From: Malacoraja senta | Taxonomy: Eukaryota | Length of the DNA stretch: 64,000 bases | Direction of reading: 5' to 3' | Assembly: GCA_038087875.1 (NCBI GenBank) | Contig: CM075989.1 | Location: 3,410,001 to 3,474,000 of the forward strand | In this document: positions 1-64,000 of the stretch, in pieces | Position numbering within the stretch: position 1 is the first letter of the stretch | How the letters are laid out: each line of letters starts with the position of its first letter | The notes under the pieces: generated by a model | Told to the model about the DNA's origin: nothing | The model's database searches: none | What the model saw: the letters and a program-made list of their open reading frames with translations, nothing else | Translations under genes and position numbers: made by a program

Positions 1-340
1 TATTGATTTGCAAGCTGTTTGACTGCAACCTATCTTAGCAATATTTGATATTTTTATAGGCATGCACATTTCAGAGATTACAGGATACACAAGTACCACC
101 AATGAATTACTTTTTTACTCCTCTCGGACTGAAGTTGCAGATGTCAATAGCAGCGTCTGGATTTATACTTAAGAAGAGATCAAATAACTAATACAGACAG
201 GGACAAGGTGTTGGGGTAACTCAGTGGGTCAGGCAGCATCTTTGAAGAACATAGATAGGCGATGTTTCAGGTTGGAACCCTTCTTTAGACTGGATAGGTA
301 ACCTTAGATCTTGACCTGAACCATCATCACCTATCCATGA

Positions 341-631
341 TTAGTTTAGAGTACAGTGTGGAAACCGGCCTTCCAGCCAACCAAGTCCGCGCCAACCAGC
401 AATCCCTGCATACTAACACTATCCGACACACACTAGGAACAATTTACAATTTTACGAAACCAATTAACCTACTAACCTGTATGCCTTTGGAGTGTGGGAG
501 GAAACCGGAGCAGCCTGAAAAAACCAACGCAGGTCATGGGGAGAACATACAGACAGCACCCGTGGTCAGGATCTAACCCAGGTCTCCGGCGCTGTATGGC
601 AGCAACTCTACCGCTGCACCACTGTGCCGCC
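341..631 (-). mobile_element. tRNA-derived SINE (HE1/V-SINE-like); also ~36288-36578
   Basis: Reverse complement has A-box TGGTGCAGCGG, B-box-like GGTTAGATCC and a TAAAC tail. Confidence 0.8.
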
Positions 632-1791
632 GCATGTTCTCCAGGGGTGCTGTCTGATCGGCTAAGTTCTTCCAGCATTTCATGTCTTTTTTGCTGGTTC
701 CTAATTTCTTCAATACAGGTATGGATGCATGAGATACAGTGGCCTGGTAGCATACACCGTAAAATTTAATTTTAGATGTTTGATAATCTTGAGCCATGGC
801 CAATCAGTAAACAAGCCAACTTTTATATTCCATTGGTGATGCTTTGATCATTTCACTACATACCAGTGACTCTAGGGCTCATGAATATTTTTCACCACAG
901 GATAAAGTATACCATTATATAGTACCAGTACCCAGTGGGGATTTATACTCTTTGTAAATGTTTTTTGTGACTGTTATTATTTATATCTTACATTATTTAT
1001 ACATTACCGGAAAGAAAGCAGGAATTTTGATCTCACAATAAGACTACCCTGCAGCTTGATTATTAATTAAATATTGTTTTAAATATTCATTTCACAACCA
1101 GGGTTATGAAAAGAGACCATCCTGTCAAAAATTTTTACATGATACAATATTAGATTGAATAAATCAAAAGATCTTGCATTTATATTGCTTATTTCTTAAC
1201 CTCGGGTCTTTCCAAAAAATGATAGCATCCAAACTGCTCCATTGTTGCAGTGTAGAAAATGCACCAATCTTTGCAAAATAAGATCGACACAAAAAGCTGG
1301 AGTAACTCAGCGGGACAGGCAGTATCGCTGGAGAGAAGGAATGGGACGTTTCTTCAGACTGGTTAAGGATAAGGGAAACGAGAGGTACAGACAGTGATGC
1401 AGAGAGATAAAGAACAATGAATGAAAGATATGCAAAAAAGTAACGATGCCCGAGAAAACAGGCCATTGTCTCTATTAACATCAGTGATTATAAGATAAGA
1501 TTAGCCGTTTTAGATAATCAGATAGTTGCGGGAATACCAGATCAACTGATAAATGTATCAGGTTAAGATAGAGAATAACTGCAGCATTTGTTCCTATATT
1601 CTCACTCTTTTCTCACCTTACGCCACTCAATTCAAAAGCCATTTCTATTGGATCCAACAGTCATCATACAGCCTGGAATCAGGCACTTCGGCCCAACTCG
1701 TCCATGTCGACCAATATACCCCATCTAAGGTCCTACCTGCCCCCATTTGACCCATATCCCTCTAAACCTTTCCTATCCATGTACCTGTCCA

Positions 1792-2075
1792 AGTTTAGAT
1801 TCTATTAGCGATGCAGAGTGAATCAGGCCATTCGGCTCCCCACGTCCGCACCGATTACCGATCACCCAAACACTAGGGACAACTCACAGAAGCCAATTAA
1901 CCAGCAAACCTGCACATCTTTGGAATGTGGGAGGAAAGCGGAGCACTCCGAGAAAATCCAGGTGGTCTCAGGGAGAACGTACATACCTCATACAGATAGT
2001 TCTGATAGTCAGGATCGAACCCGGGTCTCTGGCGCTGTAAGGCAGCAACTCTACTGCTGCATCACTGTGCCGCCC
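1792..2075 (-). mobile_element. tRNA-derived SINE; also ~37742-38025
   Basis: B-box GGTTCGATCC on the minus strand; same body as the other copies. Confidence 0.8.
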
Positions 2076-5000
2076 TATCTTTTAAATGTTGTTATGGTAC
2101 ATGCCTCAACTACAGTAAACACTTGTTTTAACGGATCTCTGTATAATGGATTTTGGTTATAGTGGACGAACCAACCAACCTTCACCGCCAGGCTGAACTG
2201 CCGATGCCACCTCCCCGGTCGCTTCAAGGTCGTGTCTGTCCTGGACCGAGATTCTGAAGAAGGGTCACAACCCAAGACATCATCTATCCATGTTCTCTAG
2301 AGAAGCTGCCTGACCTGTTGAGCTGCTCCAGCATTGTGTGTCCTTTTGTGTATTGTGCATCTGCAATTGTTTGTTTCTCCTACAGTAAACCCTTGTTATA
2401 CCAGGAGGGGCGGGGGGAGGGGGGGGGATGGTGTCCGTTATTGCTGATTGTCTGCGAAAACAGAGTAAGGGATTATCATTGTATAAGTAATAGAACTGAA
2501 CAACTGCAGCATCGGAAAGCGTATACATGAGGCGTTGCCTCTAGATGATGACATTTACCATCAAGGGTCACCACCATCTGAGCCATGCCCTCTTCTCAGA
2601 GCTACCATTGAGCTGGTACAGGTCTGAAGTTCACATAAGTTCATATAACTGTGTAGGAAGGAACGGCACACGTTGGTTTACACTGAAGATAGACACAAAG
2701 TGCTGGTGCAACTCTGCGGGTCAGGCAGCATCTCTGGAGAAAATGGATGGGTGACGTTTTGGGTCAGGACCCTTCTTCAGACTGAAAGTAGAATGGACGG
2801 AACTGGAGGTAGGAAAATACCAGAACAAATTAGATTTGTTTGCCGGCAACAGATGACCAAGGAAGGGTGAAGCCCACAATGGCCTATTGTTAGTTGGGGA
2901 AGAGGTGATAATGACAGGGATGCAGAGGCAACGGAGAAAAGTTCTACGTCATGCTGGGCTGGGAACTCATTTTGGAGGGAGCAGAGGGGTAACAAGTCTG
3001 GGTTAAAACATGGGCATAGAGCAGTAGGAATCACAGAGAGGGAGCAGCGAGAGTTGGTCTCACAGAACTTCCGTCAGAGAGAGGAGAACATCATCAAAGT
3101 AGACATACCTTGAGAGTTGTGGAGCAGACAAAATGTGTCGGAAGTCAGATTCATGAACTGACCTGCACAACCATAATCCTACTTGGTAACAGAACACACC
3201 AGACCACCTCTTGCACTACAATGGACCTGTTTCCTACTGGGTATTTTTGTCGTCTTTTTTCTCTGCACTGTCTTGTATAATTTGTTTACAAATGTGTTTG
3301 TTTTGTCTGAGTCTATGTGCCTGCGATGCTGCGGGAGGCAAGATTTTCATGGTACCTGTACCTCACTATACTTGTACATATGGCAATAAACACAACATGA
3401 CGCCTTCATTTACCATCTTTACCTTCTTTGCTGCACCATTATCTCTTCAATCACTCAGCTTCATCTGCTGTCCATTCTACCAAAGACCTTTTGTATTTTT
3501 CCTTTCTCTTCCCCTTTATTCTACTTGTACTTGCTTAAATCAATTTTCAGTGTTGACAAAAGATACATTTTCTCCCCACAGGCAACTGCTGAGACTTGCT
3601 GAAATTTTTAAAGCAAGTGACAGTTTTCTTTCAGATCCACCATAGTTTCTTTAGGAAATATACCCTCAGAATATGAAAGAGTATATCCACATGGCCACTG
3701 AATGCTTCAGGGCAGGTGACAAATTTCATCAAAGGCAATCTAAATAAATGACATGCTTCAAAACAAATAAATAACTTACCTCAAATGTTTCCAAGGCTTC
3801 ACCAAAATCTAACCCTACGGTATAATTCACTGTCCTATTCTAATTTGGTCCTTTACTGACCGACAAATTTAAGTATAATAAAGTTAGCAGCTATATCTTC
3901 AATTACCAAGACCCAAACTCTAATTCCTTCCCACCTCTTTCCTTGAGCTATCTACACTCTTGGACTATCTTTGATCGGACTTTAACTTGTACTAAACGTT
4001 ATTCATGTTATTCCCTTTATCATCTATCTGTACACAGTGGATGGCTCGATTGTAATCATGGATTGATTTACCGCTAACTGGTTAGCACGCAACAAAAGCT
4101 TTTCCCTGCACCTCGGTTGGTACATATGATAAGAAACTAAACTCAAACTAAATTCAAATTCCATTTAAATGCCCCTGAAAACTTCCTTCGTTTACTGATT
4201 CTAATAAGAGCACAAAACGTAAGTAGCAGAAATGTGCCAAACAACTTGGAAGTTTTGCTAATCAAAGAGATCAGTACTTATCTAATTTTTGATCCCAACT
4301 TTATTCTCTTCGTATGATCTCAAAGATCAACTACTCAACATCATATGTCTCCGAGAGTTCAAACTTCCAAAGATTTACAACCTTCTAAGAGATGTATCCT
4401 AATTTCTGAAATCACCGACCCACCAATCCTCGCCTAATGGAAACATCCGCACAACATTTATGCAAGATAATTCCCTCAAAAGGACTACCTAGGTTAGTCA
4501 GTCAGAACTGTTTTCCCCAGAATGGAAATGTCCAACACTCGAGGACATAACTATAAAGTGAGAGAGGGACAGTTTAATGGAGATTTCATAATGAGTATAT
4601 GGAATGAGCTGCCAAAGGAGGTAGTTGAGGCAGGTACTTTCACAAAGTTTAACAGCCATTTGGGCAGGCGCATGTCTAGGATAGATTTAGAAGCATATGG
4701 CCAATTGCAGACTGGTGGGGCAAATGTTAGTTGGTGTGGGTAAAATGGGCTGAAGGGCCCCTTCCACATTGTATGACTCAAAGATTTTTACACAAAGAGT
4801 GATGGAGGCCTAGAACACATTGCCAAGGGTGGTGGTGGAGGAAGATACAATACTGGCATTTAAGAGGCTTTTAGACAGGCACATTGAAGTGCAGGAAATA
4901 AAGGAATAATGATTATGAACAGACAATGTGAACAGATCAGTTTAACTTGGGGCCTGGATCATAGCCGGCCAGCAAGTGGTGGTGGATGTGAGAGGAGTAA

Positions 5001-5354
5001 GACTGGACTCGAGGCCTGGGGCAGCACCTCCCCACTCTGGCGGAGAGGGCCAGAATCATAGAGTCATACAGCACGGAAACAGGTAATTCAGCCCAACTTG
5101 CCCATGCCAACTAAGATGCTCCTTCTACACTAGTTCCACCTGCCCAGATTTGTCCCATATCCCTTTGGATCTTTCCCATTCATGTACCTGTCCATGTGTC
5201 TTTTAAATATTGTTATATAGTATCTGCCTCCTCCAGCAGCTTACTAAATCTAATTCTTGATTCTCCTACTTTGGTCATCATGTACAAGCAGATGAGATCA
5301 GTTTAACTTGGCATCATGTCTGGCATATCATTGTGGGCTGAACGTGCTGTTATA

Positions 5355-6215
5355 GCGCCGCCACTTCCGGAAGTGGCGGCGCTGTCGTACAGCAGCGGCT
5401 CGCCTGCAGTCCGTCTGTTTTTACTTTTTTTTGTTGTTTTCTTTTGTCCTGTTTTAGTTAAATTTTAGTTTATTGGGTTGTGTATGTGTGGGGTGGGGGG
5501 GTGAAACATGACTTTTGTCTCTTCCTTCGGGGGAATGCGACTTTTTCTGGTCGTATCCCCCTTCTCTGCCTCCGTCTGCGCTGAGGCCAATATGGCGGAG
5601 CTGCCGGCCTCCAACTCCAACTGCGAGCGACCGACGGACCTCGAGGCTCCGGAGGCAGAGCCAGGACTTACCAGCGCGAGGCTGGTCAACTTCGGGGCTG
5701 CGGTGGCGTTCCGGCGGTGGCGACCAAAGACACTGGTGGCGACCTGAATCCGGAGGCTCGGCCGCGGGCCCAGTGGACGACATCGTCGGGAGCGCGCAGG
5801 TCACAGGTTGGTGACCTGTTTTTCTGGGGCTCCCGCAACTACAGCTGCGTCCGCTGGACTGGAGGGCGGCAGCTTCGGCAGCTTCGACCACCCCGGGCCA
5901 CGGAGTTTGAGCCGGCCCGTCGCGGAGCACGGATTCGGCCGCTGGACTGGCTTACCGTCGCCCGGCGGGGTCACAGCATCAGAAGCCTGGATCGCCTCAG
6001 CGCAGAGGGAGAACAAAGCGGGAAGAGACAGAGACTTTAAGACTTTTGCCTCCATCACAGTGAGGAGGTGCCTGCTGAACTCACTGTGGTGGATGTTAAT
6101 TTGTGTTTATTGTGTGTTTTGTCATTTATTATTATATGTATGACTGCAGGCAACGAAATTTCGTTCAGACCGAAAGGTCTGAATGACAAATAAAGGAATC
6201 TCTAATCTCTCTCTA
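5355..6215 (+). mobile_element. Copy-1-specific 861 bp GC-rich non-autonomous retroelement with a Rex1/L2-type 3' tail
   Basis: Absent at the orthologous site in copy 2 (~41333, GCTGTTATATGTTT); ATA duplicated at both junctions; 3' end has AATAAA and a (CTAATCT)n tail; the same tail recurs at 11328-11466. Confidence 0.85.
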
Positions 6216-6738
6216 ATATGTTTAAAACCTTACCTCTTTTACCAATGAAAATCTCTCATTTTTCTATACTCCAAAGAGTTTGTCCATTTTGCTCGAATTC
6301 GTACTCGAAGGACAACCCATACATCGCATGAATCAAACTAATGAACATGTACTGCCCCACCTAAAGTCATCATTCCTTAAAGGATATCTTCAAAGCACAA
6401 TGCAAGAACATATGAATTGCTCTATTTTCGTGCGCAGCTTCAAAAAATCTCAAGTAGCTCAATATTAGAAACATATATGAAACGGTATGGCAGAGAAGAT
6501 CAGCCATCAATTGATGAAAATGGGATTAGTGTAGATAGATAGACCAGAGTCTGTTTCTATGCTGCACGACTGTATTCAGGTCAAAGCTGCAAAATTGGTT
6601 CTAATGCCATCAAACACCCCGAATCACCAGCACACTACAAAAGCAATGTGTACCATCTACAAAATCCACCAAAGACAACATAGTGTTGGAGTAACTCAAT
6701 GGGTCAAGTAGCATTTCTTGACCCACTGAGTTTCCAAC

Positions 6739-8771
6739 GGGAGTAAAAGGCGACCGTGGCTGACAAGGGAAGTCAGGGACAGTATAAAAATAAAAGAGAA
6801 GTACAACATAGCAAAGATGAGCGGGAAGCCAGAGGATTGGGTAATGTTTAAAGAGCAACAGAAGATAACTAAAAAGGCAATACGGGGAGAAAAGATGAGG
6901 TACGAAGGTAAGCTGCCAATAATATAAAGGAGGATAGTAAAAGCTTCTTTAGGTATGTGAAGAGGAAAAAATCAGTTAACACCAAAGTTGGACCCATAAA
7001 GACTAAAAAAAGGTGAATTTATTATGGGGAACAAGGAAATGGCAGATGAGTTGAACAGGTACTTTGGATCCGTCCACTAAGGAGGATACAAACAATCTTC
7101 CTGATGTACCAGTGGCCAGAGGATCTGGGGTGACGGAGGAATTGAAGGAAATCCACATTAGGCAGGAAATGGTGTTGGGTAGACTGATGGGACTGAAGGC
7201 TGATACATCCCCAAGGCCTGATGGTCTGCATCCCAGGGTACTTAAGGAGGTGGCTCTAGAAATCGTGGACGCATTGGTGATCATTTTCCAATGTTCTATA
7301 GATTCAGGATCAGTTCCTGTGGATTGGATAGCTAATGTTATCCCACTTTTTAAGAAAGGCGGGAGAGAGAAAACAGGGAATTATAGACCAGTTAGCCTGA
7401 AGTTGGTGGTGCGGAAGATGCTGGAGTCAATCATAACAGATGAAATAGAGGCACATTTGGATAGCAGTAACAAGATCGGTCCGAGTCAGCATGGATTTAC
7501 GAAGTGGAAATCATGCTTGACTAATCTTCTGGAATTTTTTGAGGATGTAACTAGGAAAATGGACAAGGGAGAGCCAGTGGATGTAGTGTACCTGGACTTA
7601 CAGAAAGCATTTGATAAGGTCCCACATAGGAGATTAATGAGCAGAATTAGGGCACATGGTATTAGGGGTAGAGTGCTGACATGGATAGAAAATTGGTTGG
7701 CAGACAGGAAACAAAGAGTAGGGATTAACGGGTCCCTTTCAGAATGGCAGGCAATGACTAGTGGGGTACCGCAAGGTTCGGGGCTGGGACCGCAGCTATA
7801 TACATCAATGATTTAGAAGAAGGGATTGAAAGTAACATTAGCAAATTTGCAGATGACACAAAGCTGGGTGGCAGTGTGAACTGTGAGGAGGATACTATGA
7901 GAATGCAGGGTGACTTGGACAGGTTGGGTGAGTGGGCAGATGCATGGCAGATGCAGTTTAATGTGGATAAATGTGAGGTTATCCACTTTGATAGCAAAAA
8001 CAGGAAGGCAGATTATTATCTAAATGGTGTCAAGTTGGGAAAAGGGGAAGTACAACGGGATCTAGGGGTCCTTGCTCAGCAGTCGATGAAAGTAAGCATG
8101 CAGGTACAGCAGGCTGTGAAGAAAGCGAATGGCATGTTGGCCTTCATAACAAGAGGATTTGAGTATAGGAGCAAAGAAGTCCTCCTGCAGTTGTTCAGGG
8201 ACCTAGTGAGACCACACCTGGAGTATTGTGTGCAGTTTTGATCTCCAAATTTGAGGAAGGACATTCTTGCTATTGAGGGAGTGCAGTATAGGTTCACATG
8301 GTTAATTCCCAGGATGGCGGGACTGCCATATGCAGAGAGAATGGAGAGGCTGGATTTGTATACTCCTGGAATTTAGAAGGATGAGAGGATATCTTATTGA
8401 AACATATAAGATTAGTAAGGGTTTGGACACGCTAGAGGCAGGAAACATGTTTCCGATGTTGAGGGAGTCCAGAACCAGGGGCCACAGTTTAAGAATAAGG
8501 GGTAAGCCATCTAGAACGGAGATGAGGAAACACTTTTTCACACAGAGAATTGTGAGTCTGTGGAATTCTCTGCCTCAGAGAGCAGTGGAGGCCGGTTCTC
8601 TGGATACTTTCAAGAGCTAGATGGGGCTCTTAAAGATAGTGGAGTCAGGGGATATGGGGAGAAGGCAGGAACGGAGTACTGATTGTGGATGATCAGCCAT
8701 GATCACATTGAATGGCGGTGCTGGCTCGAAGGGCCGAATTGCCTACTCCTGCACCTATTGCCTATTTTCTA
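6739..8771 (+). mobile_element. CR1-clade LINE, 5'-truncated, frameshifted RT (ORF2) plus 3' UTR
   Basis: NYRPVSL, QHGF, DVVYLDLQKAFDKVPH, SGVPQGS.LGP, KFADDTK, WQMQFNVDKC and LVRPHLEYCVQF motifs; (CCTATTG)n-type tail. Confidence 0.96.
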
Positions 8772-10060
8772 ACATCAATAGGTGAATAAGGGTCTCAACT
8801 TAAAACGTCGCCCTCAAAACGTCACCTATTCATGTTCTTCAGGGATGCTACCTGACCCCGTTGAGTTACTCCAGCACTTTGTGTGTTTTTTTGTAAACCA
8901 ACACCTGCAGTTCCTTGTGTTTACATACACAAAAGACAACTTGGTCAGCATATATAGATTTACTATTGTCATATGTACGGAGATACAATAAAAAAAATAG
9001 TTTTGAATGCTATCAAGGCAAATCATACCACGCATGAGTACACCAGATATTGCAAGAGAAAATAAACAGTGCAGAATATAGCTGCATGCTATAAATACCT
9101 ATATATACATATATACAGAATATAGCTGGACAGAATGGCCAGTTCCCATGTTGTATAGCTCTACGACTACTACCGACCCAGAATATTCCAAAACTCTCAT
9201 ACCAAAAATGAAAAGAGAGACAGGCACATGGGAATGTACTATGGTTCCTCTCCAAGCCACACCACCCTGATATGAAAACCTATTGCCATGTCTTTGGGTT
9301 GGTATCTTGGAAATCCATTCCCAATGGCCATGGGAATAATGGCCTTGGGAGTATGAAGGACTGTAGCAGTTCAAGAGGCAGCTCACCCCCACGTCTTTGA
9401 GTGTAGTCAGGAGAAACCAATACTGACCTTTGAAGAACTTGTTAGTAATTTAAACTAGACACAAAAATCTGGAGTAACTCAGCAGGTCAGGCAGCATCTG
9501 TACCATCTGCTTTTCACTGTAGGTCAGTACACGTGACAGGACTCGGTAGTTTAAACTAAAGTCATCTCTGGAAAAAAGGAATAGGCGATGTTTCAGGTCA
9601 AAACCCTTCTTCTGACTGAGAGTCAGGGGAGAGGGAAACTAAACGTGTGAATTGGTACATTGAACAAATGAATGAAAGGTATGCCGGAGGACAAATCAAA
9701 GCCAGCAAAGATGGTCAAGGAAATGCGGAGCCCACAATGATCTATTGTTGGCTGTGGATAGGGTGATAACGAGTGAAACCAACGAGTTGTTTTGTTCTGT
9801 GTAGGAAGGAACTGCAGAGGCTGGTTTAAACCGAAGATGGACACAAAATGCTGGAGTAACTCAGCGACACCGGCATCAGCATCTCTGGAGAGAAGGAATG
9901 GGTGACCTGTCTTCAGACTGAGAGTCCCACTGCCTGTCCCGCTGAGTTACGCCAACATTTTGTGTCGATGAGTGGTTTAGTTCTGATGGATGGCATCAGT
10001 GTGACCCCCCCCCCGCCCCACCCCCACCCCCACTGATGCAGGCGCGCCCCCGCTCCCCAC

Positions 10061-10315
10061 CTGCTCCAGCAGCCGCGTGAACGCGCTCTCCATGCCGTTG
10101 CGCTCCCGCGACACCACGGCCGCTCGCTGCAGACACACGGCGCCGCACAGCTGCCAGCCGCTCACCACCGGCCCTGGGCCACGGCTGCCCTCGGGCTGCA
10201 GTAAAGCCCGGGCCGCGGGGCCTGCGGACACGGACACGGACACGGACACGGACACTCCCCGGCCTGCGGACACGGACACTCCGAGCGCGGGCAACCGGCG
10301 CAGCGCTGCCGCCAT
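10061..10315 (-). CDS. MRPL46: Mitochondrial ribosomal protein mL46, coding exon 1 (copy 1)
   Basis: ATG at 10315 in AACATGG context; 85 codons MAAALRRLPAL...WQLCGAVCLQRAAVVSRERNGMESAFTRLLEQ, resembling vertebrate MRPL46 (WRLLGALCLQRPPVVS..LLQQ, recalled from memory); GT donor at 10060, phase 0; head-to-head with MRPS11 as in other vertebrates. Confidence 0.93.
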
Positions 10316-10814
10316 GTTGGCGATACCACTCGTCTGTGGGGCGGGGGAGCTAGGGGAGAGGGTGCAACCCACAAAACCCAACAACAGCCCCAACCAACAC
10401 CACTCCGCGTCCTAGCCCTTAGAACAAAATAATATCCAGCGTAATAGCGGTTGCCAACCCTCAGATCACAAAAAATCCTCTCATATTCCTGATTAAAACC
10501 GTGTTCCTCACCCACTCCCGCTGAGTTGGAGCAGTCTAAGCGCGACCAAGTGTTGCCGAGGGAGGGGGGGGGGAAGACTAAATTTAAGACAAATTCGTTA
10601 AAATCTACTAAATTAGAAAGGAGGAATATGAACAGAATATTGCAGACGGTAGTATGAAATATGCTTTCTTACTCTTGAGGATGAATGGGTGGAGAGTTGT
10701 GAGGACGTTGTCCATCTGGGCCGCGTCGCCCCCTGCCCGGCGGGTGGGCTGGTGTGTGGGGGAGGGGGAGGGGGAGGGGGAGGGGGACGGCGGGTCGGGC
10801 AGCATCTGTGGACG
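10316..10814. promoter_or_regulatory. Bidirectional promoter and 5' UTRs between MRPL46 and MRPS11 (copy 1), in a CpG island spanning ~10000-11000
   Basis: 499 bp between divergent ATGs; CpG-rich flanks against a CpG-poor background; YY1-like AACATGGCGGC over the MRPL46 start; GC-box and G-tract sequence before MRPS11. Confidence 0.85.
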
Positions 10815-10912
10815 ATGCAGGCGGCGGCGGCGGCGCGGCGGCTGCTGCTGCTCTGGGGCCGCGGCTTCAACCTCAGCCTCAGCCTCGGCCTCTCCCCGAG
10901 CGCGGCCGGCCG
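10815..10912 (+). CDS. MRPS11: Mitochondrial ribosomal protein uS11m, coding exon 1 (copy 1), presequence-like N-terminus
   Basis: ATG 10815; MQAAAAARRLLLLWGRGFNLSLSLGLSPSAAG(R); consensus donor GTGAGT at 10913; phase 2 joins exon 2 in frame. Confidence 0.85.
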
Positions 10913-11327
10913 GTGAGTGCCAGCGCCTGGTGGGGCATGTGAGGGGGAGGCGGGTTGGACTCCAGGCAGCGTCGTGTGCGGGGTCACACAGCGATGAAAC
11001 AACAGGCCCTTCGGCCCACCTGGCCCGTGCTGACCAAAGATAGACACAACATGCTGGAGTAACTCAGCGGGACAGGCAGCATCTCTGGAGAAAAGGGAAT
11101 AGGTGACGTTTCGGGTCGAGACCCTTCTTTAGACTGCCCATGCTGACCCATCTACACTAGTCTTACCCAAAGATCATAGTCTTACCTGCCCACATCACTC
11201 TAAACCTGTCCTATCCACGTACCTGTCTAAATATGTAGGAAGGAACTGCAGATGCTGGTTTACATTGAAGTTATGCACAAAACGCTGGAGTAATTCACCA
11301 GGTCAGGCAGCATCTCTTTTAAATGCT

Positions 11328-11466
11328 GTTAATTTGTGTTTATTGTGCGTTTTGTTATTTATTATTATATGTATGACTGCAGGCAACGAAATTTCGTTCA
11401 GACCGAAAGGTCTGAATGACAAATAAAGGAATCTCTAATCTCTAATGTCTAATCTCTAATCTCTCT
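11328..11466 (+). mobile_element. 5'-truncated 3' tail of the same family as 5355-6215 (also ~46395-46533)
   Basis: Near-identical GTTAATTTGTGTTTATTGTG...GGCAACGAAATTTCGTTCAGACCGAAAGGTCTGAATGACAAATAAAGGAATCTCTAATCT. Confidence 0.85.
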
Positions 11467-12213
11467 ATAGTACCTGCCTTTAATGACCTTCTCTGGCAGC
11501 TCGTTCCATGTACCGACCACCCTTTAGTTTAGGTAGGAAAGAACTGCAGATGCTGGTTTAAACCAAAGATAGACACATAAAGCTGGAGTAACTCAGTGGG
11601 TGAGGCAGCATCTCTGGAGAGAAGGGAATAGGTGACATTTTAGGGCGAGACTCTCAGTCTGCAGAAGGGTCTCAAACCGAAACATCACCTATTCCCTTTC
11701 TCCAGAGATGCTGCCTGACCCGCTGAGTTACTCCAGCTTTTTGTGTCCACCTTTTAGTTTAGAGATACAGCGCAGAAACAGGCCCACGCCGACTAGCACT
11801 ATCCTACACACTAGGGACAATTTCCAAAGCCAATTAACCTACAAACTTGTATGTCTTTGGAGTGTGGAAGGAGACCGGAGCACCTGAAGTATTAGTTACA
11901 GGGAGAGGTTGGACAGACATTTATTATTTTCTCAGGAACACTGGAAGTTGTGGGGAGACCTGATAAAAGTATATAAAATTATCAGAGACAATGGTAAGGT
12001 GGACAGTCAGAACCTTTTTCCCAGTATTGAAAATTCAAATACTATAGATCATAGCTTTGAGAAGGGCAAAGTTTAAAGGAAATGCACGGGGCAAGTTTTT
12101 TTACGCCGGGTGATGAGTGCCTGGAACACACAGGGTGATGAGTGCCTGGAACACATTTAAACGTTTTTCAGATAGGCTCATGGATATGCAGGAATACGGG
12201 TCATGGGTAGTTA

Positions 12214-12521
12214 GGCACGGTGGCGCAGCGGTAGAGTTGCTGCCTTGCAGCACCGGAGACCTGGATTCAATCCTGACTACGGGTGCTGTCTGTACAGAGT
12301 TTTTGCATTCTCCCCGTGGCCTGCGTGGGTTTTTTTCCGGGATCTCCGGTTTCCTCTCACACTCCAAAGACGTACAGTTTTGTAAGTTAATTGGTTTTGG
12401 TATAATTGTAATTTGTTCCTAGTGTGTGTAGATAGTGTTAATGTGCGGGGATCGCTGGTCGGCGCGAACACAATGGGCCGAAGGGCTTGTTTCCATACTG
12501 TATCTCTAAACTAAACTAAAC
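12214..12521 (+). mobile_element. tRNA-derived SINE; also ~47281-47588
   Basis: GGCACGGTGGCGCAGCGGTAGAG A-box, GATTCAATCC B-box, CR1-like 3' end with (TAAAC)n. Confidence 0.85.
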
Positions 12522-12779
12522 TCTGCTGGACAGGCAGCATCTCTGGCGAGAAGGAGTGACCTTTCGGGTCGAGTCAGACTCTCAGCCTGTTTCGAAGGGC
12601 CTGTTTCCGCGCTGTATCTCTCAACTAAACTAGATAAGTGATGGTCTTGGCATCATGTTCAGCACAGATAACATGGGCCGAAGGGCCTGTTCTTGTGCTA
12701 TACTGTTCTATGTTCTACTCAGCAGGTCGAACGGCACATGTGGGAAAAGAAGCTCAAGGTCTCTGCGGACGGTGCAAGA

Positions 12780-15170
12780 GCACTCCACAAAGCAGTCACT
12801 CTTCCTGCATTTTTTTTTTCCAGTGTAGAGTTGACCGCATTGTGAACAATGAATATTAGATTGGAGGAAGTGCAACTGAATCGATGCTGTGTCTGCTTTG
12901 GGTCACTGGAGGCAAGATGTTCAATTGTCATAGGTACCAATTACAGAACAATGAATTATTTCTCGAGCAACATAACAGCCCCGTAAACGCAATACACACA
13001 GATAAGATATAATAAACAAAAAAGATCAACAAATTAATAACTACAATATTAATGCAATAAAACCCATAGTCAATGCAACCAAAAGCAATCCATAGAAGTT
13101 CATAGTTGAGGTTAGTGTTGTGCAGTATTCAAAGCTTGATGGTTGTTCGGAAGAAGCTATTCTTGAACCTGAAGATATGAAATGATAGGTAATAAAAAGG
13201 AACTGCTGATGCAGGTTTATACCAAAGATAGACACATGCTGGAGTAACCCAGCGGGTCAGGCAGTATCTCTGGAGAAAACGGATAGGTGACGTTTCGGGT
13301 CTGAAGATGGGTCCCAGCCCGAAAAATCACATCCATTTTACCAGAGATACTGTCTGGTCCACTGAGTTATTCCATCATTTTGTGTCTAAGAAAGGATCGG
13401 TGTTTGCTTCTCCTGCAGTTACATGGGGAAATGCCGTAAGACAATGAGTTGGGGACAGAAAAACAGAACAGGGAGTGATGAAAGAAAGGATGCTGAAAGG
13501 GGAGGGGTAGATGTGACCTGTGATGTTATATTATTGAAGCTGGTGGATGATCTGATGAATATGGAGACCAGTGGGATGGAAGATGCGGACCAGAGCAATT
13601 CTATTCTTGCTCTTTCCAGATGGAAAGATTCTGAGAGCAGTGGTAAGGGAAATACATAAGGTGCAGTCAAGGGTTCTGTTCAGTATTGTAGAGGGGAAGT
13701 CGCAATTTGGGAGAAAAGAAGACATTTCAGAGGCGCAGGAAGCAGTAGCGCTGCAATCGTTGATGTATTGGAAAAAAGGTTGGGGCCCTGAGATTCTGAA
13801 TGTCCCACAAATAGATGAAGTTTGTCCACATGCAAAGTCCCATCACTATGTCTTTGGCTGGACAATGAAAAATTGTTCATTGGGAAATGGTTGGCTGGCT
13901 GTTCAAGGAAGAAGCGAATGGCCATCAAAGTCCGATGTGTGACGGAGGTGCAGTGGGATTGTGTATCCATGCTAAAAGTGAGTTGATTGGGGAAATGAAA
14001 TAGAAAACTGTCAAAATGTTGGAAGGTATCAGAAGATGGAGTAATGTGAGGAAGAAATAAGTTGGTGGGGAGAGAACGGGGTGAAGCAATGCATTTGCTC
14101 AGATAATCATTGTCAATCTGGGGCAGCGTTAATGTGAGCTGTGCAGGATGGGGTCGTTACAAAATTAGTGGCTGTGGAGGACAGTCCTCCTGAGGAGGAG
14201 ATCCATGACACTTTGTGAGAAAATGGCCTGGTATTTTGTGGTGGGATCATAGTATGAGGATATGTCTAAGTGGGTTGGTTCATCACAGCACATCAACACT
14301 ACCCTTATTGCATAATTTGACGATATCAGGATTAGTTTTTAATGAGTGGAGTGCTGCAATTTGAGAATGAGGTCAATTAGAATAAGTGACAGCAGTGGAA
14401 GAATCAAGGTGTTCAAGTCCTCGCAACAATTAACAGAGAATAGATTTAAAGAGAGGATAAGAGGTTGGATGGAGAAGTCAAATTCAACCAGAAATTATAA
14501 AGAGGGGAGAAAGTCTGGAATTAAAAACTCCTCGACAAAGAAATGGTCACAGAGACGATGGAAAAAAAATTCTAAGTTTTATTTGACTTAACAAATTTGT
14601 TAAGCTGAGGCCTCTGTTGAGGACTGATCCTTCAGACTGAGAGAGGGGAAGATCAGAAGAGATGGTGAAAACACAGCACAAAGTGGAACCGGAACTAGAA
14701 ATTGGGTTAGAGGAAAGTGAAGAGGGAGAGAGGTCGGGAGGGAATTGGCATACAAGACTCAATAGAGTTTGCGATCTTTGATATAAGAAAGAAAAGAAAG
14801 TTGCCTGTTCCAGCGCCAAATGTGGCAAAGAATAAAGTTAAACTGAATCACGTAGTTTTGAAATGAAGTTGCTGTAGAGAATGGTGGAGAGTAGGCTGTG
14901 GCTATTGGGATTTGCTTTTCTGGATAGCTTGAATATACCTGTGATCTCCAAATTGTGTCCATGTTCAAAATATTTCCCAATTGTGAGGGGTGGAATTTGA
15001 GTTGACCTATTGTGGGATGATTTGGAATTAGTGGGAGAGACATTCACCAAGGAAACAGGTATGGTTGTAGAACGGAGTTTTGGTCAGAATCTTACCACTA
15101 GGCATCAAGGGAAACAGGACCAAAAGTGACGAAAGCAAAAGGGAGAGAAATCCCACCAGAGATTTCTTCA
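12780..15170 (-). mobile_element. Old degenerate Penelope-like element (RT plus GIY-YIG remnants); also ~47850-50240
   Basis: Minus-strand fragments MDTQSHCTSVTH...AIRFFLEQPANHFP (PLE RT MDV.SLYT.I.H-like) and HRFSCTSSNLIF (compare RFTCTSSNLIYC at 33061); interrupted by younger inserts. Confidence 0.7.
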
Positions 15171-15257
15171 TTTCGAATGGAGCGGCTGGTCTTGTATACT
15201 CTGGAGTTTAGAAGGATTAGAGGGGATCTTATTGAAACATATAAGATTATTAAGGGT

Positions 15258-15355
15258 ACACAAAAATGCTGGAGAAACTCAGCGGGTGCAGCAGCATCTA
15301 TGGAGCGAAGGAAATAGGCAACGTTTCGGGCCGAAACCGTTCTTCAGACTCCTTC
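15258..15355 (-). mobile_element. 98 bp PLE-terminus mini-element inserted in a CR1 3' fragment (CR1 ~15172-15730)
   Basis: 14 bp TSD AGATTATTAAGGGT, perfect in copy 2 and with one mismatch in copy 1. Confidence 0.85.
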
Positions 15356-16745
15356 AGATTATTACGGGTTTGGACACACTATAGGCAGGAAACATGTTCC
15401 CGATGTTGGGGGAGTCCAGAACCAGGGGCCACAGTTTAAGAATAAGGGGTAGGCCATTTAGATTTAGGCCATGGAGACGAGGAAACACTTTTTCACACAG
15501 AGAGTTGTGGGTCTGTGGAATTCTCTGCCTCAGAGGGCAGTGGAGGCCGGTTCTCTGGATACTTTCTAGAGAGAGCGAGATAGGGCTCTTAAAGATAGTG
15601 GAGTCAGGGGATATGGGGAGAAGGCAGGAGCGGGGTACTGATTGGGGATGATCAGCAATGTTCACATTGAATGGCGGTGCTGGCTTGAAGTGCCGAATGG
15701 CCTACTCCTGCACCTATTGTCTGTTGTCTATTCAAGGTTGAACTTCACTGCCTCATCTCTTCCAAGCAAATGAAAATCAAAAAACTTCAGATGCTGGAAA
15801 TGAGAATAAAAACTAAAAGTGCTGGAAATATTTAGGTTTAATCCCTCTATTGGTGCAGGGTAATAGAAAAACAAGTTCGTTTTGGGTTGCTGAATGATAA
15901 AGGAGTGGCGAGATAAACAGAGGAAGTGTATGTTATAGGATGGGACCATGAATGCATGAGGGCATGTTGTGGAGGTCCCCTGGTCTTTCTACTATCATCC
16001 GTGCTTTGTCCCCTTCAACTCACTTGACTGGAGGACCTCTGCAACTGATTTAATTTATCCCTCGCCCAGTTTTCTCTACAGATTACATCCAACGTCTGAA
16101 GAATGGTCTTGACCCGAAACGTCACCCATTCCTTCTCTCCAGAGATGCTGCCTGTCCCGCTGATTTGCTCCAGCATTTTCGATTTACTTTCCCAGCTCAG
16201 GTGAAGGGTCTTCCAACCTAAATTATGAACTCTTTTGCTCTCTGTAGATGCTGTTGAGTGGTTTTGGCAATTTCTGTTTTCATTTCTTTCACCTTGTATG
16301 TGGCCTGACCTGAGCATTTGCACCATTCCGCCACTTCAGATATTCAGCATCAGCGGGTTATTGCTCTCGGTTTCCCTGGTCTTTTTCATCACTGCTGAGC
16401 AAGAATGTTTTCCAGGCCATGGAGACCTGTACTCTTGTAATGAGATTTTTATCACCTGCCTAAACCTGTTACGTGGTGCTTCAGGAAAAATGCCTTATTC
16501 AAAAAAATAACATCTCCGAAAATAATGCAATTTTCAGTCTATATAAAAGAAAATAAGCATAAACATCTGGTTTTCAGAGGCTGTGAAATCTGGTATTCAT
16601 GAGTGTGATAAGGTGTTCTGCAGATAGATGCTCACGGTTCACCCGCATGAGTTACAAATATTAATGGAAATTCAGTTCCATTTTTATCTCATGTGTGGAG
16701 TTTTATTTATGTTTGTGCTAACCTGTTCATATTTTCTGCTCCCAG

Positions 16746-16874
16746 TTCTCATGTCAGTTCAATGGAGTCCCAGTGCCGATTAATACAGACAAGTTTACAG
16801 AAACACCAGGAACCAACAGAAAAAGAGAGACCCTCTACAGAACAGGCACAGTCCAGGCAGTCGGAGAATTTCAG
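16746..16874 (+). CDS. MRPS11: uS11m exon 2 (copy 1)
   Basis: Acceptor TTTTCTGCTCCCAG, donor AG|GTAAAT; 129 nt, phase 2 to 2; SHVSSMESQCRLIQTSLQK...QSENF(S), in frame with exons 1 and 3. Confidence 0.85.
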
Positions 16875-17574
16875 GTAAATCCTTTCTTTACCAGCTCCAC
16901 CATTTTAAGGCAGTGATCTGTTGAGTGTAACCAATTGCCTAATTTTAATACAGATAGTGCAATTTCATTAGAGGCGATCAAGAAATTGTGACACTTGCAA
17001 AATTAACAAAACAGCTCTTTTTAAACAGGATCTTGATGAAGACCACATACAAAATGATTCGATCTTTCCTATGGAGCCATCCCCCATTTTATACAATGGC
17101 AGTCAAAGTGGCTCACAAGGTTTATAGATTGATTTTAGATTCATAGAATTATACCACACCAAAATAGGCCCTTTGGCCCAACTCCTCCATGTTGACCAAG
17201 GAGCCTTCCCATTTTCCTATATTCCTCTAAACCACTCCTATCTAGGAACCTATCCAAATGTTTTCAAATGTATTTATATCCGCCTCTACAACTTCTTCTG
17301 AAAGCTTGTTCTATCTACCCACCAACCTCTGTGTGACAAACCTTGCTCCTCGGGTCCCCTTTGAATCATTCCCCACTAAACCTACGCCTTCTCATTTTAG
17401 ATTCTCCTACTCGGGAGGGGGAGGGAGAGGGGTAACGGACCAACCATCTTATTAATGCCCTTCATGATTTTATAAACTCCAACAAGTCACCCCTCAGTCA
17501 CCTTCACTCCAGGGAAACCAGTCGCAGCTTATCTAATCCCTCCTCTTAACTCAATCAGCCAGTCCTGGCAACAT

Positions 17575-17740
17575 GTGTAAGAAAGAACTGCAGATGCTGG
17601 CAAAATCGAAGGTAGACACAAAATGCTGGAGTAACTCAGCGGGTGAGGCAGCATCTATGGAGAGAAGGAATGGGTGACGTTTCGGGTCGAGACCCTTCTT
17701 CAGACTGATGTCAGGGGCGGGGGCGGGGCAAGGATAGAGT
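17575..17740 (-). mobile_element. 166 bp PLE-terminus mini-element with a 13 bp TSD (also ~52631-52796)
   Basis: GTCCTGGCAACAT at 17562-17574 and 17741-17753; body homologous to the PLE terminus at 33470-33575. Confidence 0.9.
17676..17703 (-). ncRNA. Minimal type I hammerhead ribozyme motif (also 52732-52759)
   Basis: Reverse complement reads CUGAAGA-A-GGGU(CUCG)ACCC-GAAAC-GUC; core intact, stem III reduced to palindromic ACGU, stem I only ~2 bp; activity not shown. Confidence 0.7.
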
Positions 17741-17763
17741 GTCCTGGCAACATCCTTGTTCAC

Positions 17764-18905
17764 CAAAGGTCCTATAGTGAGCAAGATAGTCCACTCGACG
17801 AAAAAGACGTAGTACGGTCATGGGCAGATTCATGGGTAATTTTCGGCCCCATTTCCGTAACCGGCTTCCGTCTCTGCACCAAAGATCCCATAGCGAAGCA
17901 AAGATACTAGTGCGGAGACGGAAGCCGGTTACGGAAACATCCTCGTAAAAATCAAAGATCTTTGGTAAAAATCTTCTCATTTTCATTCTGCCTCTCTACC
18001 TCACAATAAAAAGCAAAAAGATGCCTATGTTCCTTCCACAGCGTGTGGGAAGTCTGGCCCGGATCAGCACGGTTGGGACGCCAGGGTAAAGTTGCGGGGA
18101 GGTTTGCAATGTATTTTTATGTAATGTTGTCCCTTGTCTGGGTCTTGTGTCCGAAATATAGTTTATCATTATATATAAAAATCTGGAGAAATATATATGT
18201 GTGTGTTATATGATTATATACATATCACATTCATATATATGTGTATGTGTGTTCTTTCCTACACAATCTAATCAGTTGTATGCTCGCTGAATAAAACCAT
18301 CCTTAAGTTATACATCATTTTTTAATCTAGCTCAAAACCATTTTTATTTTGTTAAATACTTCATTTAGATAACCCCACCATTACAGACAGATCTCATTCC
18401 ACTCTCTGGCTATTGGGAAGACCAGACCCATTTTATTGTTGAAAAACAATTCCATAGACACAAGAAATCATTAAGAAACATTCCAAGAGTAGAGCAACTG
18501 GAATCTTCATATTGCTATTATTTTTCCAAATACTACAGTTGTGAACCGTGTCATTAGATGAATTACAGAGTGCAAGAGTAATACAAAAATCAACTCAACC
18601 ACAGCACATGAGCCATTTAAAAAGAAATGTTTTAAAAAAAACATTAAAAAAGACAATTAACAGAATCATAATTTGTTAACATATTAATCTTTAACAAAAT
18701 TTAACAGAATTATGAATCTAACCCTATATCACACACACAAACTGTTCCCCCGCAACGCTGATTACACTGCGAGAGGGATATACAAAGTCGGGTCGGGTTA
18801 CTGAAATGGCAGAAAAAAAGGCCGATGTTCTGCTCCGTTGCGCACTACACGGCAGCCCATTGGATTTAGCAGGAGTGGACTATTTTGCTCGCTATAGGAT
18901 CTTTG
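17764..18905. mobile_element. 1142 bp non-autonomous TIR DNA transposon with an 8 bp TSD (P-like or hAT)
   Basis: ~33 bp TIRs CAAAGGTCCTATAGTGAGCAAGATAGTCCACTC / GAGTGGACTATTTTGCTCGCTATAGGATCTTTG; TSD TTGTTCAC / TTGTTAAC. Confidence 0.9.
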
Positions 18906-19641
18906 TTGTTAACCTTTCCTGCATCCTTTCTAACTCAATTCATATTGCTTTTGTAATCTGGTGACTACTGTGCTGCATACAATACTCCAGGTGTGGTCTC
19001 ATCATTGTCCTGTACAACTGTTACATGACATCCCAACTATTGCGTCATGCCCCATCTGATGAAGCCAAGCATGCCCTACACCATCACTGTTTTGTCAATA
19101 GTGTCGCCACCATTAGGGAACTATGTACTAGTACCCGTAAGTCTCTCTGTTCTTCAACACTGCCCTGGGCCTTGCCATTTACTGTACAAGTCCTATTCAG
19201 GTTTACCATCAGACAATGTATCACTTTGCACTGGGCTGGGTTAAATTCCATTTGCCATGTCCTTGCCCACTTTCCCAGGTGATCTAAATCCTGTGTAACC
19301 TCAGACAACCCTTTTCACTGTCCACCACATCACTAATTTGGTGTCATCTGCATTATCATCTAAATGGTTAAAATACAGTCAATTCTCGTTAATCCAACAC
19401 TTACTATTCCTGAATATTCGCTATCTCACACTAACTTGTGTGAGGCAGATCCTAAGGCAGCAAAAATATACCTGTTCAACCAACAATTCATATTCTGATA
19501 CCAACTCGTTTCTTCGAAAACCATACATTAATTTAGCCATACATTTCAATCGTTTGACTGACAGTCAGTGCACAAATAAACAATTCAGGCCACATGCCTC
19601 CAACTCTTCAGTTAACTCACAGCCAACCAAATGCATCTATG

Positions 19642-19810
19642 TGTAGGAAGGAACTGCAATTGCTGGTTTAAACCGAATATTGACTCAAAATGCTGGAGTA
19701 ATTCAGCGGGACAGGCAGCATCTCTGGATAGAAGGAAAGGGTGACTTCGGGTCGAGACCTTTCTTCAGACTGCCTGTCCCGCTGAGTTACTCCAGCATTT
19801 TGTGCCTTAT
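19642..19810. mobile_element. PLE-terminus mini-element with inverted arm
   Basis: TSD CAAATGCATCTATG / CAAAAGCATCTATG; internal inverted repeat of GCTGGAGTAA(C/T)TCAGCGGGACAGGCAG. Confidence 0.8.
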
Positions 19811-21097
19811 CAAAAGCATCTATGGTTGTTCACACCCCTAATGTAATTATAAGATCACAGCTGATTGGAAAATGTGAAGTGATGACTTTAATACAGTAAC
19901 TGTGTAATGGCAATGTCAAACTTTTCCAATGTCCAACTTACAGTTGGCATTACTACACAGGCAGGTAGGAGTGAACTTACGCAGACGATCAAAAAAACGG
20001 ATTCTCCAATTGTTCTTTCCTGTTTAATTCATTCTTTATTGAAGTAGTTGTACAAACAAAGACTTGATACATACCAGGTATTCCTTATTCTCTTACAAGA
20101 TGTAACTTTCCGTTCTCACTATCTCATCAGGTAAGAACTGTAGTCTCTATCAACGCCTGCTCTTCTGATCTGGCCACTCCCTCCCCTGGTATGATACATG
20201 TAACGTTCATCTACGTATCAAAAGCCCACCCCAAGCGTTCAAAATAATATTGCTAGAAATATCTAGACAAAATAATTTAATATGCTAACAGTAACTAGCC
20301 TAAGCATGAATGGCTTCAACAAACTGAATAGCAATTGTGACAATTACATTACATTGCATTTTAGCATTTTTGTAAATATAAAAGGAAATTAAATTGTCAT
20401 CTATTCATAAAAGTTCTCATTAGCAATTCTTACGTTTGTCCATGCATACTTTTGGACAAAAAAAGGAAAGAAATAGATTTATGATAAACTGATAATTCCA
20501 TATCCAATTTATATTTATCTTTCAATAAAGTGAAATTGTGCATTATATCTTGTGTACATATAACCTCTATTTTAAGCAACCATTAGTTTGTTTTATAAAC
20601 TATAAAATATGTCGAAATGATGCACAGAGGAAGATCATGTGATTCAGGAGCCCAACAAGCACGTGCAGGTAGACGGTGCTACTGCACAGAGGAGAGCTTT
20701 GTGTTTATACAAGAAGCAATAACTTAAAGTTTCCCAACTTTAATATATGCCTTCACTTCTCAAAGCTTTAGTGGGGGGGGGGGGTACTACAATCACTGAT
20801 CTACTCTCTAGGACTACTATGTAACAAAAAGCTTTTCACTGTAACTAGGTACACGTGACAATAATAAACTACACTAAACCTGTAACTTGATAACAAGGGC
20901 GAATCATGAATGCAGAAGTCAGTTCAGTGTCAAATGTGCAATCGTAGTGCGTTATTAATAATAACATTGGGCAGGAATATAAAGAACCAAATGGCCTTTG
21001 TCCATTTACAGATTTAAAGGGAAGGTGATTTAACATTTCAGGTAGTTTTACTTGTATTATTTATGTTGTAAAATTAATATTTTTGTGTTATTTATAG

Positions 21098-21196
21098 TAT
21101 TCTACCTCCAATGCCAGGACAGGAGAGCTCTTTACGCTGGGAGGGCAAGAAGTATGAAGATCTACATATAGTGCATATTAAGGCCACTTATAATAA
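21098..21196 (+). CDS. MRPS11: uS11m exon 3 (copy 1)
   Basis: TAG acceptor, GTAAGT donor; 99 nt; [32 protein letters not shown](N), matching MRPS11 [33 protein letters not shown]. Confidence 0.96.
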
Positions 21197-21332
21197 GTAA
21201 GTCAAGAGTGTTTTATTGTCATATGTCCCAGATAGAACTATGAAATTCTTACTTGCAACAGCACAACAGAATATGTAAACATAGTACTCTGCAAACAATA
21301 TAATAAACGAGCCAAAAAAGTTCAAACACGTA

Positions 21333-21423
<91 letters not shown>

Positions 21424-21480
21424 GCACACACACACACACCCGCACACACACACAGACACACCCTCACACATACGCACACA
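21333..21480. repeat. (CA)n microsatellite
   Basis: Long pure CA run followed by an interrupted run. Confidence 0.98.
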
Positions 21481-21944
21481 TGTTGCATGACTGTACACAT
21501 GTACAGTCAATGATAATTTATGAATAATGGAGAACTTTCTAAACTTGTAACATTATTTAAAAGCATTGTTGCTCTGGGTTAAGAAAGAAAAGAACAGTAG
21601 CTGGGATTGCTGTTGCTTTCCATTGATTATTTCTTCAAAATGTGTACATATTACTGAGAATAGTATTGTGCTTGGCTTTAGTGGGCATCATAATCAAATC
21701 TTCAGGATGCTCGTTGCCCATGTGGAAAACATGCCCACTTTGGCAAGACTCGGGGTCATTGGCAAAGCACATGTCTTCAGGAGTGAAGTTTGATGTGTCA
21801 GGCTGGTGAGAGGAATAGAACTGGCAGTAAAATATCAGTACAGCACATACAACTTTAAAGTGAGGTTGTCTATAAGCATTTGATAAGATTCTGCATGGCA
21901 GGCTGCTCTGGAAGGTTAGATTGTTTTGGACCCAGAGAGAGCTA

Positions 21945-23542
21945 GCTGACTGGATAGAGAATCACCTTCATGGAAAGACAGCGGGTGATAGTCGAAGGTT
22001 GGATTTCGGAATGGAGACCTGCGACTCGTGGTGTGTCTCAGGGATCCATGCTGGGTCCATTGTTGTTTGTAGTTTATATTAACCATTTGGATGAAAATGT
22101 ACAAGGCATGATTAGTAAAGGGCCTGTCCCACTTGGCCGTCATTTGCGCACCATTTACGCGACCTGGTAGCGTGTGGGTAGCGCGGGACGGGCGCATGGA
22201 GTGGCGTGGAGGAGTGTGGAGTTGCGCGCGGTATCGCGCAGCGCTCCAGGATTTCGTTCTGCCAAGTGGGACACCCTGGCACGGCGCAACGTCTCACCTC
22301 CAACAGCAGCAGAAGCAGGCAAGTGATCGCCGAGCTCGGCCTGGGGCTCACGGCCGTTGCGGATCTAGATCCGCCCCCACTCCTACTCCCAGAGCGGGGC
22401 CAAGACGATTGGATGACGGAAGCAATGGGTGACGTTTCTGGTCGAGACACTTCTTCAGACTAAAGAAGAGTCTCGACCCAAAACATCATCCATTCCTTCT
22501 CTCCAGAGATGCTGCCGGTCCCGCTGAGTTACTCCTGCATTATGTGTCTATCTTCAAATGACGTCACGCGCTCCAGACAGCTGTGCGGACACATGATGAT
22601 GCGCGCGACCTTCGCGCGACTGTCGCGTAAATGACGGCCAAGTGGGACAGGCCCTTAAGTTTGCGGACGACACAAAAGTAGGTGGCATCGTAGATAGTGA
22701 AGATGATTATGAAAAATTGAAGCAGGATTTTGATCAGTTGGCCAAGTAGGCTGAGGAATAGTTGATGGAATTTAATACAGATAAGTGCGAGACGTTGCAT
22801 TTTGGGAAGTCAACCCAGGGTAGGACCATGTTGAATGGCAGGACTCTAAGGAGTGTTGTAGAGGTGAGGGATCTAGAAGTGCAGGTACATAGTTTCTTGA
22901 AAGTGGCGTCAAAGGTAAATGGAGGTAGTCAAGAAGGCTTTTGGCACACTCGGAACATTGGCCATCAGTCGGAGTATTGAGTATAGAAGTTGGGATATTA
23001 TGTTACAGTTGCACAAGACATTGGTGAGACCACTTTTGTTCAGTTTTGGTCACCCTGTTATAGAAAAGGTGTTATTCAGTTGGAAAAGGTGCAGAGAAGA
23101 TTTACGAGGATGTTGCCAGGATTTGAGGGCCTGAACTATAGGGAGAGGTTGGGCAGGCTAGGACTTAGAGTGCATAAGGATGAGGGGTGATTTATGGAGG
23201 TGTATAAGATCATGAGGGGAATGGATAGGGTAAATGCACTGAGCCTTTTACCCAGAGTTGGGGAATCAAAAACCAGATTTAAGGAGAGAGGGGAAAGATT
23301 TAAAGGGAACTTGGGGGCAACGTTTTCACACGTGGTGGGTATATCGAACAAGTTGCCAGAGGAGGTAATTGAGGCATGTCCTATCATAAAATTTGAAAGA
23401 CATTTAGATGGGTACATGGATAGGAAAGGGTTGGAAACGGTATGGCCAAACGCAGGCAGGTGGGACAACAGTAGATGGGACCACATCTTGGTCGGTGTGG
23501 GCAAGTTGGGCCAAAGGGCCTGTTTCCATGCTGTATGACTCT
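21945..23542 (+). mobile_element. Degenerate CR1 LINE, second subfamily, interrupted by the MITE (also ~57085-58730)
   Basis: RQRVIVEG..SEWRPATRGVSQGSMLGPLLFVVYIN, ISK/FADDTK, MEFNTDKCETLHFG and LEKVQRRFTRMLPG motifs. Confidence 0.9.
22119..22655. mobile_element. PIF/Harbinger-type MITE (537 bp) nested in CR1
   Basis: Perfect 27 bp TIR AGGGCCTGTCCCACTTGGCCGTCATTT; TAA TSD at 22116-22118 and 22656-22658. Confidence 0.92.
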
Positions 23543-24007
23543 AAGTATCTATTGTGCCTCAAAAACAGCAACTTCCATTTAAATAGAACTTTTAAAATGT
23601 CAAAAGCTGCACAAATGTAATTAAACAACAGTAATACTGAGCCATACTAGAATGAACAACAACATCTAATCAATAATTAATCACGAGGCAGTCAATGCAG
23701 ATTGCAATACATATCAGAATTTCACATTCTCCTTAATCCCACCTTCTCTGCGCTTTCACTTCTCCTTCTACTGCTAGTTCAGTATTATTAACTTCTATAG
23801 TCTGCTTCAGATACCCCCACACTCATCTATTCTTGCTCACTTCCAGGTACCCTTCCATTAATTGGCTTTTAGAATTGGCACCTCATTAAAAGTTTCCTCT
23901 CCACGTTCTGTCCCCTCTCCCATCCAATATCCCTAGGTTGGAGATTACCTTTGCTGGCTGAAATGATAGTCACATCACCTCAGTAAGCAGATCTGCCAGT
24001 AATATTT

Positions 24008-24314
24008 AGGGCGGCACAGTGACGCTGCTTGTAGAGCTGCTGCCTCACAGCGCCGGAGACCCGGGTTCGATCCTCACCGCAGGTACTGAGTGTTTGAATT
24101 TGCACATTCACCCTGTGACCGTTTGGATGTCCTCTGGGTGCTCTGGTTTTCTCCTACATCCCAAAGACATGTAATTGGCCTCTGTAAAATTGCCTCAAGT
24201 GTGGGTATATGAAAGTGGATAATATGGAACTAGTGTGAAAGGTTGATCGATGAATGGCGTGGACTCATTGGGCTGAAGGGCCTGTTTCCATGCTGTATCT
24301 CTAAACTCAACTAA
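24008..24314 (+). mobile_element. tRNA-derived SINE; also ~59616-59912
   Basis: GGTTCGATCC B-box, same family body and tail. Confidence 0.8.
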
Positions 24315-24561
24315 AATATTTGCAGCACTGAACTATCCCTCGTTTGATACCAGTTAGAGATCTTATCCAAGGAGATCCTGGTGTGTCTCGGACAGAGAGG
24401 AATGATCTCAGTCCTTGTGAACTCAGCTATATTTGGCATCAGCACTTAACTTCCTTCACACCATTTAAAATAGATTTGTGGTAACTACAATGGTTAAACA
24501 TTTTTCTTTGATTGTTTTCTCACCTTTTTCCATTTCTTACACGCTATTGCATTTTTCTCAG

Positions 24562-24691
24562 CACACACTTTCAGGTTACAGATCACGACGGGCTGAGCAT
24601 GGTGCGGACTTCATGTGGTACCGAAGGCTTTAAGAATACGAAGAAAGGAACCCCGATTGCAGCTCAGACAGCCGCCATTTCAGCCGCCGCG
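24562..24691 (+). CDS. MRPS11: uS11m exon 4 (copy 1)
   Basis: CAG acceptor, GTAAAC donor; 130 nt; THFQVTDHDGLSMVRTSCGTEGFKNTKKGTPIAAQTAAISAAA, the uS11 core motif SCGTEGF..KKGT.IAAQTA. Confidence 0.97.
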
Positions 24692-26819
24692 GTAAACCAA
24701 TGCTTCCCCCCCACATACATATTTAACTCATTTTTACAATTAATGGTCGCAACCTTTCATTGCTGCATCTGAGAAACTGTGCTTTTGACATTTTTTATCA
24801 GATCCGCTAGTCCTTAAGTCCAAGATTCACTAAACTGTCTTCAGAGACATGATGACACTGTAATTTAAAATATTGTCCTATTAGCTGAAGACTCCTTTCA
24901 ATATAAACAGATATGACAGATTTGCATTCTGCTGGTTGTATGGGTTCAACGTTAAATTAGTTTTGGCAGCGTCCGTTTAATTAATAGTAATTGGAAAGGA
25001 ATAGGAAAAGATCATAAGAAATAGGAGCAGAATTAGGCAATTCGACCCATCAAGTCTACTCCATCATTCAATCATGGCTGATCTATCTTTCCCTCTCAAC
25101 CCCATTCTCCTGCCTTCTCCCCATAACCCCTGGCACCCGTACTAATCAAAAATCCTGATTGCAAATTTAGAAAGGCCACAAAGAGGACTGTGTGGATTTC
25201 CACCCGGTGGCAGCCCTGTGACCGTGTGGATTTCCTCCTGGTGCTCCGGTTTCCTCCCGGATCCCAAAGGAACAGCTTTGGGAAGTCCGATTCACTTCTA
25301 CCCCATTGTGGACGTTGGACTTTGTCAATGGAAGTGATGGGCTACAATGCTGAGAACTATATTCGCCACTCTTCCACTTTATCTATTGTACTTGAGTTTG
25401 ACTTGATTGTATTTATCTATGGTATTATCCAATCTGTTTGGATATCATGCAAAACAAAACTTTCCACTGTACACTTGACAATAATGTGGCACCTAAACCG
25501 AAAGATTTGCCGGTTTATAGGTTAATTTGCCTCTGCAACATTTTTTTTTTTTAATTCCAGTGTGTAGGGAGTTTATGACAAAATGGAATAACATACAACT
25601 AGTGCTAACGGGTGATCGATGATTGGCAGTGGACTGTAGGGTATGTTTCCCTGCTGTATCACTAAACTAAACTATATCAAAATGTGGTGCTAGTGACATA
25701 CAGATTGCTGTATGATTTTTTATTTCTGGTTCTGCTTCATTGATATTGTAGTACCCTGGGAGTTCTTGATTGAATGTTGTCGAGGGAGTTACTGTGGATT
25801 GAACACATTCCCAGCCTCACCGAGAAGCACTCGATGCTGGGCCTGGCTCCAATCTGAGAATTAATGTCCCTTGCCCTGAAGTACATGTAAATTCATCAAT
25901 AACATTTGCCCTTTCCCCAGCGAGATTCTGTATATATTCTACACAATATCCTCTTCAGACTGACAAACAATAATCTCCATCCAGTTTCCTGATTGATGGC
26001 AGGTTAGATCTCAACAATAATTAGTGGTATCTGCCAGCATATCCATGCATTGTACATTTGTATCATTGGTTTTGTCCAGAGGGAAATATTAAACTATTGA
26101 TTAGAAACATTGCTAATGTTTTCACTTCTGTGTTTAAGAAGCAGAAAACCTGAGAGTCGCACAATTTATCATATTTGTTTGCAAAGCATGATATGCCAAA
26201 TCTGTTTTCTGGGTCCTGTTTGATGGAGCTGATGTTAATATAATAATCTAAGCAAAATTTTTGAGAATGTGGAGCTGAACTGCAGATATTAGGATGAGGG
26301 GTAGGCAGTGTAAAACGTTGGGTAGCCCGAGTGCCAACATTCGAAGATCGGGATGTAGAAACTAGGAACTGCAGGTGCTGCTTTACCAAGGAAAGACACA
26401 AAACGCTGGAGTAACTCAACGGGTCAGGCAGCATCTTGATGGTGCTGAGCTACCATCAACCTCTTTGGAGACCCTCTGACCATCTTTAATTGGATTTTAC
26501 TGGAATTTTATCTTGCACTAAATATTATTCCCTTTGTCTTATATCTGTACACTGTAGACGGCTCGATTGAAATCATGTACGGTCTCTCCGCTGACTAGTT
26601 AGCACACAACAAAAAGCTTTTCACTGCACCGCTACACGTGATAATAAACTAAACTAAATATTCCTGGAGAATATGGATAGGTGACGTTTCGGGTCAGGAC
26701 CCATCTTTAGACTGATTGCAGGCATGGGGGGGGGGGGGGTGGGGGAAACAAAGCTAGAAGAGTGGAGGGGCAGAACAAAGCATGGCGGATCATTGGTGAA
26801 TACCAGTGAGGGGAAGCCA

Positions 26820-27095
26820 AGCGTAGACAGCATCCAGTGTTCTTGATGTGGCCTCCTGTACATCGGCGAGATCAAGTGTAGATTCGGCAACAGTTTTGCT
26901 CTGTCTGCCAAGGTTTACGGGAATTCCCAGTTGCTAATAATTTTACCTCCCCTTCCCATACTAAGCTTACTGTCCTGGTCCTCCTCCATTGCCAGAATGA
27001 GGTCACACGCAAACTGGAGGAAAAACACCTCATATTCTACTTGGGTAGCAAACAACCAAATGGTATGAACATTGAATTCTGAAACTTTAGGTAAC
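26820..27095 (+). mobile_element. PLE GIY-YIG endonuclease fragment (also ~62449-62724)
   Basis: IQCS*CGLLYIGEIKCRFG...RKLEEKHLIFYLG...GMNIEF, homologous to 33090-33370. Confidence 0.8.
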
Positions 27096-27399
27096 CTCTA
27101 CAACTCCACCCCCCCTCCCCTCCTCCCCAGAACCCTGGATAACTGCATCTATCACTACCCTCCGGTCCCACTAAACAATTTGCAACTCATCAATCCTCTA
27201 GCTTCACAATCGCAACTCTCTTGCCTCACACCTTGCGTGCGTTCATCCCTGGCCTTTGTAAACCCCCTTTGCCTTTGTGGCCTGCTTTCCTTTGTCCTGC
27301 CCCTACACTCTTCTAGCCTTCTTTCCCCCTACCCCTGCAATCGGTCTGAACAAGGATCCCTACCCATGTCACCTGTCCATGTTCTCCACGGATGCTGCC

Positions 27400-27754
27400 A
27401 TTAAGGGTTTGGACACGCTAGAGGCAGGAAACATGTTCCCAATGTTGGGGGAGTCCAGAACCAGGGGCCACAGTTTAAGAATAAAAGGTAAGCAATTTAG
27501 AACGGAGATGAGGAAACAATTTTTCTCACAGAGTTGTGGATCTGTGGAATTCACTGCCTCAGAGGGTAGTGGAGGCTGGTTATCTGGATACTTTCAAGAG
27601 AGAGCTCGATAGGGCTCTTGAAGATAGCGGGGTCAGGGGATATGGGGAGAAGGCAGGAACGGGGTACTGATTGTGGATGATCAGCCATGATCACATTGAA
27701 TGGCGATGCTGGCTCGAAGGGCCGAATGGCCTACTCCTGCACCTATTGTCTATT
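27400..27754 (+). mobile_element. CR1 3' end fragment (also ~63028-63382)
   Basis: IKGLDTLEAGNMFPMLGESRTRGHSLRI followed by the CR1 3' UTR. Confidence 0.88.
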
Positions 27755-28122
27755 GAGTCGATGTGTTACTCCAGCATTTTGAGTGTTAGCGTAAAGATCA
27801 CTTGGTTCGAGTTTCTGGACATGGTGATGTTGAACAATGCAATGCTATTACTGAATAAACAAAAAAATAGTGGAAACGGAAACATGGGTCTTTTTTGCTT
27901 TGTCCCAGAGAACAAACATTCATTCGTTAAGTAATTTAAAATAACCATTTCAAACTGTGTCATTAGCAATAATCAAAATTCTATTGGAGGAATATTATTG
28001 ACTTTGGGAGATGTGTTTACTAAAATCAGTTTTAAACTTTTGTTGCATTTAAAGAAGGCTGCAAAATCTCCCTCTAGTCAATCTGTGTTTACATGCTTTT
28101 GATTGGATTGAATTGATTGCCA

Positions 28123-28387
28123 GATGCAGCAGGGAAACAGGCCTTTCGGCCCACACTAATTCTGTGTTATCCCACTTTCGCATCCAATCCCTACACACTC
28201 AGGGCAATTTACAGAATCCAATTAACCTACAAAACTTTGAGGTGTGGGAGGGAAGCTGGAGCACCTGGAGATAACCCACTCAGTCACAGGTAAAACATGC
28301 AAACTTGACACAGACAACATCTGAGATCAAGATTGAACCGAGTCTGGCACTGCGAGATAGAAGCTCTACCGGCTGTGCCACTTTGCC
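28123..28387 (-). mobile_element. tRNA-derived SINE, degenerate
   Basis: Reverse-complement homology to the SINE family. Confidence 0.7.
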
Positions 28388-28660
28388 AGAACAAGAACAG
28401 GTACTTTGGCTCACAATGTTTGTGCCAAACATGATGCTAAGACCAACTCTTACCTGCCTGCATATAATCCATGCCACTATCGTATCAGCCTCAACCACCA
28501 GCTGGCAGCTTGTTCCTGGCACCCACCATCCACTATGTTAAAAGAAAAACTGCCCTGCACATCTCCTTTAAACTTTGCCCCTCTCACCTTAAAGCTATAC
28601 CCTCTTAGTATATATTTTTTTCCATTCTGGGATAAAAGGTTCTGACAGTCTACCTTACCT

Positions 28661-28815
28661 AGGGCGGCACTGTGGCGCAGCAGTAGAGTTGCTGTCGTGC
28701 AGCGCCGGAGACCTGGGTTCGATCCTGACCAGGGGTGCTGTCTGTACAGAGTTCTCCCTGTGACCGTGTTGGTTTTCTCTGAGATCTTCAGTTTCTTCCC
28801 ACAGTCCAAAGACAC
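28661..28815 (+). mobile_element. tRNA-derived SINE 5' half
   Basis: TGGCGCAGCAGTAGAG and GGTTCGATCC boxes. Confidence 0.8.
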
Positions 28816-29138
28816 ACCTAGTCCTAGGGCCAGAACATTGTATGCACAGCTGTTCTTTGGAGAAACTGTCCGAAAATTACAATAGAGAAAAACACTTGTT
28901 CATTCACCACCAATCAAGCCAGTTCAGGTGGCTTATCTCTCCATTTTCTCTGTTTTCTAGCCATGTATTAGTTTTCCTTTCACTCCATTCCTTTTCTATC
29001 AGATTCTTCACTCTTGTCAGCCTTGACTGGTGTTCTTTGCACTTCTGTTGAGATGGGAAGTGTATTTGCCCGCCTGGTCCTTTAAAACATAAGGTGGCTT
29101 AATTTGCACTGATGCCTAGAATATGCACCTCACAAATC

Positions 29139-29413
29139 CGGCACGGTGGCGCAGTGGTAGAGTTGCTGCTTTTCAGCGCCAGAGACCCGGGTTTGATCGT
29201 GACTACGGGTGCTGTCTGTACAAAGTTTTACCGTCTCCCCGTGACTGCGTGGGTTTTCTCCAGGTGCTCCGGCTTCCTCCCACACTCCAAAGACGTGCAG
29301 GTTTATTGACTTGGTAAACATTGTAAATTGTCGCTAGTGTACGCTTGTTGGCGCGGATTCGGTGGGCTGAAGGGCCTGTTTCCGCGCTGTATCTCCAAAC
29401 TAAACTAAACTAA
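29139..29413 (+). mobile_element. tRNA-derived SINE
   Basis: TGGCGCAGTGG A-box and (TAAAC)n tail. Confidence 0.85.
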
Positions 29414-30769
29414 AGCCATAACTCGCTGCAAAGTTGAGGCTACTTTGAGTAACTATGCCAAGCTTAACCCTACAGAATCTATCTGTGTTGAGGAGCAGCA
29501 AGGAAATCTGAACCCAATCCAGAAATAAAAAGTAAAAAATGGACAGATGGGAAGGAATTAAACTCCACCGTAATGTGATATTTTGCAGTTATCTTAACTA
29601 TCCAATACAATTCTAAACATCTCTCAAAGCAATTAATTTAATTAGAACACCTTTTAAAAATGGGTTTTGTTTCGACCAGCAGTCATATTTTAGGTAAGTT
29701 CATGATGAATATTTCAAAATGACAATCGGCTTCATTGTACCAGGATGATCAGCTGAAAAACCTTGCTTCTATATCCTGTTATTTAATTGTTTTCCTGAAA
29801 TCATATCTGCTTGCAAATGCGTGCTAATCCTCAGATGCACATTTTCCACTCACACGTTTAATATTTGTTGCAAGGATTACACAAATGTAATATTCCAGCA
29901 AATTAATGTTGCTTATACTCAGTTTATAAAAAGCAGTCCATTTTTCCTCACCTCATTGTAATCTATTTTACTCATAAACTTGACCGATCCTGCTTAAAAA
30001 AACAATTTTAAAGTTGCTGTTGGTGATTGTAAAATAATTATGAAGTGCCACTAACCTGCGGAAGGTGGAAAAGTGGAGACCCAAGCCTTCTCTCCCCCAA
30101 CCCAACAATCAACCTCTCCTTACCTGGATCAACCTATCACTTATGCAGACACAAAATGCTGGAGTAACTCAGTGGGTCAGGCAGCATCTCTGAAGAAAAG
30201 GAATATGTGATGTTTCAGGTTGAGACCCTTCTTCAGACCTCTTCTTCAGACTTTGGTGCATCTGCGGTTCCTTCCCACGCAGTTCTGAAGTCTCCCATTC
30301 CTTCTCTCCAGAGATGCTGCCTCCCGCATTTTGTGTCTATGTTTGGTGTAAACAAGCATCTGCAGTTCCTTCCTACATATCCACATATCATTTTTGAGCT
30401 CTTGCCTCACCCTTTCCCCTCATCTTTTTTTTTACCAAATATCTCCCCTCTACTCTGACCTGAAATATCATCTGTCCATTCCTCTACAAATGCTATTTGC
30501 CCCCTTGAGTTATTCCAGCACTTTGGTTTTTTTGTGCATAGAACAATGGATCCTGGATGTGCCCCTGCTGGTTCTCACTTAAATAGAGACATCGTTTTGC
30601 AGGGACACAGACATTGAAAGCAACGCTGTTGTGCATTGTTCATGAATTTTGAAATAGCATCATTACAATCTTGCATGTTAGAGAACAGCTTCAATAGGTG
30701 GTGCTATTGCCCCAAAAACTTGAAGTAGTAGTGAAGAAAAGAACATTAGACAAAGTAGGGATATTGATT

Positions 30770-30981
30770 GTGGAGGAAAGAACGGCAGATGATGGTTTAA
30801 ATTCAAGATAGGCACAAAATGCTGGAGTCACTCAGCGGGGCAGGCAACATCTCTGGAGAGAAGGAATGGGTGATGTTTCAGGTCAAGAAAAGAAGAAGGG
30901 TCTCGACCGGAAACGTCACCCATTCCTTCTCTCGTGAGATGCGGCCTGTCGGCTGAGTTACTCCAGCATTTTGTGTCTATC
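30770..30981. mobile_element. PLE-terminus mini-element, inverted pair
   Basis: TSD TAGGGATATTGATT / TAGGGATATATTGATT; two opposed ~80 bp arms. Confidence 0.8.
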
Positions 30982-32075
30982 TAGGGATATATTGATTCAC
31001 ATGCAGCCACACGTGTTTTTGCAAATTTCACATCTGTGTTAAATATCATGGTACAATAATTTTGTTCATTTCACCAGCCCGTAGAAAGCATTCAGCCCCC
31101 AATGTTTAGCAGACGATCTGTTATTTAGGAGTCAACCAGGTTGCTATGGATGTGTTCATGTGTAGAGTTGATGTACAAACCTGCCAGATTTTGAAATATT
31201 GCGATGTTCAGCTTGGGCAGCTTATAACCCAGCAGTATGAATATTGAAATATCAAGCTTTAGGTAACAACCCACACCCCCGCGCCTTCTCCTCCCCTGCC
31301 CACCCCTTCCCTGTGTCCCACCAGACATGCAACCATTTCTCCCACTGTCCTGTCCTTTTCTTCCTTTCTCTTCCCCTCCCCCATCTTCTCCCACCTATAT
31401 CCCTTCCTCTGCACATTTCACTCCTCTCCTTATCTTACATCGTTTTGTCTCGTTTTCCACCCATCTGCCGATCAAATCCTCCTCGTCTGTATCCACCTAT
31501 CACTTGCCGGGCGTTGTCCCACCCCCACCTCTTTTCTAGCTTTCTCCCCCCCCCTCCCCCCACTACATTCATTCTGTATAAGTGTCTTGACCGGAAAAGT
31601 CAGATATTCAAGTACCCTAGAGATGCTGCCTGGCCCGCTGAGTTACTCCAACATTTGTGTTTAGAAAAAAAAAATATTGATCAATTTCTCCCATGAAAGG
31701 GGAAGACTTTAAAGATTTGTGTTTTATGCTTATTTTAATACTGCACTGAATGTCCCCTGAGTGTTCACCAGTCTGATACAGGCTCGTTCACCACTGAGAT
31801 CCAGACAGAAACATACATAATTTATATGGGGAGGTCCAAGGACCAACTTTTTCTTGGCTTGGGAGGAAAATTAAGGAAGTAGTTTTGTGTGAGAAATGAG
31901 TAAGGTGCACTAATTAAATTATGACCCATAACTACTTACACTTTATATTTATTAGCTGAGTAGTTAGTCACAAAACCTTGCTGACTTTGGCCCATTTTAT
32001 CACGTGCTTCTAAGTACTTGGAAACCTCATCCTTAATATTGGACTCTAAAATCTTACCAACCACTGAAGTCAGGC

Positions 32076-32275
32076 NNNNNNNNNNNNNNNNNNNNNNNNN
32101 NNNNNNNNNNNNNNNNNNNNNNNNNNNNNNNNNNNNNNNNNNNNNNNNNNNNNNNNNNNNNNNNNNNNNNNNNNNNNNNNNNNNNNNNNNNNNNNNNNNN
32201 NNNNNNNNNNNNNNNNNNNNNNNNNNNNNNNNNNNNNNNNNNNNNNNNNNNNNNNNNNNNNNNNNNNNNNNNNNN
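32076..32275. other. Assembly gap (200 N)
   Basis: Exactly 200 Ns, a round number typical of an unsized scaffold join. Confidence 0.99.
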
Positions 32276-32614
32276 GTAGAGGCCTCAGGCTATCCGAGTA
32301 AATGATCTGCAATAGGCTGTGTACCACTAGAATAAATAGTTAGGAAAGCTCACAATTTAATTCAAGCAGGTGTGAGTTGTTGCACATTGGCAGGTCAAAG
32401 ACAAAGGGAATTATGCATTTAATGGCAGAACCTTTATCAGCATTGATTTACAGAGAGATCTTGGGGTCCAAGTCCGTAGCTCCCTGAAAGTAGCAACACA
32501 AGTGGATAGAGTGGTAAAGAAGACATATGGTATTAGCTGGAGCCTTTACTATGAGAGTCAGGAAGTCATGTTGCAGCTTTATAAAATATTGGCTTGAATA
32601 CATTCGGAGTATAG

Positions 32615-33575
32615 AGATCCCCTATAAACCCACTGACTCCCATGGCTATCTGGACTACACTTCTTCCCACCCTGCTACCTGTAAGGACTTCATCCCCTAC
32701 TCCCAATTCCTCCGTCTACGCCGCATCTGCACCCAGGATGAGGTGTTCCACACCAGGGCATCGGAGATGTCTTCATTCTTCAGGGAACGGGGATTCCCCT
32801 CTTCTACCCGGCTCTCACCAGGGTCTCTTCTATACCCCGTGACTCTACTCTCACTCCCCATCCTCCCACTCGTAACAAGGGCAGAGTCCCCCTTGTCCTC
32901 ACCTTCCACCCTACTAGCCGTCACGTACAACAAATAATCCTCCATCATTTTCACCACCTCCAACGTGACCCCACCACTTGCCACGCCAATGCTACACGTG
33001 TCGCTTTACCTCCCCCCTTGACTCCATTCAAGGACCCAAGCAGTCTTTCCAGGTGCGGCAGAGGTTCACCTGCACCTCCTCCAACCTCATCTATTGCATC
33101 CGCTGCTCTAGATGTCAGCTGTTCTACATCGGTGAGACCAAGCATAGGCTTGGCGATCGCTTCGCCGAACACCTCCCCTCGCAATAACCAACCTGATCTC
33201 CCGGTGGCTCAGCACTTCAACTCCCCCTCCCATTCCGAATCTGACCTTTCTGTCCTGGGAATCCTCCATGGCCAGAGTGAGGACCACCGTAAATTGGAGG
33301 AGCAGCACCTCATATTTCGCTTGGGCAGTTTGCACCCCAGCGATATGAACATTGAATTCTCTAATTTTAGGATGTCCTTACTTTCTCCTCCCCTTCTCAG
33401 CTCTCCCTCAGCCCACTGGCTCCACCTCTTCCTTTCTTCTTCCCGCCCCCCCCCCCCCCCCACCCCCCACCCTCACATCAGTCTGAAGAAGGGTTTCAGC
33501 CCAAAACGTTGCCTATTTCCTTCGCTCCATAGATGCTGCCTCACTCGCTGAGTTTCTCCAGCATTTTTGTCTATC
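32615..33575 (+). mobile_element. Penelope-like element 3' part: RT C-terminus, GIY-YIG endonuclease, terminal repeat with degenerate hammerhead motif
   Basis: YKPTDSHGYLDYTSSHP...IPYSQFLRLRRIC; FTCTSSNLIYCIRCSRCQLFYIGETKHRLGDRFAEHL; PVAQHFN...RKLEEQHLIFRLGSLHPSDMNIEF; then CTGAAGAAGGGTTTCAGCCCAAAACGTTG at ~33483. Confidence 0.93.
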
Positions 33576-34532
33576 GTCAAATTCAATAATACGGGATTGG
33601 CTCTTTCGGACAAAGATTAAAAGAAATTTCTTGACCAAGATGGTACCAAATGTCTTGAAATTTCTATCCAGCATAGTTGGGGGAGGGGGGCTCAGTCACC
33701 ATTGAACTCAGAGATCAATAGATTTATAGATACGAGCAGTCCATGAGCTACATAAGGATTTTGTTACTGAAAACTGTCCGTAAGCAAACCACTGAAACCT
33801 CAATTTTCTACAGCTACCTATATCATATCACTCCACATACACTTGCCATTATCCTTTCATTTCAGTGAAAACCACCCATAATTAAATTAGTGAGTTATAT
33901 ACCCTATCCAGTCACTAATGAATACGAAGAAACATTTGATTATTATTTAGCTAAAAAAATGTTTTAAAAATGTATTGGAGACTTTGTGCGCAGCAAGTCA
34001 GGTCATAAGTACCCTGGCAGACCTTGTATTAAGGAAATCAAGGGTTTGTGTAAGAAAGTAGCACTGAAGTTAAAAATAATTCAGCCATGATCGTGTGAAA
34101 TGGTGGAGCAGGTACGCTGGGTTAAATGGCCCGCATCTGCTTCTATTTCTAATGTTTATATGGAAAGTTTCGAATTGTATCTCTGGCAGGAATTACAGTG
34201 TCTAAATAGCACAGCAACTGAGACCACATTATAACTATAACAGTTAAGGTACTGTGAAAGGACAAATGGGGTGGGATTGGGCTGTGTTTGTTGATCTGTG
34301 TCTTTCGGAGGTGCATGATTTTGTAATTGTTATAAGAGCATTCTGAAGAAGGAAAAAAACGCTTGAGTGCCTGCAACAGTAAACACCACATTAAACAGAG
34401 ATTCTGTATATAAGGAGCAGATGAATCTTTGCTGTATTTGATGCTCTGAAATAAAGTCTTGATGCTCTGCCCAATCTTTGTGGTGTGTTTTAAAGTTTTT
34501 TTAAACAATACAAATCAGGACAAGACACAGAC

Positions 34533-34731
34533 CTTGCACTCTCGCAGTAGGTTTGAACTTCCTGAGCTTCTGTTCCCACACATCCTCCAGATCTTGGCTG
34601 GTCACAATGTCTTGGCCAGCATCCTCCTCTTCATCAGAATCATAATTATTTGCCTGCCTTCGACGAATTCTTTCTTCATCTTCAAAGACTCGTAGCTCAT
34701 GATCAGAATAGAGACTTTTCTCCAGTTCCAT
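34533..34731 (-). CDS. MRPL46: mL46 coding exon 2 (copy 2)
   Basis: Pyrimidine tract and CAG acceptor at 34732-34734; 199 nt encoding [66 protein letters not shown], matching MRPL46 [14 protein letters not shown]...QDLEDMWEQK; phase 0 in, GT donor phase 1 out. Confidence 0.95.
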
Positions 34732-34987
34732 CTGTAAAATATAAGCAAGATCAATTGCATTTTAGGAAGCTGGAAATGAATTCAATGCACCATAGCATCA
34801 GACTCATACACTCAGAAACTAGATCCCCAGCCCAGCAAATCCATATTGACCATCAAGCATCCATTTACATTATCCATATCCCTCTATTCCCTGCACATGA
34901 ATGTGCCCATCCAGAAGTCATCATGCTCCCATTTACATTAGATCAACACAAATCCCATTTTATTCTCCTTACATATCTATCAACTTC

Positions 34988-35248
34988 AGCGGCACGGTGG
35001 CGCAGTGGTAGAGTTGCTGCCTCGGGTGCTGTGTGTGTATGGGGTGTGCACATTCTCCCTGTGACTGTGTGGGGTTTCTCTGGCTGCTCCAGTTTCCTGC
35101 CACACTCCAAAGATGTGCAGGTTTGTCGGTCAATTGGCTTCTGTAAATTGTCCCCAGTGTGTAGGATAGTGTTGGTGTATGGGTATCACCGGTCGGCGTG
35201 CACTCAGTCGGCCGAACAGCCTGTTTCCACTCTGTCTCTCAACTAAAC
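34988..35248 (+). mobile_element. tRNA-derived SINE lacking the B-box segment
   Basis: A-box present, with an internal deletion relative to the other copies. Confidence 0.75.
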
Positions 35249-38200
35249 TTCCCCAAAATTCTACCCTTCACCGACCCGAAGGCATTTTAAGTGCAGCCTC
35301 CAGATCTAGTATTTCACAAGAAGCAAAATAAAACTTAGAAAATTAGACTGATTCAAGGTGCACAGATACATTAGTGTGCAGTATCTTTTCAAGAAAGATT
35401 GCTATATCCAAAGCTGCCAATTGCCTCATTTAAAAGATATCAGCCAGACTCAAATATCAAATATTAGAGGGCATAGCTTTTAAGGTGAGATGGGATAAAG
35501 TTTAAAGGATATGTGTAAGGCAGATTTGCTTTTTAAACAATGTGGGTAGTGAGTACCTGGAACGCGCTGTCAGGGGTGGTGGTGGAGAAGAGATACAATC
35601 GTGGAATTTAAGACACTTCTGGATGGGCACATGCCAGTGCAGGGAATGGAGGGATATGGATTATGTGCAGGGAATGGAGGGATATGGATTATGTGCAGGC
35701 AGATACGAGTTGGTCTTGGCGTCATGTTTAGCACATACATGGTGGGTTCCTGTGCTGTACCGTTCTATGTTCAACTCATGCAGCTTTAATCTCGAGATAC
35801 AAACTCCAGGGTCTTCATATTTCCAGCCACTGTCATCAGTTATTATCAAATAATGAATCTACTCTGATTAAAGTGACATGCTGGGTGGTGTCACACATAC
35901 CAGCTGCCCTCCCCCATACCCATTCATCATAAGTGTACCACATTGATTATTGATTTGCAAGCTGTTTGACTGCAACCTATCTTAGCAATATTTGATATTT
36001 TTATAGGCATGCACATTTCAGAGATTACAGGATACACAAGTACCACCAATGAATTACTTTTTTACTCCTCTCGGACTGAAGTTGCAGATGTCAATAGCAG
36101 CGTCTGGATTTATACTTAAGAAGAGATCAAATAACTAATACAGACAGGGACAAGGTGTTGGGGTAACTCAGTGGGTCAGGCAGCATCTTTGAAGAACATA
36201 GATAGGCGATGTTTCAGGTTGGAACCCTTCTTTAGACTGGATAGGTAACCTTAGATCTTGACCTGAACCATCATCACCTATCCATGATTAGTTTAGAGTA
36301 CAGTGTGGAAACCGGCCTTTCAGCCAACCAAGTCCGTGCCAACCAGCAATCCCTGCATACTAACACTATCCGACACACACTAGGAACAATTTACAATTTT
36401 ACGAAACCAATTAACCTACTAACCTGTATGCCTTTGGAGTGTGGGAGGAAACCGGAGCAGCCTGAAAAAACCAACGCAGGTCATGGGGAGAACATACAGA
36501 CAGCACCCGTGGTCAGGATCTAACCCAGGTCTCCGGCGCTGTATGGCAGCAACTCTACCGCTGCACCACTGTGCCGCCGCATGTTCTCCAGGGGTGCTGT
36601 CTGATCGGCTAAGTTCTTCCAGCATTTCATGTCTTTTTTGCTGATTCCTAATTTCTTCAATACAGGTATGGATGCATGAGATACAGTGGCCTGGTAGCAT
36701 ACACCGTAAAATTTAATTTTAGATGTTTGATAATCTTGAGCCATGGCCAATCAGTAAAAAGCAAACTTTTATATTCCATTGGTGATGCTTTGATCATTTC
36801 ACTACATACCAGCGACTCTAGGGCTCATGAATATTTTTCACTACAGGATAAAGTATACCATTATATAGTACCAGTACCCAGTGGGGATTTATACTCTTTG
36901 TAAATGTTTTTTGTGACTGTTATTATTTATATCTTACATTATTTATACATTACCGGAAAGAAAGCAGGAATTTTGATCTCACAATAAGACTACCCTGCAG
37001 CTTGATTATTAATTAAATATTGTTTTAAATATTCATTTCACAACCAGGGTTATGAAAAGAGACCATCCTGTCAAAATTTTTTACATGATACAATATTAGA
37101 TTGAATAAATCAAAAGATCTTGCATTTATATTGCTTATTTCTTAACCTCGGGTCTTTCCAAAAAATGATAGCATCCAAAGTAACTGCTCCATTGTTGCAG
37201 TGTAGAAAATGCACCAATCTTTGCAAAATAATATCGACACAAAAAGCTGGAGTAACTCAGCGGGACAGGCAGCATCGCTGGAGAGAAGGAATGGGACGTT
37301 TCTTCAGACTGGTTAAGGATAAGGGAAACGAGAGGTACAGACAGTGATGTAGAGAGATAAAGAACAATGAATGAAAGATATGCAAAAAAGTAACGATGCC
37401 CGAGAAAACAGGCCATTGTCTCTATTAACATCAGTGATTATAAGATAAGATTAGCAGTTTTAGATAATCAGATAGTTGCGGGAATACCAGATCAACTGAT
37501 AAATGTATCAGGTTAAGATAGAGAATAACTGCAGCATTTGTTCCTATATTCTCATTCTTTTCTCACCTTACGCCACTCAATTCAAAAGCCATTTCTATTG
37601 GATCCAACAGTCATCATACAGCCTGGAATCAGGCACTTCGGCCCAACTCCTCCATGTCGACCAATATACCCCATCTAAGGTCCTACCTGCCCCCATTTGA
37701 CCCATATCCCTCTAAACCTTTCCTATCCATGTACCTGTCCAAGTTTAGATTCTATTAGCGATGCAGAGTGAATCAGGCCATTTGGCTCCCCACGTCCGCA
37801 CCGATTACCGATCACCCAAACACTAGGGACAACTCACAGAAGCCAATTAACCAGCAAACCTGCACATCTTTGGAATGTGGGAGGAAAGCGGAGCACCCCG
37901 AGAAAATCCAGGTGGTCTCAGGGAGAACGTACATACCTCATACAGACAGTTCTGATAGTCAGGATCGAACCCGGGTCTCTGGCGCTGTAAGGCAGCAACT
38001 CTACTGCTGCGTCACTGTGCCGCCCTATCTTTTAAATGTTGTTATGGTACATGCCTCAACTACAGTAAACACTTGTTTTAACGGATCTCTGTATAATGGA
38101 TTTTGGTTATAGTGGATGAACCAACCAACCTTCACCGCCAGGCTGAACTGCCGATGCCACCTCCCCGGTCGCTTCAAGGTCGTGTCTGTCCTGGACCGAG

Positions 38201-41200
38201 AGTCTGAAGAAGGGTCACAACCCAAGACATCATCTATCCATGTTCTCTAGAGAAGCTGCCTGACCTGTTGAGCTGCTCCAGCATTGTGTGTCCTTTTGTG
38301 TATTGTGCATCTGCAATTGTTTGTTTCTCCTACAGTAAACCCTTGTTATACCAGGAGGGGCGGGGGGGGGGGGGGGGGGGGGGGGGATGGTGTCCGTTAT
38401 TGCTGATTGTCTGCGAAAACAGAGTAAGGGATTATCATTGTATGAGTAATAGAACTGAACAACTGCAGCATCGGAAAGCGTATACATGAGGCGTTGCCTC
38501 TAGATGATGACATTTACCATCAAGGGTCACCACCATCTGAGCCATGCCCTCTTCTCAGAGCTACCATTGAGCTGGTACAGGTCTGAAGTTCACATAAGTT
38601 CATATAACTGTGTAGGAAGGAATGGCACACGTTGGTTTACACTGAAGATAGACACAAAGTGCTGGTGCAACTCTGCGGGTCAGGCAGCATCTCTGGAGAA
38701 AATGGATGGGTGACGTTTTGGGTCAGGACCCTTCTTCAGACTGAAAGTAGAATGGACGGAACTGGAGGTAGGAAAATACCAGAACAAATTAGATTTGTTT
38801 GCCGGCAACAGATGACCAAGGAAGGGTGAAGCCCACAATGGCCTATTGTTAGTTGGGGAAGAGGTGATAATGACAGGGATGCAGAGGCAACGGAGAAAAG
38901 TTCTACGTCATGCTGGGCTGGGAACTCATTGTGGAGGGAGCAGAGGGGTAACAAGTCTGGGTTAAAACATGGGCATAGAGCAGTAGGAATCACAGAGAGG
39001 GAGCAGCGAGAGTTGGTCTCACAGAACTTCCGTCAGAGAGAGGAGAACATCATCAAAGTAGACATACCTTGAGAGTTGTGGAGCAGACAAAATGTGTCGG
39101 AAGTCAGATTCATGAACTGACCTGCACAACCATAATCCTACTTGGTAACAGAACACACCAGACCACCTCTTGCACTACAATGGACCTGTTTCCTACTGGG
39201 TATTTTTGTCGTCTTTTTTCTCTGCACTGTCTTGTATAATCTGTTTACAAATGTGTTTGTTTTGTCTGAGTCTATGTGCCTGCGATGCTGCGGGAGGCAA
39301 GATATTCATGGTACCTGTACCTCACTATACTTGTACATATGGCAATAAACACAACATGACGCCTTCATTTACCATCTTTACCTTCTTTGCTGCACCATTA
39401 TCTCTTCAATCACTCAGCTTCATCTGCTGTCCATTCTACCAAGACCTTTTGTATTTTTCCTTTCTCTTCCCCTTTATTCTACTTGTACTTGCTTAAAACA
39501 ATTTTCTGTGTTGACAAAAGATACATTTTCTCCCTACAGGCAACTGCTGAGACTTGCTGAAATTTTTTAAGCAAGTGACAGTTTTCTTTCAGATCCACCA
39601 TAGTTTCTTTAGGAAATATACCCTCAGAATATGAAAGAGTATATCCACATGGCCACTGAATGCTTCAGGGCAGGTGACAAATTTCATCAAAGGCAATCTA
39701 AATAAATGACATGCTTCAAAACAAATAAATAACTTACCTCAAATGTTTCCAAGGCTTCACCGAAATCTAACCCTACGGTATAATTCACTGTCCTATTCTA
39801 ATTTGGTCCTTTACTGACCCACAAATGTAAGTATAATAAAGTTAGCAGCTATATCTTCAATTACCAAGACCCAAACTCTAATTCCTTCCCACCTCTTTCC
39901 TTGAGCTATCTACACTCTTGGACTATCTTTGATCGGACTTTAACTTGTACTAAACGTTATTCATGTTATTCCCTTTATCATCTATCTGTACACAGTAGAT
40001 GGCTCAATTGTAATCATGGATTGATTTACCGCTAACTGGTTAGCACGCAACAAAAGCTTTTCCCTGCACCTCGGTTGGTACATATGATAAGAAACTAAAC
40101 TCAAACTAAATTCAAATTCCATTTAAATGCCCCTGAAAACTTCCTTCGTTTACTGATTCTAATAAGAGCACAAAACGTAAGTAGCAGAAATGTGCCAAAC
40201 AACTTGGAAGTTTTGCTAATCAAAGAGATCAGTACTTATCTCATTTTTGATCCCAACTTTATTCTCTTCGTATGATCTCAAAGATCAACTACTCAACATC
40301 ATATGTCTCCGAGAGTTCAAACTTCCAAAGATTTACAACCTTCTAAGAGATGTATCCTAATTTCTGAAATCACTGACCCACCAATCTTCGCCTAATGGAA
40401 ACATCCGCACAACATTTATGCAAGATAATTCCCTCAAAAGGACTATCTAGGTTAGTCAGTCAGAACTGTTTTCCCCAGAATGGAAATGTCCAACACTCGA
40501 GGACATAGCTATAAAGTGAGAGAGGGACAGTTTAATGGAGATTTCACAATGAATGATGGGTATATGGAATGAGCTGCCAAAGGAGTTAGTTGAGGCAGGT
40601 ACTTTCACAAAGTTTAACAGCCATTTGGGCAGGCGCATGTCTAGGATAGATTTAGAAGCATATGGCCAATTGCAGACTGGTGGGGCTAATGTTAGTTGGT
40701 GTGGGCAAAATGGGCTGAAGGGCCCCTTCCACATTGTATGACTCAAAGATGTTTACACAAAGAGTGATGGAGGCCTAGAACACATTGCCAAGGGTGGTGG
40801 TGGAGGAAGATACAATACTGGCATTTAAGAGGCTTTTAGACAGGCACATTGAAGTGCAGGAAATAAAGGGATAATGATTATGAACAGACAATGTGAACAG
40901 ATCAGTTTAACTTGGGGCCTGGATCATAGCCTGCTGCGATCACAGCCGGCCAGCAAGTGGTGGTGGATGTGAGAGGAGTAAGACCGGACTCGAGGCCTGG
41001 GGCAGCACCTCCCCACTCTGGCGGAGAGGGCCAGAATCATAGAGTCATACAGCACGGAAACAGGTAATTCAGCCCAACTTGCCCATGCCAACTAAGATGC
41101 TCCTTCTACACTAGTTCCACCTGCCCAGATTTGTCCCATATCCCTTTGGATCTTTCCCATTCATGTACCTGTCCATGTGTCTTTTAAATATTGTTATATA

Positions 41201-41863
41201 GTATCTGCCTCCTCCAGCAGCTAACTAAATCTAATTCTTGATTCTCCTACTTTGGTTATCAAGAACAAGCAGATGAGATCAGTTTAACTTGGCATCATGT
41301 CTGGCATATCATTGTGGGCTGAACGTGCTGTTATATGTTTAAAACCTTACCTCTTTTGCCAATGAAAATATCTCTCATTTTTCTATACTCCAAAGAGTTT
41401 GTCCATTTTGCTCGAATTCATACTCGAAGGACAACCCATACATCCCATGAATCAAACTAATGAACATGTACTGCCCCACCTAAAGTCATCATTCCTTAAA
41501 GGATATCTTGAAAGCACAGTGCAAGAACATATGAATTGCTCTATTTTCGTGCGCAAATGCAGCTTCAAAAAATCTCAAGTAGCTCAATATTAGAAACGTA
41601 TATGAAACGATATGGCAGAGAAGATCAGCCATCAATTAATGAAAATGGGATTAGTGTAGATAGATAGACCAGAGTCTGTTTCTATGCTGTACGACTGTAT
41701 TCAGGTCAAAGCTGCAAAATTGGTTCTAATGCCATCAAACACCCTGAATCACCAGCACACTACAAAAGCAATGTGTACCATCTACAAAATCCACAAAAGA
41801 CAACATAGTGTTGGAGTAACTCAATGGGTCAGGTAGCATTTCTTGACCCACTGAGTTTCCAAC

Positions 41864-43850
41864 GGGAGTAAGAGGCGACCGTGGCTGACAAGGGAAGTCA
41901 GGGACAGTATAAAAATAAGAGTACAACAAAGCAAAGATGAGCGGGAAGCCAGAGGATTGGGTAATGTTTAAAAAGCAACAGAAGATAACTAAAAAGGCAA
42001 TACGGGGAGAAAAGATGAGGTACGAAGGTAAGCTAGCCAATAATATAAAGGAGGATAGTAAAAGCTTCTTTAGGTATGTGAAAAGGAAAAAATCAGTTAA
42101 GACCAAAGTTGGACCCATAAAGATTAAAAAAGGTTAATTTATTATGGGGAACAAGGAAATGGCAGATGAGTTGAACAGGTACTTTGGATCCGTCCACTAA
42201 GGAGGACACAAACAATCTTCCTGATGTACCAGTGGCCAGAGGATCTGGGGTGACGGAGGAATTGAAGGAAATCCACATTAGGCAGGAAATGGTGTTGGGT
42301 AGACTGATGGGACTGAAGGCTGATAAATCCCCAAGGCCTGATGGTTTGCATCCCAGGGTACTTAAGGAAGTGGCTCTAGAAATCGTGGACGCATTGGTGA
42401 TCATTTTTGTGGATTGGAGGATAGCTAATGTTATCCCACTTTTTAAGAAAGGCGGGAGAGAGAAAACAGGGAATTATTGACCAGTTAGCCTGAAGTCGGT
42501 GGTGCGGAAGATGCTGGAGTCAATCATAACAGATGAAATAGCGGCACATTTGGATAGCAGTAACAAGATCGGTCCGAGTCAGCATGGATTTACGAAGTGG
42601 AAATCATGCTTGACTAATCTTCTGGAATTTTTTGAGGATGTAACTAGGAAAATGGACAAGAGAGAGCCAGTGGGTGTAGTGTACCTGGACTTACATAAGG
42701 TCCCACATAGGAGATTAATGAGCAGAATTAGGGCACATGGTATTAGGGGTAGAGTGCTGACATGGATAGAAAATTGGTTGGCAGACAGGAAACAAAGAGT
42801 AGGGATTAACGGGTCCCTTTCAGAATGGCAGGCAATGACTAGTGGGGTACCGCAAGGCTCAGGGCTGGGACCGCAGCTATATACATCAATGATTTAGAAG
42901 AAGGGATTCAAAGTAACATTAGCAAATTTGCAGATGACACAAAGCTGGATGGCAGTGTGAACTGTGAGGAGGATACTATGAGAATGCAGGGTGACTTGGA
43001 CAGGTTGGGTGAGTGGGCAGATCCATGGCAGATGCAGTTTAATGTGGATAAATTTGAGGTTATCCACTTTGATAGCAAAAACAGGAAGGCAGATTATTAT
43101 CTAAATGGTGTCAAGTTGGGAAAAGGGGAAGTACAACGGGATCTGGGGGTCCTTGTTCAGCAGTCGATGAAAGTAAGCATGCAGGTACAGCAGGCTGTGA
43201 AGAAAGCGAATGGCATGTTGGCCTTCATAACAAGAGGTTTTGAGTATAGGAGCAAAGAAGTCCTCCTGCAATTGTTCAGGGTCCTAGTGAGACCACACCT
43301 GGAGTATTGTGTGTAGTTTTGATCTCCAAATTTGAGGAAGGACATTCTTGCTATTGAGGGAGTGCAGCATAGGTTCACATGGTTAATTCCCAGGATGGCG
43401 GGACTATCATATGCAGAGAGAATGGAGCGGCTGGGCTTGTATACTCCCGGAATTTAGAAGGATGAGAGGATATCTTATTGAAACATATAAGATTAGTAAG
43501 GGTTTTGACATGCTAGAGGCAGGAAACATGTTTCCGATGTTGAGGGAGTCCAGAACCAGGGGCCACAGTTTAAGAATAAGGGGTAAGCCATTTAGAACGG
43601 AGATGAGGAAACACTTTTTCACAGAGAGTTGCGAGTCTGTGGAATTCTCTGCCTCAGGGAGCGGTGGAGGCCGGTTCTCTGGATACTTTCAAGAGCTAGA
43701 TGGGGCTCTTAAAGATAGCGGAGTCAGGGGATATGGGGAGAAGGCAGGAACGGAGTACTGATTGTGGATGATCAGCCATGATCACATTGAATGGCGGTGC
43801 TGGCTCGAAGGGCCGAATTGCCTACTCCTGCACCTATTGCCTATTTTCTA
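41864..43850 (+). mobile_element. CR1 LINE (copy 2 of 6739-8771)
   Basis: Same RT motifs, with different internal deletions and stop codons. Confidence 0.96.
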
Positions 43851-45139
43851 ACATCAATAAGTGAATAAGGGTCTCAACTTAAAACGTCACCCTCAAAACG
43901 TCATCTATACATGTTCTTCAGGGATGCTACCTGACCCCGCTGAGTTACTCCAGCACTTTGTGTGTTTTTTTGTAAACCAACACCTGCAGTTCCTTGTGTT
44001 TACATACACAAAAGACAACTTGGTCAGCATATATAGATTTACTATTGTCATATGTACAGAGATACAATTAAAAAAATTGTTTTGAATGCTATCAAGGCAA
44101 ATCATACCACGCATGAGTACACCAGATATTGCAAGAGAAAATAAACAGTGCAGAATATAGCTGCATGCTATAAATACATATATATATACATATTTACAGA
44201 ATATAGCTGGACAGAATGGCCAGTTCCCATGTTGTATAGCTCTTCGACTACTACCGACCCAGAATAATCCAAAACTCTCATACCAAAAATGAAAAGAGAG
44301 ACAGGCACATGGGAATGTACTATGGTTCCTCTCCAAGCCACACCACCCTGACATGAAAACCTATTGCCATGTCTTTGGGTTGGCATCTTGGAAATCCATT
44401 CCCAATGGCCATGGGAATAATGGCCTTGGGAGTATGAAGGACTGTAGCAGTTCAAGAGGCAGCTCACCCCCACGTCTTAGAGTGTAGTCAGGAGAAACCA
44501 ATACTGACCTTTGAAGAACTTGTTAGTAATTTAAACTAGACACAAAAATCTGGAGTAACTCAGCAGGTCAGGCAGCATCTGTACCATCTGCTTTTCACTG
44601 TAGGTCAGTACACGTGACAGGACTCGGTAGTTTAAACTAAAGTCATCTCTGGAAAAAAGGAATAGGCGATGTTTCAGGTCAAAACCCTTCTTCTGACTGA
44701 GAGTCAGGGGAGAGGGAAACTAAACGTGTGAATTGGTACATTGACCAAATGAATGAAAGGTATGCCGGAGGACAAATCAAAGCCAGCAAAGATGGTCAAG
44801 GAAATGCGGAGCCCACAATGATCTATTGTTGGCTGCGGAGAGGGTGATAACGAGTGAAACCAACGAGTTGTTTTGTTCTGTGTAGGAAGGAACTGCAGAG
44901 GCTGGTTTAAACCGAAGATGGACACAAAATGCTGGAGTAACTCAGCGACACAGGCATCAGCATCTCTGGAGAGAAGGAATGGGTGACCCGTCTTCAGACT
45001 GAGAGTCCCACTGCCTGTCCCGCTGAGTTACGCCAACATTTTGTGTCGATGAGTGGTTTAGTTCTGATGGATGGCATCAGTGTGACCCCCCCCGCCCCAC
45101 CCCCACCCCCACTGATGCAGGCGCGCCCCCGCTCCCCAC

Positions 45140-45388
45140 CTGCTCCAGCAGCCGCGTGAACGCGCTCTCCATGACGTTGCGCTCCCGCGACACCACGGCC
45201 GCTCGCTGCAGACACACGGCGCCGCACAGCTGCCAGCCGCTCACCACCGGCCCCGGGCCACGGCTGCCCTCGGGCTGCAGTAAAGCCCGGGCCGCGGGGC
45301 CTGCGGATACGGACACGGACACGGACACTCCCCGGCCTGCGGACACGGACACTCCGAGCGCGGGCAACCGGCGCAGCGCTGCCGCCAT
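45140..45388 (-). CDS. MRPL46: mL46 coding exon 1 (copy 2)
   Basis: Same exon as 10061-10315 but 6 bp shorter (one SV repeat unit fewer) and with NGM changed to NVM; GT donor at 45139. Confidence 0.93.
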
Positions 45389-45881
45389 GTTGGCGATACC
45401 ACTCGTCTGTGGGGCGGGGGAGCTAGGGGAGAGGGTGCAACCCACAAAACCCAACAACAGCCCCAACCAACACCACTCCGCGTCCTAGCCCTTAGAACAA
45501 AATAATATCCAGCGTAATAGCGGTTGCCAACCCTCAGATCACAAAAAATCCTCTCATATTCCTGATTAAAACCGTGTTCCTCACCCACTCCCGCTGAGTT
45601 GGAGCAGTCTAAGCGCGACCAAGTGTTGCCTAGGGAGGGGGGGGGAAGACTAAATTTAAGACAAATTCGTTAAAATCTACTAAATTAGAAAGGAGGAATA
45701 TGAACAGAATATTGCAGACGGTAGTATGAAATATGCTTTCTTACTCTTGAGGATGAATGGGTGGAGAGTTGTGAGGACGTTGTCCATCTGGGCCGCGTCG
45801 CCCCCTGCCCGGCGGGTGGGCTAGTGTGTGGGGGAGGGGGAGGGGGGAGGGGGACGGCGGGTCGGGCAGCATCTGTGGACG
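45389..45881. promoter_or_regulatory. Bidirectional promoter (copy 2)
   Basis: Duplicate of 10316-10814 with a shorter G-tract. Confidence 0.85.
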
Positions 45882-45979
45882 ATGCAGGCGGCGGCGGCGA
45901 CGCGGCGGCTGCTGCTGCTCTGGGGCCGCGGCTTCAACCTCAGCCTCAGCCTCGGCCTCTCCCCGAGCGCGGCCGGCCG
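45882..45979 (+). CDS. MRPS11: uS11m exon 1 (copy 2)
   Basis: Duplicate of 10815-10912 with A7T; GTGAGT donor at 45980. Confidence 0.85.
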
Positions 45980-48900
45980 GTGAGTGCCAGCGCCTGGTGG
46001 GGCATGTGAGGGGGAGGCGGGTTGGACTCCAGGCAGCGTCGTGTGCGGGGTCACACAGCGAGGAAACAACAGGCCCTTCGGCCCACCTGGCCCGTGCTGA
46101 CCAAAGATAGACACAACATGCTGGAGTAACTCAGCGGGACAGGCAGCATCTCTGGAGAAAAGGGAATAGGTGACGTTTCGGGTCGAGACCCTTCTTTAGA
46201 CTGCCCATGCTGACCCATCTACACTAGTCTTACCCAAAGATCATAGTCTTACCTGCCCACATCACTCTAAACCTGTCCTATCCACGTACCTGTCTAAATA
46301 TGTAGGAAGGAACTGCAGATGCTGGTTTACATTGAAGTTATGCACAAAACGCTGGAGTAATTCACCAGGTCAGGCAGCATCTCTTTTAAATGCTGTTAAT
46401 TTGTGTTTATTGTGCGTTTTGTTATTTATTATTATATGTATGACTGCAGGCAACGAAATTTCGTTCAGACCGAAAGGTCTGAATGACAAATAAAGGAATC
46501 TCTAATCTCTAATGTCTAATCTCTAATCTCTCTATAGTACCTGCCTTTAATGACCTTCTCTGGCAGCTCGTTCCATGTACCGACCACCCTTTAGTTTAGG
46601 TAGGAAAGAACTGCAGATGCTGGTTTAAACCAAAGATAGACACATAAAGCTGGAGTAACTCAGTGGGTGAGGCAGCATCTCTGGAGAGAAGGGAATAGGT
46701 GACATTTTAGGGCGAGACTCTCAGTCTGCAGAAGGGTCTCAAACCAAAACATCACCTATTCCCTTTCTCCAGAGATGCTGCCTGACCCGCTGAGTTACTC
46801 CAGCTTTTTGTGTCCACCTTTTAGTTTAGAGATACAGCGCAGAAACAGGCCCATGCCGACTAGCACTATCCTACACACTAGGGACAATTTCCAAAGCCAA
46901 TTAACCTACAAACTTGTATGTCTTTGGAGTGTGGAAGGAGACCGGAGCACCTGAAGTATTAGTTACAGGGAGAGGTTGGACAGACATTTATTATTTTCTC
47001 AGGAACACTGGAAGTTGTGGGGAGACCTGATAAAAGTATATAAAATTATCAGAGACAATGGTAAGGTGGACAGTCAGAACCTTTTTCCCAGTATTGAAAA
47101 TTCAAATACTATAGATCATAGCTTTGAGAAGGGCAAAGTTTAAAGGAAATGCACGGGGCAAGTTTTTTTACGCCGGGTGATGAGTGCCTGGAACACACAG
47201 GGTGATGAGTGCCTGGAACACATTTAAACGTTTTTCAGATAGGCTCATGGATATGCAGGAATACGGGTCATGGGTAGTTAGGCACGGTGGCGCAGCGGTA
47301 GAGTTGCTGCCTTGCAGCACCGGAGACCTGGATTCAATCCTGACTACGGGTGCTGTCTGTACAGAGTTTTTGCATTCTCCCCGTGGCCTGCGTGGGTTTT
47401 TTTCCGGGATCTCCGGTTTCCTCTCACACTCCAAAGACGTACAGTTTTGTAAGTTAATTGGTTTTGGTATAATTGTAATTTGTTCCTAGTGTGTGTAGAT
47501 AGTGTTAATGTGCGGGGATCGCTGGTCGGCGCGAACACAATGGGCCGAAGGGCTTGTTTCCATACTGTATCTCTAAACTAAACTAAACTCTGCTGGACAG
47601 GCAGCATCTCTGGCGAGAAGGAGTGACCTTTCGGGTCGAGTCAGACTCTCAGCCTGTTTCGAAGGGCCTGTTTCCGCGCTGTATCTCTCAACTAAACTAG
47701 ATAAGTGATGGTCTTGGCATCATGTTCAGCACAGATAACATGGGCCGAAGGGCCTGTTCTTGTGCTATACTGTTCTATGTTCTACTCAGCAGGTCGAACG
47801 GCACATGTGGGAAAAGAAGCTCAAGGTCTCTGCGGACGGTGCAAGAGCACTCCACAAAGCAGTCACTCTTCCTGCATTTTTTTTTTCCAGTGTAGAGTTG
47901 ACCGCATTGTGAACAATGAATATTAGATTGGAGGAAGTGCAACTGAATCGATGCTGTGTCTGCTTTGGGTCACTGGAGGCAAGATGTTCAATTGTCATAG
48001 GTACCAATTACAGAACAATGAATTATTTCTCGAGCAACATAACAGCCCCGTAAACGCAATACACACAGATAAGATATAATAAACAAAAAAGATCAACAAA
48101 TTAATAACTACAATATTAATGCAATAAAACCCATAGTCAATGCAACCAAAAGCAATCCATAGAAGTTCATAGTTGAGGTTAGTGTTGTGCAGTATTCAAA
48201 GCTTGATGGTTGTTCGGAAGAAGCTATTCTTGAACCTGAAGATATGAAATGATAGGTAATAAAAAGGAACTGCTGATGCAGGTTTATACCAAAGATAGAC
48301 ACATGCTGGAGTAACCCAGCGGGTCAGGCAGTATCTCTGGAGAAAACGGATAGGTGACGTTTCGGGTCTGAAGATGGGTCCCAGCCCGAAAAATCACATC
48401 CATTTTACCAGAGATACTGTCTGGTCCACTGAGTTATTCCATCATTTTGTGTCTAAGAAAGGATCGGTGTTTGCTTCTCCTGCAGTTACATGGGGAAATG
48501 CCGTAAGACAATGAGTTGGGGACAGAAAAACAGAACAGGGAGTGATGAAAGAAAGGATGCTGAAAGGGGAGGGGTAGATGTGACCTGTGATGTTATATTA
48601 TTGAAGCTGGTGGATGATCTGATGAATATGGAGACCAGTGGGATGGAAGATGCGGACCAGAGCAATTCTATTCTTGCTCTTTCCAGATGGAAAGATTCTG
48701 AGAGCAGTGGTAAGGGAAATACATAAGGTGCAGTCAAGGGTTCTGTTCAGTATTGTAGAGGGGAAGTCGCAATTTGGGAGAAAAGAAGACATTTCAGAGG
48801 CGCAGGAAGCAGTAGCGCTGCAATCGTTGATGTATTGGAAAAAAGGTTGGGGCCCTGAGATTCTGAATGTCCCACAAATAGATGAAGTTTGTCCACATGC

Positions 48901-51160
48901 AAAGTCCCATCACTATGTCTTTGGCTGGACAATGAAAAATTGTTCATTGGGAAATGGTTGGCTGGCTGTTCAAGGAAGAAGCGAATGGCCATCAAAGTCC
49001 GATGTGTGACGGAGGTGCAGTGGGATTGTGTATCCATGCTAAAAGTGAGTTGATTGGGGAAATGAAATAGAAAACTGTCAAAATGTTGGAAGGTATCAGA
49101 AGATGGAGTAATGTGAGGAAGAAATAAGTTGGTGGGGAGAGAACGGGGTGAAGCAATGCATTTGCTCAGATAATCATTGTCAATCTGGGGCAGCGTTAAT
49201 GTGAGCTGTGCAGGATGGGGTCGTTACAAAATTAGTGGCTGTGGAGGACAGTCCTCCTGAGGAGGAGATCCATGACACTTTGTGAGAAAATGGCCTGGTA
49301 TTTTGTGGTGGGATCATAGTATGAGGATATGTCTAAGTGGGTTGGTTCATCACAGCACATCAACACTACCCTTATTGCATAATTTGACGATATCAGGATT
49401 AGTTTTTAATGAGTGGAGTGCTGCAATTTGAGAATGAGGTCAATTAGAATAAGTGACAGCAGTGGAAGAATCAAGGTGTTCAAGTCCTCGCAACAATTAA
49501 CAGAGAATAGATTTAAAGAGAGGATAAGAGGTTGGATGGAGAAGTCAAATTCAACCAGAAATTATAAAGAGGGGAGAAAGTCTGGAATTAAAAACTCCTC
49601 GACAAAGAAATGGTCACAGAGACGATGGAAAAAAAATTCTAAGTTTTATTTGACTTAACAAATTTGTTAAGCTGAGGCCTCTGTTGAGGACTGATCCTTC
49701 AGACTGAGAGAGGGGAAGATCAGAAGAGATCGTGAAAACACAGCACAAAGTGGAACCGGAACTAGAAATTGGGTTAGAGGAAAGTGAAGAGGGAGAGAGG
49801 TCGGGAGGGAATTGGCATACAAGACTCAATAGAGTTTGCGATCTTTGATATAAGAAAGAAAAGAAAGTTGCCTGTTCCAGCGCCAAATGTGGCAAAGAAT
49901 AAAGTTAAACTGAATCACGTAGTTTTGAAATGAAGTTGCTGTAGAGAATGGTGGAGAGTAGGCTGTGGCTATTGGGATTTGCTTTTCTGGATAGCTTGAA
50001 TATACCTGTGATCTCCAAATTGTGTCCATGTTCAAAATATTTCCCAATTGTGAGGGGTGGAATTTGAGTTGACCTATTGTGGGATGATTTGGAATTAGTG
50101 GGAGAGACATTCACCAAGGAAACAGGTATGGTTGTAGAACGGAGTTTTGGTCAGAATCTTACCACTAGGCATCAAGGGAAACAGGACCAAAAGTGACAAA
50201 AGCAAAAGGGAGAGAAATCCCACCAGAGATTTCTTCATTTCGAATGGAGCGGCTGGTCTTGTATACTCTGGAGTTTAGAAGGATTAGAGGATCTTATTGA
50301 AACATGTAAGATTATTAAGGGTACACAAAAATGCTGGAGAAACTCAGCGGGTGCAGCAGCATCTATGGAGCGAAGGAAATAGGCAATGTTTCGGGCCAAA
50401 ACCCTTCTTCAGACTCCTTCAGATTATTAAGGGTTTGGACACACTATAGGCAGGAAACATGTTCCTGATGTTGGGGGAGTCCAGAACCAGGGGCCACAGT
50501 TTAAGAATAAGGGGTAGGCCATTTAGATTTAGGCCATGGAGACGAGGAAACACTTTTTCACACAGAGAGTTGTGGGTCTGTGGAATTCTCTGCCTCAGAG
50601 GGCAGTGGAGGCCGGTTCTCTGGATACTTTCTAGAGAGAGCGAGATAGGGCTCTTAAAGATAGCGGAGTCAGGGGATATGGGGAGAAGGCAGGAGCGGGG
50701 TACTGATTGGGGATGATCAGCAATGATCACATTGAATGGCGGTGCTGGCTTGAAGTGCCGAATGGCCTACTCCTGCACCTATTGTCTGTTGTCTATTCAA
50801 GGTTGAACTTCACTGCCTCATCTCTTCCAAGCAAATGAAAATCAAAAAACTTCAGATGCTGGAAATGAGAATAAAAACTAAAAGTGCTGGAAATATTTAG
50901 GTTTAATCCCTCTATTGGTGCAGGGTAATAGAAAAACAAGTTCGTTTTGGGTTGCTGAATGATAAAGGAGTGGCGTGATAAACAGAGGAAGTGTATGTTA
51001 TAGGATGGGACCATGAATGCATGAGGGCATGTTGTGGAGGTCCCCTGGTCTTTCTACTATCATCCGTGCTTTGTCCCCATTAACTCACTTGACTGGAGGA
51101 CCTCTACAACTGATTTAATTTATCCCTCGCCCAGTTTTCTCTACAGATTACATCCAACGT

Positions 51161-51188
51161 CTGAAGAAGGGTCTTGACCCGAAACGTC
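51161..51188 (+). ncRNA. Minimal hammerhead ribozyme motif, sense to the MRPS11 pre-mRNA (the copy-1 counterpart at 16096-16123 has a stem II mismatch)
   Basis: CTGAAGA-A-GGGT(CTTG)ACCC-GAAAC-GTC. Confidence 0.65.
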
Positions 51189-51801
51189 ACCCATTCCTTC
51201 TCTCCAGAGATGCTGCCTGTCCCGCTGATTTACTCCAGCATTTTCGATTTACTTTCCCAGCTCAGGTGAAGGGTCTTCCAACCTAAATTATGAACTCTTT
51301 TGCTCTCTGTAGTGGTTTTGGCAATTTCTGTTTTCATTTCTTTCACCTTGTATGCGGCCTGACCTGAGCATTTGCACCATTCCGCCACTTCAGATATTCA
51401 GCATCAGCGGGTTATTGCTCTCGGTTTCCCTGGTCTTTTTCATCACTGCTGAGCAAGAATGTTTTCCAGGCCATGGAGACCTGTACTCTTGTAATGAGAT
51501 TTTTATCACCTGCCTAAACCTGTTACGTGGTGCTTCAGGAAAAATGCCTTATTCAAAAAAATAACATCTCCGAAAATAATGCAATTTTCAGTCTATATAA
51601 AAGAAAATAAGCATAAACATCTGGTTTTCAGAGGCTGTGAAATCTGGTATTCATGAGTGTGATAAGGTGTTCTGCAGATAGATGCTCACGGTTCACCCGC
51701 ATGAGTTACAAATATTAATGGAAATTCAGTTCCATTTTTATCTCTCATGTGTGGAGTTTTATTTATGTTTGTGCTAACCTGTTCATATTTTCTGCTCCCA
51801 G

Positions 51802-51930
51802 TTCTCATGTCAGTTCAATGGAGTCCCAGTGCCGATTAATACAGACAAGTTTACAGAAACACCAGGAACCAACAGAAAAAGAGAGACCCTCTACAGAACA
51901 GGCACAGTCCAGGCAGTCGGAAGATTTCAG
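51802..51930 (+). CDS. MRPS11: uS11m exon 2 (copy 2)
   Basis: Duplicate of 16746-16874; GAG AAT changed to GAA GAT (N74D); splice sites intact. Confidence 0.85.
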
Positions 51931-52819
51931 GTAAATCCTTTCTTTACCAGCTCCACCATTTTAAGGCAGTGATCTGATGAGTGTAACCAATTGCCTAATT
52001 TTAATACAGATAGTGCAATTTCATTAGAGGCGATCAAGAAATTGTGACACTTGCAAAATTAACAAAACAGCTCTTTTTAAACAGGATCTTGATGAAGACC
52101 ACATACAAAATGATTCGATCTTTCCTATGGAGCCATCCCCCATTTTATACAATGGCAGTCAAAGTGGCTTACAAGGTTTAGAGATTGATTTTAGATTCAT
52201 AGAATTATACCACACCAAAATAGGCCCTTTGGCCCAACTCCTCCATGTTGACCAAGGAGCCTTCCCATTTTCCTATATTCCTCTAAACCACTCCTATCTA
52301 GGAACCTATCCAAATGTTTTAAAATGTATTTATATCCGCCTCTACAACTTCTTCTGAAAGCTTGTTCTATCTACCCACCAACCTCTGTGTGACAAACCTT
52401 GCTCCTCGGGTCCCCTTTGAATCAATCCCCACTAAACCTACGCCTTCTCATTTTAGATTCTCCTACTCGGGAGGGGGAGGGAGAGGGGTAACGGACCAAC
52501 CATCTTATTAATACCCTTCATGATTTTATAAACTCCAACAAGTCACCCCTCAGTCACCTTCACTCCAGGGAAACCAGTCGCAGCTTATCTAATCCCTCCT
52601 CTTAACTCAATCAGCCAGTCCTGGCAACATGTGTAAGAAAGAACTGCAGATGCTGGCAAAATCGAAGGTAGACACAAAATGCTGGAGTAACTCAGCGGGT
52701 GAGGCAGCATCTATGGAGAGAAGGAATGGGTGACGTTTCGGGTCGAGACCCTTCTTCAGACTGATGTCAGGGGAGGGGGCGGGGCAAGGATAGAGTGTCC
52801 TGGCAACATCCTTGTTAAC

Positions 52820-53961
52820 CAAGGGTCCTATAGTGAGCAAGATAGTCCACTCGACGAAAAAGACGTAGTACGGTCATGGGCAGATTCATGGGTAATTTTC
52901 GGCCCCATTTCCGTAACCGGCTTCCGTCTCTGCACCAAAGATCCCATAGCGAAGCAAAGATACTAGTGCGGAGACGGAAGCCGGTTACGGAAACATCCTC
53001 GTAAAAATCAAAGATCTTTGGTAAAAATCTTCTCATTTTCATTCTGCCTCTCTACCTCACAATAAAAAGCAAAAAGATGCCTATGTTCCTTCCACAGCGT
53101 GTGGGAAGTCTGGCCCGGATCAGCACGGTTGGGACGCCAGGGTAAAGTTGCGGGGAGGTTTGCAATGTATTTTTATGTAATGTTGTCCCTTGTCTGGGTC
53201 TTGTGTCTGAAATATAGTTTATCATTATATATAAAAATCTGGAGAAATATATATGTGTGTGTTATATGATTATATACATATCACATTCATATATGTGTGT
53301 ATGTGTGTTCTTTCCTACACAATCTAATCAGTTGTATGCTCGCTGAATAAAACCATCCTTAATTTATACATCATTTTTTAATCTAGCTCAAAACCATTTT
53401 TATTTTGTTAAATACTTCATTTAGATAACCCCACCATTACAGACAGATCTCATTCCACTCTCTGGCTATTGGGAAGACCAGACCCATTTTATTGTTGAAA
53501 AACAATTCCATAGACACAAGAAATCATTAAGAAACATTCCAAGAGTAGAGCAACTGGAATATTCATATTGCTATTATTTTTCCAAATACTGCAGTTGTGA
53601 ACAGTGTGATTAGATGAATTACAGAGTGCAAGAGTAATACAGAAATCAACTCAACCACAGCACATGAGCCATTTAAAAAGAAATGTTTAAAAAAAAACAT
53701 TAAAAAAGACAATTAACAGAATCATAATTTGTTAACATATTAATCTTTAACAAAATTTAACAGAATTATGAATCTAACCCTATATCACACACACAAACTG
53801 TTCCCCCGCAACGCTGATTACACTGCGAGAGGGATATACAAAGTCGGGTCGGGTTACTGAAATGGCAGAAGAAAAGGCCGATGTTCTGCTCCGTTGCGCA
53901 CTACACGGCAGCCCATTGGATTTAGCAGGAGTGGACTATTTTGCTCGCTATAGGATCTTTG
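52820..53961. mobile_element. Copy 2 of the 1142 bp TIR element
   Basis: Perfect 8 bp TSD TTGTTAAC on both sides (52812-52819, 53962-53969). Confidence 0.9.
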
Positions 53962-56156
53962 TTGTTAACCTTTCCTGCATCCTTTCTAACTCAATTCATA
54001 TTGCTTTTGTAATCTGGTGACTACTGTGCTGCATACAATACTCCAGGTGTGGTCTCATCATTGTCCTGTACAACTGTTACATGATATCCCAACTATTGCG
54101 TCATGCCCCATCTGATGAAGCCAAGCATGCCCTACACCATCACTGTTTTGTCAATAGTGTCGCCACCATTAGGGAACTATGTACTAGTACCCGTAAGTCT
54201 CTCTGTTCTTCAACACTGCCCTGGGCCTTGCCATTTACTGTACAAGTCCTATTCAGGTTTACCATCAGACACTGTATCACTTTGCACTGGGCTGGGTTAA
54301 ATTCCATTTGCCATGTCCTTGCCCACTTTCCCAGGTGATCTAAATCCTGTGTAACCTCAGACAACCCTTTTCACTGTCCACCACGTCACTAATTTGGTGT
54401 CATCTGCATTATCATCTAAATGGTTAAAATACGGTGAATTCTCGTTAATCCAACACTTACTATTCCTGAATATTCGCTATCTCACACTAACTTGTGTGAG
54501 GCAGATCCTAAGGCAGCAAAAATATACCTGTTCAACCAACAATTCATATTCTGATACCAACTCGTTTCTTCGAAAACCATACATTAATTTAGCCATACAT
54601 TTCAATCGTTTGACTGACAGTCAGTGCACAAATAAACAATTCAGGCCACATGCCTCCAACTCTTCAGTTAACTCACAGCCAACCAAATGCATCTATGTGT
54701 AGGAAGGAACTGCAATTGCTGGTTTAAACCGAATATTGACTCAAAATGCTGGAGTAATTCAGCGGGACAGGCAGCATCTCTGGATAGAAGGAAAGGGTGA
54801 CTTCGGGTCGAGACCTTTCTTCAGACTGCCTGTCCCGCTGAGTTACTCCAGCATTTTGTGCCTTATCAAAAGCATCTATGGTTGTTCACACCCCTAATGT
54901 AATTATAAGATCATAGCTGATTGGAAAATGTGAAGTGATCACTTTAATACAGTAACTGTGTAATGGCAATGTCAAACTTTTCCAATGTCCAACTTACAGT
55001 TGGCATTACTACACAGGCAGGTAGGAGTGAACTTACGCAGACGATCAAAAAAACGGATTCTCCAATTGTTCTTTCCTGTTTAATTCATTCTTTATTGAAG
55101 TAGTTGTACAAACAAAGACGATACATACCAGGTATTCCTTATTCTCTTACAAGATGTAACTTTCCGTTCTCACTATCTCATCAGGTAAGAACTGTAGTCT
55201 CTATCAACGCCTGCTCTTCTGATCTGGCCACTCCCTTCCCTGGTATGATACATGTAACGTTCATATACGTATCAAAAGCCCACCCCAAGCGTTCAAAATA
55301 ATATTGCTAGAAATATCTAGACAAAATAATTTAATATGCTAACAAGTAACTAGCCTAAGCATGAATGGCTTCAACAAACTGAATAGCAATTGTGACAATT
55401 ACATTACATTGCATTTCAGCATTTTTGTAAATATAAAAGGAAATTAAATTGTCATCTATTCATAAAAGTTCTCATCAGCAATTCTTACGTTTGTCCATGC
55501 ATACTTTTGGACAAAAAAAGGAAAGGAATAGATTTATGATAAACTGATAATTCCATATCCAATTTATATTTATCTTTCAATAAAGTGAAATTGTGCATTA
55601 TATCTTGTGTACATATAACCTCTATTTTAAGCAACCATTAGTTTGTTTTATAAACTATAAAATATGTCGAAATGATGCACAGAGGAAGATCATGTGATTC
55701 AGGAGCCCAACAAGCACGTGCAGGTAGACGGTGCTACTGCACAGAGGAGAGCTTTGTGTTTATACAAGAAGCAATAACTTAAAGTTCCCCAACTTTAATA
55801 TATGCCTTCACTTCTCAAAGCTTTAGTGGGGGGGGGGGGGGGGTACTACAATCACTGATCTACTCTCTAGGACTACTATGTAACAAAAAGCTTTTCACTG
55901 TAACTAGGTACACGTGACAATAATAAACTACACTAAACCTGTAACTTGATAACAAGGGCGAATCATGAATGCAGAAGTCAGTTCAGTGTCAAATGTGCAA
56001 TCGTAGTGCGTTATTAATAATAACATTGGGCAGGAATATAAAGAACCAAATGGCCTTTGTCCATTTACAGATTTAAAGGGAAGATGATTTAACATTTCAG
56101 GTAGTTTTACTTGTATTATTTATGTTGTAAAATTAATATTTTTGTGTTATTTATAG

Positions 56157-56255
56157 TATTCTACCTCCAATGCCAGGGCAGGAGAGCTCTTTACGCTGGG
56201 AGGGCAAGAAGTATGAAGATCTACATATAGTGCATATTAAGGCCACTTATAATAA
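56157..56255 (+). CDS. MRPS11: uS11m exon 3 (copy 2)
   Basis: Duplicate of 21098-21196; one synonymous change (GGA to GGG); splice sites intact. Confidence 0.96.
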
Positions 56256-56394
56256 GTAAGTCAAGAGTGTTTTATTGTCATATGTCCCAGATAGAACTAT
56301 GAAATTCTTACTTGCAACAGCACAACAGAATATGTAAACATAGTACTCTGCAAACAATATAATAAACGAGCCAAAAAAGTTCAAACACATAGAG

Positions 56395-56397
56395 ACA

Positions 56398-56484
<87 letters not shown>

Positions 56485-56618
56485 CGGCGCACACACGCAC
56501 ACACACACACTCACACAGGCACACACACACACACACACACACCCACACACACACACCCACACACACCCACACACACACAGGCACACACACACAGACACAC
56601 CCTCACACATACGCACAC
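56395..56618. repeat. (CA)n compound microsatellite, different allele
   Basis: Longer and differently interrupted than 21333-21480. Confidence 0.98.
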
Positions 56619-57259
56619 ATGTTGCATGACTGTACACATGTACAGTCAATGATAATTTATGAATAATGGAGAACTTTCTAAACTTGTAACATTATTAAAA
56701 AGCATTGTTGCTCTGGGTTAAGAAAGAAAAGAACAGTAGCTGGGATTGCTGTTGCTTTCCATTGATTCTTTCTTCAAAATGTGTACATATTACTGAGAAT
56801 AGTATTGTGCTTGGCTTTAGTGGGCATCATAATCAAATCTTCAGGATGCTCGTTGCCCATGTGGAAAACAAATGCCCACTTTGGCAAGACTCAGGGTCAT
56901 TGGCAAAGCACATGTCTTCAGGAGTGAAGTTTGATGTGTCAGGCTGGTGAGAGGAATAGAACTGGCAGTAAAATATCAGTACAGCACATAAAACTTTAAA
57001 GTGAGGTTGTCTATAAGCATTTGATAAGATTCTGCATGGCAGGCTGCTCTGGAAGGTTAGATTGTTTTGGACCCAGAGAGAGCTAGCTGACTGGATAGAG
57101 AATCACCTTCATGGAAAGACACAGCGGGTGATAGTGGAAGGTTGGATTTCGGAATGGAGGCCTGCGACTCGTGGTGTGTCTCGGATCCATGCTGGGTCCA
57201 TTGTTGTTTGTAGTTTATATTAACCATTTGGATGAAAATGTACAAGGCATGATTAGTAA

Positions 57260-57799
57260 AGGGCCTGTCCCACTTGGCCGTCATTTGCGCACCATTTACG
57301 CGACCTGGTAGCGTGTGGGTAGCGCGGGACGGGCGCATGGAGTGGCGTGGAGGAGTGTGGAGTTGCGCGCGGTATCGCGCAGCGCTCCAGGATTTCGTTC
57401 TGCCAAGTGGGACACCCTGGCACGGCGCAACGTCTCACCCCCAACAGCAGCAGAAGCAGGCAAGTGATCGCCGAGCTCGGCCTGGGGCTCACGGCCGTTG
57501 CGGATCTAGATCCGCCCCCACTCCTACTCCCAGAGCGGGGCCAAGACGATTGGATGACGGAAGCAATGGGTGACGTTTCTGGTGGAGACACTTCTTCAGA
57601 CTGAAGAAGAGTCTCGACCCAAAACATCATCCATTCCTTCTCTCCAGAGATGCTGCCGGTCTCGCTGAGTTACTCCTGCATTATGTGTCTATCTTCAAAT
57701 GACGTCACGCGCTCCAGACAGCTGTGCGGACGCATGATGATGCGCGCGACTGTCACTACCGGCCTGTCGCGTAAATGACGGCCAAGTGGGACAGGCCCT
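57260..57799. mobile_element. Copy 2 of the Harbinger-type MITE
   Basis: Same TIRs and TAA TSD. Confidence 0.92.
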
Positions 57800-59164
57800 T
57801 AAGTTTGCAGACGACACAAAAGTAGGTGGCATCGTAGATAGTGAAGATGATTATGAAAAATTGAAGCAGGATTTTGATCAGTTGGCCAAGTAGGCTGAGG
57901 AATAGTTGATGGAATTTAATACAGATAAGTGCGAGACGTTGCATTTTGGGAAGTCAACCCAGGGTAGGACTTCATGTTGAATGGCAGGACTCTAAGGAGT
58001 GTTGTAGAGGTGAGGGATCTAGAAGTGCAGGTACATAGTTTCTTGAAAGTGGCGTCAAAGGTAAATGGAGGTGGTCAAGAAGGCTTTTGGCACACTCGGA
58101 ACATTGGCCATCAGTCGGAGTATTGAGTATAGAAGTTGGGATATTATGTTACAGTTGCACAAGACATTGGTGAGACCACTTTTGTTCAGTTTTGGTCACC
58201 CTGTTATAGAAAATGTGTTATTCATTTGGAAAAGGTGCAGAGAAGATTTACGAGGATGTTGCCAGGATTTGAAGGCCTGAACTATAGGGAGAGGTTGGGC
58301 AGGCCAGGATTTGAGGGCCTGAACTATAGGGAGAGGTTGGGCAGGCTAGGACTTAGAGTGCATAAGGATGAGGGGTGATTTATGGAGGTGTATAAGATCA
58401 TGAGGGGAATGGATAGGGTAAATGCACTGAGCCTTTTACCCAGAGTTGGGGAATCAAAAACCAGATTTAAGGAGAGAGGGGAAAGATTTAAAGGGAACTT
58501 GGGGGCAACGTTTTCACACGTGGTGGGTATATCGAACAAGTTGCCAGAAGAGGTAATTGAGGCATGTCCTATCATAACATTTGAAAGACATTTAGACGGG
58601 TACATGGATAGGAAAGGGTTGGAAACGGTATGGCCAAACGCAGGCAGGTGGGACAACAGTAGATGGGACCACATCTTGGTCGGTGTGGGCAAGTTGGGCC
58701 AAAGGGCCTGTTTCCATGCTGTATGACTCTCTAAGTATCTATTGTGCCTCAAAAACAGCAACTTCCATTTAAATAGAACTTTTAAAATGTCAAAAGCTGC
58801 ACAAATGTAATTAAACAACAGTAATACTGAGCCATACTAGAATGAACAACAACATCTAATCAATAATTAATCACGAGGCAGTCAATGCAGATTGCAATAC
58901 ATATCAGAATTTCACATTCTCCTTAATCCCACCTTCTCTGTGCGTTCACTTCTCCTTCTACCGCCAGTTCAGTATTATTAACTTCTATAGCCTATCTGCT
59001 TCAGATACCCCCACACTCATCTATTCTTGCTCACTTCCAGGTACCCTTCCATTAATTGGCTTTTAGAATTGGCGCCTCATTAAAAGTTTCCTCTCCACGT
59101 TCTGTCCCCTCTCTCCCATCCAATATTCCTAGGTTGGAGATTACCTTTGCTGGCTGAAATGATA

Positions 59165-59574
59165 CATAGATACATAGATACATATAAAATAGGTGCAGGA
59201 GTAGGCCATTCGGCCCTTCGAGCCTGCACCGCCATTCAATATGATCATGGCTAATCATCCAACTCAGTATCCCGTACCTGCCTTCTCTCCATACCCCCTG
59301 ATCCCCTTAGCCACCAGGGCCACATCTAACTCCCTCTTAAATATAGCCAATGAACTGGCCTCAACTACCCTCTGTGGCAGAGAGTTCCAGAGATTCACCA
59401 CTCTCTGTGTGAAAAAGTTTTTCCTCATCTCGGTCTTAAAGGATTTCCCCCTTATCCTTAAGCTGTGACCCCTTGTCCTGGACTTCCCCAACATCGGGAA
59501 CAATCTTCCTGCATCTAGCCTGTCCAACCCCATAAGAATTTTGTACGTTTCTATAAGATCCCCTCTCAATCTCC
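59165..59574 (-). mobile_element. Copy-2-specific 410 bp CR1 3' end insertion
   Basis: Absent in copy 1 (empty site GAAATGATAGTCACATC at ~23960-23976); uninterrupted RRLRGDLIETYKIL...FFTQRVVNLWNSLP ORF end; (TATGTATC)n tail. Confidence 0.93.
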
Positions 59575-60191
59575 TAGTCACATCACCTCAGTAAGCAGAT
59601 CTGCCAGTAATATTTAGGGCGGCACAGTGGCGCTGCTTGTAGAGCTGCTGCCTCACAGCGCCGGAGACCCGGGTTCGATCCTCACCGCAGGTACTGAGTG
59701 TTTGAATTTGCACATTCACCCTGTGACCGGTCCTCTGGGTGCTCTGGTTTTCTCCCACATCCCAAAGACATGTAATTGGCCTCTGTAAAATTGCCTCAAG
59801 TGTGGGTATAAGAAAGTGGATAATATGGAACTAGTGTGAAAGGTTGATCGATGAATGGTGTGGCCTCATTGGGCTGAAGGGCCTGTTTCCATGCTGTATC
59901 TCTAAACTCAAATAAAATATTTGCAGCACTGAACTATCCCTCGTTTGATACCAGTTAGAGATCTTATCCAAGGAGATCCTGGTGTGAGAATAGTAGAAGC
60001 TCCTCAATGAGGAAGTGTCTCGGACAGAGGAACGATCTCAGTCCTTGTGAACTCAGCTATATTTGGCATCAGCACTTAACTTCCTTCACACCATTTAAAA
60101 TAGATTTGTGGTAACTACAATGGTTAAACATTTTCCTTTGATTGTTTTCTCACCTTTTTCCATTTCTTACACGCTATTGCATTTTTCTCAG

Positions 60192-60321
60192 CACACACTT
60201 TCAGGTTACAGATCACGACGGGCTGAGCATGGTGCGGACTTCATGTGGTACCGAAGGCTTTAAGAATACGAAGAAAGGAACCCCGATTGCAGCTCAGACA
60301 GCCGCCATTTCAGCCGCCGTG
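60192..60321 (+). CDS. MRPS11: uS11m exon 4 (copy 2)
   Basis: Duplicate of 24562-24691; last codon GCG to GTG (A152V). Confidence 0.97.
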
Positions 60322-63300
60322 GTAAACCAATGCTTCCCCCCCCACGTACATATTTAACTCATTTTTACAATTAATGGTCGCAACCTTTCATTGCTGCATC
60401 TGAGAAACTGTGCTTTTGACTTTTTTTATCACATCCGCTAGTCCTTAAGTCCAAGATTCACTAAACTGTCTTCAGAGACATGATGACACTGTAATTTAAA
60501 ATATTGTCCTATTAGCTGAAGACTCCTTTCAATATAAACAGATATGACAGATTTGCATTCTGCTGGTTGTATGGGTTCAACGTTAAATTAGTTTTGGCAG
60601 CGTCCGTTTAATTAATAGTAATTGGAAAGGAATAGGAAAAGATCATAAGAAATAGGAGCAGAATTAGGCAATTCGACCCATCAAGTCTACTCCATCATTC
60701 AATCATGGCTGATCTATCTTTCCCTCTCAACCCCATTCTCCTGCCTTCTCCCCATAACCCCTGGCACCCGTACTAATCAAAAATCCTGATTGCAAATTTA
60801 GAAAGGCCACAAAGAGGACTGTGTGGATTTCCACCCGGTGGCAGCCCTGTGACCGTGTGGATTTCCTCCTGGTGCTCCGGTTTCCTCCCACATCCCAAAG
60901 GAACAGCTTTGGGAAGTCCGATTCACCTCTACCCCATTGTGGACGTTGGACTTTGTCAATGGAACTGATGGGCTACAATGCTGAGAACTATATTCGCCAC
61001 TCTTCCACTTTATCTATTGTACTTGAGTTTGACTTGATTGTATTTATCTATGGTATTATCCAATCTGTTTGGATATCATGCAAAACAAAACTTTCCACTG
61101 TACACTTGACAATAATGTGGCACCTAAACCGAAAGATTTGCCGGTTTATAGGTTAATTTGCCTCTGCAACATTTTTTTTTTAAAATTCCAGTGTGTAGGG
61201 AGTTTATGACAAAATGGAATAACATACAACTAGTGCTAACGGGTGATCGATGATTGGCAGTGGACTGTAGGGTATGTTTCCCTGCTGTATCACTAAACTA
61301 AACTATATCAAAATGTGGTGCTAGCGACATACAGATTGCTGTATGATTTTTTATTTCTGGTTCTGCTTCATTGATATTGTAGTCCCCTGGGAGTTCTTGA
61401 TTGAATGTTGTCGAGGGAGTTACTGTGGATTGAACACATTCCCAGCCTCACCGAGAAGCACTCGATGCTGGGCCTGGCTCCAATCTGAGAATTAATGTCC
61501 CTTGCCCTGAAGTACATGTAAATTCATCAATAACATTTGCCCTTTCCCCAGCGAGATTCTGTATATATTCTACACAATATCCTCTTCAGACTGACAAACA
61601 ATAATCTCCATCCAGTTTCCTGATTGATGGCAGGTTAGATCTCAACAATAATTAGTGGTATCTGCCAGCATATCCATGCATTGTACATTTGTATCATTGG
61701 TTTTGTCCAGAGGGAAATATTAAACTATTGATTAGAAACATTGCTAATGTTTTCACTTCTGTGTTTAAGAAGCAGAAAACCTGAGAGTCGCACAATTTAT
61801 CATATTTGTTTGCAAAGCATGATATGCCAAATCTGTTTTCTGGGTCCTGTTTGATGGAGCTGATGTTAATATAATAATCTAAGCAAAATTTTTGAGAATG
61901 TGGAGCTGAACTGCAGATATTAGGATGAGGGGTAGGCAGTGTAAAACGTTGGGTAGCCCGAGTGCCAACATCCGAAGATCGGGATGTAGAAACTAGGAAC
62001 TGCAGGTGCTGCTTTACCAAGGAAAGACACAAAACGCTGGAGTAACTCAACGGGTCAGGCAGCATCTTGATGGTGCTGAGCTACCATCAACCTCTTTGGA
62101 GACCCTCTGACCATCTTTAATTGGATTTTACTGGAGTTTTATCTTGCACTAAATATTATTCCCTTTGTCTTATATCTGTACACTGTAGACGGCTCGATTG
62201 AAATCATGTACGGTCTCTCCGCTGACTAGTTAGCACACAACAAAAAGCTTTTCACTGCACCGCTACACGTGATAATAAACTAAACAAAATATTCCTGGAG
62301 AATATGGATAGGTGACGTTTCGGGAAAGGACCCATCTTTAGACTGATTGCAGGCATGGGGGGGGGGGGTGGGGGAAACAGAGCTAGAAGAGTGGAGGGGC
62401 AGAACAAAGCATGGCGGATCATTAGTGAATACCAGTGAGGGGAAGCCAAGCGTAGACTGCATCCAGTGTTCTTGATGTGGCCTCCTGTACATCGGCGAGA
62501 TCAAGTGTAGATTCGGCAACAGTTTTGCTCTGTCTGCCAAGGCTTACGGGAACTCCCAGTTGCTAATAATTTTACCTCCCCTTCCCATACTAAGCTTACT
62601 GTCCTGGTCCTCCTCCATTGCCAGAATGAGGTCACACGCAAACTGGAGGAAAAACACCTCATATTCTACTTGGGTAACAAACAACCAAATGGTATGAACA
62701 TTGAATTCTGAAACTTTAGGTAACCTCTACAGCTCCACCCCCCTCCCCTCCTCCCCAGAACCCTGGATAACTGCATCTATCACTACCCTCCGGTCCCACT
62801 AAACAATTTGCAACTCATCAATCCTCTAGCTTCACAATCGCAACTCTCTTGCCTCACACCTTGCGTGCGTTCATCCCTGGCCTTTGTAAACCCCCTTTGC
62901 CTTTGTGGCCTGCTTTCCTTTGTCCTGCCCCTACACTCTTCTAGCCTTCTTTCCCCCTACCCCTGCAATCGGTCTGAACAAGGATCCCTACCCATGTCAC
63001 CTGTCCATGTTCTCCACGGATGCTGCCATTAAGGGTTTGGACACGCTAGAGGCAGGAAACATGTTCCCAATGTTGGGGGAGTCCAGAACCAGGGGCCACA
63101 GTTTAAGAATAAAAGGTAAGCAATTTAGAACGGAGATGAGGAAACAATTTTTCTCACAGAGTTGTGGATCTGTGGAATTCACTGCCTCAGAGGGTAGTGG
63201 AGGCTGGTTATCTGGATACTTTCAAGAGAGAGCTCGATAGGGCTCTTGAAGATAGCGGGGTCAGGGGATATGGGGAGAAGGCAGGAACGGGGTACTGATT

Positions 63301-64000
63301 GTGGATGATCAGCCATGATCACATTGAATGGCGATGCTGGCTCGAAGGGCCGAATGGCCTACTCCTGCACCTATTGTCTATTGAGTCGATGTGTTACTCC
63401 AGCATTTTGAGTGTTAGCGTAAAGATCACTTGGTTCGAGTTTCTGGACATGGTGATGTTGAACAATGCAATGCTATTACTGAATAAACAAAAAAATAGTG
63501 GAAACGGAAACATGGGTCTTTTTTGCTTTGTCCCAGAGAACAAACATTCATTCGTTAAGTAATTTAAAATAACCATTTCAAACTGTGTCATTAGCAATAA
63601 TCAAAATTCTATTGGAGGAATATTATTGACTTTGGGAGATGTGTTTACTAAAATCAGTTTTAAACTTTTGTTGCATTTAAAGAAGGCTGCAAAATCTCCC
63701 TCTAGTCAATCTGTGTTTACATGCTTTTGATTGGATTGAATTGATTGCCAGATGCAGCAGGGAAACAGGCCTTTCGGCCCACACTAATTCTGTGTTATCC
63801 CACTTTCGCATCCAATCCCTACACACTCAGGGCAATTTACAGAATCCAATTAACCTACAAAACTTTGAGGTGTGGGAGGGAAGCTGGAGCACCTGGAGAT
63901 AACCCACTCAGTCACAGGTAAAACATGCAAACTTGACACAGACAACATCTGAGATCAAGATTGAACCGAGTCTGGCACTGCGAGATAGAAGCTCTACCGG

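Follow-up and report, generated by a model that had tools for sequence, protein, structure and literature searches.

The short hammerhead-bearing repeat that recurs through the window (the whole 64-kb stretch analyzed, G000:C13:3410001-3474000, in a genome of 1.94 Gb) is the pseudo-LTR (pLTR) of an autonomous Penelope-like element (PLE), inserted alone. We consider it fairly probable that such solo pLTRs arise when priming by the reverse transcriptase (RT) takes place within the 5' repeat of the parental RNA and synthesis ends at the predicted capped start of that RNA.

A newly built profile of the repeat gave 63 matches in the window, 35 of them in the first duplicated unit, and 0 in reversed control DNA. 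All 20 positions listed in the preliminary description coincided with these matches, and the core it had given, CUGAAGA-A-GGGU(CUCG)ACCC-GAAAC-GUC, was located on the minus strand at 17703-17676; the strict core pattern was present in only 7 of the 63 matches. The positions below are counted backwards from the end of the tail (0), so that the usual 5' boundary is an A at -132 and the predicted hammerhead cut follows -102.

The focal copy lies on the minus strand between two 13-bp TSDs (17562-17574 and 17741-17753) that are exact repeats of each other (13/13). Its PLE tail (17575-17611) is an optional 3' extension of ~38 nt, the end of which would correspond to the distal RT start site, given the two modes of 3' ends. 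The pLTR core (17612-17706), whose sequence is found at both ends of the full-length copy L279, runs from the usual 5' boundary (the A at 17706), as placed by the boundary statistics, to the proximal 3' end. It contains a predicted minimal type I hammerhead motif (17674-17705) with C3 at 17703, a 4-bp stem II (17695-17684), a palindromic ACGU stem III and a 2-bp stem I, in line with the ~2 bp predicted earlier; the predicted cut falls between 17676 and 17675. An initiator-like hexamer (17704-17709, minus strand, predicted +1 at 17706) is preserved at the ends of several 3' UTR types that are unrelated to each other, which is compatible with a role in initiation; its AG also looks like a splice acceptor. 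The focal copy passed the usual boundary and continues for 34 nt into the pyrimidine-rich end of the PLE 3' UTR (17707-17740, minus strand), which aligns to long ORF-bearing copies.

TSDs of 13-14 bp had been reported at four units of the window, and all four hold, with sizes of about 8-16 bp genome-wide. Two of the flanked units proved to be head-to-head pairs of two copies rather than single ones. The unit at 15258-15355 (minus strand) is a solo pLTR without tail that starts at the boundary, preceded by 5 extra letters of which the last is G, with a 14-bp TSD (15244-15257 and 15356-15369, 13/14). In the pair at 19642-19810, a tailed arm (19642-19771, minus) faces a short tail-less arm (about 19770-19810, plus), again within a 14-bp TSD (19628-19641 and 19811-19824, 13/14). 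The pair at 30770-30981 consists of a tailed arm (30770-30887, minus) and a tail-less arm (30892-30981, plus), and its 14-bp TSD carries a 2-bp indel (30756-30769 and 30982-30997).

The window also holds a longer, 5'-truncated copy of the same PLE (~1 kb, 32614-33581, plus strand), in which remnants of the RT thumb/linker and GIY-YIG (32614-33371) are followed by the 3' UTR and a pLTR (33480-33581), as seen by tblastn with residues 218-511 of the protein P0001, the profile match and blastn to long copies. Further decayed RT/EN fragments, 41-58% identical to P0001, lie at 12753-14015 (minus), 26823-27091 (plus) and 62439-62720 (plus). A ~35-kb direct duplication (1-28372 versus 35948-64000, 97-99% identity) adjoins an assembly gap (N run, 32076-32275) and may reflect either a segmental duplication or the tandem placement of two haplotypes. 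The second-unit counterpart of the focal element (52631-52796, minus strand; 99.4% identical, flanks shared) belongs to this duplication and is not an independent insertion.

The best genomic matches of the repeat extend upstream into endonuclease and RT coding sequence. At locus L019, an open frame of 511 aa (P0001) stops ~105 nt upstream of the core. It has a YIDD motif with a weak RVT_1 match (E 0.001, below cut-off), matches GIY-YIG atlas clusters at 0.96, has two Cys between GIY and YIG (in keeping with the CCHH of EN+ PLEs) and a C-X4-C-X2-C linker between RT and EN. GIY-YIG was not reported by a Pfam scan of P0001, and a PDB sequence search gave no match. According to the accessible part of PMC8557442, a CX2-5CxxC zinc-finger linker between RT and EN marks the Neptune/Nematis clades; the parent element fits this criterion, its putative clade being read from the linker.

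Walking upstream to the 5' end revealed that pLTR and tail pass directly into the leader and ATG, unbroken in L181-L210, so that the tail in full-length elements continues into the 5' body. The full-length copy L279 comprises a pLTR (380-513), the body with a broken ORF, the UTR and a second pLTR (3990-4091), flanked by a 14-bp TSD; its ORF, counted from the ATG to the stop codon, measures about 1,084 codons and is interrupted by frameshifts. Flanking pLTRs on both sides of the ORF were also found in L278, L285 and L290. The autonomous element is 3.7 kb long and presents the features of EN+ PLEs: a single ORF with RT and C-terminal GIY-YIG, flanking pLTRs, an optional 30-40-bp tail that is the start of the body, an inverted truncated copy placed head-to-head and TSDs of variable length. 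This agrees with the PLE RT/GIY-YIG source proposed before. From the first core codon to the ATG 165 nt later, the pLTR is stop-free and in frame (L188, L210, L204, L186, L189); in one cluster the repeat is 2 nt shorter, which puts it out of phase with the ATG of the ORF.

The catalytic core was correctly recognized as that of a type I hammerhead: by its sequence, the motif is predicted to be a minimal hammerhead of the PLE kind, with the core CUGANGA/GAAA/NUH. Like the metazoan PLE hammerheads described in the available part of PMC4209133, it has no loop III, a palindromic 15.2-16.2, an extra base after A9 and G10.1-C11.1. The 4-bp helix II and 2-bp helix I compare with 7-8 and 4-5 bp in Schistosoma, and a 2-bp helix I is that of D. 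virilis (same portion of PMC4209133). An Rfam scan, one of the checks suggested earlier, returned no match at the gathering score; the predicted active fold is not the minimum (-4.8 vs -8.3 kcal/mol) and folding z-scores were near zero. As to covariation of stem II, another such check, the stem changes were one-sided, from U-A to U-G only (stem II 31/261, stem I 32/261, linked to one cluster), with no double change among the common types. One segment of the pLTR can pair alternately with two similar repeats (model positions 53-58 and 79-84, plus the tail), one before each 3' end; this pairing, modelled and without covariation support, might set the two RT start sites.

The core was kept in five of the six cluster majorities while neighboring sites varied, and a small decayed cluster showed CpG-type loss. 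Among inserted copies the core was intact in 53 of 261. G12, which lies in a CpG, was changed in 67/245 copies versus 115/560 at other CpG sites, and non-CpG change was 5.7% in the core versus 8.8% outside, the latter comparison being confounded by subfamily variation outside the core. Selection on inserted hammerheads was rejected: G12 mutates like any CpG. The inserted hammerheads decay, and it is probably in source elements alone that the hammerhead is of importance. We have also examined a possible crossover at the cut site between clusters; the patterns fit an intermediate lineage.

The abundance of the repeat was estimated from 120 evenly spaced 10-kb regions of contigs C1-C9, small contigs lying outside the sample. 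These regions contained 501 profile matches (0 in reversed DNA), which corresponds, when extrapolated, to about 0.81 million fragments (0.69-0.94 million by bootstrap) and 3.9% of bases; the pLTRs inserted alone were estimated at several hundred thousand. TSDs scoring at least 8 flanked 18 of 91 insertions genome-wide, compared with 0.9 in shuffled pairings, supporting the earlier proposal that the copies are independent insertions. We have fitted a six-cluster mixture model to 29 variable sites, a coarse partition for which BIC preferred 3-4 clusters. Copies continuing into the UTR amounted to 16/88, 13/47, 16/40, 14/45, 2/13 and 5/28 per cluster; no short-only cluster was found in this model, short and long copies being present in each. 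Together with the identity of the repeat as the pLTR of an autonomous element, this spoke against the dedicated SINE-like family put forward before, and a separate retrozyme or SINE family was not supported.

The 3' ends of the copies fell into two modes, near -38 and at 0, ~38 nt apart, which delimit the known PLE tail. None of the 204 matches that reached the tail end continued into the leader. The 5' ends were analyzed in 448 copies with a 3' end, of which 284 reached the boundary and 261 could be classified. The chance of ending per 10 nt was 0.7-4.9% from -33 to -102 and rose to 9% and 15% in the next two bins (448 copies). The sequence beyond the boundary was unique flank in 127 of the classified copies, an inverted arm in 68 and pyrimidine-rich UTR in 66; as 4 of the 127 also share UTR, 191/261 (about 73%) stop at the boundary. 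These 5' ends cluster at -132 +/- 3, directly before the hammerhead. The recurrent element ends that had been suggested as a check do exist, as two 3' sites and one sharp 5' boundary, and the fallback of ordinary random PLE truncation does not account for a pile-up within a few nucleotides. No start peak occurred at the hammerhead cleavage site (3, 2 and 2 of 448 at model positions 31-33). About 30 loci reached the ORF end and 8 the RT motif (tblastn with P0001 alone); for each copy that reaches the ORF there are roughly ten solo pLTRs with the fixed 5' edge.

Several UTR types of 90-340 nt precede the boundary, and their common part is only a pyrimidine tract and a final CAGT. This CA+1GT presumably fits the initiator consensus. 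The 5' pLTRs of several ORF-start copies (L194, L199, L200, L201, L207) likewise begin at the boundary, and this sharp 5' point likely marks the start of the element's RNA.

Among 29,340 young exact matches, about half stop at -132/-133, and the base preceding the boundary was C in 22,605, G in 2,673, A in 2,151 and T in 1,911. Most stops were preceded by C and spread over -135 to -129. The first 4.8 Mb of C1 supplied 60 C-type loci, of which 39 go on into the UTR and 21 stop, 18 of the latter matching the UTR end by at most 3 letters. The share of G among non-C bases was 39.7% against 27.6% expected, a modest excess; a stricter sample test gave only 7/13 (p=0.03). A copied cap is known from LINE-1 work to leave an added G. 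Inspection of 30 G loci showed the G inside a TSD of at least 8 bp in 3 and at inverted junctions in 15, and microhomology accounts for some of these cases.

We have also searched four raw-read RNA runs (poly(A) and single-cell) labelled 'organism C', whose identity with the window's species is unproven. About 0.3-0.45% of reads matched the pLTR, giving heavy coverage of both strands. In these non-cap libraries, no site was found where many molecules begin. Read ends at GUC or circular RNA had been suggested as a further check: the read ends formed no peaks, and none of the joints listed (535 more lie beyond those) was that of a unit-length circle. The best-supported joint in the bulk runs (1452->1414 on L188, about 1,000 reads per run) is the junction of a 66-nt tandem unit that derives from the pLTR 3' of the core, without CUGANGA, and recurs at L028:3364-3688 (five copies) and L145:6075-6207.

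Adjacent copies were predominantly inverted: 88 of 110 pairs were head-to-head, 5 tail-to-tail and 17 on the same strand. A TSD scoring at least 8 enclosed 24 of 71 testable pairs versus 0.6 in shuffles. The tail was present on one arm in 65 of the 88 head-to-head pairs, on both in 5 and on neither in 18, differing from the expected 43, 16 and 29 (p about 2e-6).

The first 300 nt of the 5' body had four matches in the random sample; each of them is truncated and abuts a pLTR, directly at the boundary in two cases and through the terminal 60-75 nt of the UTR in the other two. In a set of 30 loci selected for the 5' body, two duplicate pairs among them, 5 were joined at the boundary (L183, L194, L201, L204, L207), most with a few extra letters, the chance of such a joint being about 0.2% per breakpoint. 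Post-insertion deletion is disfavored as their source, since it would not favor the boundary. Of the other loci in the set, L189 has its joint at -78 and L195 has it at the ORF end; L208 arose by insertion into another copy. Two independent pLTR joints, one with a TSD, lie at nearly the same body position (L290:1977-2103 and L283:2010), a possible preferred target inside the element.

One head-to-head locus, L211:1383-1870 (G000:C4:79.90 Mb), has both arms joining a GT donor-like site of the leader (+36) exactly to the AG before the hammerhead, and resembles a retrocopy of an RNA from which the whole ORF was spliced out, leaving a 164-166-nt exon that holds the ribozyme. Being splice-precise on both arms, it suggests that the AG may at times act as an acceptor; microhomology could give the same joint. 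Genome-wide, this leader-to-pLTR junction was found at L211 only (3 other matches with 2 mismatches were unrelated), so that splicing was rejected as the main route, and no loose end at the splice donor was seen among the 24 entries listed of 118. Excision of the 3' UTR as an intron from the stop codon was rejected as well: none of 30 fetched matches (of 31) was an ORF-end junction, most being another UTR type.

The ends observed here can be compared with the biochemistry of Poseidon_Ac (PAc) of Anolis (PMC11167929), a Poseidon-clade element other than the parent element. PAc RT, a predicted dimer, has two adjacent internal start sites, which delimit the tail, and depends on about 55 nt of RNA located past these sites; it extends both target strands and uses uncleaved RNA, and the hammerhead cuts only with the protein. 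Both the two tail-delimiting ends and the use of both strands are alike in our element. PAc starts lie 111-118 nt after the beginning of stem II, compared with 121 nt for the tail end here, and neither system has reads or copies starting at the cut site. Unlike PAc, whose ORF starts at stem II, our element has its first ATG 38 nt past the tail, with the pLTR frame open and in phase; a fixed 5' boundary of solo copies is absent from the main text of PMC11167929.

In the strong-stop-like mechanism that we favor, transcription would start at the initiator-like A(-132). Because the sequence past the tail, the presumed protein binding site, exists only after the 5' pLTR, priming would occur there and yield a 95- or 132-nt run-off cDNA, which would integrate alone as a solo pLTR. 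If the two target strands used the two start sites, a head-to-head pair with one long and one short arm would form. A jump of the RT to another RNA end would create the body-pLTR joints, copying of the cap would add the G at the boundary, and the formation of ORF-bearing copies would require such a jump, or else a template in tandem or circular form. Retroviral minus-strand strong-stop DNA is likewise primed near the RNA 5' end and runs off at the cap, terminal redundancy then allowing transfer. The likeness is one of analogy only: here, nicked target DNA would serve as primer and the short product would be integrated, with no tRNA primer and no integrase.

Long copies that pass the boundary could derive from tandem read-through, from a hammerhead-made circle, as proposed for PLEs in the accessible part of PMC4209133, or from transfer before the cap. 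Long copies had no cap scar at -133 (G in 13/100 vs 8/100 at a neighboring C, p=0.36), which leaves a jump after cap copying unsupported as their route. In D. virilis, a 75-bp intron ends at helix I and the Penelope transcript starts 46 bp ahead of this intron (PMC2377424 and PMC4209133, available parts), well upstream of the matching point, and this counts against a start at -132. We put forward more tentatively, and with some doubt, the stricter version in which priming is at the 5' pLTR without exception, the two start sites are used by one dimer on the two target strands, ORF-bearing copies form only when the template is switched or the hammerhead supplies an end or a circle, and the genome is a fossil record of PLE strong-stop DNA.

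Other origins of the boundary were weighed against the same data. Solo pLTRs with an internal promoter might copy themselves as a SINE-like, PLE-dependent family, in keeping with a start at an initiator-like site within the unit, the very high copy number and the share of pLTR reads (about 0.3-0.45%) in the four RNA runs. We judge this unlikely, as UTR-continuing copies occurred in all six clusters (coarse as the clustering is), only 53/261 copies have an intact core, and solos lack the sequence downstream of the tail (0/204) that the characterized PLE protein needs; some self-copying of solo pLTRs may nonetheless take place. To a similar degree improbable is a stall of the RT on a longer RNA, at a C-rich UTR, a bound protein or a splice-acceptor/branch region, with biased 5' truncations primed at the 3' pLTR. 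Here, a pyrimidine tract and CAG at the end of every UTR type, somewhat raised ending rates in the UTR (about 70 copies enter it and about 30 loci reach the ORF end) and the one splice-precise locus stand against a boundary common to widely differing UTR sequences, the added G and one-arm tail that a stall leaves unexplained, and the 0/30 candidate loci with spliced ORF-end junctions. A branch-point stall in particular was rejected, the stops peaking at -132/-133 whereas the branch-like A lies at -135 to -138.

If the template were an antisense RNA, the boundary would be its 3' end and the inverted pairs would come from self-priming. RNA reads on both strands and loose A-box- and B-box-like words on the opposite strand are compatible with it, but the B-box-like word corresponds to stem II in reverse and differs from cluster to cluster, and extra junction letters lie mostly at the hammerhead end. 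An antisense template has been proposed for PLE head-to-head structures (PMC3846280, in the portion available); the two tail-delimiting ends, however, equal the RT starts on sense RNA in vitro (PMC11167929), and we find this origin very unlikely. The poorest prospects belong to the retrozyme-like reading of the preliminary description, a true non-LTR retrozyme whose tandem hammerhead units form circles that re-insert. The core does have a palindromic stem III, a few pLTR-spacer-pLTR direct dimers exist (L286, L287, L289), and retrozymes derive from pLTRs (bioRxiv 10.64898/2026.07.22.740005, accessible part). The neighbors, nevertheless, are head-to-head (88 of 110 pairs, against 17 on the same strand) and not tandem, the ends are neither at the cleavage site nor circularly permuted, and the repeat is the pLTR of an autonomous element. 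No head-to-tail arrays of hammerhead units were found by TRF in 120 loci or among the 110 adjacent pairs, TRF reporting only three 2-copy arrays with pLTR words (periods 35, 38 and 66). For the bulk of the copies, this reading is largely refuted.

The three direct dimers, of pLTR-250-nt body-pLTR layout with a ~380-nt period, are separate and differ in their extra junction letters; the layout is retrozyme-like, and the common length may stem from the length bias of the query. As far as the available parts of PMC7229834 and bioRxiv 10.64898/2026.07.22.740005 describe them, animal non-LTR retrozymes resemble our copies in being short, non-coding and pLTR-related, with a type I hammerhead and TSDs >4 bp; they form head-to-tail arrays with a hammerhead per unit, whereas the copies here are monomers or head-to-head pairs identical to the parent pLTR. 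EN+ PLEs of the Neptune/Nematis type (PMC8557442, accessible part) share the RT followed by C-terminal GIY-YIG, the CX4CxxC linker, the hammerhead in the pLTR, the 30-40-bp tail on one end, the inverted truncated copy and partial tandems. The ~10:1 excess of fixed-5'-edge solo pLTRs over ORF-reaching copies differs from what that part reports. Dispersed single minimal hammerheads from truncated PLEs, mostly single motifs plus opposite-strand pairs as here, have been described (PMC4209133, in the sections available).

Hammerhead-bearing PLE ends scattered through animal genomes are thus already known, and the element itself is an ordinary PLE. The family may already be listed in Repbase-type entries or in the supplements of PMC4209133, PMC11167929 or bioRxiv 10.64898/2026.07.22.740005. 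The fixed boundary, the one-arm tail statistic and the model were not found in the literature searched, in which subscription papers and Repbase were thinly covered; the boundary and the one-arm statistic offer a useful mechanistic lead. For annotators, such copies mimic a SINE or retrozyme family unless mapped to their parent. The ~0.8 million fragments provide statistics that bear on the route from internal priming to a full PLE insertion and on the purpose of the hammerhead; the boundary, the added G, the one-arm tail and the body-to-pLTR joints are each testable in the published PAc system. If the stricter version holds true, the PLE hammerhead would have a required role, and it would show how direct pLTR dimers, including the splice-precise L211, could seed retrozymes.
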